Of a DNA stretch of 64,000 bases, positions 1 through 64,000 are shown one piece after another (the first letter of the stretch is position 1; every line of letters begins with the position of its first letter). Position numbers and translations under genes: made by a program. The stretch comes from an uncultured cyanobacterium (GTDB lineage: Bacteria > Cyanobacteriota > Cyanobacteriia > Cyanobacteriales > CAWCAG01), in contig CAWCAG010000005.1 of the NCBI GenBank assembly GCA_963793425.1, positions 778,174 to 842,173 on the forward strand. The letters run 5' to 3'. Under the pieces are notes generated by a model. That model had not been told where the DNA came from. It did not search any database and saw only the letters and a list, made by a program, of their open reading frames with translations.

Positions 1-122
1 TCTCTATCTCTAATAAGAGTTTTTCTGTAGAGGGTTGTTCTTCTTGCTGCATTGCCCAGGATAAGATTCATTTTTTTGTGTAAATTCGACTAAGCCCCTT
101 CAGACTAGGCAATGATATATTT

Positions 123-165
123 TTACCTATTACCTATTACCTATTACTTATTACTTAATTACTCA
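123..165. repeat. heptamer array TTACCTA x3 / TTACTTA x2 (+ partial)
   Basis: ttaccta ttaccta ttaccta ttactta ttactta, directly downstream of the SiaC-like gene's stop. Confidence 0.85.
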
Positions 166-170
166 CTCCC

Positions 171-515
171 TCATGCCCATTCTAATTCTAAATTAGGCAT
201 TAAGCGTTGAAGGTTTTTTAAAGATTTCCCCTGCCAAGGAACCTGCTTAGATCCCTGTACTACCATAGAAACATCCTTTTCCTGGCGGACTTTAATAACA
301 AATTTTGATAAAACATTAATACCTGAACTATTAAGAAACTGCAAGTCTTGCAAATTCAAAGTAATAATGGGAGACTTTTGTTCAAGGACTTGGTGTAGTA
401 ACTCAATAATTGGTGCATATTCTTCCATACCACTAAGTCTTAGAGTCCCTTGACAGTTTACCGTTGCTGTAGATTGTTTATAGCAAATACTGTATTCTTT
501 TGTCTTAATCTCCAT
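171..515 (-). CDS. small DUF1987/SiaC-like (slr1659-like) partner-switch protein
   Basis: 114-aa ORF with a purine-rich GGGGGAG just upstream. LNLQDLQFLNSSGINVL resembles the LxYLNTSS core of SiaC/DUF1987. It is the third gene of a PP2C / GHKL-kinase / small-protein triplet. Confidence 0.55.
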   Translation of the reverse strand: MEIKTKEYSICYKQSTATVNCQGTLRLSGMEEYAPIIELLHQVLEQKSPIITLNLQDLQFLNSSGINVLSKFVIKVRQEKDVSMVVQGSKQVPWQGKSLKNLQRLMPNLELEWA

Positions 516-530
516 TTCTCCCCCTGTAAG

Positions 531-1112
531 CTATAACTTTAGCTGTACCAATGTGGTTAAAGCAACTATTTCTGGATTTTGCTGCACCGTCTCCAATTTC
601 CAGCCCACCTTTGCCATATAATCATTGATTATGGTTAGAAAGCCTAACCCAGAGTTGGTATCGTTGTCACCCTGAGCATTTTCTTCTAATTGCAGAATAT
701 ATAATTCTTGGGGATCGTAGGTTGCTAGTTTGTTGATAAAAACTTTAAGTTTATCTTGGTATTGAGAACTAATACTATTAGTAGTAGAAAAAACCACTCT
801 ATCGCGGTGAAAATGCAAGCTAATACTGATCGGATAATCCTTTTCTTCATCATTGAACTTCATGGCATTTTCTAACAATTCATTGGCAATATAACTAACA
901 GCACCTTTAATCTCTGCTTGATGCTCCATCTCATTTAACTCAATTTCATTGTTAAGAAAGAAAGTGGTTAAATAGTCTCCTAAAAAATCAGCCGATAAAC
1001 CATTGTTGCGCCAACGTTTCTTGATGGGAACTGAGCTAGGTGAAAATTGCAGGATCAAATATTCTTGAGTTGCAGGTAGATTGTGTCCGTAGTCTCCAAA
1101 TACTTGCTTCAT
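531..1112 (-). CDS. minimal GHKL-type Ser/Thr kinase-like protein (SiaB/RsbW-like, slr1658-like)
   Basis: 193 aa. ELLENAMKF looks like an N-box and SGLGFLTI like a G-box. The start overlaps the upstream stop as ATGA (1109-1112), suggesting translational coupling. Confidence 0.55.
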   Translation of the reverse strand: MKQVFGDYGHNLPATQEYLILQFSPSSVPIKKRWRNNGLSADFLGDYLTTFFLNNEIELNEMEHQAEIKGAVSYIANELLENAMKFNDEEKDYPISISLHFHRDRVVFSTTNSISSQYQDKLKVFINKLATYDPQELYILQLEENAQGDNDTNSGLGFLTIINDYMAKVGWKLETVQQNPEIVALTTLVQLKL

Positions 1113-3601
1113 GGTAATTCAATTATTTCTAACCCTTTTCTTTTAATTGCCACCAAAGTAATATCATCATAAACTTTTTGTTCTCCAATATATCCTTTAA
1201 CATGGCTGATCACCTCAGAACAAACTTCCTCTACCGATGCAGACCAATTTTGTTGGATTACTTTACACAATCTTTCTATGCCATAGTGCAAACCCTGCTC
1301 ATTTTCAGCTTCAGTAATGCCATCTGTATAAAGTATTATTCCATCTCCTGGCCCTAACTCTACCTTTGTTTCTGCTAAGAACTCAACTACATCTTCAATT
1401 AAACCTAAAGGAAAACCTAAATCAATGGTATCAATCCGCTCAATTTCGCCATTTTGGCGTACTAAAATGACTTCTTCATGCTGTCCACTCAAGGTGAGAA
1501 TACCTGCTTGGTAGTCAAGTAAACAAAGGGTAAGATTTTTTTCGGAACTCATACGTTGGACATTTTCATACACTGTCCAATTAATGGCTTCTAGGTACTT
1601 TTTGAGATCAGTCTCACCATTGGCTAAGAGGGTTCGTACAGCAGTTTGTACCATCAACATTAGTACTCCACTCTCTAATCCATGGCCGGTCACATCGCCG
1701 ATACCAATTTTAATCCTGCCGTTATGATAGATGACATCATAATAATCTCCTCCCACTTCCTGGGCCGGTTCCATGAAACCAGCTATTTCTAATTCTGGTA
1801 TTTTTTTAAGTTCCTCTTGATTAGGAAGAATCATAGTTTGCAGACGGCGAGTAATATCTACTTCTGAACTGAGGCGTAGGTTTTCTTGTTGCAGTCTTTG
1901 ATTAAGGGTGGTAATTTCTAAGTTAGCTTGAGCTAAAGCTTGTTGGGCTTCTTTGCGATCGCTTATATCTCGAAAAATGCCAGTGTAAAATCCCCCAGAG
2001 GCTAATTTTGCTTCTGATAAGCTAGCTTCTAAAGGTAGGGTTGAATCGTTAGCTTGCTTACCAACAACTTCATGTAAACCTACTCCTAATAAATTCTCTA
2101 AGGAAATATCTTCCGGCAATTCTAAAAGTTGATACATCGACATTCCGACTAAATTACTAAGAGGATAGCCGAAAATCACTTCTGCACTAGGATTAGCCAT
2201 AATAATTTGTAAATCTAGTTTGCTGAAGGTAATGATGGCATCAGTAGCGGTTTTAAAAAGTGCTTCAGTGCGGCTTATAGCTTCTTCTAAAGCATCCATT
2301 ACCTGGTTGTAGCGTTCGGCAATTAAGCCGACTTCGGTAAAGGGTTCTAGGGGAACACGCAAGCTTAAATCTTGGGTTTGAGCTTGCAAATCCATAACCT
2401 TAAATAAGTCATGAATTTCTGTTTTAGCACGATGTTCTGATATATTTAGACCAACTTTTTCTTGTTCTAAGGAAACTCGTAAAGGGAAGAAGCGGTTAAG
2501 AGTGCGTAGTAACAAGTAACTTAAACCAAAAGACCAGACAAAACAGACAAAAATCCCCAACAATTGTACTAATATTTGGTTTCCTTTCGTTAACCCCGTA
2601 GCTAACAAATCCGCTTTACCAAACAAAGCCACAGCCAAAGTTCCCCACACCCCAGCCCCGGCATGAACGGCGATCGCATCTACTGCATCATCAATACGCC
2701 AACGCCGAAGCCAATAGGAAACAAGTATAGTAACTCCTGCACCAATTGAGCCAATAATTACCGCTTCTGCAGTGTTGACGACATTACAGTTAGCCGTAAT
2801 CGCCACCAATCCGGCTAGGGAACCATTAATCAATATTTCTACTTCCGGGATTTTGTGCTGCTGCCAACCAATTATTCCGGCGGTAATCATCCCTGCCACC
2901 CCAGCTAAGACAGTGTTAACAATGATGCCAGGGACTTGCTCATTTAATTCTAAGGTACTGCCACCATTGAAGCCTAACCAGCCGATCCACAATAACATGG
3001 CTCCTAAAACAGAAAATTGTAAATTGGAGCCGTGAATCTTACGGGGCCTTCCTTCAGGGGGAAATCTGCCAGTGCGAGAACCAATAACGAATAAAGCGGC
3101 TAAACCTACCCAACCTCCTACGCTATGAACAACTGTAGAACCAGCAAAATCTAAAAAACCAAGTTGTTTTAACCACCCGGCTTGGTTCCAACTCCAATGG
3201 CCAAAAAAAGGATAAATTGTACTGGAAACTAAAACTGTGGTGGTTAGGTAGGCCCCAAACTTCATGCGCTCCGCCACTGCCCCTGAAACGATGGTGGCAG
3301 TAGTGCTACAAAACATGGCTTGGAAGAGGAAGAAGGCAGCTTTTTGAGCTTGGGAGTCTAAATTGACCAAAAAGTCTGTTGAGCCAACCCAGCCCCCTTG
3401 GGAAACCCCGAACATCCAGGCATAACCAAATAGCCAAAAGCAGGCTACGGAAATGCCGAAATCTGCTAAGTTTTTCACCGCAACGTTAATACTATTTTTG
3501 GAGCGGGTTAACCCAGACTCCAAACACATAAATCCTGGTTGCATTAAAAACACTAAACCAGCAGAAACCAGGAGCCAGAGGATGTTGATAGTTGTCTCCA
3601 T
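1109..3601 (-). CDS. ammonium-transporter (Amt) domain fused to PAS and a PP2C/SpoIIE phosphatase
   Basis: 830 aa. The N-terminal ~400 aa carry Amt signatures (LVFLMQPGFMCLESGLTRSKNSINVAVKN, STVVHSVGGWVGL, GLNISEH). A PAS-like segment and coiled coil follow, then PP2C motifs (GGDYYDV, GDVTGHGLESG, LYTDGITEA). Confidence 0.85.
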   Translation of the reverse strand: METTINILWLLVSAGLVFLMQPGFMCLESGLTRSKNSINVAVKNLADFGISVACFWLFGYAWMFGVSQGGWVGSTDFLVNLDSQAQKAAFFLFQAMFCSTTATIVSGAVAERMKFGAYLTTTVLVSSTIYPFFGHWSWNQAGWLKQLGFLDFAGSTVVHSVGGWVGLAALFVIGSRTGRFPPEGRPRKIHGSNLQFSVLGAMLLWIGWLGFNGGSTLELNEQVPGIIVNTVLAGVAGMITAGIIGWQQHKIPEVEILINGSLAGLVAITANCNVVNTAEAVIIGSIGAGVTILVSYWLRRWRIDDAVDAIAVHAGAGVWGTLAVALFGKADLLATGLTKGNQILVQLLGIFVCFVWSFGLSYLLLRTLNRFFPLRVSLEQEKVGLNISEHRAKTEIHDLFKVMDLQAQTQDLSLRVPLEPFTEVGLIAERYNQVMDALEEAISRTEALFKTATDAIITFSKLDLQIIMANPSAEVIFGYPLSNLVGMSMYQLLELPEDISLENLLGVGLHEVVGKQANDSTLPLEASLSEAKLASGGFYTGIFRDISDRKEAQQALAQANLEITTLNQRLQQENLRLSSEVDITRRLQTMILPNQEELKKIPELEIAGFMEPAQEVGGDYYDVIYHNGRIKIGIGDVTGHGLESGVLMLMVQTAVRTLLANGETDLKKYLEAINWTVYENVQRMSSEKNLTLCLLDYQAGILTLSGQHEEVILVRQNGEIERIDTIDLGFPLGLIEDVVEFLAETKVELGPGDGIILYTDGITEAENEQGLHYGIERLCKVIQQNWSASVEEVCSEVISHVKGYIGEQKVYDDITLVAIKRKGLEIIELP

Positions 3602-3848
3602 AATGAGTCGGGGAATTTATTGTTAGAGTGCAACTAGTTTAAGCACAATTATCTCTGTTGGGAAGCTAAGCTAGTCTCAAGATAATAGTTTTTTGGAAAT
3701 TCCCCGCTAATTATCTTTCATCTCACTCAAGTTGAACATTAAGCGAACGTGATCGCAGACGAAGGTGTTCGACTATAGAAATAAGGAAGGGGTGGTTTAT
3801 GGTAACAAAAATAATGGGGACAACTAGGTACTACTAGTCTATTAATTC

Positions 3849-6668
3849 ATGCAAATTTCAACTTCTTGTCTCAAACTACCTGCCCTGGAACAAATTATTA
3901 ATTCCAATCCTTTAGTTGTACCTCCTAATGCCTCAGTTAGAGATGTGATGACTTTTCTGCTCCAGGGGCAAAAAGGTACTCGTGGTGAATTTTGTGCTGT
4001 TGTTGAAGAGCAAGGGAAAATCCTAGGAATATTGGCTCAACAAGATGTTATTAAGTTAGCAACATTGGAAAAACGTTGGGAATTTTTTACTGTTGCAGAT
4101 GTAGTAGAGAAAAACCATGTTGTTTTAGCTGAGGCTCAATATAATGATGTTTTTCAAGTTTGTAGTTTGTTGCGCCAATATGAAACTGACTACTTACTAG
4201 TTGAGGATCAACAAGGTAGCTTGAAAGGAGTGATAACCTCTGAGTTAATCCTCAATTCTTTGCAGGGAAGTCATATTTGGCAACAGGGTTTTGTTGGTGA
4301 GGTAATGAATACTGATGATTTCAGCGTTACTCCCCAAACTTCATTGCTTCAAGCTGCTCGATTAATGTCTGAAAACGAGAGAGATTGGGTGATTATTGCT
4401 CAAGATGTTCAACCTTTGGGATTGGTGACAACTAAAGATATTATCCAGCACCAACTTAATAGCTCTGATTTGGCACAAGTCCAAGCTTTGGCAGTAATGA
4501 ATACTCTCCCATCAAAAGTTTTAGCAGAAGATTCTTTGGATTCAGCATGGCAGAAAATACAGCAAAATAGTTGGCAACCATTATTAGTTACAAATAGTCA
4601 AGGAGCATTACTAGGAACTTTAACTCAAGCTAGTTTTTTACGATGCCTTGAACCCAGGGAAATGTATAGTAAACTTGAGTTGTTATACCGAGAAAATCAA
4701 CAGCTTAGAAGCGAAAAAGCTCAGCTTTTAAAATCTCAATCTCATGAAACAGAAGCAGAATTAGAAGGAGCAAAAGACCAACTTCAAGCCGTTTTAGATG
4801 CTATGCCGGGAACTATTTCTTGGATTGACTCTGATTTATGTTATTTAGGAGTTAACAAACAATTAGCTAGTCTTTTTAATAAACCGACAGAAGGTTTTGT
4901 TGGTAAAAAAATTGGCTTTTTTAAAGAAAACGATGAATTTGGTTATCACATGGAACGTTTCTTTGCTAGTTCTCAGCAAGAATCTTCCTTAGAAGTAGAA
5001 ATGCAAGTTGGTGACTCATTTAATAATTATTTAGTTGTTACTCGTAAGTATAATCATAATCGAGCGGCTGTGGCTGTAGGGGTTAACATAACTGACCGCA
5101 AAAAGACAGAGATGGCTTTGGTTAAAAGTGCTGCTACTAATCGCGCTCTAATTAATTCTATTCCTGATTTAATGTTCTGCTTTAATCATGATGGTATATT
5201 CCTAGATTATAAAGCAGCAAAAGATTATGAAGCAGCAGTTTCTCCAGAAGATTTTTTAGGTAAAAGAGTAAATGAAGTGCTGCCACCACAAATATCTCAG
5301 TCAGTTTTGCAATGTATAAAGCGGGCTTTACAAACCAAAGAAATACAGTCTTTTGAATATCAGTTACCTCGAAGTTATCAGGATAACAAGATCAGAGATT
5401 GGGAAGCCCGTCTTTTTGTTAGCAATGAAAATGAAGTTATGGCTATTATAAGAGATATTACAGAACGCAAACGTTCGGAAACTGAATTACGTCGTCAAAG
5501 TCTTAAATCTCGACTATTCGCTGAAATTAGCTTGAAAATTCGCCAATCTTTGCAATTAGAAGAAATCTTACAAACCACCGTTACAGAAGTACAGCAGATA
5601 TTTCAAGTAGACAGAGTTTTAATTTATCATTGCTTAGCTTCTGGGCTAGATAAAGTTATTATGGAGGAGGTTTTATTAGGTTGGCCAAAAACTTTAGGGA
5701 TGTCTTTTCCCCAAGAAGTATCCTTTCAAAATCACCAAGATAGTTGGAGACAAGGAGAAGTTTTAGCTATTGCTGATTTGGAGAAAGAATATGGGAAAAC
5801 TTCACCGTCTATAGTCGCTTTCTGGCAAAATTGGTTTGTTAAAGCGAAGTTGGTTGTACCTATTTTACAACAAGAAAAACTTTGGGGCTTAATCATAGTT
5901 CATCAATGTTCTAGTTGCCGACATTGGAGTAATTTTGAGACAGAACTATTACAGCAGCTAGCTGATCAAGTAGGTATTGCTATTTCTCAAGCCCAACTTT
6001 TAAAGGAACAGCAAGAAAGTGAAGCGATGATTCGAGCATCTCTACAAGAGAAAGAGGTTTTGTTAAAAGAGATTCACCATCGAGTTAAGAATAATCTCCA
6101 GGTCATTTCTAGCCTTTTTTCTTTACAGTCTTATTATCTTGAAGATTCTAAAGCTTTGCGAGTACTTGAAGATAGTCAAAGTAGAGTCAAAGCCATGGCT
6201 TTAATTCATGAAAAAATCTATAACTCTCAAGATTTGTCTAAGGTCAATTTTGCTAAATATATCCAAGATTTGGCAAACTATTTATTTCATGCTTACGAAC
6301 CTAACCCCCAAGTAGAGTTAGAAATTGATGTCGAGCCTGTCTCCCTAAATTTAGATACGGCTACTCCTTGTGGACTGTTGATCAACGAAGTTATTTCTAA
6401 TGCTCTTAAATATGCTTTTCCTAATAAAAAGAAAGGTAGGATCTGGATTAAGCTTTATTATTTAAACCAGGAAAAAATGGTTTTAGAAATAGGAGATAAT
6501 GGGGTTGGCTTTCCTCCAAACCTTGATTTGGAGGAAACGGAATCATTGGGTCTTCAGTTAGTAAAAGATTTAGCTCAGCAGTTAAAAGGTAAACTAGAAA
6601 TAAATTGTCACCAAGGAACGCGATTGAAAATCACATTTTCTGAATTACAATACCGGAGACGAATGTAA
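3849..6668 (+). CDS. sensor histidine kinase: CBS x4 - PAS x2 - GAF - HisKA_2 - HATPase
   Basis: 939 aa. N-terminal CBS pairs, PAS segments ending in ITDRKK/ITERKR, and a GAF domain. HisKA_2-type H-box EIHHRVKNNLQVISSL and ATPase motif GDNGVGFP. Confidence 0.85.
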   Translation: MQISTSCLKLPALEQIINSNPLVVPPNASVRDVMTFLLQGQKGTRGEFCAVVEEQGKILGILAQQDVIKLATLEKRWEFFTVADVVEKNHVVLAEAQYNDVFQVCSLLRQYETDYLLVEDQQGSLKGVITSELILNSLQGSHIWQQGFVGEVMNTDDFSVTPQTSLLQAARLMSENERDWVIIAQDVQPLGLVTTKDIIQHQLNSSDLAQVQALAVMNTLPSKVLAEDSLDSAWQKIQQNSWQPLLVTNSQGALLGTLTQASFLRCLEPREMYSKLELLYRENQQLRSEKAQLLKSQSHETEAELEGAKDQLQAVLDAMPGTISWIDSDLCYLGVNKQLASLFNKPTEGFVGKKIGFFKENDEFGYHMERFFASSQQESSLEVEMQVGDSFNNYLVVTRKYNHNRAAVAVGVNITDRKKTEMALVKSAATNRALINSIPDLMFCFNHDGIFLDYKAAKDYEAAVSPEDFLGKRVNEVLPPQISQSVLQCIKRALQTKEIQSFEYQLPRSYQDNKIRDWEARLFVSNENEVMAIIRDITERKRSETELRRQSLKSRLFAEISLKIRQSLQLEEILQTTVTEVQQIFQVDRVLIYHCLASGLDKVIMEEVLLGWPKTLGMSFPQEVSFQNHQDSWRQGEVLAIADLEKEYGKTSPSIVAFWQNWFVKAKLVVPILQQEKLWGLIIVHQCSSCRHWSNFETELLQQLADQVGIAISQAQLLKEQQESEAMIRASLQEKEVLLKEIHHRVKNNLQVISSLFSLQSYYLEDSKALRVLEDSQSRVKAMALIHEKIYNSQDLSKVNFAKYIQDLANYLFHAYEPNPQVELEIDVEPVSLNLDTATPCGLLINEVISNALKYAFPNKKKGRIWIKLYYLNQEKMVLEIGDNGVGFPPNLDLEETESLGLQLVKDLAQQLKGKLEINCHQGTRLKITFSELQYRRRM

Positions 6669-6670
6669 CC

Positions 6671-7765
6671 ATGAAACCAACAAAAATTCTCATTGTTGAA
6701 GATGAGATTATCACCGCTAGGGATATATCTTTAAAATTGCAAAAGCTTGATTATCAGGTAGTTGGTATTGCTGATTCTGGAAATGTTGCCCTGGAAAAAG
6801 TAGCTGAATATGAACCAGATTTAGTGCTGATGGATATAGTTTTGCAGGGGGATATAGATGGTATAGAAGTGGCTCAACAAGTTCGCCATTCCTTCAATAT
6901 TCCTGTGATTTATTTGACTGCCTATGTTGATCAAGAAACTTTACAAAGAGCTAAAATAACTGAACCTTTTGGTTATATTCTCAAACCTTTTAAAGGGCAA
7001 GAATTACGTACCCATATCGAAATTGCTTTGTATAAACATAAGTCAGAAATAGAAATCCGTCGTGCTTTAGCTAAGCAAAAAGAATTAAATGAGCTTAAAT
7101 CTCGATTTATTACCCTTGCTTCCCATGAATTTCGTACTCCTTTAACAGCGATTCTCGGCTCTACTGAATTGCTGAGACATTATGGAGAAAGTTTACCACA
7201 AAATAAAATAAATCATTATCTTGAAAAAATCAAAGCTACTATTAAAGGAATGACAAATACTTTAGATAGTATTTTAACTCTTAGTCAAGCAGAAGCGGAT
7301 AAAATTATTTTTAAACCAGTCCCTTTGAATTTGGGTGAAGTTTGTCAAGATGTGGTTAGAGAGTTTCAAGGAGATGAGGAGGAAGAGAAAAGGATTGTTT
7401 TTATTGATAAATGTCTATTAAATTCTGTTTTAGCAGATAAGAATTTAATTCGTTATATTATGACTAATTTATTAGTTAATGCGATTAAATATTCTCCTAA
7501 AAATAGCAAAATATTGTTTTCTTTAATTTGCCAACAGGAAGAAGCTATTTTGACAATTGAAGATAGGGGAATTGGTATCCCATCAGAAGAGTTGGATAAG
7601 CTGTTTGATTCTTTTTATCGGGCTAGCAATGTAGGAGATATTCCAGGAACTGGTTTAGGTTTATCTGTAGTTAAGCAATTAGTTGATTTGCATGGTGGCA
7701 ATATAAAAGTAGAAAGCGAGTTAGCAAAAGGAACAACTTTTACAGTTGCTTTACCGTTAGGGTAG
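6671..7765 (+). CDS. hybrid response regulator / histidine kinase (REC-HisKA-HATPase)
   Basis: 364 aa. REC motifs (ILIVEDE, DLVLMDI, KPF), H-box SHEFRTPL and ATPase motifs EDRGIGIP and GTGLGLS. It starts 2 nt after the upstream stop. Confidence 0.9.
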   Translation: MKPTKILIVEDEIITARDISLKLQKLDYQVVGIADSGNVALEKVAEYEPDLVLMDIVLQGDIDGIEVAQQVRHSFNIPVIYLTAYVDQETLQRAKITEPFGYILKPFKGQELRTHIEIALYKHKSEIEIRRALAKQKELNELKSRFITLASHEFRTPLTAILGSTELLRHYGESLPQNKINHYLEKIKATIKGMTNTLDSILTLSQAEADKIIFKPVPLNLGEVCQDVVREFQGDEEEEKRIVFIDKCLLNSVLADKNLIRYIMTNLLVNAIKYSPKNSKILFSLICQQEEAILTIEDRGIGIPSEELDKLFDSFYRASNVGDIPGTGLGLSVVKQLVDLHGGNIKVESELAKGTTFTVALPLG

Positions 7766-7905
7766 AGAGTGAAAGTATTTCCACTTATAAATAAACTAAT
7801 AATTTCGAGTATTTACGGCTTACTCATGGAACTTTATTTCTGCTATAGTATAATACTAGTTGATTATATGTAAAAAATATGGATACATACTATACAGATT
7901 AGATA

Positions 7906-9515
7906 ATGCACAGAATTATTTCTTCCCATCTAAAGACCTTCTCTAAAGAGCATGAAATTGAATCCAGTAAAGAAACAGAAAGGTTTGAGCATTTTGTTAA
8001 TTACTGCATAGCCTCCAAATATTATTCTGGACGTATAGATACATCTGATATTACTACTGATAATGATGATGCAGGTATAGATGGAATCATTATCATTGCT
8101 GACGGAGAGTTAATTACTACAGAGGAAGAGATTAGTGATATTTTCGAGTCTCATAAAAGGAATATTGAAATAGATTTTATTTTTGTACAAGCTAAGACTT
8201 CAGAAAAATTTGAGAAGAGTCAAATTACAAACTTTGGTGAAGGAGTATATGACTTTTTAAGTGAAGACCCAGAGTTGCCTCACGGCGATTTACTGTTAGA
8301 AGCTCATAAAATATTTAGTAAGATAATTGATAATGTTTCTAAAGTGAAAGGTGGAAAACCTAATGCTAAGACTTACTTTGTTACAACTGGCATATGGGAC
8401 GAGCCTAGAGAGTTATCTGCATCCTTAAAGACAAATCAAAAAAAAATAGACAGCACGGGGTATTTTGGAAAAGTAGAATGTCTAAAAATAGACAGAGATG
8501 AATTAATTAAACTATGGAGCAGTATTCATCAACCAGTCGAGGCGACAGTGAGAGTTAAAGGATATGTTCCCTACGAGAATATCAAAGGAGTCGAAGAAGC
8601 TTATATCTGTGTTATTCCGGCTAAGAATTTCATCAACTCTATCCTAAAAGATGATGAAGAGCATATTAAAAGTGGGATTTTTGATGAGAATGTGAGAGCT
8701 TTTTTGGGGGCAGATAATTCTGTAAACTCAAACATCAAAGCTACTCTAAATTCAAGCGAAAAAAGAGATCGTTTCGCTATTTTAAACAACGGAATCACCA
8801 TTGTTTCACCAGATGTGAGAGTCCAGAGTGATAGCATCAGCATATTTAATTATCAAATTGTTAATGGTTGCCAGACAAGCCATGTGTAGCAGATGAAAAA
8901 TTCTTGTCCCTTAAGTCAAAAGCAAAAAATGTAGAAGTTTATTTTAACAGTTGTAATGATGATGTAAATGAGGATTCAAAAATCTATTTTGAAAGGAGAG
9001 AAAAGCAGTATGCTGGTATGGGAATATCAGACTCAAAGATTTTTGATATAAGAACTGTAGCCCGTGCTTTTTCTGCAATGTTCCTAGAAATTCCTCATAC
9101 AGCAGCAAACTATCCAACACAGATTTTTCAGCAGTCAGGAAATAAATTGTTTCAAGATGAACATAATGAAATTGCTTATTATTGTTCAACCCTTGCTTTC
9201 TATAAGTTTAAGAAGCTTTTCAATAGCAAAAAACTTCCTAAAAACTCTATAAAATACAAATGGCACACACTAATGCTATTAAAGTATGTGATAAAGGATA
9301 AAGAAGACACCCCAAAGTTAGAGTCAAAAAAAATAACAAAGTACTGTCAAGATATTATTAAAGTTTTAAGTAGTCCTCGCGAGGAGTTTATAGACAAATA
9401 CGAAAGGTGCATGGAAATAATAGAAGCAGGTGGCTGGGTGAGTAAAGATAGGCTAAAGACTTCTAAGCATACTGAAGAGTTAAAGCAAATCTTAGCTGGT
9501 AAAAAAGTTAAATAG
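7906..9515 (+). pseudogene. AIPR-family abortive-infection protein, split into two frames (7906-8889 and 8868-9515)
   Basis: The N-terminal part has DAGIDGIIII...IDFIFVQAKTS (D...QxK nuclease-like) and the AIPR hallmark IVNGCQTS. A stop follows immediately at 8887-8889. The reading continues in another frame with an AIPR-like C-terminal region (YFERREKQYAG...). The DNA is AT-rich. Confidence 0.65.
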
Positions 9516-9625
9516 TGAGTTGTTTGCAGAACAATTTCTTGAATACGTAATCTTCGCCGTAATTTGGAAGGTGCAAACTCCGTCATTTAAAATCTAGCTA
9601 CATAGCACAATACTCCTTTTAGATT

Positions 9626-10252
9626 ATGAGCATCCTTTCCCCAACGGCACAACCCGAATCCCAAACCCCAAACTCCCCGGAAACACGATACTATTCTCCA
9701 GAGGAATATCTCGCTTTAGAAGAAGCGGCAGATTATCGAAGCGAATACATTAACGGGGAAATTTTAACTATGGCAGGAGGCTCTACTAATCATAATCAAG
9801 TTGCTGGCAACTTATACATTGAACTCGGCTTTGCTTTCAAAAAGCTAGATTACCGAGTATTTATAGCCGATGTACGTTTGTGGATTCCCGCTAAAAATAC
9901 TTATACTTATCCTGATGTAATGGTAGTCAAAGGAGAACCAGAGTATCATAATAATCGCACTGATACCATTACCAATCCTTCACTAATTATCGAAGTACTC
10001 TCAAAATCAACTCAAAGTTACGACCGCGATCTTAAATTTCGCAGCTATCGTAGCATACCAACATTCCAGGAATATTTACTCTTTGAGCAAGATGAAATTT
10101 ATGTAGAACAATATGTTAAAACAGATACTAAGCGCTGGTCATTGCAGGAATATGATGAAACAGATGAAGCAATATCCTTTGCTGCTTTAGAAGGCAAAAT
10201 TGCCCTCACTGATGCTTATAACAAAGTGAAATTTGCCCAAGAAGTACTTTAA
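9626..10252 (+). CDS. Uma2-family (DUF820) putative endonuclease
   Basis: 208 aa. YYSPEEYLALEEAADYRSEYINGEI...MAGGSTNHNQVAGNLY is typical of the cyanobacterial Uma2 family. Confidence 0.8.
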   Translation: MSILSPTAQPESQTPNSPETRYYSPEEYLALEEAADYRSEYINGEILTMAGGSTNHNQVAGNLYIELGFAFKKLDYRVFIADVRLWIPAKNTYTYPDVMVVKGEPEYHNNRTDTITNPSLIIEVLSKSTQSYDRDLKFRSYRSIPTFQEYLLFEQDEIYVEQYVKTDTKRWSLQEYDETDEAISFAALEGKIALTDAYNKVKFAQEVL

Positions 10253-10334
10253 CTTTTGAATCACTGACTTAACGTTGTTCCTTGCTCTCAACAAATAGGC
10301 TACATTGAGGAAGTGTGCTTTTCAACAAGATTAA

Positions 10335-12158
10335 ATGACCATCCCTGCAAATTCACCCAGGAAAAGAAACCGCGAGAATGATTGGCGGTTGTTTCTAAAA
10401 CTTCTTCCCTACGCCCGTCGCAATCAAACAATCTTCTTTGTTTCCCTCGCTTTATTAATTCCCCTTTCTTTAGCTGGGGCAATCCAACCTCTGATTATTG
10501 GACAATCTATATCGCTATTGCGAGATGAACCTAGTTGGGGTTTTCTACAAGATTTGAGTTTAGCAGAAGGATTAAATACCCTTGTGGGCTTACTTTTGCT
10601 AACTATAATTTTACGGTTATTATTTAGTTCCCTCCAAGGCTATTTAGTACAGAAAGTAGGACAAGAAATCACCGCAGGAATTCGTGAGGACTTATTTGCC
10701 CACGTTACTTCCTTAGCAATGCGTTTCTTTGATAAAACCCCTGTAGGGAGGCTGGTAACACGCTTAACTAGTGACGTGGAAGCTTTGGGAGATGTTTTTG
10801 CTACTGGGGCAATTGGCATTGTTAGCGACATCGTTAATATTTTAATTATTATTGTCACCATCTTTTTATTGCAATGGAAATTAGCTTCCTTGCTTATTTT
10901 GATGTTGTTACCCATGACGGCTTTAATTATTTACTTTCAACATCAATATCGCCAAGCTAATTATAAAGTAAGAGAAGAACTTTCTACCCTTAATTCCATG
11001 TTGCAAGAAAATGTAGCTGGTATTAATATTGTGCAGTTATTTCGCCGGGAAAGCTTCAACGCGAAGATGTTTCGCCGGGTTAACCTCAGTTATCTCAAAG
11101 AAGTAGATAAAACTATCTTCCACGACTCAGCTATATCTGCTTCTTTAGAATGGATTTCTTTAGTAGCGATCGCAGGAGTATTATTATTAGGAGGTCGGGC
11201 TGTTTTAGGAGAAACTCTTACCTTCGGAGTCTTATCAGCTTTTATTCTTTATGCCCAGCGTTTCTTCGATCCTTTAAGGCGATTTGCTGAGAAGTTTACC
11301 ATGTTGCAAGCTGGTTTCACTGCTATTGAACGCATCAGCGAATTAATGAGTGAACCTGTAGAGATTAAAGATGCTGAAGGGTTACAGCTTAAAAATTTGC
11401 AAGTTAATAATTCCCTCAGTTCTAGCAAAAGTGGTGAGATTAAATTTGAGAATGTTTCCTTTGCTTACAAAGACGATGATTATGTCATCAAGAACTTAGA
11501 TTTTACCATCCATCCAGGAGAAAAAATTGCTTTAGTTGGGCCAACCGGGGCTGGGAAAAGTTCAATTATTCGCCTTCTCTGTCGCCTTTACGAACCTACT
11601 AAAGGGCGTATTATTATTGATGGCATTGATATCCGCGACTTAACCCAAGAAGAATTACGTCGTCATGTTGGTGTCATACTTCAAGAAAGTTTTCTTTTTG
11701 CCGGAGATGTGAAGCGTAATATTACCTTGGGAGAATCCTATAACTTAGAAGAAGTTAAGCAAGCTGCGATCGCCACGAATATTGATAACTTTATCCAACA
11801 ACTACCCCAAGGTTACGCGACTCAATTAAGAGAAAGGGGTACTAACTTATCTGGAGGACAAAAACAACTCCTCGCTTTTGCCCGTGTTGCCATTCGTGAT
11901 CCTCATATTTTAGTTTTAGATGAAGCCACAGCAAGTTTGGATGTGGGGACAGAAGCCTTAATTCAAGAAGCTTTAGAGAGCATTTTAGCAGAAAGAACCG
12001 CTATTATTATCGCTCACCGCCTTTCTACCATTCGCGATGTAGATCGGATTTTTGTACTTAAACGAGGCGAGTTAATCGAGTCAGGAAGTCATGAAGAGTT
12101 ATTGAATCAAGGGGGTATGTATGCAAGTTTGTATCGTTTGCAAATGCTTGAAGATTAG
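10335..12158 (+). CDS. ABC exporter, fused permease/ATPase
   Basis: 607 aa. Six-TM N-terminal half, Walker A GPTGAGKSS, signature LSGGQKQ and Walker B ILVLDEATA. Confidence 0.9.
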   Translation: MTIPANSPRKRNRENDWRLFLKLLPYARRNQTIFFVSLALLIPLSLAGAIQPLIIGQSISLLRDEPSWGFLQDLSLAEGLNTLVGLLLLTIILRLLFSSLQGYLVQKVGQEITAGIREDLFAHVTSLAMRFFDKTPVGRLVTRLTSDVEALGDVFATGAIGIVSDIVNILIIIVTIFLLQWKLASLLILMLLPMTALIIYFQHQYRQANYKVREELSTLNSMLQENVAGINIVQLFRRESFNAKMFRRVNLSYLKEVDKTIFHDSAISASLEWISLVAIAGVLLLGGRAVLGETLTFGVLSAFILYAQRFFDPLRRFAEKFTMLQAGFTAIERISELMSEPVEIKDAEGLQLKNLQVNNSLSSSKSGEIKFENVSFAYKDDDYVIKNLDFTIHPGEKIALVGPTGAGKSSIIRLLCRLYEPTKGRIIIDGIDIRDLTQEELRRHVGVILQESFLFAGDVKRNITLGESYNLEEVKQAAIATNIDNFIQQLPQGYATQLRERGTNLSGGQKQLLAFARVAIRDPHILVLDEATASLDVGTEALIQEALESILAERTAIIIAHRLSTIRDVDRIFVLKRGELIESGSHEELLNQGGMYASLYRLQMLED

Positions 12159-12297
12159 AGTTAGCTAATAAATCCTGCATCCTGAAAGTGATTAAACCTG
12201 GTGAAAGTTAGTTAGAAAGTAGCTTATTGCTTAACTACGCTCAATGTGAGCCAGCTTTAGGCTACAATTAAAGGCTGTGATTATTTTTCTTAAGACA

Positions 12298-12660
12298 ATG
12301 AAAACTGAAGAAATCATCCGCTCTATAGAAGCAGAACATATTAAAAAGGATCTGCCTACTATCCATATTGGCGATACCGTCCGGGTTGGGGTACGGATTC
12401 GCGAAGGCAACAAAGAAAGGGTACAGCCTTACGAAGGTACAGTCATTGCCCAACGTAACGGCGGTATAAGTGAAACCATCACTGTCCGCAAAGTCTTCCA
12501 AGGAGTAGGAGTAGAAAGGGTCTTTTTGCTTCATTCTCCTCGTATCGACAAAATTAAAATTATCCGCCGTGGTAAAGTTCGTCGAGCTAAATTGTATTAT
12601 TTGCGCGATCGCGTTGGTAAAGCAACTCGTATTAAACAGCGTTTCGACCGCTCTATTTAA
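12298..12660 (+). CDS. rplS: 50S ribosomal protein L19
   Basis: The track ORF starts at 12277, but the ATG at 12298 ([11 protein letters not shown]...) fits the L19 N-terminus. [27 protein letters not shown]. Confidence 0.93.
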
Positions 12661-12730
12661 ACAACTTGTGCCGCATTGAGTTACAATAAACGAGAGACAG
12701 GCTTAACTTTGGAGTAAAATCCGAAGCTCT

Positions 12731-12803
12731 GCGCTCTTAGTTCAGTTGGTAGAACGCGGGTCTCCAAAACCCGATGTCGGGGGTTCAAGTCCTCCAGGGC
12801 GCG
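12731..12803 (+). tRNA. trnW: tRNA-Trp (anticodon CCA)
   Basis: Cloverleaf folded by hand. Acceptor gcgctct/agggcgc, D arm gttc-agttggta-gaac, anticodon stem cgggt/acccg with loop ctCCAaa, and T arm ggggg-ttcaagt-cctcc. No 3' CCA is encoded. It sits in the classical position upstream of secE-nusG. Confidence 0.93.
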
Positions 12804-13020
12804 CTCTCAAAAAGCAATAAAACAAGTGCTTTTATCTTGGCTAGTCCTAGTAAAAGCATCCCCTGACCTGTGTTAGACTTCAATGTAAGAGATAACGCAA
12901 TTTCTGGGAATGTAATTAAAAGTGAGTGCAGAACTTTAAAACCTTAGAGTTCTTAGATTTTGTACTTTATAAATTCCCACATCATAAGCTATTCGGAATT
13001 AACGGGGGAGGGAATGGATA

Positions 13021-13260
13021 GTGGCAAAAAAAGACGTAGCACCAAAAGAAATAGCAACGGCTCAAGAAAGCAAAAGTTCTTCTGGGTTAGGTAAATTTTT
13101 CCAAGAAACTCAAGAGGAACTAAAAAAAATAGTTTGGCCATCTAGACAGCAGTTGATCAGCGAATCAGCCGCTGTAATATCAATGGTGATCTTGGTTGCT
13201 ACACTTATTTATTTTATCGACAAACTCTTCGCATGGGGAGCAGAGAAGGTATTCGGATGA
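13021..13260 (+). CDS. secE: preprotein translocase subunit SecE
   Basis: 79 aa with a GTG start preceded by GGGGGAGGG. Single C-terminal TM and KKIVWPSRQQL motif. Its position before nusG is typical. Confidence 0.85.
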   Translation: MAKKDVAPKEIATAQESKSSSGLGKFFQETQEELKKIVWPSRQQLISESAAVISMVILVATLIYFIDKLFAWGAEKVFG

Positions 13261-13880
13261 GTTTTGCAGAAGATGAGTCACCAGAAATACCAGAACAAGA
13301 GGCTCAAAGAAAACCAAAAAGCGGTCGCTGGTATGCCGTACAAGTCGCTTCTGGTTGTGAGAAGCGGGTAAAAGCCAACTTAGAGCAGCGCATCCATACC
13401 CTAGATGTGGCTGACAAAGTTTTTCAGGTACAAATCCCCCATACACCAACGGTAAAAATCCGTAAAGATGGTTCTCGCCAACATAGTGAGGAGAAAGTTT
13501 TTCCTGGCTACGTTTTAGTTAAAATGACCATGGACGATGACGCTTGGCAAGCGGTGAAAAACACCCCTAATGTCATCAACTTCGTCGGTGCAGAACAAAA
13601 GCGCCGTTATGGTAGGGGGAGAGGCCATGTTAAACCAATGCCTCTAAGTCCAGGGGAAGTAGAACGTATCTTCAAACAAACCCAAGAACAAGAACCAGTA
13701 GTCAAAATCGACATGGCTGTGGGAGACAAAATTGCTGTTCTCTCTGGGCCATTTAAAGAATTTGAAGGAGAAGTAATTGAAGTTAGCCCAGAAAGGAGCA
13801 AATTAAAAGCACTTCTCTCTATCTTTGGGCGAGATACACCAGTAGAATTGGAATTTAATCAGGTTGAGAAACAAAATTAA
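13257..13880 (+). CDS. nusG: transcription termination/antitermination factor NusG
   Basis: The ATG at 13257 overlaps the secE stop (ATGA). [25 protein letters not shown] and a C-terminal KOW domain. Confidence 0.93.
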
Positions 13881-13882
13881 AG

Positions 13883-14308
13883 ATGGCAAAAAAAGTTGTT
13901 GCGCTGATTAAGCTAGCCTTACCAGCAGGGAAAGCTAACCCAGCTCCTCCCGTAGGCCCTGCATTAGGTCAACATGGTGTCAACATCATGGCATTCTGTA
14001 AAGAATACAACGCCCGTACTGCTGACCAAGTAGGAACGGTGATCCCCGTAGAAATTTCGGTTTATGAAGACCGGAGTTTTACCTTCGCCCTAAAAACTCC
14101 ACCAGCCTCAGTTTTGATTCGTAAAGCTGCGGGGGTGGAAAAAGGAGCGAGTGAACCAAACAAACAAAAGGTTGGTACAATTACCCGCGCCCAACTCCAA
14201 GAGATAGCCCAAACAAAAATGCCTGACCTTAATGCTAATGATATTGAGGCAGCGATGAAAATTGTCGAAGGCACTGCTCGTAACATGGGCGTTGGCGTTG
14301 AGGGTTAA
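13883..14308 (+). CDS. rplK: 50S ribosomal protein L11
   Basis: 141 aa. [30 protein letters not shown]. Confidence 0.95.
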
Positions 14309-14376
14309 AGTAAAATTAAGCATAAAAGCAAACTAGGGGAGAAGCCAAAGCTTCGTTAAGACCCAAGGAGAAATAA

Positions 14377-15093
14377 ATGGCCAAAAAACTATCCCGTCGC
14401 ATCAAAGCGGCTTTAGCAAAAATTGAAGACCGGGCTTACGAACCCTTAGAAGCTATCAACCTCATGAAGGAAACAGCCACAGCCAAGTTTGAGGAAACGG
14501 CTGAGGTGCATATCCGCTTAGGAATTGATCCTAAATATACAGACCAACAGCTACGAACTACTGTTAGCTTACCCAAAGGTACAGGACAAGAAGTACGGGT
14601 AGCAGTAATTGCTAGGGGTGAAAAAGTCACCGAAGCCCAAGAAGCTGGCGCTGATGTGGCGGGTTCAGAAGAATTGATTGAAGAAATCCAAAAAGGTATG
14701 ATGGATTTCGATATCTTAATTGCTACCCCAGATATGATGCCAAAAGTAGCCAGGTTAGGCCGCTTACTGGGTCCTCGTGGCTTAATGCCCTCCCCAAAAG
14801 GAGGAACTGTCACAGCAGATTTACAAAGTGCGATCGCCGCATTTAAAGCTGGTAAATTAGAATTTCGCGCTGACAGAACAGGCATTGTTCATGTTATGTT
14901 TGGTAAGGTATCTTTCCCCAGTGAAGACCTTTTGGTCAACCTCAAAGCCTTACAGGAAACTGTAGAACGCAACCGTCCACCGGGAGCGAAAGGCCGTTAC
15001 TGGCGGAGTATGTATGTTTCTTCCACTATGGGACCATCTGTAGAGGTAGATATCACTGCTCTTCGAGACATAAAAACCCTTGAAGCTGCTTAA
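14377..15093 (+). CDS. rplA: 50S ribosomal protein L1
   Basis: 238 aa. Typical L1 sequence ([21 protein letters not shown]). Confidence 0.95.
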
Positions 15094-15267
15094 AAATAAG
15101 GAGAATTTGCTCAATAGCATTAACTAAACAATTAAATCGGCTTATGCCAAAGACAGCAGGGGATAGCTTACTAACTTAATTATCCTGCCGAGGTTAATGC
15201 CTGGAGTTTATGTCATCACGAATTACGGCGGTGGTGTATATCTAAAAACTCTGAGCAAATTCTTAAC

Positions 15268-15297
15268 AACCCCGGCATCAAGTCGGGGTTGATTTTT
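15268..15297 (+). terminator. intrinsic terminator/attenuator hairpin in the rplA-rplJ spacer (L10-leader region)
   Basis: Stem aaccccg / cggggtt (7 bp) with a 9-nt loop, followed by gaTTTTT. It lies in a 274-nt spacer ahead of rplJ. Confidence 0.55.
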
Positions 15298-15306
15298 GGG
15301 GTTTAA

Positions 15307-15350
15307 TGTAGCCTACGGCAAGGAAGTGCGCCAACAATGATCAATGAAAT
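15307..15350 (+). repeat. dispersed ~25-45-nt repeat (TGTAGCCTAnCGGCAA...GCG...AATGnTCAATG), copy 1
   Basis: It matches 52261-52300 over ~40 nt and 52062-52086 over ~25 nt. Confidence 0.5.
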
Positions 15351-15367
15351 AAGGAGGTGAAAAGAAT

Positions 15368-15934
15368 ATGGGACGAAGCTTTGCAGATAAGCAAGAAGTT
15401 GTTGCCAATCTAATCGAAGAATTGAGCGATACTCAACTGGCCTTAGTTATAGACTACAAAGGTTTATCCGTTGCTGAAATTAGCGAATTGCGGAATCGCT
15501 TACGTCCGACTGGTACTACTTGCAAAGTCACTAAAAATACTTTGATGAATATTGCCATCAAAGAGGACGAAAACTGGCAACCAATGCAGGAATTTCTCAA
15601 AGATTCCTCAGCATTTTTGCTAGTTAAAGATGACCTTGGTGGTGCAATCAAGGCCTACCAAGGATTTCAAAAAGAAACTAAAAAAACCACCTTCCGTGGT
15701 GGTGTGATGCAAGGGAGGGCCTTAAGCGAAGACGATGTTAAGGCGATCGCGGAACTACCATCGAAAGAGGAACTTATGGCCAAAATTGCTGGCGGACTCA
15801 ATGCCTTAGCTACCAAGTTAGCTGTAGGTATCAACGAAGTACCAACTTCTTTGGGTCGCGGCATCAACGAAGTACCTGGTTCCCTAGGTCGAGTCTTACA
15901 AGCTGTTTCTCAGCAAAAAGAAGGCGGCGAATAA
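15368..15934 (+). CDS. rplJ: 50S ribosomal protein L10
   Basis: 188 aa with AGGAGG upstream. Typical L10 N-terminal half and position before rplL. Confidence 0.93.
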   Translation: MGRSFADKQEVVANLIEELSDTQLALVIDYKGLSVAEISELRNRLRPTGTTCKVTKNTLMNIAIKEDENWQPMQEFLKDSSAFLLVKDDLGGAIKAYQGFQKETKKTTFRGGVMQGRALSEDDVKAIAELPSKEELMAKIAGGLNALATKLAVGINEVPTSLGRGINEVPGSLGRVLQAVSQQKEGGE

Positions 15935-15983
15935 TTATTTACGCCCCTAAATCCAAATTTAAAACAATACAAGGAGAGTCTAA

Positions 15984-16379
15984 ATGTCTGCTACAACCGA
16001 CGAAATCTTAGAAAAATTAAAATCCCTAACCTTATTAGAGGCTTCTGAATTAGTTAAACAAATTGAAGATACCTTTGATGTCAGTGCTGCTGCTCCTGTG
16101 GGCGGTATGATGGCCATGGCTCCTGCTGCTGCTGGTGGCGGTGCATCTGCGGCTGAAGAAGAAGAGCAGACCGAATTTGATGTTATTTTAGAAGACTTCG
16201 GTGCTAACAAAATTGCTGTCCTAAAGGTAGTACGTTCTATCACTGGTTTAGGTCTTAAAGAGGCTAAAGAAGTCGTGGAATCTGCTCCTAAGCCTGTTAA
16301 AGAAGCCGTAAGCAAAGAAGATGCTGAAGATATGAAAAAGCAGCTAGAAGAAGCTGGTGCTAAGGCTAGCGTTAAGTAG
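15984..16379 (+). CDS. rplL: 50S ribosomal protein L7/L12
   Basis: 131 aa. Ala/Gly hinge and [24 protein letters not shown]. Confidence 0.95.
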
Positions 16380-16388
16380 AAGAAAGTT

Positions 16389-16419
16389 TGTAGAGACGTT
16401 GTTGTTTCGCGTCTCTACA
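16389..16419 (+). terminator. hairpin downstream of rplL (tgtagagacg / cgtctctaca)
   Basis: Perfect 10-bp stem with an 11-nt loop, 10 nt after the rplL stop. There is no trailing T-run, so terminator function is uncertain. Confidence 0.35.
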
Positions 16420-16428
16420 ACTTAGCTT

Positions 16429-17481
16429 GTGGAAAATAAGCTATTGAAAATTAACTGGAAATTTTCAGCAATTCTTGCTTTAGGAATCGTACTCTTGCCT
16501 TTTCCTGCCCTTGCAAATGTAGGAACACCTTTGATATGGGCTAGAATTTCACATCTCCTACTCGGCAATGCCATTATTGGTTCAGCAGAAGCATTCTTAC
16601 TGACAAAACTGTTTCATACTCCCAAATGGCCATCAGTTTGGCTACTATATGCCGCTAACTACCTATCGGCTTGGGTAGGAGCATTCTTGCTCACAAATAG
16701 GCTATCTAGTATCCCCAGTATTACTATTGAGAATGCCCAAATCTGGCTCTGGATCTGCGTTCCTTTCGCTTTTGCAGTCACGTTATTGATCGAATACCCC
16801 TTCTTTTGGTTTCTACTCCGGAAGCAGGAAAGGTCAATTACTAAAGCTATTAAGGCGACACTAATTATTCACGGCATTAGTTATCTGCTGTTATTCGGTT
16901 GGTATAGCTTATCTAGCCAAACAAGTATGTTAACTCAGCTTGAGGTAGTCGCAGCCCAGGAGATACAGCCCCAGGAAGAATATGAGCTTTATTTTATTAC
17001 CCCTGATGGCAAGCAAGTTATTCGTTCAAACCTTGAAGGGAAAAACCAAAAGGTTGTCAAGGATCTTGAAGCTATAGAGAGAGATAGCAAACTTGTTGTA
17101 CGCCAAGACGAAGAAAGTAGATTTGATCTTCTTGTCGATAACGAGGTTATCCTTACTAATTTTGCCTCTCTAGCCGGCGATCGTCCCCAATTTTATGAGG
17201 AAGTAACCAAGCTTACTGAAAATAGTGACTGGGAATACCGTACTATAGTTTGGGCAGCAGGAGGAATTATTGGTAATAACCAGAAAGAGAATTCAGGATT
17301 CCAATTTGCCATTGAGACACCTTTTGCAGCTTGGAGGGTAAGCAATGCGACTCACCTTGAAGGGGATGCCGTTGTCTTTCAACTTGGAGACAATCAAGTG
17401 TGTATCCTACAGCCTCAAGAAAAAATTATAGCATTGATTGCACGGGGCAAGGAACCAGTTGTGGTGAAACCTAAATCATAA
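16429..17481 (+). CDS. hypothetical membrane protein (4-5 TM N-terminal half, soluble C-terminal half)
   Basis: 350-aa ORF with a GTG start. The first 170 aa contain hydrophobic segments. I recognise no family. Confidence 0.55.
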   Translation: MENKLLKINWKFSAILALGIVLLPFPALANVGTPLIWARISHLLLGNAIIGSAEAFLLTKLFHTPKWPSVWLLYAANYLSAWVGAFLLTNRLSSIPSITIENAQIWLWICVPFAFAVTLLIEYPFFWFLLRKQERSITKAIKATLIIHGISYLLLFGWYSLSSQTSMLTQLEVVAAQEIQPQEEYELYFITPDGKQVIRSNLEGKNQKVVKDLEAIERDSKLVVRQDEESRFDLLVDNEVILTNFASLAGDRPQFYEEVTKLTENSDWEYRTIVWAAGGIIGNNQKENSGFQFAIETPFAAWRVSNATHLEGDAVVFQLGDNQVCILQPQEKIIALIARGKEPVVVKPKS

Positions 17482-17631
17482 ATTGAGATTATGTAGTGGC
17501 AACCAATATAAACTAAAATTATTTCCCAGGTGATAATTGTTAAAATAAATCTTGCTCTATCAGGTAGTAATAAAATACTGATAATTATCAAGAGTATCAA
17601 CTATCATTTTATGATAACAATGAAAGCCAGA

Positions 17632-18960
17632 TTACAAAAGATTCCGTGCTTTAAGGCGTAAATATTGTTCAACTAACTCTTCACTAATTTGATTAGCTGG
17701 GGCATCAAGGACAAGAACACCTTTTTGTTTAAGTTGGGCGAAAGCAACTTCTCTTTGGGATAATAAATCTAAAGCTACCGCCCGGCTATAAGCTGTTTCT
17801 ACTTTCCCTTGTTGTTTGTTTTCGATGGTGTTGGCAGTATGGGCAATTACATCAACTTGGGGATCGCGGAGAGTAACGCATAAAGGTAAATAACGGGGAG
17901 TTAAACGCATTAAAGAAGCGAGAAGTTCAGCAGAAGCCGTGGTATCAACTATATCAGTAATTAATACTACCAAAGCACGACGAGTTTGCTGATTAACTAA
18001 TTTGGTAATCGCCCCCATATAATCTGGTTCTAATAATACTGGTTGAATGGGAGTCAGGCGTTCAATTAATTTGGGGAGATGGTTTTGTCCCCTTTCTGGA
18101 GGTATCCAAGTGGTAACTTCTCGATCAAAAACTCCTACTCCCACGCGATCGCCTCGATTTAATCCAGCTAAGGCTAAAGAAAGAGTTGCATTTAAGCCCC
18201 AATCAAAACGGGTTAAGCCTTGTACTTGGGCTGTCATTAAGCGCCCTCGGTCTAATAAAATAATTAAGGTTTGCTCTTTTTCTGGTTCTAAAACCCTAAC
18301 TAAAGGGCGAGAACGACGGGCAGTTGCTTTCCAATCAATTAATCTGGTATCGTCACCAGTGCTATATTCCCGCAATTCGCTAAATTCTGTTCCTGTTCCT
18401 AAACGCTTCGCTTGGCGCATTGAACCAGTATTTTCTAAAGCAAGGCGAATAGAAAGCGATCGCAAGCCAATTAAGTCAGGATAGACAGCTACTTTTTGTT
18501 GCGCCGATACCTGCCAATCGTACCATCCTAAACCCCAAGGTCCTAATTGCCTAACCTGTATATTTCCCCAAAGGAATTCCCCTCGACTGTTTGGGTAAAC
18601 TGTGTAAGTAAGTTCCTCGCTTGTATTAGAGGCAAGGGTTTGTTGAAGAGTAGATTGGGGAACATTAAACTGGAGAGGGTAGTAATCTTTAATAAGGACA
18701 GAGGCAGGAGTTTTTGATGATCGCAGGGATAATGTTACACGATTGTCTCGACCGACAGAAAGCCTTTCTGTGTGATGGCGCTTAATTTCTACTCGGTTTG
18801 CTTTAACTCTCAAAGCATCTATGACACCTAACAGTAAGACTACAGCATCATAAATTAGGACAACCACCACTGCTATTTGTAAATTTTTCAAAATAGCCAC
18901 AAAAATAGCGATCGCTATTCCTAAACTTAAGAGTAAGTAAACTAAGCGAGAAGGAATCAT
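17632..18960 (-). CDS. DUF58 domain protein (vWA-like, MoxR-associated family)
   Basis: 442 aa. Two N-terminal TM segments and the hallmark REYSTGDDTRLIDWKATARR. Confidence 0.8.
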   Translation of the reverse strand: MIPSRLVYLLLSLGIAIAIFVAILKNLQIAVVVVLIYDAVVLLLGVIDALRVKANRVEIKRHHTERLSVGRDNRVTLSLRSSKTPASVLIKDYYPLQFNVPQSTLQQTLASNTSEELTYTVYPNSRGEFLWGNIQVRQLGPWGLGWYDWQVSAQQKVAVYPDLIGLRSLSIRLALENTGSMRQAKRLGTGTEFSELREYSTGDDTRLIDWKATARRSRPLVRVLEPEKEQTLIILLDRGRLMTAQVQGLTRFDWGLNATLSLALAGLNRGDRVGVGVFDREVTTWIPPERGQNHLPKLIERLTPIQPVLLEPDYMGAITKLVNQQTRRALVVLITDIVDTTASAELLASLMRLTPRYLPLCVTLRDPQVDVIAHTANTIENKQQGKVETAYSRAVALDLLSQREVAFAQLKQKGVLVLDAPANQISEELVEQYLRLKARNLL

Positions 18961-18982
18961 AGATAAAGGAACTGATTAAAGT

Positions 18983-20041
18983 ATGAAGTTATTTCATAAT
19001 GGGCTTAAAGATTTATTATTACTCAATAAATACAGTTCTGGGAAAAAGATTGGTTTTCTCTCTATTGAAACTGATTTACCAGAGCTATTTGTCAAGCTAA
19101 CTAAAGCTTTACCTAGCTACGCCTTTGGTTTACATATTCGTCGGGAATATCGCCATATTATGATGGCATTGAGGGGATTTCAACTTCAAGATGCTGAGGC
19201 TTTATTTGTGTTTGAAATTTATTCTCAACATTTACTATTAACTCTTCCTTTATTAGCCTTAACAGGAAAAGAAGTTTTACTAAGTTTACATGGCAATCAA
19301 CAATTTGCTATGAACAGTAAAGTTAAATATTTAGGTTTACTTTATCTCAAGTTGTTTTTAAATCTACCTACTTTTAAGGCTTTAACTTTAGAAATAGATG
19401 ATGATGTTATTCCAGAGAAATATCAATTACCAGATAACTCCAAACTAATTATTCCTCATCCTATACTTAGTGATATTAAACCTAATTTGAAACCAGGGGA
19501 AAGATGGCCAGAAGAACGCCCGATTAAAGTTGGCGTAGTTGGTATGATTAGGGCAGATAAACCTATTGCTAAACTTATTGAGGAATTGCAGCAATATATT
19601 ACTCAATCTCAACATAATTGTGAGTTAATTATTGGTACTCCTTTTTGGCAGAAACCAGATTATTTAAATGAAATAAATGCTACTCTTGTCGATACAGCAA
19701 AAGAGGAAGATTACCTCAAAGTTTTACAACAAATTGATATTTTAGTTATTCATTATGACCAAGAGCGCTATTATTATCGTACTAGTGGCGTAATCAGCGA
19801 TGCTGGGAGTTGTGGTTGCTATATTGTTGCTTCTGATTATCCAGTTATTAAACATCAAGTTGACTGGCCTGTTAAAATTGGCTCAACCTTTAAAGAGTTT
19901 GGAGAAATAGGTTCAATTATTGATGCAGCAATTCCACAAATTCGTTCTCAAGGACAAGACAATCACTGGTTATGGCGAGAAGGAAGAAATGCCGAGGCGA
20001 TCGCTAAAATTCTTTTTCAAAACTCTCAATTGTCTGATTAA
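18983..20041 (+). CDS. hypothetical protein, possibly a GT-B-fold glycosyltransferase-like protein
   Basis: 352-aa ORF. The only hint is a C-terminal segment YRTSGVISDAGSCGCYIVASDYPVI that resembles GT4 nucleotide-sugar binding motifs. Confidence 0.4.
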   Translation: MKLFHNGLKDLLLLNKYSSGKKIGFLSIETDLPELFVKLTKALPSYAFGLHIRREYRHIMMALRGFQLQDAEALFVFEIYSQHLLLTLPLLALTGKEVLLSLHGNQQFAMNSKVKYLGLLYLKLFLNLPTFKALTLEIDDDVIPEKYQLPDNSKLIIPHPILSDIKPNLKPGERWPEERPIKVGVVGMIRADKPIAKLIEELQQYITQSQHNCELIIGTPFWQKPDYLNEINATLVDTAKEEDYLKVLQQIDILVIHYDQERYYYRTSGVISDAGSCGCYIVASDYPVIKHQVDWPVKIGSTFKEFGEIGSIIDAAIPQIRSQGQDNHWLWREGRNAEAIAKILFQNSQLSD

Positions 20042-20078
20042 GTCTTAAATAAACCCTATGTCTCATAATAAATGTTCT

Positions 20079-20324
20079 ATGACTGTAGTTGTCAAACTAT
20101 TTGCTGCTTTTCAAGAAGCTTATAGTTCTTCGGAATTGCAACTTGAATTACCTTCAGAAACTACTGTATACGGAGTATTAGAAAGGTTAATTAAGGAACA
20201 TCCAGAATTGGAGAAATGGCGAAATTTAACTCGTTTTGGAGTCAATTTGCAATTTGTGGAACCCAATACTATTGTTCAGGATGGAGATGAAGTTGTACTC
20301 ATTCCTCCTGTAAGTGGTGGCTAA
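20079..20324 (+). CDS. moaD: MoaD/ThiS-family sulfur carrier (molybdopterin synthase small subunit)
   Basis: The ATG at 20079 (MTVVVKLFAAFQE) fits MoaD better than the track start at 20058. The C-terminus is ...IPPVSGG. Confidence 0.75.
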   Translation: MTVVVKLFAAFQEAYSSSELQLELPSETTVYGVLERLIKEHPELEKWRNLTRFGVNLQFVEPNTIVQDGDEVVLIPPVSGG

Positions 20325-20336
20325 TTTCATTGAACG

Positions 20337-20378
20337 TTAAACATTTAACCTTAATAGTAATAGTAAATGTTTAATTTT
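20337..20378 (+). terminator. AT-rich palindrome ttaaacattta / taaatgtttaa followed by TTTT
   Basis: Perfect 11-bp arms (20337-20347 and 20364-20374) between the convergent moaD and protease genes. The stem is weak because it is almost all A/T. Confidence 0.35.
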
Positions 20379-20427
20379 AAGTCCAAAGACAAGCATAAGC
20401 AAGAATGCTGTTTTATGTCTTTTGAAA

Positions 20428-21366
20428 TTAAAATTCGACTAAAATATTAGCTAAACGGCGATTACGAGCTACAGTAAGTACCATAGAATCAGGACGAGTA
20501 TTGAGGTAAGAAACTAACTGTCTGACATCTCGAAGGCGACGACGGTTAACTCCTACCAACTGATCTCCTGGTCTTAAACCGATGGAAGCGGCGACAGAAT
20601 TGCGTTCTACGGATTCGATAATCAAACTGGCTGCGTCAACAGAAATGCCTAAACGAGGTGCTTGAGAAGGGGCAGCAGCTACTTGTGGGGCGGTTCGATT
20701 GCGGTTTTGGGCGACAAATTGCTGTGCTTCTGTGGCGCTAGTAGCAAAGCCTATACCAATATTGCCTCTTCCCCCAGCACTGAGAATAGCTTTGTTAACA
20801 CCGATTAATTCTCCACGGGAATTCAACAAAGGGCCACCAGAGTTACCGGGGTTAATAGCAGCATCGGTTTGCAAATCACCATTTGGGGCAATGCGACTCA
20901 GGGTTCCTTGAGTAAAAGTTCCTGATAAACCAAAGGGGCTACCAATAGCATAAACTGTTTGACCAACTTTAATACTGTTGGCACTAGCAATGGGGATAGT
21001 GGGCAGGCGATCGCTAGTGTTTAAGCGTACTAAAGCCAGATCATTAGGACTATCAACAGCAATTACATTACCTTGGTATTCTTTACCTTCAGCAGCAATA
21101 ACTTTAACCACCCCTCGGTTGGCGTTTCTGATTACGTGTTCGTTGGTCAAAATCAGGCCTTCAGAACTAATAATACTGCCTGAACCTGCACCTCTACCAA
21201 CTTGAATTGTGACTACAGCAGGGCTAGCTTGATTATAAACATCAATACTAACTTGTTCATCACCGTTATACTGAGCAAGTAATCTGGGTTCAGAAGCTTC
21301 AGCTACCATAGGAATGGCAGCTAGACATAAGGAGAGGGCGTATACTGCGAAATTCTTGGGTTTCAT
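20428..21366 (-). CDS. HtrA/DegP-family (S1C) serine protease with C-terminal PDZ
   Basis: 312 aa with a signal peptide. The catalytic triad is seen as TNEHV, DLALV and GNSGGPLLN. A PDZ-like tail follows. Confidence 0.85.
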   Translation of the reverse strand: MKPKNFAVYALSLCLAAIPMVAEASEPRLLAQYNGDEQVSIDVYNQASPAVVTIQVGRGAGSGSIISSEGLILTNEHVIRNANRGVVKVIAAEGKEYQGNVIAVDSPNDLALVRLNTSDRLPTIPIASANSIKVGQTVYAIGSPFGLSGTFTQGTLSRIAPNGDLQTDAAINPGNSGGPLLNSRGELIGVNKAILSAGGRGNIGIGFATSATEAQQFVAQNRNRTAPQVAAAPSQAPRLGISVDAASLIIESVERNSVAASIGLRPGDQLVGVNRRRLRDVRQLVSYLNTRPDSMVLTVARNRRLANILVEF

Positions 21367-21609
21367 AGGTGCAGTAATTTAATTTGTGTGAGGGCTAGGA
21401 GTGATTAACTAATGTAGACGGGGCGAGAACAAAAGTGTTCCTGATTATAATTGATGAGTTAAAAACAAAAAAAGCTATTAACTATTAGTTTAAGGCAAAA
21501 ATATTTTCAATTAAACAAATAATACTAAGTTAGTAACTTATTATAGACCGAGCTATTGAAACTAATTTCTGCGATCGCTACAGTAGTGCAAAAGAGAGGT
21601 CAATAATAT

Positions 21610-22056
21610 TCAAGTCTTAACTAAAATAGAGCCCTCTTCCTCTTTCACTTCATAAGTTGGTAAAGGTTCTTGGGCAGGGCCTTTAAGTACTTCTCCATTA
21701 GGGGCAAACTTGGAACCATGACAAGGACAAACCAAATTCTTTGCCTCCCCGTCCCACTCAACAGTACAACCTTTGTGGGTACAGGCAGGACTAACAGCAG
21801 CTAGATTATTATCTTCACTACGAACAACAATTAAGTCATTTTTCTTTTGTAAAAGGTAGCCTGCTTGCTCTAACTCTGCTGTTGTTCCAGCTACCATAAA
21901 ACCATCTTCACGAAGTCCTTCAGTAGTAGGGGCTGCTTCAGGAGAAGTTTCGGTTTCAGCTTCTTCTGTCTCTGAGTTACAGGCGGCGATCGCAACGGGT
22001 AAAGAACTAGCTAAAATACCCACACTAACCCAACTTAAAAATTTACGACGTTCCAT
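21610..22056 (-). CDS. Tat-exported Rieske [2Fe-2S] protein (PetC3-like)
   Basis: 148 aa. Twin-arginine leader MERRKFLSW. Rieske boxes CTHKGCTV and CPCHGSKF. Confidence 0.85.
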   Translation of the reverse strand: MERRKFLSWVSVGILASSLPVAIAACNSETEEAETETSPEAAPTTEGLREDGFMVAGTTAELEQAGYLLQKKNDLIVVRSEDNNLAAVSPACTHKGCTVEWDGEAKNLVCPCHGSKFAPNGEVLKGPAQEPLPTYEVKEEEGSILVKT

Positions 22057-22083
22057 AATTGTTTCTTCTCTATTGGTTATTGT

Positions 22084-22995
22084 TCAACAACTAGTCTTTT
22101 CTATTTCAATTCCGTATTCAATTAATTGTTCTATATTTCCCTGAAGCTTTTTACATAAATCATCTAGAGGTAAATCGTTAGCATCTCTACCAAAAGGATT
22201 TTCGATTTCAATACCAATCGCTTCTACACCTAACAAAGCAAAACTTACTAAACCAACGGCTGGAATTGCTCCCCAACCTAAATCAGAGACGTAGGTAAAA
22301 GGCAAACCCAAACAGTAGATTAATAATAAGTGTCTTAAGTGAATAGAATAGGCTTTGGGTAAAGGGGTATTGAGAATTCGTTCGCAACCAATAAGTCCCT
22401 CACTTATCATATCTAAAGATTTATTCAATGTATCAAAAAAACGATCATTAATCAAACCTTCTTGATAATATATTTGACTAAAATAGTTTGCTAGCCAGTT
22501 ATTTATTCTCAGAGGTATATGAGTGACTTCTTCTAATTCTGAATACTGTTTGTTGTCAAGTAAATCAATAAGTTCAGCATTCAAATACTCTTTCCTTAAG
22601 TGAGTTTTAATTGCCACTATTAAAATGATAACTAATCTAATTTGCTTAATCTTCTCCCTTTGTTCTTCTTTTGTTTTAGCTGGAACAATAAACCAGATAT
22701 TTCTAGATAATATTCTACTATTATTGAGCAAACTGCCAAAAAGCTTTCTTCCTTCCCAATATCTGTCATAGGCGGTGTTTGTTCTAAAAACAATAAGTAA
22801 TCCTAAAACAATGGTGGGAATCAAAGTATTAATGATGGGCCTATCTACTGACCATCCTTCATAATAAGCAACAGTAACGAGGGCAGCAAAAATCATTGTT
22901 CCAGCTACCCGCCTCCAAATTGTCGGAATAACTGAACTTTTTAAATCGATTGCTAACCTGAACCAGGTAAACCACTTTTTTTGAGCAGAGGACAT
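22084..22995 (-). CDS. bestrophin-family (UPF0187) anion channel
   Basis: 303 aa. The hallmark VFRTNTAYDRYWEGRK plus 4 TM segments. Confidence 0.8.
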   Translation of the reverse strand: MSSAQKKWFTWFRLAIDLKSSVIPTIWRRVAGTMIFAALVTVAYYEGWSVDRPIINTLIPTIVLGLLIVFRTNTAYDRYWEGRKLFGSLLNNSRILSRNIWFIVPAKTKEEQREKIKQIRLVIILIVAIKTHLRKEYLNAELIDLLDNKQYSELEEVTHIPLRINNWLANYFSQIYYQEGLINDRFFDTLNKSLDMISEGLIGCERILNTPLPKAYSIHLRHLLLIYCLGLPFTYVSDLGWGAIPAVGLVSFALLGVEAIGIEIENPFGRDANDLPLDDLCKKLQGNIEQLIEYGIEIEKTSC

Positions 22996-23018
22996 ATTGT
23001 ATCTATTTGAAAATTGCT

Positions 23019-23348
23019 TTAAATCTTATTTGCTAAGTTTAAGTTATCTAATTCTTGCCAGAGAATATTAATAAATTCTTCTGTATTTTTTAGTTTCATT
23101 TCACCAAATGCTGCTAGTTCTTCAGGACTATATTGATGATCTTCTCCCATAACTTCCTGAATCCAATAGGGTAAATCGGTAGGATTCTCAATAAACATTT
23201 GGCTAATTTTTACGGCATCTTTACCTAAAGTTGTACCATCAAATGTTGTTGCTAAGCAAAACTTTAGTAACTTGGCTAAATTGCTTTGGGGGGGGATAGA
23301 AATTAAAAAAGCCATGTATTGAGCTAATGCAGATTTTGATAGGCTCAT
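23019..23348 (-). CDS. hypothetical protein
   Basis: 109-aa ORF packed tightly between the globin fusion and the bestrophin gene on the same strand. No family recognised. Confidence 0.5.
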   Translation of the reverse strand: MSLSKSALAQYMAFLISIPPQSNLAKLLKFCLATTFDGTTLGKDAVKISQMFIENPTDLPYWIQEVMGEDHQYSPEELAAFGEMKLKNTEEFINILWQELDNLNLANKI

Positions 23349-23407
23349 TGAAATTGCTCTCCATTATTAATTACTTGGTTTCCTATAAACAATGGTTAAA
23401 TAAACCA

Positions 23408-23797
23408 TCACGAATGTATAGAACCATCGGGCATGATAGCTCCTTTAAGATAAGCTTTTCGTAAATCAAATTCGTTTACCTTAGCATTTTTCAGGTTAGC
23501 ACCAGTTAAGTAAGTATTGTTAAGATCAGCACCGCTTAGATTAGCATGACTAAGATTCGTACCGCTTAAATTAGCATCTCTTAAATCAGCACAAACCAAA
23601 TTAGCATAACTTAAATTAGCGCTGCTAAGGTTGGTGTAACTTAATTTAGCAAAACCTAAGTTAGTACGCTCTAAATTAGCCCCAGTAAAGTTGACACGAG
23701 CTAAAAGAGCATTACCTAAGTTGGCATGACTAAGATTTGCATTGCTGAGATTAGTTTTAGTTAAATTCGCATCACTAAGAATCAGCTTTAGGTAAGT
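23408..23797 (-). other. pentapeptide-repeat coding segment, shifted one frame from the upstream globin ORF (probable 3' part of the same gene)
   Basis: The frame is open from 23797 to the stop at 23408. It encodes ...LSDANLTKTNLSNANLSHANLGNALLARVNFTGANLERTNL...ADLRDANLSGTNLSHANLSGADL.... No plausible ATG start exists; the track used an internal TTG. Confidence 0.7.
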
Positions 23798-25244
23798 TTA
23801 TTTTAGCTAAATCCGCATTAGGAGCAGTCAATCCTTTTAAGGTAACTCCATCTTCATTCAAATCTTGCAAAGCCAAAATTCTCGCATAGCTAACCTTAAC
23901 TCCAGTAGCATTATCTACTGTACTCCAAGCTTGATAGTGAAATTCTTTTTTGCGATCAGGTGTTTCTTTGATATATAAAACCAAGGCAACTAAAAGGCTA
24001 ATTGCATCTGCACCTTCTAAAAGTTCTGCTAGTAATGTTTCGTCATCCGCAGCTAGATATAAAAACGATAACAAAAAAGCTGAACCAACTGCCACAGCCC
24101 AGGTAGGTAAAGACCAAAATTTTTCTAAGAGTTTATCTAATATTAATTTAAGAAAAGAATCAAGGGAAGGAATTTTTTCTTGTTGTCGTTCCTTACTCCT
24201 CTTAAACTTCACCTTAAGATTATTAAAGGCTATTAAAGGCTTTTTAACAGCAAATTTTATTTTAAGTTTATCAAAAGCTACCAAAGGTTTTTTACTAGTG
24301 ACTTTACCCTCTTGCGGAGTTTTGCTAATAGTAGTTCCTTTTGCACCTTCAAGCATCATTTTGGTAACGGTGTTGTAGGTTTCTAACCAAGCTTGTTGAA
24401 CTTCATTTGTCCAATCTTCTTGTAGATAATCAGAGAAGGTTTGTAAGAGAACTTCCCCCACTAAAGGATAATACTTGGGTAATGTACCGTATTCTTTATG
24501 TCTCGACCCTAAATCAGTAAGAATCTGTCTTAATAATTCTGGTTGCCGTAAACTTTCTACTAACAAAACTAAAGAATTAAGAAACTTTTTTTCTTGCTTA
24601 ATAACATCAGTTTTGGCAAAGAGTTTTTCTGTTTCTGGATGGGCAGTAAATAAATTTTGATAAAAGCTAGCAACAAAAGCTTCGGCTTGAGGTTTTATGC
24701 CCTCAAAGCTTTGTTCAACAAGTTCGATTTGGCTCTTCTGAGATGATACAGGAGTTATTACTTTATCTGGTTTAATTGCTTGAGGTTTTGGGGCAATTTC
24801 TTCTGGAGTTAAGGTAATCTCCGATTGAGGTGCTACATCTACTCCTGCACCTTCAAGCATCATTTTAGTAGCAGTATTGTAGGTTTCTAACCAAGCTTGT
24901 TGAACTTCATTTGTCCAATCTTCTTGTAGATAATCAGAGAAGGTTTGTAAGAGAACTTCCCCCACTAAAGGATAATACTTGGGTAATGTACCGTATTCTT
25001 TATGTCTCGACCCTAAATCAGTAAGAATCTGTTTTAATAATTCTGGTTGCCGTAAAGTTTCTACTAACAAAACTAAAGAATTAAGCAGCTTTTTCTCCTG
25101 CTTATTCATATCAGTTTTAGCAAAGAGTTTTTCTGTTTCTGGATAAGCAACAAAGAGATTTTGGTAGAAGCTAGCGACAAAAGCTTCAGCTTGAGGTTTG
25201 ATTCGCTCAAAGCTTTGTTCAACAAGTTCAATTTCTAAAGACAT
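23775..25244 (-). CDS. tandem globin - globin - TM - (pentapeptide) fusion protein, truncated by a frameshift
   Basis: 489 aa. Two 129-aa 3/3-globin domains (FYQNLF.AYPETEKLF, KQEKK, GSRHKEYG, YYPLVGEVLL, QQAWLETY) aligned by eye to Vitreoscilla/flavohaemoglobin-type globins. Two TM helices follow, then YQAWSTVDNATG...ILALQDLNEDGVTLKGL, the usual lead-in to cyanobacterial membrane pentapeptide proteins. Confidence 0.8.
   Translation of the reverse strand: MSLEIELVEQSFERIKPQAEAFVASFYQNLFVAYPETEKLFAKTDMNKQEKKLLNSLVLLVETLRQPELLKQILTDLGSRHKEYGTLPKYYPLVGEVLLQTFSDYLQEDWTNEVQQAWLETYNTATKMMLEGAGVDVAPQSEITLTPEEIAPKPQAIKPDKVITPVSSQKSQIELVEQSFEGIKPQAEAFVASFYQNLFTAHPETEKLFAKTDVIKQEKKFLNSLVLLVESLRQPELLRQILTDLGSRHKEYGTLPKYYPLVGEVLLQTFSDYLQEDWTNEVQQAWLETYNTVTKMMLEGAKGTTISKTPQEGKVTSKKPLVAFDKLKIKFAVKKPLIAFNNLKVKFKRSKERQQEKIPSLDSFLKLILDKLLEKFWSLPTWAVAVGSAFLLSFLYLAADDETLLAELLEGADAISLLVALVLYIKETPDRKKEFHYQAWSTVDNATGVKVSYARILALQDLNEDGVTLKGLTAPNADLAKINLPKADS
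24342..25232 (-). repeat. tandem duplication of the globin module (24342-24728 and 24846-25232, period 504 nt)
   Basis: The two copies are about 92% identical at the protein level. A 156-nt stretch is identical at the DNA level (24373-24528 = 24877-25032). Confidence 0.9.
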
Positions 25245-25438
25245 TATTTGAAAATAATTAACACTATAACTTTGTATTCTTTTTCAGAACAGTATCAGTA
25301 GTTACAGTTCTTTTATCCATTGAACTAGGATTTTAATTGAGTTGCTTATCAGTAATTGTCGTTAAACAGCGATTTCTCTACTAAAATTAATAACAGAGGG
25401 AATATAGAATTAGTAGCTTTAGTGGTAGTAGTATCAAA

Positions 25439-25837
25439 ATGTTTGGTAAATTTCAACAAAGCAATATTCGTATAGAAGTAGAAGCACCAGCAAAAGTAAT
25501 TGGTGCTAGTCTCTTGCAACCTGCTAAATTGAGCAAGTGGCTTTTTCCTCAGCGTTTAGAATCGGGAATGCCAGAAAAGTTAGTTTCTGGCTTAAACTTT
25601 ACTAGTTGGACAGGGCCGGTAACTGTCCAACACCAAGTAGAAATAGCCAGCCCTAATTGCTTACGCCTGCTATTAAGCAAAGGTATTGATGGCTATCACG
25701 AATGGTACTGGGGAGAAGGTTGGGTACAATCTCGCTTAGAAGGAATTTCCTACCTACCCTTAAATCTTGGTCAAACCCTTAGCTTAGTTAAATTGCGTCA
25801 ATTCCTAACTTGGGAACAGGGAAAATTCAGTAAATAA
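25439..25837 (+). CDS. hypothetical protein (possibly SRPBCC-like)
   Basis: 132-aa ORF. No diagnostic motif recognised. Confidence 0.5.
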   Translation: MFGKFQQSNIRIEVEAPAKVIGASLLQPAKLSKWLFPQRLESGMPEKLVSGLNFTSWTGPVTVQHQVEIASPNCLRLLLSKGIDGYHEWYWGEGWVQSRLEGISYLPLNLGQTLSLVKLRQFLTWEQGKFSK

Positions 25838-25869
25838 GTAACAAGCGATACCAAAAGTAGACTCAATTA

Positions 25870-26502
25870 TTACTGACTTAACCAAGAAATAGCGCTTTTG
25901 ATCCATTCTTCTGGTTTAGGGTTTTTAAGTAGTTGATTGTCCTTACTTAAAGCAGACAATGCTTGGTCAATTTCTTCATTACTATAACCCAAAGCCAAAA
26001 GAGTCATTTCTACATCTTCTTGGATTTGTACTGAGGGGGTAGCCGCTAAACCTGTGGTAGTAATTCCTGTCATTTGTCGCCATTGAGACAACTTGGTTTT
26101 CAACTCTAAGGCGATACGTTCAGCAGTTTTTTTGCCTACACCAGGGGTTTTAGCTAAGGAGCGAATATTAGTTGTGACGATCGCTTGGACTAAATCTGTC
26201 AAACCTAAAGTATCAATTAAGGCGATCGCTAATTGCGCCCCAATGCCATTAACGCTGATTAGATGCCGAAACAAGTCTCTTTCCGCCCCAGAAGCGAAAC
26301 CGTAGAGGATAGGTTGTTCTTCCCGTACTTGTAGGTGAGTAAAGACTTGTACTGCTTCTTCTTTGCCTACTGGTAATTGTCGGGCAAAACGAGAAGTCGT
26401 TTGAATCTCGTAACCCATTTGGTTAACTTCCATAACCAAGATAACTTTGTTGGTAGTGGTTTTAACCACCTCTATGGCTTGCCCTTTAAGATAGCTGATC
26501 AT
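25870..26502 (-). CDS. ruvA: Holliday junction DNA helicase RuvA
   Basis: 210 aa. MISYLKG..., HhH motifs (VNGIGAQLA, TPGVGKKTAERI) and a C-terminal domain III. Confidence 0.9.
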   Translation of the reverse strand: MISYLKGQAIEVVKTTTNKVILVMEVNQMGYEIQTTSRFARQLPVGKEEAVQVFTHLQVREEQPILYGFASGAERDLFRHLISVNGIGAQLAIALIDTLGLTDLVQAIVTTNIRSLAKTPGVGKKTAERIALELKTKLSQWRQMTGITTTGLAATPSVQIQEDVEMTLLALGYSNEEIDQALSALSKDNQLLKNPKPEEWIKSAISWLSQ

Positions 26503-26685
26503 TAAGATTGATGGTTAAGGAAATTGCTGATGTTTAATCTTTTTACCATTCCCAGTACAGCTTTTCCACATCAAAGATGATTTCTTCCCTAACCCAGATA
26601 CTTGATGTTGCTGAAGAGGAATTGGGTTTGGGGAATCTGGGGGGAAATCTACTGATTACTTTCTCCTGATCTTCTCACCGCCTAT

Positions 26686-27462
26686 CTATAACTGAGGAGG
26701 ATAAGTTACTTCTTGAATTTGACCAAGTTTACCTAACTTCTTGGCTTTGTTTTGGTTATAAGCTACCAAAACCCCCCCGGCATTACCAGCAAGAAGAGTA
26801 ATACTCTCTTGGGCTTCCCAGGTGTGCTTTTTACCCTCTTTAACTGTCCCCTCAAACTTGGTTTTGCCATCTGCTACTACCCGTAACCAAGATTGATCCT
26901 CAACTGTCACATCCAATGTCACTGGTTGGTTTTGAACATCTTCTGATTGTTTTTTGTCTAGTTTAGATAGTCCTGATGTTTTTTTTGTATGAGTATCCTT
27001 TTGCTTATACCTAGCTGCTTCTTTTTTCTCCGGCTTTTGGTTATCTGCTACAGCTTGGGAATAATCCATATAGTTAGATACACTACTAACTGTGCCAACT
27101 ACCACAGCTACATAAAGAGCATACCAATGAACAGGACGGATTCTTAGCTTAGGGAAACGTCCCAAAGAAGGCTTGAGGAACTGAAAGTTAGAATCTTCAG
27201 GAAAATCCTTAGCCATTTTAGTGCCATTTAAACCCAAATGGTCGCCAAATTGCTTCAGCAATCCTTGAATATAAACTGATTCTGGTAATGCTGCTCTATT
27301 TCCTTCCTCAATTGCCCTCAGCAAACGTTCAGGAATCAAAGTTTTCCTGGCTACATCTTCTAAAGATAAAAACTTAGCCTCACGAGCCTGCTGTAGGCGA
27401 GAACCAAACTGCTTAAGCTTGTCAAGTTGTTCTTGGCAAAGATGAGCTTTATTCTCCTTCAT
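26686..27462 (-). CDS. rodZ: RodZ-like protein (HTH - TM - DUF4115)
   Basis: 258 aa. N-terminal XRE-type HTH, a single TM (WYALYVAVVVGTV) and a C-terminal beta-rich domain (SWLRVVADGKTKFEGT...). Confidence 0.65.
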   Translation of the reverse strand: MKENKAHLCQEQLDKLKQFGSRLQQAREAKFLSLEDVARKTLIPERLLRAIEEGNRAALPESVYIQGLLKQFGDHLGLNGTKMAKDFPEDSNFQFLKPSLGRFPKLRIRPVHWYALYVAVVVGTVSSVSNYMDYSQAVADNQKPEKKEAARYKQKDTHTKKTSGLSKLDKKQSEDVQNQPVTLDVTVEDQSWLRVVADGKTKFEGTVKEGKKHTWEAQESITLLAGNAGGVLVAYNQNKAKKLGKLGQIQEVTYPPQL

Positions 27463-28279
27463 ACATTAAATTCTCCTGGATGTCTTCTGGCGCTCTTGGT
27501 GATGTTAGATGCACTCTTTTTTGGAGAAAACGAATTTCAAATTCTTTAAGAAAACGATGGTTACCGCTAGACAAAATAGGTTCATTGTTATCTTGTAACC
27601 TAATTGGGCCAATTGCTGTGCGGTGAAGTTTAGTTACTTCAAACCCAAGTTGCTCAGCAACACGGCGAATCTGTCGGTTTCTCCCTTCAGTTAGGACTAC
27701 TTCTAAAAGAGTTTTGTTACTTACTTGCTTGAGAATTTCTACCCTAGCGGGTAAAGTTTTTTTCCCAGCGAGAATAACACCCTTACGCCAAGTTGCCAAT
27801 ACTGATTCTGGAGGATGGGAATTTACCCAAACATGATAAGTTTTAGGCAAATGATAGCGGGGGTGAGTTAAGCATAAAGTTAATGCTCCGTCATTAGTTA
27901 GCAGTAATGCCCCTGTAGATTCTACATCCAAACGTCCTACCGGATGAATGCCTTGTTCGCCCCTAAGCTTAGGGGGTAAAAAATCCAGTATAATAGGGCG
28001 ATCTTGGGGGTCGCTACAAGTCGTTACCACCCCGATAGGCTTGTTGAGCAGAAGGTAAACTGGTTGAGGGCGTTCAGCAAATTTGATGACTTTCCCGTCA
28101 ACCTTAAGTTTATCTTTTCTCAAATCAGCTTTCTGCCCTAATTGAACTACCCGATCGTTAAGGTACACTCGCCCAGAGAGGATCATTTGCTCTGCTTGTC
28201 GTCGCGAAGCAATCCCCCACTGGGATAAAATTTTTTGTACCCTTTCTACTCTGGGTTTTTCTAGCATCTCTTGTTTCAC
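27449..28279 (-). CDS. pseudouridine synthase, RsuA/RluB family (S4 + PseudoU_synth_2)
   Basis: 276 aa. S4 domain (RVQKILSQWGIASRRQAE) and catalytic GRLDVESTGALLLTNDG. Its 3' end overlaps the rodZ-like start by 14 nt. Confidence 0.85.
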   Translation of the reverse strand: MKQEMLEKPRVERVQKILSQWGIASRRQAEQMILSGRVYLNDRVVQLGQKADLRKDKLKVDGKVIKFAERPQPVYLLLNKPIGVVTTCSDPQDRPIILDFLPPKLRGEQGIHPVGRLDVESTGALLLTNDGALTLCLTHPRYHLPKTYHVWVNSHPPESVLATWRKGVILAGKKTLPARVEILKQVSNKTLLEVVLTEGRNRQIRRVAEQLGFEVTKLHRTAIGPIRLQDNNEPILSSGNHRFLKEFEIRFLQKRVHLTSPRAPEDIQENLMYEGE

Positions 28280-28508
28280 GCCATAAAGGGCGACTTGCCC
28301 TCATAATTTAGCTGAAGTTACTATTAACACTATGTAAGAATATTACAAAATCTGAAGAAAAAAAACTAAGGGCTGGTAAAAATCACTCTGATTTGACCAA
28401 ATAGCTAAAGTTTTGGGGATTTTCGATTAGTGATTGGTATTTCTATAGTTGGTATTTTGTATTACATATAACTTCCTCATTATTCCCTAAGAAATTCCTA
28501 TTGTTTAG

Positions 28509-29225
28509 ATGAAAAGCAAATCTTCCCAGTCTTTGATTAGCCAAGTTCTCTCTCCGGCTTTAAAACTATGGCTAGCAACTCAAGTAGAAGAAATAGCCAA
28601 ATTACAAATTAATATTTCCGGGAGCAATCGCCAAATTATAGGTGGTTACATTCCTAGAGTATCGCTAAAATGCGATCGCGCTATTTATCAAGGTTTGCAC
28701 TTAAGCCAAGCTGAACTGCAGGGTGAGAATATTCGTATTAATATAGGTCAAGTTATTAAGGGTAAACCCCTTCAATTACTAGAACCGATAGTAGTTACAG
28801 GAAAAGTTCTACTAGAGGAAAAAGATTTACAAGCTTCTTTGTCAGCAAACTTACTATCTGCTGCTTTAGCCAATTTACTTCCCTTATTTATTGCTGCTAG
28901 TCAAGAGCAATCCTCAAAGAAATTGTGGAAGGATAAGAGACTTAACTGGCAGGAAATAAAAATAGATGCGGGGAAATTAACCCTAAGAGGCACTTGTCAG
29001 GACGCTGAAGCCAAAGAAATGCCTATTTCGCTGTGTACCGGCTTAGATTTGACAAGTCCTCATGAATTGTCCCTTAGCCCTATTTCAATTGAAACACCAG
29101 AATTGGACTGTATCAGTATTAATAACTACAAAGTCGATTTGGGTGAACAAGTCCATCTTGAAGAATTAAAAGTAACTCCAGGTCAAGTTTTTTGTCGGGG
29201 AAGCTTGACGGTTATTAGTGACTAG
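28509..29225 (+). CDS. hypothetical protein, DUF2993-like
   Basis: 238-aa ORF. The N-terminal region resembles the DUF2993 (LmeA-like) family. This is a weak call made by eye. Confidence 0.45.
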   Translation: MKSKSSQSLISQVLSPALKLWLATQVEEIAKLQINISGSNRQIIGGYIPRVSLKCDRAIYQGLHLSQAELQGENIRINIGQVIKGKPLQLLEPIVVTGKVLLEEKDLQASLSANLLSAALANLLPLFIAASQEQSSKKLWKDKRLNWQEIKIDAGKLTLRGTCQDAEAKEMPISLCTGLDLTSPHELSLSPISIETPELDCISINNYKVDLGEQVHLEELKVTPGQVFCRGSLTVISD

Positions 29226-29255
29226 CGGGGGGATTGGGGAGCTGGGTAGAAAAGA

Positions 29256-29696
29256 TCAGCCATTAGCCATAACTCGAATAAACTCTAAAGGCAAGCCATC
29301 AGCATCAGCAATAAAAGCAACTTCATAAATGCAAGCGCCGATCATTTGTTGATTCGGCTCCAGTAGTATTTTCAAAGGTTGGAACTGTTCGGGGTTAGTG
29401 TTTGCTGCTTGGCGAAAGCTAGCTTCTAACTCTCTAAGCCAATTTGGTAAACTCTCAACAACGTCGGTTAGATCAAAAGAAAGATGGTAATACCCGACAT
29501 AATGCTCATCATTAAAGGCATCAGCAGCTGGTTTTGGTTCAGGAATTTGAATCAACTCAATTCTTCCACCTAAACCTTCTAGCCAACAAGCGAGGGTATA
29601 GCCTGTGGTAAAGCGTTCTCGAACAGTAAATCCCAACTGTTCATAAAATGTGATTCCTCGATTAATATCAGCAGTACGAATAGAAGCATGGTGCAT
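29256..29696 (-). CDS. VOC/glyoxalase-family protein
   Basis: 146 aa. MHHASIRTADINRGITFYEQLGF matches the VOC N-terminal motif. Confidence 0.7.
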   Translation of the reverse strand: MHHASIRTADINRGITFYEQLGFTVRERFTTGYTLACWLEGLGGRIELIQIPEPKPAADAFNDEHYVGYYHLSFDLTDVVESLPNWLRELEASFRQAANTNPEQFQPLKILLEPNQQMIGACIYEVAFIADADGLPLEFIRVMANG

Positions 29697-29702
29697 TTTT
29701 TT

Positions 29703-29796
29703 AATTGCTAATTGCTAATTGCTAATCGGCAAGGGTTAAAGGTTAAGGGGGCAATACTTTTTTCCTAGCTGCCTGCTGCCCTCTCCCTGCTGCCTT
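29703..29796. repeat. heptamer simple-sequence arrays (AATTGCT x3.5, AAGGGTT-like x3, CTGCCCT-like x4)
   Basis: The whole 101-nt spacer between two same-strand genes consists of 7-nt tandem units. Confidence 0.85.
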
Positions 29797-29797
29797 C

Positions 29798-30307
29798 TTA
29801 ATCAAATAAACGAAAATAAGGGTAGCGTACAGGAACTCCTGGTTCTTTTTCTAGATTAAAATTAATTACTTCCCAACAAGGATCTTCGTTAGGTTCTTCA
29901 CTAAAGGTTACAGGCAGTCCATAAAGTTTAGGGGACTGGGCATCAGAATTACCCCGCCAAGGAGTACTGCGTTCTAAATAAGTGCTAACTAATTCTCGAT
30001 AGCGATTAGCAATAATCACCTTAGTGGCCCTGTAGCCTTCTGTATAGAGTTTATCCAAAGCTTCGTGGATCTCAAAACGAATTCCATCGGGATGGGTATG
30101 TTGTCGATACCATTGTCCATCCCAAAGTCGCCAGTGACGACCAGACTGCAAATGAACAAGTTCGCCAGTTTTAGGATCTGCCTCAAAAGCACCGTGGCGC
30201 GGACAGAGATAGGTATCTGTGAGGGTCAAAGCGGGTATGGTTTGGCGACAGTGAGGGCATTTTATATCTGCGCCAAAGATAGGATACTGCAAACTTGCAT
30301 TCATCAT
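29798..30307 (-). CDS. conserved hypothetical Zn-ribbon protein
   Basis: 169 aa. CPHC...CPRHG cysteine pairs near the N-terminus. It resembles a cyanobacteria-restricted family, but I cannot confirm a name. Confidence 0.55.
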   Translation of the reverse strand: MMNASLQYPIFGADIKCPHCRQTIPALTLTDTYLCPRHGAFEADPKTGELVHLQSGRHWRLWDGQWYRQHTHPDGIRFEIHEALDKLYTEGYRATKVIIANRYRELVSTYLERSTPWRGNSDAQSPKLYGLPVTFSEEPNEDPCWEVINFNLEKEPGVPVRYPYFRLFD

Positions 30308-30412
30308 TGTGGGCGTATAATCATTTTTGAGCTAGTACTAGTGGCAGTGGCTATATTATATCTGCTAAACTCTTTGGCAATTGGTGAGTATTTTATACCT
30401 TGAGCAGCGAAA

Positions 30413-30958
30413 GTGAGTAAAGAACTCAATATTTTCTCCTCTGTTCCCTATTGGCAGCCTCCGGATCTTTCCTTAGCTGCATTTGTTGCCCCCAACGCGG
30501 TAATAGTAGGGAATGTTTCTTTAGGTTTGGGTTCTAGTGTTTGGTACAGCGCAGTGGTTAGGGGAGACGTAGAAAGAATTGCCATTGGCGAATATACAAA
30601 TATTCAAGATGGAGCTATTTTACATGGTGATCCTGGCAAACCTACGATTCTAGAAGAATACGTTACTGTAGGCCATAGGGCTGTAGTCCATTCAGCCCAT
30701 ATTGAAAAAGGCTGTCTTATTGGTATTGGAGCAGTAATTCTTGATGGGGTGAGAGTTGGTGCTGGTAGTTTAATAGGAGCAGGCTGTGTGGTGACGAAAA
30801 ATGTTCTCCCCGGTTGTTTAATGGTAGGAGTTCCGGCGAGAAAAGCACGAGGATTGAAAGAGGAAGAAATTGCTGGTTTAGTTGAACACGCTAAACGCTA
30901 TGAAAAGTTAGCTCTAGTCCACAGCGGCAAGGGAACAGATTTAGGATTTTACTGTTGA
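30413..30958 (+). CDS. gamma-carbonic-anhydrase-family / hexapeptide-repeat (LbH) protein
   Basis: 181 aa with a GTG start. VWYSAVVRGDV..IGEYTNIQDGAILHGD and repeated hexapeptide units. Confidence 0.8.
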   Translation: MSKELNIFSSVPYWQPPDLSLAAFVAPNAVIVGNVSLGLGSSVWYSAVVRGDVERIAIGEYTNIQDGAILHGDPGKPTILEEYVTVGHRAVVHSAHIEKGCLIGIGAVILDGVRVGAGSLIGAGCVVTKNVLPGCLMVGVPARKARGLKEEEIAGLVEHAKRYEKLALVHSGKGTDLGFYC

Positions 30959-31305
30959 TGTTCCGTTAGGCTAAAATCCCGAAACTGCCTAGCTTGTTGT
31001 TCTATACGATTAGCCAGACGATTTCCCACTAGATGACACAACTCAAAAATTAGTGGATCTTCTACGCTATAGTAAGCGGATGTCCCTTCACTACGACGAC
31101 TAAGAATTCCTGCTTGAAGCATAACTTTAAGGTGCTTGGAGACATTGGCTTGACTAGTTTGGGTAGCCTCTACTAAATCCTGAACGCACCTCTCACCATC
31201 CCTAAGTAAATTGAGAATGCGTAGGCGCATCGGCTCGCTTAGGACACTAAAATACTCAGCTATTTGCTGTACTACTTCTTGCGATACTGATTTTGCTAGT
31301 TCCAT
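30949..31305 (-). CDS. ArsR/SmtB-family transcriptional regulator
   Basis: 118 aa. LSEPMRLRILNLL...CVQDLVEATQTSQANVSKHLKVMLQAGIL. The 3' end overlaps the convergent LbH gene by 10 nt. Confidence 0.85.
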   Translation of the reverse strand: MELAKSVSQEVVQQIAEYFSVLSEPMRLRILNLLRDGERCVQDLVEATQTSQANVSKHLKVMLQAGILSRRSEGTSAYYSVEDPLIFELCHLVGNRLANRIEQQARQFRDFSLTEHQQ

Positions 31306-31361
31306 TTAACTAACCAAAAGTAATTAAACCCCAATTTTTTTGAATTCCATCAGTCATTGAG

Positions 31362-31853
31362 CTATGGCTCTGGATTCACTAACATTAGGGGTTGGCCGTA
31401 CTCTACAGGTTCTCCATTTTCTACCAAAACTTCAACAATTTGCCCAGACACTTCTGCCTCAATTTCGTTCATCACCTTCATCGCTTCAATAATACAAACA
31501 ATTTGTCCTTTAGTGATTTGGTCATTAACTTCTACAAAGGCAGCTTCATCAGGGGTAGGAGAGCGATAGAAAGTTCCTACCACCGGAGAGGTAATTTCTT
31601 CCCATTTCCCCTCAGAGTTTGGAGTTTTAGGCTCACCGGAGCCGTTGTCAGGAAGATTAGGACGAGATGGAGGCGCAGGGTTAGGAGCGAAAGTTAAATT
31701 AGCATTTTCCTGAGTAGATATATTTCTGGGCATTGTGGGAATGCCCTTACGTACCGTTAGCTCAAAATCATCGCTTTTGAGAGTTAACTCCGCAATGTCA
31801 GTTTGAGCAATTGAACTCAAAAGTTCCCTAAGCTGATTAAAATCTATAGGCAC
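31362..31853 (-). CDS. accB: acetyl-CoA carboxylase biotin carboxyl carrier protein
   Basis: 163 aa with a Pro-rich linker. Biotinylation motif IIEAMKVMNEIE. Confidence 0.9.
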   Translation of the reverse strand: MPIDFNQLRELLSSIAQTDIAELTLKSDDFELTVRKGIPTMPRNISTQENANLTFAPNPAPPSRPNLPDNGSGEPKTPNSEGKWEEITSPVVGTFYRSPTPDEAAFVEVNDQITKGQIVCIIEAMKVMNEIEAEVSGQIVEVLVENGEPVEYGQPLMLVNPEP

Positions 31854-31956
31854 AAATCATACATCCCAATTCGATTAAGTTAGTCATCTTTTGCTTATTA
31901 CTAACCCATAACTTTTGACCAATGGCTCATTCATTCGGTGTCAACAATTCTTAAGA

Positions 31957-32514
31957 TTACTCTCTACCGAGATAAGAATCATTGCGGGTGTCAATTTTGA
32001 TTCGTTCCCCTATGGAAATAAACAAAGGAACCATAACCTGCGCTCCGGTTTCTAGTGTAGCTGGTTTAGAACCGCCAGTGGCGGTATCGCCTTTAACACC
32101 AGGATCGGTTTGGGCTACCTCTAGGACTACTGAGGTTGGTAATTCTACTTCCAAAACTTGCTCATCCCATTGCACTATGTTAACTTCCATACCTTCGGTA
32201 ATGTATTTAACGCGATCGCCAATTTTATCTGGGTTGAGACGAGTTTCTTCAAAAGTCTCCATATCCATAAAGACGAACTGATCACCATCTTTATAGGTAT
32301 GTTGCATAGTCCGTTTTTCTAAGTTGGCTTGGGGTACAGTTTCCCCTGCTCGGAAGGTACGTTCGACAACGCTACCAGTTTGAGCATTTTTTAGTTTGGT
32401 TCGTACAAAGGCAGAGCCTTTACCTGGCTTGACGTGGAGAAATTCCACGACTCGCCATACTGCTCCATCCAACTCAATTGTTACGCCGGGTCTAAAATCG
32501 TTACTTGAAATCAT
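31957..32514 (-). CDS. efp: elongation factor P
   Basis: The ATG at 32514 ([10 protein letters not shown]) is the typical EF-P N-terminus; the track start at 32529 is probably too early. The efp-accB order is common in cyanobacteria. Confidence 0.93.
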
Positions 32515-32700
32515 GAAGCTTTTTCGCAAGCCTGAACAATCCAGGATTACATTTTACCCCCCCAGTGGCGATCTATCTAAAGAAGCTCGGAAAAATACCA
32601 TAGTCGGTAAATACACAATGGGAGAGCGGTTGTCTACACTAGAGTACTAAAGGAGAATCTGTCAAGATAATGGTAGTTCAATAAAAAAGCAGCATTTCTT

Positions 32701-33000
32701 ATGAAAATTTCTGTAGAGTCCATTTATAATTGGTATCGCAATACTTTACGCAATCCTAAGTATCGTTGGTGGGTAATTTTAGGCTCCTTAATGTATGTTT
32801 TAAGCCCTATTGATCTTGCCCCGGATTTTCTGCCTATCGCTGGATTCATTGATGATGGTGTAGTGTTAACCCTATTAATTACTGAGTTATATCAACTAGC
32901 CCTCGATTTCGCCAAAAATCGCCAAAATGTTTCTCAAGCAACCGATGAGAAAGCTGGCGGCAAAGATGCAGTTGATGTTGATGCCATTCCCGTTGATTAG
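32701..33000 (+). CDS. DUF1232 (YkvA-like) membrane protein
   Basis: 99 aa. Hallmark SPIDLAPDFLPIAGFIDDGVV. Confidence 0.75.
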   Translation: MKISVESIYNWYRNTLRNPKYRWWVILGSLMYVLSPIDLAPDFLPIAGFIDDGVVLTLLITELYQLALDFAKNRQNVSQATDEKAGGKDAVDVDAIPVD

Positions 33001-33007
33001 TTAAGGA

Positions 33008-33040
33008 AGTAGGGAGTTGGGGAGCTAGGGGGCTAGGGAG
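33008..33040. repeat. octamer array (AGCTAGGG-like x4)
   Basis: It fills the 47-nt spacer between convergent genes. It is the reverse complement of the CCCTAGCT array at 59370-59425. Confidence 0.8.
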
Positions 33041-33047
33041 ACAACAA

Positions 33048-34589
33048 CTAGTTGTTGGTCATTAACAGCTTCAAAACTTTCCATAAATACTGAGATAAAG
33101 TATGAGCATCCACACCTAACTCACTACGTTCCTTTGCAGCCATAATTCCGGCTTGAGCGTGCCACCAGGCTGCTGTAGCAACTATAGCTTCTAAAGGATA
33201 ATCAGAGGTCATTTGCTGCGCTAACAGACCTCCTAGCAAGCCTGTGAGGACATCTCCACTACCTCCCCTGGCCAAAGCAGGGGTACTTTGAGGAACGACC
33301 CAAACCCTACCGTTAGGATGGGAAATTATAGTTTTCGCACCTTTTAATAAAATTACTGTACTGCTTTTTTGAGCAGCTTCTTGTACCGCTTTGATTCTAT
33401 CTTGGTCAGAATTAGCTGCATCAGGAAATAAGCGTTCAAATTCTCCTAAATGAGGAGTTAGTATAGTTGAGGATTTTCTGAGCTTTAAAACCTCCATCGT
33501 CCCCATTTGAGCAACAATATTCAAACCGTCAGCATCTAAAACTAAAGGAATTTCAGTCTTGAGTACTGTTTGCACAACAGAGGTGGCATCTTTGGTTAAA
33601 CCAGGGCCACAAGCGATCAGATTAAACTGACTTAAATCAGCAATTTCTGAAGGAAGTTCGGCGATCGCCCCGGTTTCATTTTCCGGACAACCAATAACTA
33701 AAGCTTCTGGTAAATGACTAACCAATATAGGTTTAAGAGATTCCGGGACAGCGATAGACAGCATTCCTACACCACTAGTCCTTGCCCCCAATGCTGTTAA
33801 AATTGCCCCTCCACTATAACGACGAGAACCACAAATCAAGAGTAAATGCCCTTGTTTATATTTGTGGGTAATTTGTGGTCTAGGCAAAGGAAAATATTTA
33901 GTAATGTTACTGGCTACAGCAAGTTGAATCGGTGGCGGCTTCCCCAAAACTGACCAGACATTTTTAGCCGGAATACCAAAACTGATTAACTCTGCCTTAC
34001 CGATATAATCTAAAGCTTGATCTTGATAAAAAGCTAGCTTCCATAAACCTAAACATAAAGTATGGGTTGCTTTTACCGCCGTACCAAGAATTTTTCCTGT
34101 ATCTGTATCAATACCTGAAGGTAAATCAATACTAACTACGGGTTGATTCCAAAAATTAAGTTGATTAATATCCTCTGCTAGTTTGCCAGAAATAGACCGA
34201 GTTAAGCCAAAACCAAACAGTCCATCAATAATTAACTCACAGGTGTATAAAGCCTGAATCTGTTCAGAAGAAGGTATACCTAAACTCGCTGCGTAATTAG
34301 CATGACTTATTGTTAATTCCTTAAGCTTGCTGATAGGGCGATAGAGAAAAACTTGATAGCCGAGCAAATGTAGCTCTCTGGCCACAGCTAAAGCATCTCC
34401 TCCATTATGACCTGGGCCTACCAAAACCCCAACGCGAGATACTTCAGAAAGAGGATAAAGTTCAATGACGCGAGTAACTATTAACCCCGAAACCTTCTCC
34501 ATTAAAGCCGCCACGGGCATTCCCGCATCAAAGATTTGCCCCTCGATTTGGCGCATTTGTTCGGCATTAACTACAACTTTATCGGTCAT
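33048..34589 (-). CDS. nnr: bifunctional NAD(P)H-hydrate epimerase / ADP-dependent dehydratase
   Basis: 513 aa. YjeF_N (GPGHNGGDALAVAR) and a carbohydrate-kinase-like YjeF_C (GGSGDVLTG). Confidence 0.9.
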   Translation of the reverse strand: MTDKVVVNAEQMRQIEGQIFDAGMPVAALMEKVSGLIVTRVIELYPLSEVSRVGVLVGPGHNGGDALAVARELHLLGYQVFLYRPISKLKELTISHANYAASLGIPSSEQIQALYTCELIIDGLFGFGLTRSISGKLAEDINQLNFWNQPVVSIDLPSGIDTDTGKILGTAVKATHTLCLGLWKLAFYQDQALDYIGKAELISFGIPAKNVWSVLGKPPPIQLAVASNITKYFPLPRPQITHKYKQGHLLLICGSRRYSGGAILTALGARTSGVGMLSIAVPESLKPILVSHLPEALVIGCPENETGAIAELPSEIADLSQFNLIACGPGLTKDATSVVQTVLKTEIPLVLDADGLNIVAQMGTMEVLKLRKSSTILTPHLGEFERLFPDAANSDQDRIKAVQEAAQKSSTVILLKGAKTIISHPNGRVWVVPQSTPALARGGSGDVLTGLLGGLLAQQMTSDYPLEAIVATAAWWHAQAGIMAAKERSELGVDAHTLSQYLWKVLKLLMTNN

Positions 34590-34632
34590 AGATCTCAGTT
34601 ATTACCTTGTCAATTATCTGTACTGTTGCCTT

Positions 34633-35556
34633 TTATTTATGGTACAAACGGGCATCCATACCAACCCAGTGAAAATAACTATTCCAGCGTTCTGCTAAAG
34701 ACCGGGTAGCGAAGGGACCCACAGCAACATGGGAACCGATAGGGCCTTGTTTTTGTCTAATGGAGCGTGAGTTTATCCCCGATTCTGCTACTTTAGCAGC
34801 AATCGTGGGTAAATCTTGGCGTGAGGCCGGAATAATTACAAAGTAACCTTTTTCCTCATTTCTTTGTTGAATATTGTTGCTGTTGTTGAGGACGGTGGGA
34901 GTTTCATTATTACTGGGGTTAACCTGGGGGACAGTGGGAGTTGTATCGTTGCTGGGGTTAACAGGGGGAGTTGGTTGAGGCTGACGATAAACTGGTGCGG
35001 GATAGCTAGTATTATTAGGTCTACTAACAGCAACATCTACAGGTACAACCCTAGCCTGGAAACCTTGGCTTTCTAAAACTTCTACTCGGCGTTGGGCATT
35101 ATATCTTTCTGAAAATAATCCTGCTTGAATTGTTCCTTCTTTACCTCGAATAAAAGCTTGTGGTTCAATATTTTGAATCTGAGTTAGCAAAAGTGAACTA
35201 TCTCCTTCTACCTCAACTCGATAGTAATCTGAATAAGTTGTACTAGGACTTGGTGTTGGAGTAGAGGGCCGACTATTAGGAAGAGGTATTGTAGGTACTT
35301 GATAGTCAGGCTCTTGGTTATTGTTTTCTGGTTTTGGGGTGATAGTTGGCGGTTGTTGAGGAGGAAAGTTAAGGTCGTTAGGGCCTGGGGGCAATTCTTC
35401 AATAATCAATGGAGGAGAAGGTGTATCTTGAGCTACACTGAAAGAAGAAGGAGCAATGAGTATATATCCTCCTAGAAGCATTGATAGCCAACTCAAGTAA
35501 ATTCTCACTTGAGACATAGGTAAGGAAGTAAATTTCACTACTTTACTTTTATCCAT
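34633..35556 (-). CDS. secreted Pro-rich protein with two SPOR-like domains
   Basis: 307 aa with a signal/TM segment and low-complexity P/T/N linkers. Two segments (YYRVEVEG...ARVV and GYFVIIPAS...ARLY) look SPOR-like. Confidence 0.5.
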   Translation of the reverse strand: MDKSKVVKFTSLPMSQVRIYLSWLSMLLGGYILIAPSSFSVAQDTPSPPLIIEELPPGPNDLNFPPQQPPTITPKPENNNQEPDYQVPTIPLPNSRPSTPTPSPSTTYSDYYRVEVEGDSSLLLTQIQNIEPQAFIRGKEGTIQAGLFSERYNAQRRVEVLESQGFQARVVPVDVAVSRPNNTSYPAPVYRQPQPTPPVNPSNDTTPTVPQVNPSNNETPTVLNNSNNIQQRNEEKGYFVIIPASRQDLPTIAAKVAESGINSRSIRQKQGPIGSHVAVGPFATRSLAERWNSYFHWVGMDARLYHK

Positions 35557-35691
35557 ATTCGTTACTTATTGCTATTTGCGATCGCAAGGTTATTGCTTAT
35601 TTAGTATTAGGCTTGTCTGTGAATTTTAATCTTATTTAGATGTCAGGTTAAAAAAATTTAGTTCCTTAACAGCAGCAAAATTGATAATTCC

Positions 35692-36741
35692 ATGAAGAAA
35701 GTAGTAGTCGGACTCTCCGGCGGAGTAGATAGTTCTGTTGCAGCGGCTGTCCTCCATAACCAAAAATATGATGTAGTTGGTCTTACCCTTTGGTTAATGA
35801 AGGGTAAAGGGCAATGCTGTTCAGAAGGAATGGTTGATGCTGCTTTTATTTGTGAACAACTAGAAATTCCTCACCATATAGTTGACAGTCGAGAAGTTTT
35901 CCAAGCAAGTATAGTTGATTATTTGGTTTCTGGTTATGAAGCGGGGATTACCCCTTTACCTTGTTCTCAATGTAATCGGGCAGTTAAGTTTGGCCCCATG
36001 TTGAACTATGCTCAAAAAGAGTTGGGTATTGACCGCATTGCTACTGGTCATTATGCCCGTATTCGCTACGATGAAAATAGTAAACGCTATCAGTTATTGA
36101 GGGCTGTTGATCGCAACAAAGACCAGTCTTATTTTCTTTACGATTTAACCCAAGAAATGTTAGCGGGAACCGTTTTTCCTTTAGGTGAACAAACTAAAGA
36201 AGAAACCCGACGTATTGCGAACCAGTTTAATTTAAAAACCGCTGACAAACCAGAAAGCCAAGACTTGTGCTTAATTGAGGCACATGGTTCCATGCAAAAA
36301 TTCTTAGATCGCTACATTAACCAAAAACAAGGAGATATTGTTGACCAAAAAGGTAATATCTTAGGGTATCACCAAGGAGTTCATCACTATACCATTGGGC
36401 AAAGGAAAGGTTTAGGTATTGCTGCGGCTGAGCCATTATATGTCCTTGCCTTGGATGCTGTTATGAATCGAGTTATCGTCGGCGATCGCGCTAGTGGAGG
36501 GCAAGAAGAATGTACAGTTAGTAGGATGAATTGGGTTTCTCTAGCTCAACCAACTACTCCCTTTAAAACTCAAGTACAAATACGGTATCGTTCTTCTGCT
36601 GTTGCGGTTCAGGTTATTTCTTTAGAAAACTCTCGCCTCAAATTGGTATTTGACGAACCTCAGTTTGGTGTTACTCCCGGACAAGCGGCTGTGTTTTACG
36701 ATGGGGAAATTCTTCTTGGTGGTGGCATTATTGAAAAATAG
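35692..36741 (+). CDS. mnmA: tRNA 2-thiouridine(34) synthase
   Basis: 349 aa. PP-loop [13 protein letters not shown], plus QDLCLI and DQSYFLY motifs. Confidence 0.95.
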
Positions 36742-36779
36742 AGGCAACTGAAATTTAAGAGTAATATTATAGAAAAACA

Positions 36780-37994
36780 ATGTACTCAAAACTGAGTTCG
36801 TTAGTTAAACAAACCTTGCCCAATCCACCAGACATCAAAAGGGCAAAGCGACTCCATCAAGAATTGTGGAATGATGCGGGCTGGGATACAGATTATGTGG
36901 TTTTGACCCATACTTCTTGTTTAATTGCTACCTTTGGTTTGATTAGCAATAGTGCTGCGGTAATTATTGGGGCAATGTTGGTGGCTCCTTTGATGTTACC
37001 TCTAAGAGGGTTAGCTTTTAGCGCTTTGGAAGGGGATTTATCGTTATTTCGTAAGGCTTTGCTAGCCATCATGGGAGGAACTCTTATCTCCATTGTTTTA
37101 TCTTCTCTAATTGGCTTAATTGCCGGCATTCCAGAATTTCAGTCAGAAATTCTCAATCGTACCCAGCCCAACTTAATTGACTTAGGCATTGCTGTGGCCG
37201 CAGGCTTAATTAGTGGTTTTGCTAAATTGCGTCCTCGACTCAGCGATGCTTTAGCTGGAACCGCTATTTCAGTAGCTTTGATGCCTCCTTTATGTGTCGT
37301 TGGTTTGTCTCTCTCCCAAGGTTACGCTTCTTTAGCCACAGGAGCATTTCTACTCTACGTTACTAACCTTTTGGGTATTACCCTAGCTTGTATGCTGGTT
37401 TTTATCATTGCTGGCTATGCCAAAATGAACCACGCTTTGGGTGTCACTTTTGGTTTAACTGCGATTTTAGTTTTTCCTTTAGGAGCTAGTTTTTTACAGC
37501 TAGTTGAAAAAGCTCAGTTAGAAAAAGCCATTCAAGATAAATTAGTTCGAGAAACTGTTACGGTGGGGCAACAAGAAGTAGAACTATTAAGAACAAAAGT
37601 GAATTGGACTACTCAGCCTCCTATAGTTTATCTCAGCTTGCAAGTAGGAAAACAACAGGGAAAAGAAGAAGTTGAAATTACCCCCAAGCAAGTTCAGGAA
37701 GTTGAAAAATTTATCTCCGCAGCAACAAGCAAAAATTTTGAGCTGGTTTTTCTCGTTAATGATGTCAAAATCATTACTGCCCAAGAATATCAGCAAGTAG
37801 AACCAGAACAAGTGCCTATAACGCAATCAGAACCTTTACAAAAAGATATTAAACCTCAGCCTTCAGAAGAAAAAGCAGTCCCGGAAACTTCACCTCAAGA
37901 ACAACTAAAGGAAAGCCCAACAGCCGAAACTTCTCCGGAAGTTGAACCCAAAAAAGAACCAAAGGAAATTCTCCCACCTTTAATTCCGCAGTAA
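36780..37994 (+). CDS. DUF389-family membrane protein
   Basis: 404 aa. IIGAMLVAPLMLPLRGLAF and a repeated TM core, with an acidic/Pro-rich tail. Confidence 0.7.
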   Translation: MYSKLSSLVKQTLPNPPDIKRAKRLHQELWNDAGWDTDYVVLTHTSCLIATFGLISNSAAVIIGAMLVAPLMLPLRGLAFSALEGDLSLFRKALLAIMGGTLISIVLSSLIGLIAGIPEFQSEILNRTQPNLIDLGIAVAAGLISGFAKLRPRLSDALAGTAISVALMPPLCVVGLSLSQGYASLATGAFLLYVTNLLGITLACMLVFIIAGYAKMNHALGVTFGLTAILVFPLGASFLQLVEKAQLEKAIQDKLVRETVTVGQQEVELLRTKVNWTTQPPIVYLSLQVGKQQGKEEVEITPKQVQEVEKFISAATSKNFELVFLVNDVKIITAQEYQQVEPEQVPITQSEPLQKDIKPQPSEEKAVPETSPQEQLKESPTAETSPEVEPKKEPKEILPPLIPQ

Positions 37995-38112
37995 AATGTG
38001 TTTGCTTTGTTGTCATTGGAAATCGAACACAACTTATACAAAAAAAGAACATTAAGCGAACGCGATCACAAATCCCCATCTCTGATACTGAGTTTAATGA
38101 GTAAAATGAAGC

Positions 38113-38616
38113 TTGGAATCTACTATGACGCTTCTCCAGAAGAATTCTAATACCAACCAAAGAAATGCTTGCTACTTCACTCCTAAGCAGTTATTGAAGC
38201 AATATTTAGCGGGAGAGAGAGACTTTCGCAAGATTGTTTTTAGTAATTTGATTCTCCGTTGGAGTGATCTCCAAGAAATAGATTTAAGCGAAGCTTGCCT
38301 TCATCTTTCTATTTTAGAAGGTTCTAACTTCTCCAAAAGCAACCTAGTAAAAGCTGATTTGAGTAAAGCTAGCCTTGTTGCTGCGGATTTAAGTCAAGCT
38401 GATTTGAGGTCGGCTAATCTTCAAGAAGCTAATTTAAACGGGGCTAACTTAACCGGTGCGAATTTAACTGGTGCTAACCTCTCAGGAATCAACTTAGCAC
38501 AGGCAGATTTAACTGATGCAATTATGCCCAATGGACAAATTTATGCCCATAGGAAAATAGCTTTTGCCAAACGTAGTTCCCGATTATTATCTTTATGGCA
38601 ACAAGCTTGCGCTTAA
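38113..38616 (+). CDS. pentapeptide-repeat protein
   Basis: 167 aa. A(D/N)LxX repeats (ADLSKASLVAADLSQADLRSANLQEANLNGANLTGANLTGANLSG). The ATG at 38125 is a more likely start than the TTG at 38113. Confidence 0.85.
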   Translation: MESTMTLLQKNSNTNQRNACYFTPKQLLKQYLAGERDFRKIVFSNLILRWSDLQEIDLSEACLHLSILEGSNFSKSNLVKADLSKASLVAADLSQADLRSANLQEANLNGANLTGANLTGANLSGINLAQADLTDAIMPNGQIYAHRKIAFAKRSSRLLSLWQQACA

Positions 38617-38695
38617 GAAGACAGTAGGGAGCATAAAAACCTGAAAAGCAAACCCACCTAGCAAGCTTTCTCCTGCTCCCTGCTCCCCCTAACTC

Positions 38696-41302
38696 TCACT
38701 TTGATGTCATAGTCCAAACTCCATCCCAATCTCCATCTGGAGGCTCAGCTAGGAAATGCTGACAGCGCTCCATATGTAGCTTGGCTGCTTTATTATCTTT
38801 ATCTATACCCATAACTTGGGCAAACTTACCTACTGCACCAACAAAGTCGCGGCTGAGGTAAAGCTTTCTACCTTCATGATAAAATTCAACAATTTGCTCT
38901 TGTTGGGGGGAAAGGGTATCTCCTTTTTTACCTAGCAATTCGTAAACAGATACAGGTAAGTTCTTTCCTTTAACTTTAATACGATCCAACTCTCTTACAA
39001 TTACTTGGTCGCGACAAGGTTCATAAGTATTTTCGCTAATAATAATATCGCAGCCATATTGCTTACTGGCGCTTTCTAAGCGGGAGCTTAAGTTTACTCC
39101 ATCACCAATGGCAGTGAACTCCATCCGCTTACTAGAACCGATGTTACCACTGATTACTGAGCCAGAGTTGATCCCAATACCAATACGGATAGGAACCTTA
39201 TTTTCTTTTAACCTTGCTTCATTGAATATTTCTAAGCGTTCACGCATTTCTAAGGCCGTTTGTACAGCTTTCCAGGCATGATCTTCTAAGGGTAAAGGAG
39301 AGCCGAAAACGGCCATAATTGCGTCGCCGATATATTTATCTAAGGTTCCTTTATGCTTAAATACTGCCTCAACCATACTTTCAAAGTAACCGTTGAGCAT
39401 ACCCACAACTTCTTCAGCTTTGAGTTTCTCTGTCAAGCTGGTGTAGCTACGAATGTCAGAAAAGAGGACGGTTACTTCTTTGCGATCGCCCCCTAATTTC
39501 GCATCCCCTAGTTTGAGTAACTCTTCAGCTAATTCTTGGGTCATGTAACGGTACATAGTACTCTTGAGGCGCTTTTCATCAGAAATATCCTCCATAACCA
39601 CTAAAGCCCCATAAACATTGCTAGCATCCCTAGCATCGCTGATGGAGTTAATGGAGAGGTTAACGCTATGTTCTTCTTCGTCTGCGAGTAAGGTACGATC
39701 TGGATAATACTGTTCTCGACTAGAGCGATCGTCACTAGGAGATAGGGCTTTATTAAACCAGCCTGCAAATTTCCCTTCTTTGATATTAATCAAATCAACG
39801 ACCTTTTGCCCTTCTAGAGCTTCTAGATCGTCAAAGCCTAATAAATATTTTGCTCTTTCATTAGCAGCGATAATACGTCCTGCTTTATCTGTAGAAATCA
39901 CTCCGTTAGTTAAACTCCGCAAGATATCCCTCTGCATTTGTTCTTGCTGTTTAACTTGGTTGAAAAGCTTAGCATTTTGTAGGGCTACCCCAGCTTGAAT
40001 GTTGAAAGCTTTCATGAATTCTTGGTCACTGCCATTAAAACTCGCTTTCCAACATTCGGGGGCTTCAGGCCAGGTATCAGGATCGTAAGGAGGATATTCT
40101 CCTTGCCGCTTTTTGTTTAATAGTTGGGTGACACCAATTAATTTACCGTCGGCATTGAACACAGGCATACAGAGAAGACTACAGGTACGATATCCTGTTT
40201 TCGGATCAGTTTTCTTAGCATTTTCTGCATCGGGATGGTTATAAAGGTCAAAACCAATGTTGAGAATTTCTCCTGTTTCTCCTACTTTCCCTGCAAATCC
40301 GACACCAACGGAAACTCGGATTTCTTTTAAAGACCCGCCGGGCATGGGGATCTTTGTCCAGAGGTCGTTTTTATCTTCATCAATTAACCAAAGTGTGCTA
40401 CGGTCAGCACTCATCAGCTTTTTGGCTGCATCCATCACTGTTCTTAAGGTGGCATCTAAATCTAAGCTGCCCTTACTCAAGGAGTTAGTGGCCTCAATTA
40501 AAGCATTGGCTGCCCGCTGTCTTTGAGTCGCTTTATAAAAAGAGCGGGAAGATTCTAATATGAGTTGAATTGAGGTGGCAAATTCATTAAATAATTTAAC
40601 GTCTTCCTCTGTAAATCCTTCTTTGTTAACCTTCTCGTCTAAAGGAGCATCAGGAGTTACATCAGGCTGTAATTTATTAATTAACTGCACTACAGCCACT
40701 AGTTTTTGCTGGGTGTCGAGTAGAGGCAAAACTAGCATCGTATAGGTACGATAGCCATTTTTTTTGTCGAATTTTTTCGCTGAGGCTGAGCGGTAGTCGT
40801 CATAAAAATCGTAGGGGATGTTGACAACTTCTTTAGATTCAGCTACTGCTCCGGCAATACCTATACCAATAGGAATACGAATTTCTATTGGTTTACCATC
40901 TTCTCCCTTCGCCACAATAGAAACTAGTTCATCTTCATCATCATCTAATAAGTAAATGGTAGTTCGATCAGCCCCTAACAATTCTCCAGTTTTCAAGGAG
41001 ATGGACTGCAACATTTCATCAAGAATGGCATCAAAACCCTGGCTATCCAGCACATTATCTAGCATGGATAGGGTTTGATTCACGATACGCAGTTTGTCTT
41101 CTACGCCATCAACAACTTCTTCAAAAGATTCTTTACCTAAAGGAGCAAGGAAGGTCGAAAAACTGCCTCCTGTTGTGGCTAAGGAACTGCCAGAAGAGGA
41201 TTGATTGACATTATGATGATTTTCGCCGCCTACGACTTCAGCTTCTAGGGTTTGACCGTCGTGTGGTTTTAAAGATGAGGATTGAGAAGATGCAGCAGTC
41301 AT
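38696..41302 (-). CDS. class III adenylate cyclase, GAF-GAF-PAS-cyclase architecture (CyaB1/CyaB2-like)
   Basis: 868 aa. Two GAF domains, a PAS domain, cyclase motifs (VTVLFSDIRSYTSLTE, KYIGDAIMAVFG, RIGINSG) and a TPR-like tail. Confidence 0.88.
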   Translation of the reverse strand: MTAASSQSSSLKPHDGQTLEAEVVGGENHHNVNQSSSGSSLATTGGSFSTFLAPLGKESFEEVVDGVEDKLRIVNQTLSMLDNVLDSQGFDAILDEMLQSISLKTGELLGADRTTIYLLDDDEDELVSIVAKGEDGKPIEIRIPIGIGIAGAVAESKEVVNIPYDFYDDYRSASAKKFDKKNGYRTYTMLVLPLLDTQQKLVAVVQLINKLQPDVTPDAPLDEKVNKEGFTEEDVKLFNEFATSIQLILESSRSFYKATQRQRAANALIEATNSLSKGSLDLDATLRTVMDAAKKLMSADRSTLWLIDEDKNDLWTKIPMPGGSLKEIRVSVGVGFAGKVGETGEILNIGFDLYNHPDAENAKKTDPKTGYRTCSLLCMPVFNADGKLIGVTQLLNKKRQGEYPPYDPDTWPEAPECWKASFNGSDQEFMKAFNIQAGVALQNAKLFNQVKQQEQMQRDILRSLTNGVISTDKAGRIIAANERAKYLLGFDDLEALEGQKVVDLINIKEGKFAGWFNKALSPSDDRSSREQYYPDRTLLADEEEHSVNLSINSISDARDASNVYGALVVMEDISDEKRLKSTMYRYMTQELAEELLKLGDAKLGGDRKEVTVLFSDIRSYTSLTEKLKAEEVVGMLNGYFESMVEAVFKHKGTLDKYIGDAIMAVFGSPLPLEDHAWKAVQTALEMRERLEIFNEARLKENKVPIRIGIGINSGSVISGNIGSSKRMEFTAIGDGVNLSSRLESASKQYGCDIIISENTYEPCRDQVIVRELDRIKVKGKNLPVSVYELLGKKGDTLSPQQEQIVEFYHEGRKLYLSRDFVGAVGKFAQVMGIDKDNKAAKLHMERCQHFLAEPPDGDWDGVWTMTSK

Positions 41303-41615
41303 ATCTCTTCACGAAAACTTGGGTGAGAATGTAAAAATACTTAAGCAAATGAGCGTACTTTAAAGGGAATTAATTTTCAAGCTAAGGGTTTTCCTCTGAA
41401 TATATAGATAAACTAATCCCTAGTGTACTCTTATGAATTTATTTTGAACACTAATTCAACTTTGATGTTTTAGCAACAGTATTATTAATATTAGTTTGCC
41501 ATGGTTACAATCAATCCTTAATTTCTGGCTAATTTGTAGATACAAAGCGAAAAAATTAGGTCAGAGCTTAATTTATCCCTAGTTTTTCTTGACTCCAGTT
41601 TATTTTTCCCATTAT

Positions 41616-43415
41616 CTAATCACTAACTGCTAATTTCTGCTCCTGACGATGGGCAGCAGCTTTAGAGAGTAGAGACTCAGCAAAAGCCATAGCTTCTTGA
41701 GCCGATTGTCCTCCAGCTAATTGAGCTAGTTCTTCTTGGCGACGCAGGCTGTCTTTTAAGCTGGTAACTCTAACCACAGTGCGAATCTCTGGTGTTTCTG
41801 AAACAAATTCGCTTTGAGGGATTTTGTTACTCTTAGCTTCTCTTTGCCCTAAAGATAAGCGATCAATAACTTCCTTGTCTACCCGGAAGTGAACATCTGC
41901 CATTGCTGCAATTAGGGGTTGGTGGGTGACGCAAAGAATTTGGTGGTTTTGACTTAGTTGATGGAGTTTTTCGGCAATCGCTTGAGCTACTCTACCAGAA
42001 ACCCCGGTATCTATTTCGTCAAAGACTAGAGTGGCAGCATTTTCTTCAGAATCAGTAAAACAGGCTTTTAATGCTAATAAAAAGCGGCTCATTTCTCCTC
42101 CTGAAGCCGTTGAAGATAGGGGCTGTAGCTTTTCACCAGGATTAGGACTAAACTGAAAAATAACGCGATCCCCGCCGGAATAACTAGGGTCATTAGGGGT
42201 GATTTGGCACTCAAATTTTACCTTTTCCATTGCTAAAGGTTTAAGTTCCGCAATTAACCTTTTTTCCAATTGCACCGCTGCTTTTTGTCGCAATTTAGTT
42301 AGTTTTTGGCAGTCCTTTGTTAATTTTTCCTGACATTGGGCGTATTCTTGTTCTAATACCTCTAGGGCTTGGCTATCATCGGTGAGTTCTTCTAATTCTG
42401 CTTGAAGCTTACGATAATAGGCGATCACTTCAGGAAGGTTGGGGCCATATTTGCGGCAAATTTGTTTGAGTAGGCTAACCCTTTCTTCCAAGATGGCTAG
42501 TTGTTCGGGATCGGTTTCTAGACTATCTCCGTAGGCATTTATTTGCTGTCCTGCGGCTACAACTTCCATGAAAGCGCCTTTGATGGTTTCTAAAAGCGGT
42601 TCCAAACTACGATCATATTCTGCCATCTCCGTTAAGATAGCTTCTCCTTTACCCAAAAGATCCGCTACAGCTACTCCATCACTATCATTTTGATAAAGCA
42701 GTTGATAAGTTTGGTAACTTAGGTTTTGCAGTTCAACGACATGGGAAAGCCGATCTCTTTCTATTTCTAATTTGCTTAATTCGTCGGGATCACTCAAATT
42801 AGCTTCTGCTAGTTCCTGAGTTTGGTATTCTAGCCAATCTAGCCTTTGCAAGCGCTCTTGTTCTGATTGGCGGCGTTTAACTAGGGCTTGTTGTGCTTCT
42901 TGATAAACTTTATAGGTCTTACCGACTTTCTGTCTTTGTTTGAGCAGAGGTTCACCTCCATAATAATCTAGTAGTTGTCGCTGAATAGCTGGGACCATAA
43001 GCTGTACAGTTTGACCCTGGGCTGTAATTTCTACTAAACGAGGGCGCAGTTGTTCCATAAAAGCGCGATTAACCAAAACACCGTTGACACGAGAGCGCGA
43101 TCGCAAGCTCCCTTTGCCAACGGCAATTTCTCGACAACAAATGATACTCCCTTCATCTAGGGGATCAATTTCTTGCTCTTGTAACCATTCTTCTAAAGCC
43201 CTGTCTACTTGAAAGGTTGCTTCGACTATGGCTTTTTTAGTGCCGGTGCGAATTAAGCGATTATTTACCCTTCCTCCTAAGACAACATCAATGGCATCGA
43301 GAATAATTGACTTACCCGCACCAGTTTCGCCAGTTAAAACATTGATACCAGTTCCTAAATCTACCTCTAGGTGGTCAATCAAAGCAAAATTACGGATTTG
43401 CAAGGAAAGAAGCAT
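41616..43415 (-). CDS. recN: DNA repair protein RecN
   Basis: 599 aa. N-terminal Walker A GETGAGKSI, a long coiled coil, SGGEMSR and LVFDEIDTG. Confidence 0.95.
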   Translation of the reverse strand: MLLSLQIRNFALIDHLEVDLGTGINVLTGETGAGKSIILDAIDVVLGGRVNNRLIRTGTKKAIVEATFQVDRALEEWLQEQEIDPLDEGSIICCREIAVGKGSLRSRSRVNGVLVNRAFMEQLRPRLVEITAQGQTVQLMVPAIQRQLLDYYGGEPLLKQRQKVGKTYKVYQEAQQALVKRRQSEQERLQRLDWLEYQTQELAEANLSDPDELSKLEIERDRLSHVVELQNLSYQTYQLLYQNDSDGVAVADLLGKGEAILTEMAEYDRSLEPLLETIKGAFMEVVAAGQQINAYGDSLETDPEQLAILEERVSLLKQICRKYGPNLPEVIAYYRKLQAELEELTDDSQALEVLEQEYAQCQEKLTKDCQKLTKLRQKAAVQLEKRLIAELKPLAMEKVKFECQITPNDPSYSGGDRVIFQFSPNPGEKLQPLSSTASGGEMSRFLLALKACFTDSEENAATLVFDEIDTGVSGRVAQAIAEKLHQLSQNHQILCVTHQPLIAAMADVHFRVDKEVIDRLSLGQREAKSNKIPQSEFVSETPEIRTVVRVTSLKDSLRRQEELAQLAGGQSAQEAMAFAESLLSKAAAHRQEQKLAVSD

Positions 43416-43553
43416 TTAATTTCAGTTAAAAATCTATTTCTAAAGTTGTAGCGATCCCCATACAGGAAAAGTTTTTTTCATACTAACGTTGACAGCCAAG
43501 ATTGTTACAATACTTCACAGGGAAAAAAGCTCGCGTTAGTTAATTTAAAGATT

Positions 43554-45560
43554 ATGAAAGAGAACAATTTATCATTAGCTTCATATAAAAAAGATTCAGT
43601 TCCTGCTACACAAGCAAATCTAGAAATGAATCCAGATTTGCCACCATCGCCCCCCCAAGTATCTACAGTAGAGCGTTACGATCCCAATTTCATTAAACAA
43701 CATTATCGCCGTCGTCCTCTGAAAGTATTAGGAAGGGCTGTGGCGATTGTTGCCCCTTTTCTTTCTTTTGGGATCAAGCTATGGTTAGACAAAATTACGG
43801 GGCAAGTTGCTAAAAAACGCCAGAAACGAGCAATTAGATTAAGAGAAGTTATAACTTCTCTTGGTCCCACCTATATTAAAATTGGTCAAGCTCTTTCGAC
43901 ACGCCCTGACTTGCTTCCCCCCACTTACCTCGAAGAGCTAGTTAAGTTACAAGATCAACTACCCCCTTTCCCTAATGAAGTTGCTTTTCAGTTAATTGAA
44001 GAAGAATTGGGAAAGCATCCCCACGAAATTTTTGAGCAACTTTCTCCTGATCCCGTTGCTGCGGCTTCTTTGGGACAGGTTTATAAGGGTAAGCTTAAAA
44101 CTGGAGAAGATGTTGCTGTTAAGGTACAACGTCCAGATTTAATTGAAAGAGTTGCTTTAGATATTTACTTAATGCGTAACTTAGCTGAGTGGGCGCAAAA
44201 TAATATTAAGCGGGTACGCAGCGATTTAGTTGGTATTACTGATGAACTAGCAGCACGGATTTATGAAGAACTAGATTACTCTTTAGAAGGGCGTAATGCT
44301 GAGCATTTCGCTGAACTATACGATTATTTACCAGAAATTTATATTCCCCAAATTTATTGGGATTATACTGCCAAGCGTGTCCTAACCATGGAATGGATTG
44401 TGGGGACGAAGTTAACCAACCTCGAAGCAATTCAAGCCCAAGGTATTGATGCTGCATATTTAGTAGAAGTGGGAGTTGAATGTTCCTTGCGGCAGTTATT
44501 AGAACATGGATTTTTCCATGCAGATCCCCATCCTGGTAATTTATTAGCTACTCCCGATGGTAAACTCGCTTACCTAGATTTTGGCATGATGAGTACCATT
44601 AAACCCCATCAACGCTATGGTTTGATTGAGGCGGTGGTTCATTTGGTTAACCGAGATTTTGAATCCCTAGCTCGTGATTATGTCAACCTGGAGTTTTTAA
44701 CTCCGGATACTGATCTTAGACCCATTGTTCCTGCTTTAGCTGGGGTGTTTAATAATGCTCTTGGAGCCAGTGTTGCAGAATTAAACTTTAAGAGCATCAC
44801 TGATCAAATGTCCGATGTGATGTACGAATTTCCCTTCCGAGTGCCAGCTTATTATGCTCTGATTATCCGCTCTATGGTCACTCTCGAAGGGATAGCTATC
44901 AATATTGACCCCAACTTCAAAGTACTCAGTAAAGCCTATCCTTACATCGCTAAGCGCCTTCTCACTGATCCTTCCGAAGAGTTACGCTCTTCTTTGCGGG
45001 ATCTTCTTTTCCAAGATGGTAGCTTTCGTTGGAATCGTTTAGAGAATCTTCTTCGCAATGCCCGTAGCAGTCAGGATTATGATTTTGCCAATGTTCTCAA
45101 CCAAGCTATAGATTTTCTCTTTTCTTCGCGAGGGGATTTTATCCGCGATCGCTTAACCAATGAGATTGTTAAAGCTTTGGATACTTTAGGGAGGCGTAGT
45201 TGGTTTAATTTTTCTTCTGGGTTACGACAACAGATTGGTATGGCGGTGCAGGAAACTCCTCCTGATTTAGAGGGTAATTCCCAAAGTCTTGAACATATCA
45301 AGCGTATCTGGGGTATTTTACAAGAAACCCCTGGCTTTGAAGCTAATACTGTTTTAAACCTGATACCTAAGTTGTTAGCTAAACCCGAAACTCAAGCAAT
45401 GGGACAAAAAATCGCTAGTGGTTTAGCTCAAAGGGCAGCAGCAAGATTGATTCGTCAATGGCTTTTGGAAGATGAGCTTACGAATGCCAAAGCGACTCCG
45501 AAAGTTACTGTGGTTCGAGAACAACCTCAGTTGAGCCTTCCCCCAGCAAGAGTTGTTTAG
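43554..45560 (+). CDS. ABC1/UbiB-family atypical kinase
   Basis: 668 aa. AAASLGQVYKGKL, VAVKVQRP and FFHADPHPGNL. Confidence 0.9.
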   Translation: MKENNLSLASYKKDSVPATQANLEMNPDLPPSPPQVSTVERYDPNFIKQHYRRRPLKVLGRAVAIVAPFLSFGIKLWLDKITGQVAKKRQKRAIRLREVITSLGPTYIKIGQALSTRPDLLPPTYLEELVKLQDQLPPFPNEVAFQLIEEELGKHPHEIFEQLSPDPVAAASLGQVYKGKLKTGEDVAVKVQRPDLIERVALDIYLMRNLAEWAQNNIKRVRSDLVGITDELAARIYEELDYSLEGRNAEHFAELYDYLPEIYIPQIYWDYTAKRVLTMEWIVGTKLTNLEAIQAQGIDAAYLVEVGVECSLRQLLEHGFFHADPHPGNLLATPDGKLAYLDFGMMSTIKPHQRYGLIEAVVHLVNRDFESLARDYVNLEFLTPDTDLRPIVPALAGVFNNALGASVAELNFKSITDQMSDVMYEFPFRVPAYYALIIRSMVTLEGIAINIDPNFKVLSKAYPYIAKRLLTDPSEELRSSLRDLLFQDGSFRWNRLENLLRNARSSQDYDFANVLNQAIDFLFSSRGDFIRDRLTNEIVKALDTLGRRSWFNFSSGLRQQIGMAVQETPPDLEGNSQSLEHIKRIWGILQETPGFEANTVLNLIPKLLAKPETQAMGQKIASGLAQRAAARLIRQWLLEDELTNAKATPKVTVVREQPQLSLPPARVV

Positions 45561-45574
45561 GAGCTTGCTTTTTT
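45545..45574 (+). terminator. intrinsic terminator of the ABC1 kinase gene
   Basis: Stem agcaag / cttgct spans the stop codon and is followed by TTTTT. Confidence 0.55.
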
Positions 45575-45714
45575 ATCCCTTGAGATAATATTATGTATAT
45601 GGTAGAAAAGATGGGCCCTGAAAAGAAGTTTTTAAAAACATTCTTGGGTTTGAGAAATTCTGAAGCTTAAAAAATCGCAGCAATATTTAGTAGGAGTTGA
45701 TGACAAGATTGTCT

Positions 45715-45743
45715 GGGGCGGGGAAATCTCGCCCCTAGTTTTT
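45715..45743 (+). terminator. GC-rich hairpin plus T-run 20 nt upstream of the fghA start
   Basis: Stem ggggcg / cgcccc with a 9-nt loop, then tagTTTTT. Confidence 0.5.
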
Positions 45744-45762
45744 GATAATCCCCTTAAGTATT

Positions 45763-46614
45763 ATGGCTAATTCCCTCAACCTGAAAAAGGAACATCGTTG
45801 TTTTGGCGGCAAAGTTGCTTACTATAGCCACAAATCTCAAGCTTGTAACTGTGAGATGAATTTTGCGGTTTATCTTCCTCCGCAAGCCCAATTTCAAAGA
45901 GTCCCCGTACTTTATTATCTTTCTGGTTTAACTTGCACAGAAGATAATTTTATCCTCAAAGCGGGGGCGCAACGCTGGGCAGCGGAGTATGGTTTAATGT
46001 TGGTTGCTCCTGATACCAGTCCCCGTAATACCAATACTCCTGGAGAAGATGAAGAATGGTTTTTGGGTACTGGTGCTGGTTTTTATCTTGATGCTACTGT
46101 TGCACCCTGGCAGGAACACTATCAAATGTATAGTTATGTGGTGCAAGAGTTACCAGATTTAATCGCAGCCAACTTTCCTGTTAAACCAGAAAAGCAAGGG
46201 ATTTTTGGTCATTCTATGGGAGGACATGGGGCCTTAATTTGTGCTTTAAAAAATCCTGGCAAGTATCAATCAGTTTCTGCTTTTGCCCCCATTGCGGCCC
46301 CAATATCTACTACATTGGGACCACAGGTATTTACTACTTATTTGGGTACGGATTGTAATTGGTGGAAGGCTTACGATGCTACTGAATTGGTGAAGGAAAC
46401 TCAGCTTGATACTTTAATTCTTATCGATCAGGGTAAAGCTGATTCTTTTTTCCTGGACAATGAACTCAAGCCTGAAGTATTTGCCCAAGCTTGTGAAGAA
46501 GTTGGTCAAACTTTGGAGTTACGTTATCACGAAGGGTACGATCATGGTTATTTCTTTGTGAGTAGTTTTATTGAAGATCATCTGCGTCATCATAGTGAAA
46601 TTTTGAATGGTTAG
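45763..46614 (+). CDS. fghA: S-formylglutathione hydrolase (esterase D)
   Basis: The ATG at 45763 ([11 protein letters not shown]). [16 protein letters not shown], the nucleophile elbow [10 protein letters not shown] and EGYDHGYFF. Confidence 0.85.
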
Positions 46615-46672
46615 TTTAAAGCAGAAAGATAGAATCTATAATTAACGCGATGTTATCAAAATAATTATAAAA

Positions 46673-47659
46673 ATGTCTCGCCAAAATAGTAAAACCTTTG
46701 GAGATTGGGCTTATTTAGCGATCGCCAAACATTTCCGCAAAATGAGTAAATATGAAGCAGGGGTATTGGCAGATAAGAATCCGGAAAAATTACATAAAAT
46801 GCGTATTGGTATGCGGCGTTTACGCAGTGCTATTAGTGGTTTTGCCCCGGCAATTAATTTACCTAAACCAGCTAGGGAAAAAAACGTCGCCCATATCGCC
46901 CGTAAGTTAGGAGAGTTGCGAGATCTTGATGTTTTGCAGAAGACTTTGCAAGAAGGTTATTATTCAGAGTTACCTAAAGCCGAAAGAAAGCATTTAGATA
47001 AAATTTTTAAACAGTTAGCAAAGCAACGTCGTACAACTTTTAAAGAAGTTGAAGCTACCCTCCAAGGAAAAAAATACCAGAAGCTACAAAAATCATTTCA
47101 AGATTGGTTACAAGAACCTCAATTTCAGGCGATCGCCGCTTTAGAGGTTAAGCAGATTTTACCAGATTTGCTTTTGCCTCAAGTTAGTCAATTACTTCTT
47201 GATCCAGCTTGGTTAGTGGGTGTTAAAGTGCGAGGGGGAGAATGTATTTTTCCTGAAGAGTTAGAGCGAAAGCAAGTTGAAGAGATTTTAGCAATTCAGG
47301 AAGAGAAGCTGCACAAATTGCGTAAACGAGCCAAAAAGACCCGCTATCAAATGGATTTATTTACCCAATTTTATGGTGAAAAATATCAAGTTTATCTCAA
47401 TAAAGTTAAAGATATGCAAGGGGTGTTAGGAGAATTTCAAGATAGTTTTGTTTTGAAGGATTTTTTAAACAAGTGTTGTAATGGCAAGGTGGAAAAAGAT
47501 TTGCCAACTTTGACAGCATCTCTACAAAATAAACGCTATGAGAAATGGCAAGAATGGCAAAACTTTCAAGGCTATTTTCTTGATTTAGGTAATAGAAAAG
47601 ATTGGCGATTGGTGATTAATGATTGTTCTTCTGAGATGGTAGAGAAGACAGTAGAATAA
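46673..47659 (+). CDS. CHAD domain protein
   Basis: 328 aa. LHKMRIGMRRLRSAI and KLRKRAKKTRYQMD helices are typical of CHAD. Confidence 0.8.
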   Translation: MSRQNSKTFGDWAYLAIAKHFRKMSKYEAGVLADKNPEKLHKMRIGMRRLRSAISGFAPAINLPKPAREKNVAHIARKLGELRDLDVLQKTLQEGYYSELPKAERKHLDKIFKQLAKQRRTTFKEVEATLQGKKYQKLQKSFQDWLQEPQFQAIAALEVKQILPDLLLPQVSQLLLDPAWLVGVKVRGGECIFPEELERKQVEEILAIQEEKLHKLRKRAKKTRYQMDLFTQFYGEKYQVYLNKVKDMQGVLGEFQDSFVLKDFLNKCCNGKVEKDLPTLTASLQNKRYEKWQEWQNFQGYFLDLGNRKDWRLVINDCSSEMVEKTVE

Positions 47660-47834
47660 TACTTTTTTCGGTTCTACCGAACTTGCAATGTGAAAGCAAA
47701 AAACAAGAAAATAGATACTCAGGCTTTAAATATATAGTTTTATGTCTATAAAGTTTATCCAGCTTGCATTATAGCTCTTTCAAAGATTAAATGATAGTAA
47801 AAATAAAACTACTATTTAGACTTAACTTATACAA

Positions 47835-48419
47835 ATGCCATCGAATCCTCAACTAAACCTCATGACAAACTTACTTCAATTAGAAGGAGTTACCGTTAAA
47901 CATTATCAGTGTATAGAGAGTATAGGCATAGTCTTACACATAGAAAAAATAGAGAAAAAAGCTACCTGCACTAACTGCGGTGCAATAACTGAAAAACTCC
48001 ATCAGAATAATCAGCTAACGATTAGAGATTTACCTTGGGCAACTCAACCAGTGTATCTCAAAATTAATCGTCGCCAAATGAGATGCTCGCAATGTGGCAA
48101 GAAATTTAATGAATTAGACTTGAGCGAAGAGCAAAAGATTAAATTGAACCAAGTCAATAAAGTCTCACCTCTTCTGGGTAAAATGCACAGATTAAAAGAG
48201 GAATTTAGAACTATATTTGAACAGAGCCAAGACTGGAGTGAAGGATTATTAGAAATAGCTAATTGGTGCGCTCAAGCTTACTCGTATTTCCCAAAAAGCT
48301 GTGGAACAATAAGGCGTTGGATGGGAGAGATTATAGCCTACTTTGACTCCCGTACAACTCAAGGAGTAGTGGAAGGAATTAACAACAAGTTGAAGTTGAT
48401 TAAGATGAAGAAAGTATAG
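47835..48419 (+). mobile_element. internally deleted ISL3-family transposase relic
   Basis: 194 aa. The N-terminal zf-ISL3 part (CTNCG...CSQCGKKF) is joined directly to the C-terminal end of the DDE_Tnp_ISL3 domain ([31 protein letters not shown]). The ~200-aa catalytic core is absent. I found no convincing terminal inverted repeats. Confidence 0.7.
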
Positions 48420-48472
48420 TTGTAGAAGATAAAAATAAAGGGTCAAGTCTACAAAAAATCTACATTACTGAT

Positions 48473-49051
48473 TTGGCTTACACTAATCAAAAATCAACGG
48501 TAGAGAAAATTTGGCGAGTTGATTTAGAAAAAGAAATTCCTGGTATTTCAACTAAAGATGCAACACCGGAAGTAGCCTTACTAGTCTTACAAAAGTTTTC
48601 CTGCAATGAAAATACAGTAGTTGAAGCAAATGAAGAATATAGATTAACGGTAGTACTAATAGAATTAAAATCGTCCTTGCAACCAGCAAAAGAGAAGAAG
48701 GGTAAATTGAAAAACGGTTCTTTAACCCAAATAGAAAATAAGTTTAAGTGTGCTATTAATCGTATTTATCTATTGCTTACTCTCAACAATCATGGCAATC
48801 TAAATAAGGGTTATGAAAGTGCTAATATTCATCTAGATTTTCGTGGCATTATTGCTTATAACAGAAATAAAATCCAAGGAGATGATGGAAGCGAACTTTG
48901 TCAAATTCTTAATAAAGCTAAGAAACATCCTCTCTTGTCTTGCTCAACTATACTTAGCCCTAAAGATAAAATTGAAGTAGGTTTTTTTGCAAATCCCGAC
49001 GCTGATAGTAACAGCTTTTCTATAGCCTTGGGAGATTTACTAAAAAAGTAG
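48473..49051 (+). CDS. orphan hypothetical protein, possible PD-(D/E)xK-like fold
   Basis: 192-codon ORF with a TTG start and no internal Met. VVLIELKSS could be an ExK nuclease motif. The DNA is AT-rich and the ORF sits next to the IS relic. Confidence 0.35.
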   Translation: MAYTNQKSTVEKIWRVDLEKEIPGISTKDATPEVALLVLQKFSCNENTVVEANEEYRLTVVLIELKSSLQPAKEKKGKLKNGSLTQIENKFKCAINRIYLLLTLNNHGNLNKGYESANIHLDFRGIIAYNRNKIQGDDGSELCQILNKAKKHPLLSCSTILSPKDKIEVGFFANPDADSNSFSIALGDLLKK

Positions 49052-49074
49052 AGACTTTTGCTTCTAAACTTGTC

Positions 49075-49692
49075 TCAAGGTTCTACAATCACAGGAGTAC
49101 CCATTTCTACTTCCTTAAACAAGGCTACTACGTCTTCGTTACGCATTCTGACGCAACCATTAGAAGCGGCTTGACCGATAGAGTCACGGTTGGGAGTACC
49201 ATGAAAGCCTATGTAGTCTTTGCCATCTGTCCAAAAGCCAATCCATCTTAAACCGAGAGGACTATTTTCTCCCGGAGAGAAAACTTCTCCTGTCCAAGGA
49301 TTTTCCCAAGCAGGATCAATAATCATTTGAATTATTTTATACTCTCCTTTTGGTGTAGGAGTACTATTTTTGCCAATTGCCACAGGATAGCTAACTTCTA
49401 TTTCTTTACCCCGATATAAATAAACTTTGCGCTCTCTTAATTTAAGTACTAAACGTCTAGTTTGAGATACTTCTGGAAAATAGAGAGAAGCTTCTTTTAA
49501 AGGAGGTAACTTGGGCTTTAGTTTAATGGTTTCCAGTAAGGCTTCTAATTCAGCATTCATTTCTATTTGAGCAGGATTGGAAGCCGTACTTGTCTGTTTT
49601 TGACCAACCAGTATTAAAGTAAAAATACTAAAGCAAATAACAGATAATTTGCTCAGCCAGGCTTTAACTGAGAAGTTGAGAAGTTTATCCAT
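49075..49692 (-). CDS. L,D-transpeptidase (YkuD domain)
   Basis: 205 aa with a signal anchor. Catalytic GFHGTPNRDSIGQAASNGCVRM. Confidence 0.85.
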   Translation of the reverse strand: MDKLLNFSVKAWLSKLSVICFSIFTLILVGQKQTSTASNPAQIEMNAELEALLETIKLKPKLPPLKEASLYFPEVSQTRRLVLKLRERKVYLYRGKEIEVSYPVAIGKNSTPTPKGEYKIIQMIIDPAWENPWTGEVFSPGENSPLGLRWIGFWTDGKDYIGFHGTPNRDSIGQAASNGCVRMRNEDVVALFKEVEMGTPVIVEP

Positions 49693-49786
49693 CTATTTCC
49701 TGGGGCTGGTTGTTGACAATGCGGTATTCTACTCAATGATTTGGCTATCAATTTTAAGCTGGAAAGTGCATATTCCTAAAAAAGCT

Positions 49787-50449
49787 ATGTTTAATTATTT
49801 TCTGAGAAGATTTTTTCCTCTTGTTACTTTATTCTTTTGTTTATTTTACCTCTCTGGTTGTGATCGCGTGGCTCAAAAAGAAAAACAATTGCAAACAGAA
49901 GCAGAAATTGCTCGCGATCATCAATTTAAAAAAGAATGCCAATTATTAAGAGAAACCATGGATACAGTTAGTACCGAAATTGGCTTTCCTTCTACGAAAG
50001 TTAACTTAGATATCAAAGAAAATGCTTCACCAATTTTATTGACTGCTTCTTCTCGATTGGCCGCTAGTCATGCAGAAGAAATTCCTGAAAAAATCAAAGT
50101 TGCTTTAGAAAAGCTTTACCAATTAAAATTAACTGAGCAATCTATTAAAAAGCATCGTGAGGAGATAACTTTCAAGCTCAACCAACTCAAAGAGATGATA
50201 GAAAGTTCCCGCCCAGAACTAGAACAAATTAGAGAATCTGTGACTTTACTTGCTAACATTGATATAGATACCTCTTCTGCTGAGTATAAACAAGCTCAAG
50301 AATTAATTGGAAAAGCAGCTAAAGCAGAAACAGTTCCTACTAATTTAACAGCAATTAGACGACACGAAAATGAGTTAAGCGAATTAAAAATCAAGTTGTT
50401 TTCTCAACAATGTTTACTAAACAAAGAGCAAGACTCAGATATTGAATAA
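49787..50449 (+). CDS. putative lipoprotein, coiled-coil rich
   Basis: The ATG at 49787 gives MFNYFLRRFFPLVTLFFCLFYLSGCDR, with a lipobox LSGC. The track start at 49649 overlaps the divergent gene. Confidence 0.55.
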   Translation: MFNYFLRRFFPLVTLFFCLFYLSGCDRVAQKEKQLQTEAEIARDHQFKKECQLLRETMDTVSTEIGFPSTKVNLDIKENASPILLTASSRLAASHAEEIPEKIKVALEKLYQLKLTEQSIKKHREEITFKLNQLKEMIESSRPELEQIRESVTLLANIDIDTSSAEYKQAQELIGKAAKAETVPTNLTAIRRHENELSELKIKLFSQQCLLNKEQDSDIE

Positions 50450-50488
50450 ATATATAGCAATTGATAAATGTTTAATGTTTAATGATCA

Positions 50489-52021
50489 ATGATTTCTAAG
50501 ACTCGTGGCGCGATCGCTGCCGGACATCAGAAAACGGCAGAAGCTGGACAAGCAATGTTTGCTTTAGGAGGTAATGCTTTTGATGCTGCCGTAGCAGCAG
50601 TATTGGCTGCTTGTGTGACAGAGCCTTGTTTAACTTCAGTGGCAGGGGGAGGATTTTTACTTGCTCATACTCAAGATAATCAACAACTTTTATTTGATTT
50701 TTTTACTCAAACTCCCCAGCAAAAAAAGCCTCTTTCCCACCTTGATTTTTATCCTGTTGAAGTTAACTTTGGTGGCGCGAAGCAAATCTTTCATATTGGT
50801 AAGGGGGCAATGGCTGTGCCGGGTAATCTGGCAGGCTTATTTACCGTACAGGAGAAGCTAGGTAAATTACCCTTTGAGGAAGTAGCCCAACCCGCTATTG
50901 ATTATGCCAGTAAAGGAGTAGAAATCAGTAAGTTTCAAGACTTTTGTTTGACAATTCTCGAACCAATTATTAGCGCTTCTCCTGAGTCAAGAAACTTGTT
51001 TTTCTCTCAAGGAAAAAGATTACAAGCCGGAGATATTTTCAAAAACTCAGATTTTGCGATTACTTTAAAGCATCTAGCTAAACACGGAGTAAAAGAGTTT
51101 TATGAAGGAGAAGTTGCTCGACAGTTAGTTGAAGATTGTCAAAAACAAGGAGGACATCTAACTTTAGAAGACCTACAAAGCTACCAAGTAATTATTAGGC
51201 AACCCCTCAAAACCCATTATCGTGGCTACCAAGTTATTACCAATCCATCTCCTAGTTCCGGGGGAACATTAATTAGTTTTTCCCTACAACTATTAGCAAC
51301 AATTAACTTAGCTAACCTCGAATTTTCTAGCCAAGAACACTTACAAATTCTAGCTCAAGTAATGAGTTTAACCAATATAGCCAGGGAAAGCAAACAAGAT
51401 GACTTTCCTGACAATTTCCTGGCTTTAGAACATTTACAAAACTATCAAAAAAGCTTACAACACAACGCCAATAAATTGGGCGGTACTACCCATGTTAGCG
51501 TCATTGATGAGTTAGGAAATGCTGCTAGCGTCACTACTTCTAACGGGGAAGGTTCTGGTTATATTATTCCTGGCACAGGAATTATGGTTAACAATATGCT
51601 AGGCGAAGCAGATTTAAACCCCAAAGGATTTCATAATTGGCCAACAAATCAGCGCCTTACTTCTATGATGGCTCCCACTATTATTCTTCAAGAAAATAAT
51701 CCTCAGTTTGTCCTTGGTTCGGGAGGTTCCAATCGAATCAGGACAGCAATCTTACAGGTTATTTCCAATTTAATCGATTTTAAAATGAGTTCTCAATTAG
51801 CAGTAGAAAGTCCCAGAGTACACTGGGAAAATAATTTATTCCACGTTGAACCTATGGCTAATCTAGAAGTTATTGATAACCTCAAATTACCAAACTCTAG
51901 CCAAGTCGTTTTATGGCCAGAAAAAAATATGTTTTTTGGTGGAGTTCATGGAGTAGAAGTTACTAATAACGCCCTATTTGGTGCAGGAGATTCTCGGCGT
52001 ATGGGAGTATTTCTGAAGTAA
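50489..52021 (+). CDS. ggt: gamma-glutamyltransferase
   Basis: 510 aa. The autoprocessing/catalytic site is GGTTHVSVID. Also GSGGSNRI. Confidence 0.9.
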   Translation: MISKTRGAIAAGHQKTAEAGQAMFALGGNAFDAAVAAVLAACVTEPCLTSVAGGGFLLAHTQDNQQLLFDFFTQTPQQKKPLSHLDFYPVEVNFGGAKQIFHIGKGAMAVPGNLAGLFTVQEKLGKLPFEEVAQPAIDYASKGVEISKFQDFCLTILEPIISASPESRNLFFSQGKRLQAGDIFKNSDFAITLKHLAKHGVKEFYEGEVARQLVEDCQKQGGHLTLEDLQSYQVIIRQPLKTHYRGYQVITNPSPSSGGTLISFSLQLLATINLANLEFSSQEHLQILAQVMSLTNIARESKQDDFPDNFLALEHLQNYQKSLQHNANKLGGTTHVSVIDELGNAASVTTSNGEGSGYIIPGTGIMVNNMLGEADLNPKGFHNWPTNQRLTSMMAPTIILQENNPQFVLGSGGSNRIRTAILQVISNLIDFKMSSQLAVESPRVHWENNLFHVEPMANLEVIDNLKLPNSSQVVLWPEKNMFFGGVHGVEVTNNALFGAGDSRRMGVFLK

Positions 52022-52047
52022 TAAGTAATAAGTAATAAGTAATAAGT
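52016..52047. repeat. heptamer array AAGTAAT x4.5
   Basis: It starts inside the last ggt codons and covers the stop codon. Confidence 0.85.
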
Positions 52048-52061
52048 TTGAAAATTTTCTC

Positions 52062-52086
52062 TAGCCTGACGGCAACCCTCCGCGCA
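52062..52086 (+). repeat. dispersed repeat (TAGCCTGACGGCAAC...GCGC), copy 2
   Basis: It matches 15307-15332 and 52261-52286. Confidence 0.5.
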
Positions 52087-52097
52087 CTGTGTTGGTA

Positions 52098-52132
52098 ATT
52101 AGCGATTAGCAACTAGCAACTAGCAATTAGCC
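52098..52132. repeat. heptamer array A(T/C)TAGCA x5 (reverse complement of the TTGCTAA family)
   Basis: attagcg attagca actagca actagca attagcc. Confidence 0.85.
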
Positions 52133-52133
52133 A

Positions 52134-52238
52134 TCACTTTTGTGTCCAAAAAGTAGTAAACATCATCAACATCGCACCTATAAAAATTATCACTCCAAGT
52201 CCACCAGCAATATAGTTTAGTAATTCAGTATTTTCCAT
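52134..52238 (-). CDS. candidate 34-aa single-TM micro-protein
   Basis: ATG...TGA ORF below the track cutoff: MENTELLNYIAGGLGVIIFIGAMLMMFTTFWTQK. One clear hydrophobic helix. No obvious SD and no family recognised. Confidence 0.3.
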   Translation of the reverse strand: MENTELLNYIAGGLGVIIFIGAMLMMFTTFWTQK

Positions 52239-52260
52239 AATTTCAACCATAAATGTTTAA

Positions 52261-52300
52261 TGTAGCCTAACGGCAACGCTTACGCGAATAATGTTCAATG
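52261..52300 (+). repeat. dispersed repeat, copy 3 (tgtagcctaacggcaacgcttacgcgaataatgttcaatg)
   Basis: It matches 15307-15350 over ~40 nt. Confidence 0.5.
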
Positions 52301-53278
52301 TTCAATGATATTAGCATTGGCATTCCTTCGTAACATTTTAGGCTTAATTCTCCTCAAAGCTGAAGCAGGAAATCTTTGTTGCCATTCTTCTTCGGTAATT
52401 TCTGCTAATTCTGTTAATTTGGGAGCAACATTACCAGGATAGGGTTGAAAATCTTCCACATCAGTTTCTTGAGCAAAACGCTGATTCCAAGGACAAACAT
52501 CTTGACAAATATCACAACCTGCTACCCATCCTTCTAAATGGGGTTGGACTGATTTTGGTAACTCCGTATCTCGATTTTCGATGGTATGATAAGCAATGCA
52601 GCGATTAGCATCCACAACAAAAGGTTGGACAATAGCATCCGTAGGACAAGCTTCTAAACAGCGAGTACAAGTGCCGCAATGTTCTGTATGGGGAGTATCC
52701 GGTGATAAGACTAAATTAGTAACTATTTCCCCTAAAAACACCCAACTACCATATTCTCTCGTAATTAAATTACTATTTTTAGCCACCCAGCCAATTCCTG
52801 CTTGTTGGCTCCAAAATTTATCTTGTATTGGCGCAGTATCAACATAATAACGTGCTGTCACCTCTTCTTCTTTCCCTTCTTCCTGCAACCAAGCCGTCAA
52901 AGCTTTCAGTTTCTTCTGCATAACTTTGTGATAATCCCTTCCCCAACCATAACGGGATATTTTCCCGTATTTTTTCCCTTCTGGTCGCTGATGGGGGGTA
53001 TAGTAATTCAGAGCCAGACAAATCACTGATTTAGCCTCTGGCAGCTCGAAGCGCTTAGGATGAGCCATCCAAGCCATATTAGCTTGATACCCCAAACTTA
53101 ACCAATTCTGAAGGGAAGCAGCAGCAGCCTGGTGAGACTCAGTTGCCGCTTCAACAGAAGCAACACCTACTTCATGAAAACCAATAGCTAGAGCTTGTTC
53201 TTTAAGTAAAGAACTATCAATGTTCACTGTACTTAAGTTTGCTTTATTTCTGGTAGAGTAGTTTCCAATTTTAAACAA
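52295..53278 (-). CDS. queG: epoxyqueuosine reductase
   Basis: 4Fe-4S motifs CGTCTRCLEACPTDAI and CDICQDVCPWN. The track start at 53278 overlaps the upstream gene by 46 nt. An in-frame GTG at 53227 (VNIDSSLLKEQA...) is an alternative start. Confidence 0.88.
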   Translation of the reverse strand: MFKIGNYSTRNKANLSTVNIDSSLLKEQALAIGFHEVGVASVEAATESHQAAAASLQNWLSLGYQANMAWMAHPKRFELPEAKSVICLALNYYTPHQRPEGKKYGKISRYGWGRDYHKVMQKKLKALTAWLQEEGKEEEVTARYYVDTAPIQDKFWSQQAGIGWVAKNSNLITREYGSWVFLGEIVTNLVLSPDTPHTEHCGTCTRCLEACPTDAIVQPFVVDANRCIAYHTIENRDTELPKSVQPHLEGWVAGCDICQDVCPWNQRFAQETDVEDFQPYPGNVAPKLTELAEITEEEWQQRFPASALRRIKPKMLRRNANANIIEH

Positions 53279-53664
53279 TTACGACCATTTACTTGTAAGC
53301 GGTATTCCACTCTATCCATCAAACGGTTCATAATTAACCAACCATAACCGCCTTCTTGCTTATCATCAGGTTTCGGCGGCAAATAGGTTGAGAGATCAAA
53401 ACCCTTGCCGTAGTCCCAAATTTCTACAGCAATATCCCGCTCTTTCAATTCTAGGCAAACTAAAACAGGTAAATTGGGTTGATCCTTATGGGCATGACGT
53501 ACTACGTTCGAGTAAGCTTCTACTAAGGCTAAGCGTATCCGATTTTGTTGACTAGGCCAATCAACAGAATCACCTAACTCTAGAGTCAAAGAGTCAATTA
53601 ACCAACACTCAACAACCTTGAGAAACTTCAACTCACTTGGTACGTGTAGTTCAGTCTTCATCAA
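53233..53664 (-). CDS. RsbW-type anti-sigma factor / Ser-Thr kinase (HATPase_c_2)
   Basis: 143 aa. LALVEAYSNVVRHAH and GGYGWLIMNRLMD. It starts on the base next to the stop codon of the upstream PP2C gene. Confidence 0.75.
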   Translation of the reverse strand: MMKTELHVPSELKFLKVVECWLIDSLTLELGDSVDWPSQQNRIRLALVEAYSNVVRHAHKDQPNLPVLVCLELKERDIAVEIWDYGKGFDLSTYLPPKPDDKQEGGYGWLIMNRLMDRVEYRLQVNGRNCLKLETTLPEIKQT

Positions 53665-55377
53665 CTACATAACCTCCAGAGATAAAATAGTTTGGTCATC
53701 TTCTTGGACTTTATTGGTGTATTCTCCCAAGTGCTTTAGTAACTCGTCCAAGTTTAAAGGATCGGACTCTTGGAGTAGTAATTGCCAAAGACCTTGTTGA
53801 TTTAGCATTGAGCTAGCCTGGATTGTTTCATCCGCAGCCCCATTAGATTTGTTTACCATTGATCTTGTCACAGTTGCTTCTGTAATGCCATCACTAGTTA
53901 AAAGAAAAATATCACCCTGTTCTAAAGTTGAGTTACCCGCTTTCCCTTTCCAATCTTTAAGGATACCGAGGGGAATACCGCGAGTTTGTAAATAGTTTGG
54001 TTCTACTGTTATCTCTTTACTAGCATTTTTCCTCTGTTCAGCAACGGTACGATGCGACCAGAGCATAGGATAAATATGACCCGCATTAGCATAAGCTAGC
54101 TGGTTGGTGCTAGGAGTATAACGGGCTAAAACCATAGTTATAAAGCAGTTGGTGCTGAATAAATCTTCTGACATACTGCGGTTGAGGTTTTTCATCACTT
54201 CTTCTGGCTCTGGAGAAACTTCTTGGGCAACTTCTCTCCTCAGTACAGAAATGGCACTGGCCATAAATAAAGCCGCAGGTACACCCTTACCAGAAACATC
54301 AGCCACTGCCAACCAAACATCTCCTTGGGGATGGACATAAACTTCAAAGAAGTCTCCCCCTACTTCCCTAGCTGGGAAACAGCTAGCTTGGACAAAAACC
54401 CCTTCAACTTCTGGCCAGCTTTGACGTAAGATATTATTTTGAATCTGTCGAGCCACTTCTAATTCTGCTCGCATTTTTTCAGCTTGCTGTTGAGTTCTTT
54501 GTAAAAGCCTAGCTTGAGAAATTGCCAGGGCTGCTTGTTCACTCACAGCTTCTAGTAACTCAATATCAGATTCATCTTTAGCTGTAGCACTATCGATTTC
54601 ATAAAGAGAGAGAATTGCTAGTAATTCTTGCTGGCAGATTAGTGGCACAGCCAAGTGAAAGCAGTTTTCTTTACCAGTTTCTGCTGAGGTCAGCTTTTTA
54701 GTTTTTTGGCTCGATAAAACCTCTTGAAGCAAAGACTCTTCTTCTTGAGCAGAAATATCCCACTGGGCAACATTATTAATTTGAAAAGAGAAAGACTCTG
54801 GTAATATTTCCTGACCACTAATCGGCCGCAGCACTCCAGCTTTGGCCCCAAAATTCTCACCAATGGTTTTGACAATGGTTTGGGCCATACTGCTGTAGTC
54901 TAAGGATTCGCGAATTGTGTTAGTAATTTCATTTAATAACTCTTCGCGCCTCAAAACACGCCGCAGTTCATTAGTTCTTTGTTTAACAACCCTATAGGTA
55001 TCTGCTGCTTGTTGAACTACTGCTTTGAGCTTTTCAGGATTCCAAGGTTTGGTGATGTATTTGAAAACTTTACCGGAATTAATTGCTTCTACCAGGTCTT
55101 CAACATCGGTGTAACCAGTAAGAAGAATACGAATTGTATCGGGAAACCTTTCTACGGTTTTGCTTAAAAATTCTGTGCCATTCATAACTGGCATACGTTG
55201 ATCTGAGATGATTACAGCCATCTCTCCTTCCTTGTCAAGAATTTCGAGGGCGCTAAGGGCCCCATCCGCTTTACGAACTCGAAAATCTCGCCGGAAAGTC
55301 CGATAGAGCAAGTCTAAGTTGTCAGGCTCATCATCCACCACCATTAAATTAAGTTTGTTGCGGTTTGCCTGACTCAT
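53665..55377 (-). CDS. response regulator - GAF - PP2C/SpoIIE phosphatase (RsbU-like)
   Basis: 570 aa. REC (LMVVDDEPDNL, ISDQRMP, KPW), a GAF-like middle region and PP2C motifs (GGDFFEV, ADVSGKGVPAAL, LTSDGITEA). Confidence 0.85.
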   Translation of the reverse strand: MSQANRNKLNLMVVDDEPDNLDLLYRTFRRDFRVRKADGALSALEILDKEGEMAVIISDQRMPVMNGTEFLSKTVERFPDTIRILLTGYTDVEDLVEAINSGKVFKYITKPWNPEKLKAVVQQAADTYRVVKQRTNELRRVLRREELLNEITNTIRESLDYSSMAQTIVKTIGENFGAKAGVLRPISGQEILPESFSFQINNVAQWDISAQEEESLLQEVLSSQKTKKLTSAETGKENCFHLAVPLICQQELLAILSLYEIDSATAKDESDIELLEAVSEQAALAISQARLLQRTQQQAEKMRAELEVARQIQNNILRQSWPEVEGVFVQASCFPAREVGGDFFEVYVHPQGDVWLAVADVSGKGVPAALFMASAISVLRREVAQEVSPEPEEVMKNLNRSMSEDLFSTNCFITMVLARYTPSTNQLAYANAGHIYPMLWSHRTVAEQRKNASKEITVEPNYLQTRGIPLGILKDWKGKAGNSTLEQGDIFLLTSDGITEATVTRSMVNKSNGAADETIQASSMLNQQGLWQLLLQESDPLNLDELLKHLGEYTNKVQEDDQTILSLEVM

Positions 55378-55638
55378 TTACTCACTCCAGTTTGGCGATC
55401 CATTGAAAAAGACATCAGTGCGCTTATATTTTAAGAGCTTGACTGGCAAATTTTGCACCAACAAAAAGCTTACCAGCCAAATACCAGGACAATTAATCAT
55501 TTTAGATGCTAGTAAGGTTTAATTTCCGTAAGAGTCATTACCAACCCAATTAAAGAGTGGTTTGTTGGAGATTTGCTTCATAACTAAAAATAAGCTTAGT
55601 AGGTGAAGATTATATTATCGCTTGCTTTTTTCATCTCC

Positions 55639-56364
55639 TCAACCAACTAATCCTGAACGAAGAGCGCGAACAGCAGCTTGGGTGCGGTCATCAGCACATA
55701 ATTTGTTTAAAATATTACGAACGTGAGTTTTAACGGTTCCTACGGTAATAAAAAGTTTTTCAGCAATTTCAGCGTTGCTACAACCTTCGACAATAAGTTG
55801 AAGAACTTCTAGTTCCCTTTCCGTAAGAGGATAGGCTTCAATAAGTTGACTATATTCTGGCTCAGCAGCATTGATTCTCACTTTCCCTGGGTTCCCCGAA
55901 GGTACAGGGTTGGTTTCAGTGGAGGAACCTTTGGTTTGCGAGAGAATAATTCTGGCGATCGCCGGATCGATCCAAGCATTGCCCTCATGGGTTAATTTAA
56001 GTACCTCGATTAAGCGATCAAAGCTCATATTCTTCATACAGTAAGAATCAGCCCCAGCCGCAAAAGCAGCCAAAACAGCTTCTTCGTTATCGTGTAAAGT
56101 CAAAATCAAAATTTTGATTGGTTTTGATTCCCCTGATGAGGAATTTTCTTTTGATTTGCGAGTTAGCTCTATACCATCGATATCTGGCAGACCAATATCG
56201 ACTATACCGATATCAGGTTGGTAAGTTTCCAACAATTTTAAACCTTCAGTCCCATTAGCCGCTTCACCAACCAATTCGATCTCATTGGACTGTTGTAGTG
56301 CAGTCCTAAGTCCGACTCTAGTTAGATCGTGGTCTTCAATGAGAGCAACACGAATTTTACTCAT
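55639..56364 (-). CDS. NarL/FixJ-type response regulator (REC + LuxR HTH)
   Basis: 241 aa. IRVALIEDHDL, DIGIVDIGLPD and LTERELEVLQLIVEGCSNAEIAEKLFITVGTVKTHV. Confidence 0.9.
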   Translation of the reverse strand: MSKIRVALIEDHDLTRVGLRTALQQSNEIELVGEAANGTEGLKLLETYQPDIGIVDIGLPDIDGIELTRKSKENSSSGESKPIKILILTLHDNEEAVLAAFAAGADSYCMKNMSFDRLIEVLKLTHEGNAWIDPAIARIILSQTKGSSTETNPVPSGNPGKVRINAAEPEYSQLIEAYPLTERELEVLQLIVEGCSNAEIAEKLFITVGTVKTHVRNILNKLCADDRTQAAVRALRSGLVG

Positions 56365-56639
56365 CTTGAAAACGTTTCCCCAAAAAACTCTAATAACTAA
56401 TCAATAAAGTGTAGTATCTTCTCTAGCCTTTAGTTCAGATTGTCACAAATTACAGAAAATTGTCGTCAATACTTTGGTGAGCAATCAAAATTAAATTACT
56501 CTTAATATTTAACCTATCTTTAAGTTATGGGATGGTTAATTGGGCGTTGATTACTGACATAAAAGTCCTTAAATTTGTTTGACATGGGAAATAATTTTGC
56601 TGCTTTAGTATAAGTACTTTGAACTAGTAAGACAATCAA

Positions 56640-59339
56640 TTGAGACTAATTGATAGGAATGAAACCGTGAAAATTCTGGTGGTAGAAGATGATGAAATTG
56701 AACGTATGGTGCTGTACAAAGCCCTAATTAAAGCCAGGGCTGATATAGAAATGGAATCAGCCAATACCTGTGAGAGTGCTATTGCCAGCTTAAAACAACA
56801 AAGAGATTTTGAATGCGTTTTCCTGGACTACAGGTTGCCAGATGGTAGCGGCAGAGAACTAGTTGAAAAAATTCGTCGTGCAGAGATTAAAGTCCCCTTG
56901 GTGGTTTTAATCGCCCAAGGAGATGAGCATTATGCTGCTGATTTGATTAAAGCTGGGGCTTCTGATTATATTCCCCAAAGAAAAGTTTCTTCTGAGAGTT
57001 TGGCTCGTAGTCTTCACAATTCAGTACGCTTATACCATGCTGAGCAACAAGCTGATTTTGCGAATCGACGCTTGCAAGAAAGCGAGGAGATGTACCGCTT
57101 AGTTGTTGAAGGTTCTAATGATGGTATTTGGGATTGGGATCTTGATAGCCATAAAGTTTATGCCAATGATCGCCTTTTGGAAATGGTCGGTTTATCTCCC
57201 CAGGGAGTGACTGTTAATTATCAGCTCTTAAAAAAGTTATTACATTTAGGTGATCGCCTGAAGATTAGTCGGGCAGTTCGCGCTCATTTAAGGAAGCAAG
57301 CTAAGTTTGAGGTAGAGTTTCGGCTACGTCATGTGAGTGGGGAATACCTTTACTGTGTGGCGAGGGGAAAAGCCCAAAGGGATAGTAGCGGTAAGCCCCT
57401 AAGAATGTCTGGTATCGTTAGTGATATTACTGAGCGTAAACGCACAGAAGGGCGGACTCGCTTTTTAACTGAGGCCACGGAAGTTTTATCAGCTTCTTTA
57501 GATTATCAAACTACCCTAGAAAATCTTGCTCAGCTAGCTGTTCCTCGTTTAGCAGATTGGTGTGCTATTGATGTGGTTGATTCTCAGGGAGATTCTCGCC
57601 GTATCGCTGTTACCCACATAGAGCCTAGTAAAGAGGCTTTGGTGCGGCAGCTAGATTGCTCTGATGAGACAAAAGGTTATTGTCCTGTGGTTGGTTATGG
57701 CCAGGTTATTCATCGGGGCAAATCCGCTGCTTGTTTTTATGTTTCTGAAGAAAATTTAGCCCAAATAGCCAGGAATGAAGAACATCTAGAAAGACTCAAA
57801 AGTTTAAATATTCATTCTTATATTTGTGTACCCTTGAAAACTGGGGAAAGAACTTTAGGCTCTATTTTGTTTGTTTGGAGCGAATCTGGGCGCTGCTATA
57901 CCCAAGATGATTTTAAGCTAGCAGAAGATTTGGCCCATCGCGCAGCTTTGGCTATAGAAAATGCTCGACTGTTTCAAGAAGCCCATCAAGCGAGTGAGGA
58001 ACTACGCCAAGCTAATGCCATTTTAGGGGAACAACAACAACAACTACGTACTCTCCAGCAACTAACAAATTTATTGAATCATCGGCTCACAGATTTACCA
58101 GATTTGTTGCGGGTGATGGCCCGCTCTGTGTGCGAAGCTATTCCTGGAGCGCAGATTTGTTTTATTGCTTTATTTAATACTCAATGTAACCGTATGATGC
58201 TGACGGTGACTGCGGGGGTGGGGGAAGAAAGCCTCAGCTTGGAGGATGCTTCTTCTTCTAAGAGTTTGTTACGTCAAGTTTTTTTAACCGGGCAACCCAA
58301 GTTAATTCAAAGTCCTCAACAAGAAACAGGTTCAGCAAAAAGTTTGCCTCAGACGATTTATGCCGTACCAATCAAATCTGTGAAGTCAGGAAGTTTAGGA
58401 ATTTTGGCCATTGGTAATTGGGAAAATCCTACGGCTTTTGATAAAGAAGGACAATATCTTTTAACTGCTGTGGGAGAACAAGCTGCGATCGCCATTGATA
58501 ATGCTCGTTTGATTAATACCCTGGAAGAGAGGGAAGAGCGTTTAGAGTTTCAAAATCAAATTTTAGCAGAGCAAAATCAGGAGTTAGAAAGTCAGCGCTA
58601 CCAAATTCAACTGCAAAATTTGCAACTAATGGAAGCGGCAAAGATGAAGTCGCAATTCTTAGCAGTAATGTCCCATGAGTTGCGTACCCCCATGAATGCT
58701 ATTATTGGCTTTTCTCAAGTACTTTTACGTAAGAAAAACTCTGATACCCTAAGTGCCAATCAAGTACAGATGTTGGATAGAATTTATAATAATGGCAAGA
58801 CTCTTTTAGATTTAATTAATCATATTCTTGACCTTTCTAAAGCAGAAGCAGGACGTTTAGAATTACAAATTAAAGATTTTGATATTGTGCAGTTAGTGAG
58901 GACAACTATTGAGGAATTACGTCCTTTAGCTGATGAGAAATATTTAAGTTTAACATTTGATGTTAAGCTCAAACATTCTCGTGTTTGTAATGATAGCCTC
59001 CGTTTACGACAAATTGTCGTTAATCTCCTTTCTAATGCTATTAAGTTTACTGACAGAGGAAGCGTTGAGGTATTGATCCAAGAGGTAGATGAAGAGCATT
59101 TAGAAATAGCTGTTAAAGACACAGGTATTGGTATTAACGGGGAGCAGAAAGAGTATATTTTTGAAGAGTTTCGCCAAGTAGATCAAACCACGACCCGCAA
59201 ATATTCTGGTACGGGTTTAGGGTTAGCAATTACTGAGTCTTTGGTTAAGTTGATGCAAGGAGAAATTAGTGTAGAAAGTCAGCTTGGTGAAGGAGCTACT
59301 TTTAAGGTTAAGTTGCCTTATCGGGTTAGGTGTTGCTAA
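56640..59339 (+). CDS. hybrid sensor kinase: REC - PAS - GAF - GAF - HisKA - HATPase
   Basis: 899 aa from the TTG at 56640. An in-frame GTG at 56667 (VKILVVEDDE) is the more typical REC start. H-box SHELRTPMN. ATPase motifs KDTGIGI and GTGLGLAI. Confidence 0.9.
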   Translation: MRLIDRNETVKILVVEDDEIERMVLYKALIKARADIEMESANTCESAIASLKQQRDFECVFLDYRLPDGSGRELVEKIRRAEIKVPLVVLIAQGDEHYAADLIKAGASDYIPQRKVSSESLARSLHNSVRLYHAEQQADFANRRLQESEEMYRLVVEGSNDGIWDWDLDSHKVYANDRLLEMVGLSPQGVTVNYQLLKKLLHLGDRLKISRAVRAHLRKQAKFEVEFRLRHVSGEYLYCVARGKAQRDSSGKPLRMSGIVSDITERKRTEGRTRFLTEATEVLSASLDYQTTLENLAQLAVPRLADWCAIDVVDSQGDSRRIAVTHIEPSKEALVRQLDCSDETKGYCPVVGYGQVIHRGKSAACFYVSEENLAQIARNEEHLERLKSLNIHSYICVPLKTGERTLGSILFVWSESGRCYTQDDFKLAEDLAHRAALAIENARLFQEAHQASEELRQANAILGEQQQQLRTLQQLTNLLNHRLTDLPDLLRVMARSVCEAIPGAQICFIALFNTQCNRMMLTVTAGVGEESLSLEDASSSKSLLRQVFLTGQPKLIQSPQQETGSAKSLPQTIYAVPIKSVKSGSLGILAIGNWENPTAFDKEGQYLLTAVGEQAAIAIDNARLINTLEEREERLEFQNQILAEQNQELESQRYQIQLQNLQLMEAAKMKSQFLAVMSHELRTPMNAIIGFSQVLLRKKNSDTLSANQVQMLDRIYNNGKTLLDLINHILDLSKAEAGRLELQIKDFDIVQLVRTTIEELRPLADEKYLSLTFDVKLKHSRVCNDSLRLRQIVVNLLSNAIKFTDRGSVEVLIQEVDEEHLEIAVKDTGIGINGEQKEYIFEEFRQVDQTTTRKYSGTGLGLAITESLVKLMQGEISVESQLGEGATFKVKLPYRVRCC

Positions 59340-59425
59340 TTGCTAATTGCTAGTTGCCAATTGCTCTCTCCCTAGCTCCCTAGCTCCCTAGCTCCCTAGC
59401 CCCCCAGCTCCCAAGCTCCCCAGCT
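59333..59425. repeat. two abutting simple-sequence arrays: TTGCTAA x4.7 (59333-59365) and CCCTAGCT x7 (59370-59425)
   Basis: Together they occupy the entire spacer between two convergent genes and overlap both stop codons. Confidence 0.9.
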
Positions 59426-60182
59426 AATTAACAGTAAAGCCACCATCTACGGTAATTCCTTGCCCTAAGACAAAAGAAGCTTCAGGGGAAGATAACCAAA
59501 CCACTGCATCGGCAATTTCTTCTGGTTTACCAAATCTGCCAATAGGATGCAAAGACTTCGTTTGTTCTATGAGGGCAGCATCTCTTTCTAGAAACTCTTC
59601 TAGCATTCGAGTTTCAGTGAACCCTGGACAAACTGCATTAATCCGAATCTCTTGTTTGGCGTATGCTAAGGCAGCAGACTTCGTTAAACCCAGTACGGCG
59701 TGTTTAGAAGCAACATAGATTGCATGGCCAGGAAAGCCGACTAGACCAGCAATAGAGGCATTATTAACAATAGTCCCACCCCCGTTGGCTAACATATATT
59801 CAATTTCACATTTCATGGAATACCAGACTCCTTTAACGTTGACACCCATCACCAAATCGAAAGTTTCTTCCTTTTGATCTGGGAGCATAGCTTGAGGATC
59901 TTCTACTCCAGCATTGTTAAAAGCAGCGTGCAACCCACCGTAAGTATCGACTGTGTATTTGATTAAGTTTTGGACATTTTCAAATTTAGTTACATCTGCT
60001 TGACAAAAGCTAGCTTTACCCCCAGCTTTTTGAATTAGTTCAACGGTTTCTTGACCACCTTTTTCATGATGATCACCAACTACTACGGATGCCCCTTCCG
60101 AAGCAAATTTGAGGGCAGTAGCCCTACCAATACCAAAACTGCCACCAGTAACTAATGCCACTTTGTCAACAAATCGATCCAT
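59424..60182 (-). CDS. short-chain dehydrogenase/reductase (SDR)
   Basis: 252 aa. TGGSFGIGRA, NNAG and YVASKHAV. Confidence 0.9.
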   Translation of the reverse strand: MDRFVDKVALVTGGSFGIGRATALKFASEGASVVVGDHHEKGGQETVELIQKAGGKASFCQADVTKFENVQNLIKYTVDTYGGLHAAFNNAGVEDPQAMLPDQKEETFDLVMGVNVKGVWYSMKCEIEYMLANGGGTIVNNASIAGLVGFPGHAIYVASKHAVLGLTKSAALAYAKQEIRINAVCPGFTETRMLEEFLERDAALIEQTKSLHPIGRFGKPEEIADAVVWLSSPEASFVLGQGITVDGGFTVN

Positions 60183-60354
60183 AGATTTAACCTATTAAAC
60201 CCTAGTTTATTCGTACACTCTTAGCTTGCAAACCAACATTCTCTGCCCTACATTTAATCCCCATCAAGGGCGACCCAATTAGTTTAATTTATCGGTGGCT
60301 AAAATAACAACAGACGGTCGCCCCTACATTATGGTATTTCTTCCGAATAAATAT

Positions 60355-60540
60355 CTAAACCCCTCTTGTTATTAATCCTCTCAGAGAAGTAATCAAGACT
60401 GCGATCGCAATAATAATAGCGGCTGGTGTGTCTCCATGTTCTAGTAATGTTGCCAAGTTAATTTCGATGGTTGGTTCAGGAATAGTGATTACTTGGTTGG
60501 TGGGGATTTGATTGTTTAATTGAGTTTCTTGGCAAGTCAT
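60355..60540 (-). CDS. hypothetical small protein with C-terminal TM helix
   Basis: 61-aa ORF divergent from the HTH-NTPase gene. AAIIIAIAVLITSL is hydrophobic. There is no other support. Confidence 0.3.
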   Translation of the reverse strand: MTCQETQLNNQIPTNQVITIPEPTIEINLATLLEHGDTPAAIIIAIAVLITSLRGLITRGV

Positions 60541-60690
60541 GATGATTAATTACTCTGTGTGTTTATTGTTATTAACATCATCTCTTGCAGTCCATATGAA
60601 AGTCAGTAGGGCGATGTTAGAAGATTAGCAAAATGAGAATGTAAGCTATTGTAAGATTTGAGATACGGTGCAAATTATCCGTCCTAACTT

Positions 60691-61704
60691 ATGGCACAAG
60701 AAGAACAGAAACAGCTAATTGAAATATTAGAAGCACAACAGGGTAAATTTCTTAACGATAGTGAGAAAGCTGTTTTGCAAGGAATGTTGGCTGGGCAAAC
60801 TTACGAAGTTGTTAGTAAGGAAATTCCTTTAGATTACAATTATGTGCGGCAAATTGGCAGCAAATTGGTTAAAGATATTGGTGAAATTTTAAACAAAAAA
60901 GTCACGAAAAACACTCTTGCTGCTGCAGTAGAACAGCTTTTAGGGCAACAATTAAAACAAGAACCAAAATCGCAGCCCTTAAATCTTGATAATCCTTTTA
61001 TTCCTACTAGCGGAATTATTGAAACGCCACAGCTATTTTTCAATCGCGAGAAGGAAATCAAAGATATTTTTGAGTTACTAAATAGTCGTTCTAGCGTAGC
61101 TGTAATTGGAGAAAGACAAGTTGGTAAGTCTTCTTTACTTCAAGCCATTTTTCGTCAAGCAGAAACTCAATTACAACCTCCCCGTCGTCCTATTTACTTA
61201 CATTTGCAAGGAATTAGTAATGAGGAGGATTTTTATGCTTATCTTTGTGATGAAATTGATATTCCTCTGCAAACAGGTTATCAGTTAACTCGTGCTTTGA
61301 AAAAGCAGCATTTATTGTTACTTATTGACGAAATTGAAAAGATGAATGGGCCAGGTTTTACCCGTGATGTGAGAGAAAAACTTAGGAGTTTAGCAGAAGG
61401 AGAAAATGCGCCTTTGCGTTTAGTAGTGGCGGCGCGGACACCTTTAACAGAATTATTTCCCGACGATGAGCCTGGTAAAACCTCTCCCTTAGCTAACATT
61501 TGTCCACCCGTAGAAGTTCCGATTTGGCCAGAAAAAACAGCCCGTGATTTTATCCAATCTCGTTTAGCCATGTCCCCATTAAGTTCAACAATTACTTTCT
61601 CCGATTCAGAAATAGAAAGTCTATTAAAAGAAAGCAACTGTCACCCTCAAAAGCTAACCAGATTGTGCAATAAACTATATAGCAGCAAAAAAGGAGAAAT
61701 CTAA
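60691..61704 (+). CDS. P-loop NTPase (AAA/ATPase_2-like) with an N-terminal LuxR/sigma70-r4-like HTH
   Basis: 337 aa. The N-terminus LNDSEKAVLQGMLAGQTYEVVSKEI...YVRQIGSKLVKDI looks like an HTH. Then NPFIP...FFNREKEIKDIFELL, Walker A VIGERQVGKSSLL and Walker B LLLLIDEIEKM. Confidence 0.7.
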   Translation: MAQEEQKQLIEILEAQQGKFLNDSEKAVLQGMLAGQTYEVVSKEIPLDYNYVRQIGSKLVKDIGEILNKKVTKNTLAAAVEQLLGQQLKQEPKSQPLNLDNPFIPTSGIIETPQLFFNREKEIKDIFELLNSRSSVAVIGERQVGKSSLLQAIFRQAETQLQPPRRPIYLHLQGISNEEDFYAYLCDEIDIPLQTGYQLTRALKKQHLLLLIDEIEKMNGPGFTRDVREKLRSLAEGENAPLRLVVAARTPLTELFPDDEPGKTSPLANICPPVEVPIWPEKTARDFIQSRLAMSPLSSTITFSDSEIESLLKESNCHPQKLTRLCNKLYSSKKGEI

Positions 61705-61778
61705 CCCATAATCAACACATGATCTGGAATGTTGTAAGCATATACCGCCCACGAATAAATTCGCTGTCTCATAGCAAA

Positions 61779-61907
61779 AGTCATCTGAAGATGACTAGGA
61801 TACTGGTTTTTGGTAATTTGGTTACACTCTTTCCTAGGAAAAATCCCAGCACTGGTAGTCATCTTTAAGATGACTTAGGCTATTAGCCAGGGATTTTAAT
61901 CCTTGGC
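61779..61907. repeat. cluster of three short perfect or near-perfect hairpins (MITE-like dispersed-repeat module)
   Basis: agtcatc-tgaa-gatgact (61779-61796), agtcatc-tttaa-gatgact (61857-61875) and gccagggat-tttaa-tccttggc (61886-61907). The cluster lies in a 287-nt non-coding spacer. Confidence 0.6.
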
Positions 61908-61991
61908 GGGTTGAGTGAATAAGCAATTCATCTCTTTTTTGCAGCCTTCCAAGTTGTGTCAACAAAACCTACAACTCCCTACTCCTTAACC

Positions 61992-64000
61992 ATGACAGTT
62001 CCTCGCCTAGACTTAGCCCCAAAACTAAAGCGCCCTTTATCTCTTTGGAATCCTTTAGATTATTTGCGTTTACTCTATTGGGTGTTTTATTTTCCACAAG
62101 CTTTGCGATGGTATGGGGAAACTTTTGGTAGTGGGGTGAGTTTGAGTGATAAAAAGACTTGGCGAGAAAAATGGCAGTTGTTAACTGAGGATACTGTACA
62201 GCTTAAGTTTTTGCTACAGGGTTTGTTACTAACTTTTGTTGCACCATTACTGTTTTATTGGCTATTGGAAAGACGAGGAATTAATATCAGTTGGTTTGGT
62301 GTTGCGGTTGGTATTGCAGTAGGTGTTTTATTTTGCGTTTTGTTGAGCGTTGCAAATGGTGTTGAGGTTGGTATTGCAGCAGGGGTTTCGTTTAGCATTT
62401 CGTGGGGCATTTTGTTTAGCGTTGCGGTTGGTATTGCTGGAGGTGTTGCCACGGGAATTGCAGCATTCGCTGTCTTTAGTGTTGCAGGAGGCATTCCGTT
62501 AGGTGTTGTGACAGTTGCAGCATTCGCTGTCTTTAATGTTGCGATAAGTCTTGTGGCAGGTGTTTCGTTTAGCGTTTCGTTTGGAATTACAATAAGCTTA
62601 AGCATACTTCGCTTAGAAGCCTGGCTACTTGGCACAATCTTTTTCCCAAATCAGTTGTGGCAAACAAAACTAACTTGGAGTAGGACTACCTATCTTCCCT
62701 TGTTTGCCCTCTCCTCTCAGATCAAAACATGGATCAATCAAGATGAGTCAATTGCTATAGATAATATCAATCAGATTCTACGCTATACTCTCCAATGGAT
62801 TCCTGTAGTCAATGCTATTAACCAAGCACTAGCAGTAACTCCCAATGAACGAATTATTTGGCGAGTTACTCAGCTAACAAAATCTCCTTTTGACTGGAAG
62901 TTAATTCACCTTGCTTCTACTTCTTTGCAAGAAGAAATGAAATTGAGGGTTGTAGATATTCTTTTCTTGTTTTCTGGTCATTTGCAGCGTAGAATAATCC
63001 GTTTCTATCGAGGTACACGCCTTGACACATTCCCTCGTGCTACTGCTGCTGGCTTCTGGTATCTCCACGAAAAAGAACCCGCAAAAGCCCTGAAAGCATT
63101 CACTATTGTTCGTTCTCTGCTGTATGGCGAAGAACTCTTCATCCTTGCCCAAACCCTGACTAATTTCCACGAAATCCAAACCCTAAAAGACATTGCAGCA
63201 ATACCTTTGCCTACTCCTCCCCTGGAACCTTGGTTACGCCCCACAACCTGGGAAGCTATAGCAAAATTCCGACGGGCTATTGAAGATATCAAAGTAGTCC
63301 AATCTGGAACCTCTCGCGCCGCTAGATCCTTGGCTTTGAACCGCGCCCAAGGGGCATTGAAAGAAATATTAGATAACAAAGAAACTCTACCAGAAGCGGA
63401 AAGAGAGTTAATCATTGACATTGCTGCCACTTGGCAAGAAACTCTCCTCAGCATCACCGCAGAAATTGGTGAACTCGCCATCACCCAACCAGTAAAAAAT
63501 CCCTACATTGTTGGTGATCCTGTCACCGGGCAGCTTTTCCAAGGTAGAGAAGACATTCTGCGGCAATTAGAAGAACTTTGGGTAATGGGGGAACAACTGC
63601 AATCTGTGGTAATTTATGGGCATCGCCGCATGGGAAAAACCTCTCTGTTACTCAATGCTTCCAACTGTGTAGGAACAGGAATTAAAGTAGCCTTTATTAA
63701 CTTGCAGATATTAGGAAATTGCCCTCAAGGAGTAGTTGATATTTTAATTGCGATCGCCGATAGTATTTCTGAAGCAATTAATCTGCCTCCACCCCCAGAT
63801 GAAGAAATGCTCAGACTGCCCCAACGTGCTTTTAGACGTTACTTAAAGCAAGTAGAGGAAAAACTTAACCAAGAAAGCTTAATCGTTGCCTTAGACGAAT
63901 TTGAGAAAATTGAAGAATTAATCACAGCAGGTAAACTTTCCCCTGACTTCCTGGGTTTCCTCCGAGGTTGTGTACAACTTAGTTCTCGCATTGCCTTTGC
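61992..64000 (+). CDS. multi-TM glycine-zipper repeat domain fused to a P-loop NTPase (partial, continues past the window end)
   Basis: Not in the supplied track. My translation from the ATG at 61992 has no stop over 669 codons. It contains about 110 aa of G/A/V/F-rich TM repeats, then NPYIVGDPVTGQLFQGRED, Walker A YGHRRMGKTSLL (~63618-63650) and Walker B LIVALDEFEKI (~63879). Confidence 0.8.
   Translation, partial: MTVPRLDLAPKLKRPLSLWNPLDYLRLLYWVFYFPQALRWYGETFGSGVSLSDKKTWREKWQLLTEDTVQLKFLLQGLLLTFVAPLLFYWLLERRGINISWFGVAVGIAVGVLFCVLLSVANGVEVGIAAGVSFSISWGILFSVAVGIAGGVATGIAAFAVFSVAGGIPLGVVTVAAFAVFNVAISLVAGVSFSVSFGITISLSILRLEAWLLGTIFFPNQLWQTKLTWSRTTYLPLFALSSQIKTWINQDESIAIDNINQILRYTLQWIPVVNAINQALAVTPNERIIWRVTQLTKSPFDWKLIHLASTSLQEEMKLRVVDILFLFSGHLQRRIIRFYRGTRLDTFPRATAAGFWYLHEKEPAKALKAFTIVRSLLYGEELFILAQTLTNFHEIQTLKDIAAIPLPTPPLEPWLRPTTWEAIAKFRRAIEDIKVVQSGTSRAARSLALNRAQGALKEILDNKETLPEAERELIIDIAATWQETLLSITAEIGELAITQPVKNPYIVGDPVTGQLFQGREDILRQLEELWVMGEQLQSVVIYGHRRMGKTSLLLNASNCVGTGIKVAFINLQILGNCPQGVVDILIAIADSISEAINLPPPPDEEMLRLPQRAFRRYLKQVEEKLNQESLIVALDEFEKIEELITAGKLSPDFLGFLRGCVQLSSRIAF

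Follow-up and report, generated by a model that had tools for sequence, protein, structure and literature searches.

Paired STAND-like NTPases of filamentous cyanobacteria, one with a hypervariable glycine-zipper-like array

Relation to described systems

Conflict systems in which effectors are displaced on a constant scaffold, a stated hallmark of the class, have been linked to multicellular bacteria (PMC7159879). Among them is the EACC1 system: a sensor role was first proposed for the glycine-patch transmembrane (TM) helix of EACC1 (Kaur et al. 2020; PMC7159879), and more recent work on EACC1 with a caspase-fused partner describes it as a protease-licensed pore former (Evans et al. 2025 preprint; PMC12642450). 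The nSTAND1 clade of NTPases was likewise defined in counter-invader systems (Kaur et al. 2021; PMC8195603). Here we describe a two-gene cassette, A-B, located at the end of a 64,000-nucleotide stretch of an uncultured cyanobacterial genome (hereafter the window; contig CAWCAG010000005.1, positions 778,174 to 842,173). We found no description of the pair in the literature on glycine zippers, GlyZip, nSTAND1, EACC1 or cyanobacterial STAND proteins and programmed cell death (PCD), and it is absent from Kaur 2020, Kaur 2021, the DGR paper, the 2026 STAND survey and the BASS preprint.

Both the EACC1 system and A-B are two-gene cassettes of multicellular bacteria that combine a constant glycine-rich protein, membrane-borne in EACC1 and putatively so in B, with a variable partner. 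The EACC1 partner often bears a protease domain of the caspase type and in some cases a STAND NTPase, nSTAND1 included, and A is likewise an nSTAND1 protein with a variable head. However, EACC1 is small (~12 kDa), with a single TM helix and without an ATPase, whereas B has 872 residues, its own STAND-like ATPase and an array of ~100 residues; the EACC1 gene precedes that of its partner and occurs mainly in actinobacteria, whereas B follows its partner and is found in cyanobacteria; and, unlike the caspase-fused partners of EACC1, A mostly bears a helix-turn-helix (HTH) rather than a protease (CHAT in only 13 of 66). No sequence relationship between EACC1 and B was detected, and on the grounds of B's size, own ATPase and 3' position and the few CHAT partners we rejected membership of A-B in the EACC1 system.

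As in the CC-NLR resistosomes (ZAR1, NRC4), a putative membrane-acting module in B lies N-terminal to an NB-ARC-type NTPase and a winged helix, and nucleotide-driven oligomerization would be expected to assemble that module; as in paired or helper NLRs, two paralogous STAND proteins are encoded together. The top Foldseek match of gene B is indeed the NRC4 resistosome (E=1.1e-7), at an alignment rmsd so high (26 A) that only the NTPase core is common to the two. Unlike NLRs, B carries no sensor of the LRR, TPR or WD type on the C-terminal side of its NTPase, and its presumptive membrane module is a constitutively hydrophobic repeat, whereas that of CC-NLRs is a soluble four-helix bundle. Related in the NTPase are also ORC1/Cdc6 and the archaeal ATPase_2 proteins (PF01637; 2qen, 2fna), with which B shares the AAA+ base, lid and winged-helix fold (TMt ~0.5); ATPase_2, B's best Pfam family, also has in common with it a pre-P-loop 'F.GRE' motif and the GxP lid motif. 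The archaeal proteins are soluble, ~350 residues long and devoid of the N-terminal motif, array and alpha domain, all three of which B possesses, and we know of no established function for them.

Glycine zippers of toxins and channels self-associate and perturb membranes. B resembles such proteins (Kim et al. 2005; VacA; CdzC/D, PMC5380434) in having tandem GxxxG motifs in hydrophobic segments, and differs in that the toxins are small secreted or channel proteins with ~3 units, whereas B has ~22 tetrads on a putatively cytoplasmic ATPase. The GlyZip domain of calcyanin (ccyA; Benzerara et al. 2022, PMC8890360) is, like the B array, cyanobacterial, long, apolar, built on a glycine or small residue plus a hydrophobic one every four positions, and far longer than classical GxxxGxxxG zippers. 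Calcyanin, linked to CaCO3 biomineralization, has three fixed C-terminal GlyZip units of ~50 residues, conserved in length and each with a conserved central Gly-Pro and signature residues (PMC8890360). The B array, by contrast, lies N-terminally, contains almost no proline, is a minisatellite of hypervariable length and shares its polypeptide with an ATPase. We rejected GlyZip membership for the B array, which, at ~40 to 170 residues and a median proline content of 0, is set apart by calcyanin's own description. Part of calcyanin is reported to match the PdsO model, which we take to lie within NCBIfam, and gene B has no NCBIfam match at E <= 0.01. Finally, the hallmark of bacterial amyloid signalling (BASS) is a short motif common to the end of the effector and the N-terminus of the neighboring NLR. 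G-[VIL]-x-x-G-[VIL] tetrads number at most 1 in A proteins (mean 0.05) versus a median of 8 strictly consecutive ones in B; as A thus has no motif in common with B, the defining feature of BASS or HET-s-type signalling is wanting, and we rejected this assignment.

Architecture of gene B

From the ATG at 61992 the plus strand remains open to the window end (61992..64000; 669 codons, no stop), as an earlier sequence-only reading had claimed. Our translation agrees with its account, including the hydrophobic block, Walker A (VVIYGHRRMGKTSLL) and Walker B (LIVALDEFEKI), and the three minus-strand ORFs it had cited (62255-62635, 62901-63179 and 63005-63484) are present in the ORF list exactly as given; we rejected these as genes, since they are shadows of the gene B frame, whose homologs reach E = 0. 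That reading had also remarked on the absence of the frame from the ORF list: the absence is real, and it is an artefact devoid of biological significance, because the lister leaves out ORFs running off the end of the source. The window holds the 5' portion of gene B (669 of 872 codons), the remainder lying past its end, and all 669 residues are 100% identical to a database protein of 872 residues (P0001). Searches recovered 481 homologs at E <= 0.001, hundreds of them full-length (best E <1e-190); gene B is thus a real gene, far above chance expectation. The ATG at 61992 is consistent with the family N-terminus M..(V)PRLDLAPKLKRPLSLWNPLDY, and an alternative in-frame GTG, at 61956, is less probable as the initiation codon. 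From N- to C-terminus the protein comprises a 47-residue motif, a hydrophobic helix, a tetrad array, an all-alpha domain and a STAND-like AAA+ module.

The N-terminal motif (PRLDLAPKLKRPLSLWNPLDYLRLLYWVFYFPQALRWY; 61992..62132, plus strand), rich in aromatic and basic residues, is the most conserved part of the protein, with a mean majority-residue fraction of 0.93 versus 0.81 in the ATPase. A phmmer search of 1.84 billion representative sequences with residues 1-100 returned only 191 matches; at least 125 of the 150 listed are full-length proteins (at least 780 residues) or fragments with the same architecture, and no identifiable different domain was seen among the matches listed. The motif is followed by a hydrophobic helix (residues 68-94; 62193..62273, plus strand; Kyte-Doolittle hydropathy >= 1.6), a candidate first TM segment that AlphaFold2 (AF2) models at low confidence in the full-length protein.

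Residues 101-206 (62292..62609, plus strand) constitute the array of (G/S)-(V/I)-(A/S)-x tetrads, of which the window holds a degenerate copy. Fourier analysis gave peaks at exactly 4.0 residues for both G/S and V/I, with an additional period-2 signal for V/I, and the Kyte-Doolittle 19-mer hydropathy is >= 1.6 almost throughout residues 96-206; the GxxxG-type repeat in a hydrophobic block noticed in the sequence-only reading is therefore genuine. Across the family the tetrad consensus is G (89%), V (82%), A (62%), x, with a median of 22 tetrads, a high valine content and a median proline fraction of 0. The array displays the glycine-zipper pattern (G,A,S)xxxGxxxG in tandem; in Pfam searches with P0001 and four homologs, Gly-zipper_Omp, Gly-zipper_OmpA and Gly-zipper_YMGG were all unmatched at E <= 0.1, and with no HMM match we rejected gene B as a member of the Pfam Gly-zipper families. 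At the DNA level the window array consists of repeats of 60 and 57 nt, and in 64 of 69 loci TRF detects a coding minisatellite with a period that is a multiple of 12 nt. Its length is hypervariable (~40 to 170 residues), shifting by a median of 20 residues between close orthologs and differing even at 90% identity; a mod-4 test of these differences was unreliable because the regular-expression anchors are imprecise, and we used the DNA periods from TRF instead.

The apolar runs in the window copy of gene B (23, 43, 12 and 24 residues) are compatible with ~4-5 membrane spans. Among homologs, uninterrupted apolar runs reach at least 60 residues in 24% and at least 90 in 5%, with no obvious turns. 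On the translocon-based Hessa scale most array 19-mers score +2 to +6 kcal/mol, so membrane insertion would be marginal; AF2 yielded no usable model of the array in full-length gene B (pLDDT 27-50); and, were the array to form discrete TM helices, a median length change of 20 residues would flip the topology between close orthologs.

The region between array and NTPase, previously taken for a helical linker of ~270 residues, proved to be a well-folded all-alpha domain of ~14 helices (residues ~236-495; 62697..63476, plus strand), which AF2 models on its own with pLDDT 79 and pTM 0.76. It appears to be an orphan fold: Foldseek found no PDB relative at E <= 0.001 (best E = 0.29, TM <= 0.3). A weak TPR/14-3-3-like resemblance was seen in the same comparison.

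The NTPase starts at residue 516 (residues 516-669 in the window; 63537..63998, plus strand), with Walker A GHRRMGKTS (63618-63644) and Walker B LIVALDEFE (63882-63905), both on the plus strand. Positions G543-K549, S551, D635, E636 and G734-Q735-P736 (the GxP motif) are invariant in 40 homologs. The GxP lid and winged helix, at residues 700-865 of P0001, lie beyond the window; the winged helix had been missed in the sequence-only reading, and the protein ends ~10 residues after it. Gene B matches Pfam ATPase_2 (PF01637) with 31.9 bits (E=1.5e-7), just under the gathering threshold of 33.2 bits, many homologs carry a precomputed PF01637 match, and AAA_16 and AAA_22 are also matched. Foldseek recovers ORC1/Cdc6 (2qby, 2v1u), the archaeal ATPase_2 structures, RuvB and plant NLR NB-ARC domains; the matches include the winged helix, for which homologs also show HTH_IclR matches. 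Classical C-terminal sensor repeats are absent from both A and B: gene B shows none of the TPR/WD40/LRR type, and its sole alpha-repeat-like domain is N-terminal to the NTPase. Such C-terminal superstructure repeats are common, and not universal, among STAND proteins. The Walker A and B motifs, GxP lid and winged helix that characterize STAND NTPases (Leipe et al. 2004) are all found in gene B, in keeping with the STAND/AAA-like switch NTPase first recognized from its intact Walker motifs. We conclude that gene B codes for a STAND-like ATPase that is, judging by its sequence, membrane-associated in appearance.

No characterized family accommodates this protein, as the sequence-only reading had also surmised: beyond NCBIfam and the literature, a search of PDB sequences with a gene B profile gave nothing significant (best E=0.12), and PADLOC-DB v2 contains no full-length component match for A or B, with only partial, weak P-loop matches (for gene B at best PDC-S27, E=2.5e-5 over 123 residues; for gene A PDC-S01, E=2.3e-6).

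Gene A and the conserved A-B pair

The upstream partner of gene B had been missed in the sequence-only reading. Comparison of gene neighborhoods across cyanobacteria, which the sequence-only reading had proposed, revealed a conserved two-gene cassette: in 75 of 81 loci, B is immediately preceded by a gene A homolog in the same orientation. In the window, gene A (60691..61704, plus strand; 337 residues) combines a GerE/LuxR-type HTH with an nSTAND1-type NTPase and is a 100% match to P0271, from a record labelled 'MAG: Spirulinaceae cyanobacterium'. The N-terminal domain (residues ~17-70; 60739..60900, plus strand) has no Pfam match on its own at E <= 0.01, and a profile of its subtype matches the DNA-binding domains of GerE (1fse; E=1.3e-5), VraR, DesR and NarL. 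The NTPase core and helical lid (residues 113-337; 61027..61701, plus strand) contain Walker A GERQVGKSS (61108-61134, plus strand) and Walker B LLLLIDE. Gene A matches Pfam nSTAND1 (PF20703) with 33.5 bits (cutoff 27.1) and AAA_22 with 43.2 bits; its NCBIfam match to DS8 is weak (23.7 bits versus a cutoff of 790). All 66 scanned B-adjacent A proteins match nSTAND1 at E <= 0.001, covering only the first ~160-240 of 379 profile positions because A has no C-terminal part.

The A and B NTPases are homologous (hhalign probability 95.5%, E=1.5e-8, 226 columns), and the GxP motif of B aligns with 'GGHP' of A; by sequence the two domains are paralogous. The A head is by contrast exchangeable: ~70% of A proteins have an HTH head, and in other lineages B-adjacent copies have CHAT (13 of 66), Trypsin_2 (3 of 66) or other HTH types, with EAD9 and HEPN_Swt1 heads in the wider A family; the CHAT and trypsin heads have intact catalytic residues. 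Pairwise identities of A and B co-vary (Pearson 0.66, permutation p=0.001), and in one pair of loci (L004 and L046) B is 92% identical whereas A is only 50% identical. B is thus the constant partner and A the variable one, with a lineage-variable head.

The intergenic gap is -4 nt in 8 of 49 loci elsewhere and at most 30 nt in 15 of 49, versus an unusually long 287 nt in the window, where an inverted repeat with 45-nt arms (61745..61909; 78% complementary) is probably a small inserted element. Spacers at other loci have received small ORFs and mobile-element insertions, and A is split, frameshifted or pseudogene-like in 6 loci.

Approximately 500 relatives were found in species-representative genomes; all loci examined are cyanobacterial, and the pair is confined to cyanobacteria among the loci kept, almost all of them filamentous. 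The pair occupies stable sites on the chromosome. In Nostocales it is syntenic, near psbB, an S1-like protein and an oligopeptide ABC transporter (dpp) in many genera, which is a housekeeping neighborhood and not a defence island. Gene B tracks taxonomy (median identity of 82% within a genus), with strong purifying selection on its N-terminal motif and ATPase. No matches were found in phage genomes, IMG/VR viral contigs or cyanobacterial plasmids, and we accordingly rejected a mobile origin of the pair. The single plasmid match, in Acinetobacter, was to a distant ATPase-winged-helix module joined to a type I R-M methylase. The window pair adjoins a dense two-component cluster.

Possible functions of the cassette

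The reading we favor, tentatively, is that A-B is a STAND-type conflict or programmed-cell-death system of filamentous cyanobacteria with B acting at the membrane. It is favored by the tight same-strand pairing of homologous NTPases with co-varying identities; by nSTAND1 in every A copy, the swapped A heads and the intact protease residues; by the constancy of B beside a replaced A, the invariant Walker and GxP motifs of B and its ORC/Cdc6/NB-ARC fold; by the hydrophobic, exact GxxxG array, the TM-compatible apolar runs and the EACC1 precedent; and by the distribution in filamentous cyanobacteria, the split A copies and the mobile-element insertions in the spacer. Against it count the low AF2 confidence in the array, its marginal insertion and topology-flipping length changes; the HTH heads of most A proteins, which would also fit plain signal transduction; the housekeeping neighborhood, the taxonomic tracking of B and the want of phage, plasmid and viral matches; and the weak, partial PADLOC matches and missing classical C-terminal sensor repeats.

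Under this proposal B would be anchored in the cytoplasmic or thylakoid membrane by the helix and array, its ATPase lying on the cytoplasmic side. A trigger sensed by the alpha domain or winged helix of B, or by A, might elicit nucleotide-dependent oligomerization, possibly as mixed A/B rings, whereupon the glycine-zipper arrays would cluster and permeabilize or depolarize the membrane, in a manner comparable to CC-NLR resistosomes and glycine-zipper toxins; an NTP-gated membrane-perturbing effector, as put forward in the sequence-only reading, is a plausible role for B. The A head may provide a second output, in the form of transcriptional control via the HTH, or, in other lineages, proteolysis, possibly including a licensing cleavage of B, or RNA cleavage.

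The best of the alternatives, which we nevertheless consider unlikely, holds that the N-terminal motif, helix and array only tether B or sense a disturbance of the membrane or envelope, for example by phage entry or lipid stress, B being the receptor and the A head the sole output (transcription, proteolysis or RNA cleavage). It would account for the HTH at the effector position of most A proteins, for the presence of killing domains, where they occur, on A and not B, for the conservation and vertical inheritance of B in the manner of a signalling component, and for the two-component cluster beside the window pair; the role first proposed for EACC1 is also of this kind. Yet later work showed that EACC1 forms pores and does not act as a sensor, a simple anchor would need neither a glycine zipper of ~100 residues nor a minisatellite preserving its G-V-A-x pattern through rapid turnover, and the layout of B, an N-terminal effector plus NTPase, is typical of STAND executors.

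A bolder form of the conflict reading is less probable still: A-B would be an undescribed, lineage-wide cell-death or immunity module of multicellular cyanobacteria in which the STAND ATPase assembles a self-associating glycine-zipper polymer as executioner, a novel type of membrane weapon with its length continually reset by the 12-nt coding minisatellite, and the swappable partner (HTH, CHAT, trypsin or HEPN) regulates or licenses that polymer. The hypervariability of the array would then be functional, and could aid escape from phage inhibitors or set self/non-self zipper compatibility between filaments.

We regard as improbable that A and B together act as an ATP-dependent transcriptional switch tethered to the membrane, with MalT-like logic and a housekeeping or developmental role, for instance in envelope, thylakoid or filament integrity, devoid of any part in conflict or death. 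The stable Nostocales locus, the taxonomic signal and purifying selection in B, the absence from mobile elements and the DNA-binding-type domains in both proteins (GerE HTH in A, winged helix in B) are in line with such a switch. However, beside B the A HTH is displaced by catalytically intact CHAT or trypsin domains, and in the wider family by HEPN or EAD9, which a fixed housekeeping regulator would not readily explain; nSTAND1 has so far been described solely in conflict contexts; and A is replaced beside a constant B or decayed in some loci. Very unlikely, lastly, is a non-transmembrane (G-V-A-x)n array with a face of small G/A residues opposite one of V/F/L, polymerizing B into signalling filaments or aggregates by silk- or amyloid-like cross-beta assembly, much as fungal and bacterial NLR systems use prion-like amplification. 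The strict small/large alternation with its period-2 and period-4 signals, the valine and proline contents, the long apolar runs, the tolerated length variation, the AF2 failure, the marginal translocon-scale hydrophobicity and the aggregates reported for the Caulobacter glycine-zipper proteins CdzC/D (PMC5380434) would suit such a polymer, but partner A lacks a counterpart of the motif, the array comes after a hydrophobic helix and an aromatic motif of interfacial appearance, and polar residues split the window array into TM-sized segments.

By analogy, the layout of A-B, a STAND partner with a variable head beside B, looks typical of bacterial immune or cell-death systems, and the conflict hypothesis is directly testable because both genes are small enough for Nostoc/Anabaena genetics. 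The array offers a clear example of a coding minisatellite whose strict structural pattern survives length turnover, which makes it relevant to membrane-protein and amyloid biophysics and to comparison with the enigmatic GlyZip domain of calcyanin. If the favored reading is true, the cassette would represent a widespread, unstudied NTPase-centred immune or cell-death system of the type that links multicellular bacteria to eukaryotic NLR biology. It would introduce a new effector principle, a STAND switch linked directly to a long, fast-evolving glycine-zipper array, and would offer a natural instance of paired STAND proteins in which a constant membrane subunit is combined with an exchangeable output subunit.

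The pair of genes at 60691-64000

From the ATG at position 61992 the forward strand remains open for 669 codons up to the window end at 64000, just as the sequence-only reading had stated, and the translation is the one it quoted. This 5' part of the gene, which we call B, is 100% identical along its entire length to P0001, an 872-residue database protein representing its full-length version (residues of B are numbered accordingly), and a protein database search recovered 481 homologs with E <= 0.001 (best E-values below 1e-190). Together the exact match and the homologs indicate that the frame 61992-64000 (+) is a real gene. The N-terminus of the family, M..VPRLDLAPKLKRPLSLWNPLDY, agrees with, and supports, the ATG at 61992 as its predicted start. 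The frame had also been reported as missing from the ORF track; it is indeed absent, with three antisense ORFs there, but this is a tool artefact, since the ORF lister by design skips frames running off the end of the source.

Directly upstream lies gene A (60691-61704, +), encoding a 337-residue protein that matches the nSTAND1 profile above threshold, as well as AAA_22. From species-representative genomes we fetched 80 loci that encode a relative of B (the best 80 of 497 relatives) and clustered the flanking ORFs. The sequence-only reading had proposed a comparison of gene neighborhoods, and in this comparison 75 of 81 loci have a co-oriented homolog of A immediately upstream of B, those without an adjacent A being mostly contig ends or visibly broken spacers. 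Among the 49 loci with a placeable B start, the two genes overlap by 4 nt in eight and lie within 30 nt in 15. The nSTAND1 profile was matched by all 66 A proteins scanned, and a profile-profile comparison aligned the NTPases of A and B over 226 columns (probability 95.5%, E=1.5e-8), from the pre-P-loop motif "NPF/NPY...F.GRE" to the GxP lid ("GGHP" in A, "GQPY" in B). The two NTPases are thus homologous, and A and B encode paralogous STAND-like NTPases in tandem. The pairwise identities of A and B also co-vary over the loci (Pearson 0.66; permutation p=0.001).

In six of 75 loci (L007, L021, L030, L038, L051 and L060) the coding region of A is divided between two ORFs, and in one (L069) that of B is split. 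Frameshifts, pseudogenes or MAG assembly errors might account for this, and an occasional loss of function would fit. Two loci, L072:4764-12448 (Oscillatoria sp. PCC 10802) and L070:1-4796, display the tandem order B-A-B, with an extra full-length B lacking its own A upstream of the pair; thus, local duplication of the membrane subunit happens.

The spacer between A and B in the window (61705-61991) is 287 nt long; in many other loci the two genes overlap by 4 nt instead. It contains an inverted repeat at 61745-61909, with 45-nt arms that are 78% complementary and 75 nt apart and a nested perfect 10-nt stem, which resembles either a MITE-like small insertion or a hairpin with a regulatory role; an insertion is the probable explanation. 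Small ORFs are inserted in this spacer or at the position of A in several genomes (L037:9388-9666, L061:7755-9640, L076:7766-9787 and L029:7318-9372) and include DUF433-like, Rpn/PD-(D/E)XK-like and nucleotidyltransferase-like proteins and a TnpB remnant, as assigned from sequence alone. Hence, this spacer seems to be a hot spot for insertions.

Architecture of B and its glycine-repeat array

Seven parts are distinguishable in B. Its most conserved stretch is an aromatic/basic motif at residues 1-47 (majority-residue fraction 0.93 vs 0.81 in the ATPase), and a hydrophobic helix at residues 68-94 is predicted by hydropathy and AF2. The array of tetrads at residues 101-206 is followed by an all-alpha domain (residues ~236-495), a P-loop NTPase with a helical lid (residues 516-~800), and a winged helix (residues ~800-865), with HTH_IclR matches in homologs. 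The all-alpha region had been described as a helical linker; modeled alone with AF2, it instead adopts a confidently predicted fold of about 14 helices (pLDDT 79, pTM 0.76), for which Foldseek found no match among PDB structures (best E=0.29, TM <= 0.3) and only a faint TPR or 14-3-3-like resemblance.

The assignment of the C-terminal region to the STAND/AAA-like NTPases was upheld: Walker A (GHRRMGKTS), Walker B (ALDEFE) and the G-Q-P lid motif are invariant in B homologs, and the Foldseek neighbors of the last ~350 residues include ORC1/Cdc6 (2qby, 2v1u), RuvB, NB-ARC modules of plant NLRs and the archaeal ATPase_2 structures 2qen and 2fna (target TM-score ~0.5). The top Pfam family for B is likewise ATPase_2, at 31.9 bits slightly below the cutoff of 33.2 bits. 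Searches with B found no match in NCBIfam or, with profiles, among PDB sequences, and in PADLOC just weak, partial P-loop matches.

Across the family the array conforms to the consensus G(89%)-V(82%)-A(62%)-x, with F, L, V, G or S as the usual residues at x, a median of 22 tetrads, about 2% charged residues and nearly no proline. The proposed GxxxG-type repeat is borne out by a period of exactly 4.0 residues over residues 101-206, even though the window array is a degenerate copy with G often swapped for S, F or A. At the DNA level, Tandem Repeats Finder detected a repeat in 69 of 73 copies of B (fetched loci plus the window), the best period being a multiple of 12 nt in 64 of these 69; some arrays have as many as 37 copies of the 12-nt unit at 75-97% identity. 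The near-perfect 12-nt repeats of L016 (around 10300-10670), L033 and L074 (27 copies at 95%, 15 at 97% and 27 at 93%) imply very recent expansion or concerted evolution. In contrast, the window array, with decayed repeats of 60 nt and 57 nt, is old and degenerate. Array length is unequal in 97% of ortholog pairs whose C-terminal parts are ~89% identical (median difference 20 residues); in a Microcoleus example arrays of 63 and 146 residues occur in proteins 94% identical outside the array. The array is thus a coding minisatellite, in which the G-V-A-x pattern is preserved during fast length turnover.

Whether the array spans the membrane calls for caution. Its Kyte-Doolittle hydropathy is transmembrane-like, and in the window protein polar residues split it into apolar runs of 23, 43, 12 and 24 residues, compatible with a predicted 4-5 or so membrane spans. 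However, on the translocon-derived Hessa scale just one or two 19-mers per protein lie at dG <= 1 kcal/mol, most being at +2 to +6; unbroken apolar runs of at least 60 residues occur in 24% of homologs; and free change in array length is at odds with a constant span number and an ATPase on the cytoplasmic side. The alternation of small and large residues would likewise be in keeping with a beta structure of the silk or amyloid type; AF2 assigns the array a pLDDT of 27-50.

A constant B, a variable A and their genomic setting

B is far better conserved than A, with a median core identity of 82% within genera that mostly tracks taxonomy, whereas the N-terminal ~100-220 residues of A vary by lineage. 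In the window this head is a GerE/LuxR-type HTH, its subtype profile matching GerE (1fse, E=1.3e-5) and also VraR, DesR and NarL. Among 66 B-adjacent A proteins, 13 instead possess a CHAT caspase-like protease head, which retains the His/Cys dyad ("HFSGHG", "LNAC"), and three a Trypsin_2 head retaining H, D and S; others carry XRE-like or other LuxR-like HTHs. In the wider A family, sampled irrespective of adjacency to B, EAD9 and HEPN_Swt1 heads are also seen. Between L004 and L046, B is 92% identical and A 50%; between the HTH-type of Fischerella and the CHAT-type of Pelatocladus the values are 85% and 59%. A can thus be replaced next to a nearly constant B. Directly after its Walker B aspartate, A has Asn in 37 and Glu in 24 of 66 proteins (Glu in the window, residue 214, 61330-61332), suggesting two classes of A, one predicted to be hydrolysis-competent and the other possibly binding-only.

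All 80 fetched loci are cyanobacterial; the carriers among the best 80-120 matches listed include Nostocales, Oscillatoriales, Coleofasciculaceae, Leptolyngbyaceae, Spirulinaceae and one Xenococcaceae, and P0271, the exact database match of A, is from a Spirulinaceae MAG. Searches of phage genomes, IMG/VR contigs and cyanobacterial plasmids recovered no relatives of B. A distant ATPase-winged-helix homolog (26% identity over residues 470-861) is encoded on an Acinetobacter ursingii plasmid (NZ_MH220285; L081:4385-8356) as the C-terminal part of a 1323-residue "N-6 DNA methylase" (type I R-M), in a type I R-M-like operon beside another ATP-binding protein. The N-terminal module of B (residues 1-100) matched 191 of 1.84 billion representative proteins. 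Full-length proteins (>=780 residues) account for 47 of the 150 listed; of the 103 that are shorter, 78 match P0001 as far as their own end, as fragments of the same architecture, and eight have longer tails unmatched by P0001.

Across many genera of Nostocales (~20-27 loci), A and B lie among genes for psbB, an S1-like protein and an oligopeptide ABC-transporter, which is a stable chromosomal location and not a defense island. Immediately upstream of the pair in the window is a dense signaling cluster (53665-60182), comprising a REC-GAF-SpoIIE(PP2C) phosphatase (53665-55377, -), a REC-GerE response regulator (55639-56364, -), a REC-PAS-GAF-GAF-HisKA-HATPase hybrid kinase (56640-59339, +) and an SDR (59424-60182, -). 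Kinase-like ORFs recur in nine other loci and SDR-like ones in six; since the phosphatase and the response regulator (53665-56364) have no counterpart in the other loci, conservation beside the pair does not extend to the entire cluster.

Affinities and possible role of the A-B pair

We found no published description of the A-B pair in the literature. The definition of nSTAND1 is that of a clade of STAND NTPases from counter-invader systems of multicellular bacteria, one that is "sometimes also present in EACC1 systems" (Kaur et al. 2021, PMC8195603). EACC1 is a two-gene membrane-associated conflict system (Kaur et al. 2020, PMC7159879) that combines a constant small protein bearing one glycine-patch TM helix with a variable caspase-fused partner (PMC7159879), and has been shown to be a pore former licensed by proteolysis (2025 preprint, PMC12642450). 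The A-B pair similarly combines a constant membrane component with a variable output component (including CHAT and trypsin), but has none of the features that define EACC1 membership. Apart from the array of B, the calcyanin GlyZip is the one period-4 glycine array of great length that we found described in cyanobacteria; it differs in position, fixed length, Gly-Pro centers and context. BASS amyloid signaling was excluded because A and B share no common motif.

A and B very probably constitute a conserved cassette of two genes for paralogous STAND-like NTPases, B being the constant, membrane-associated subunit and A the one with a variable head. A role in conflict or cell death is slightly favored, given the effector-swapping on A, its affiliation with nSTAND1, the apparent restriction to multicellular cyanobacteria among the matches listed, and the precedent of EACC1; the stable housekeeping neighborhood and the predominance of HTH heads count against it. 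Mechanistically, we only tentatively propose that nucleotide-driven oligomerization might cluster the glycine-zipper arrays, that the clustered arrays might permeabilize the membrane, and that A might supply transcriptional or proteolytic control. Under the main rival explanation, B would serve as a membrane anchor or sensor, with the head of A as the sole output. The sequence-only reading was therefore right in what it observed, a glycine-zipper module fused to a P-loop NTPase, and is backed only partly in what it made of it. The A-B pair is best classed with the NTPase-centered conflict systems of multicellular bacteria, among which its unusual and unexplained feature is a hypervariable glycine-zipper minisatellite.
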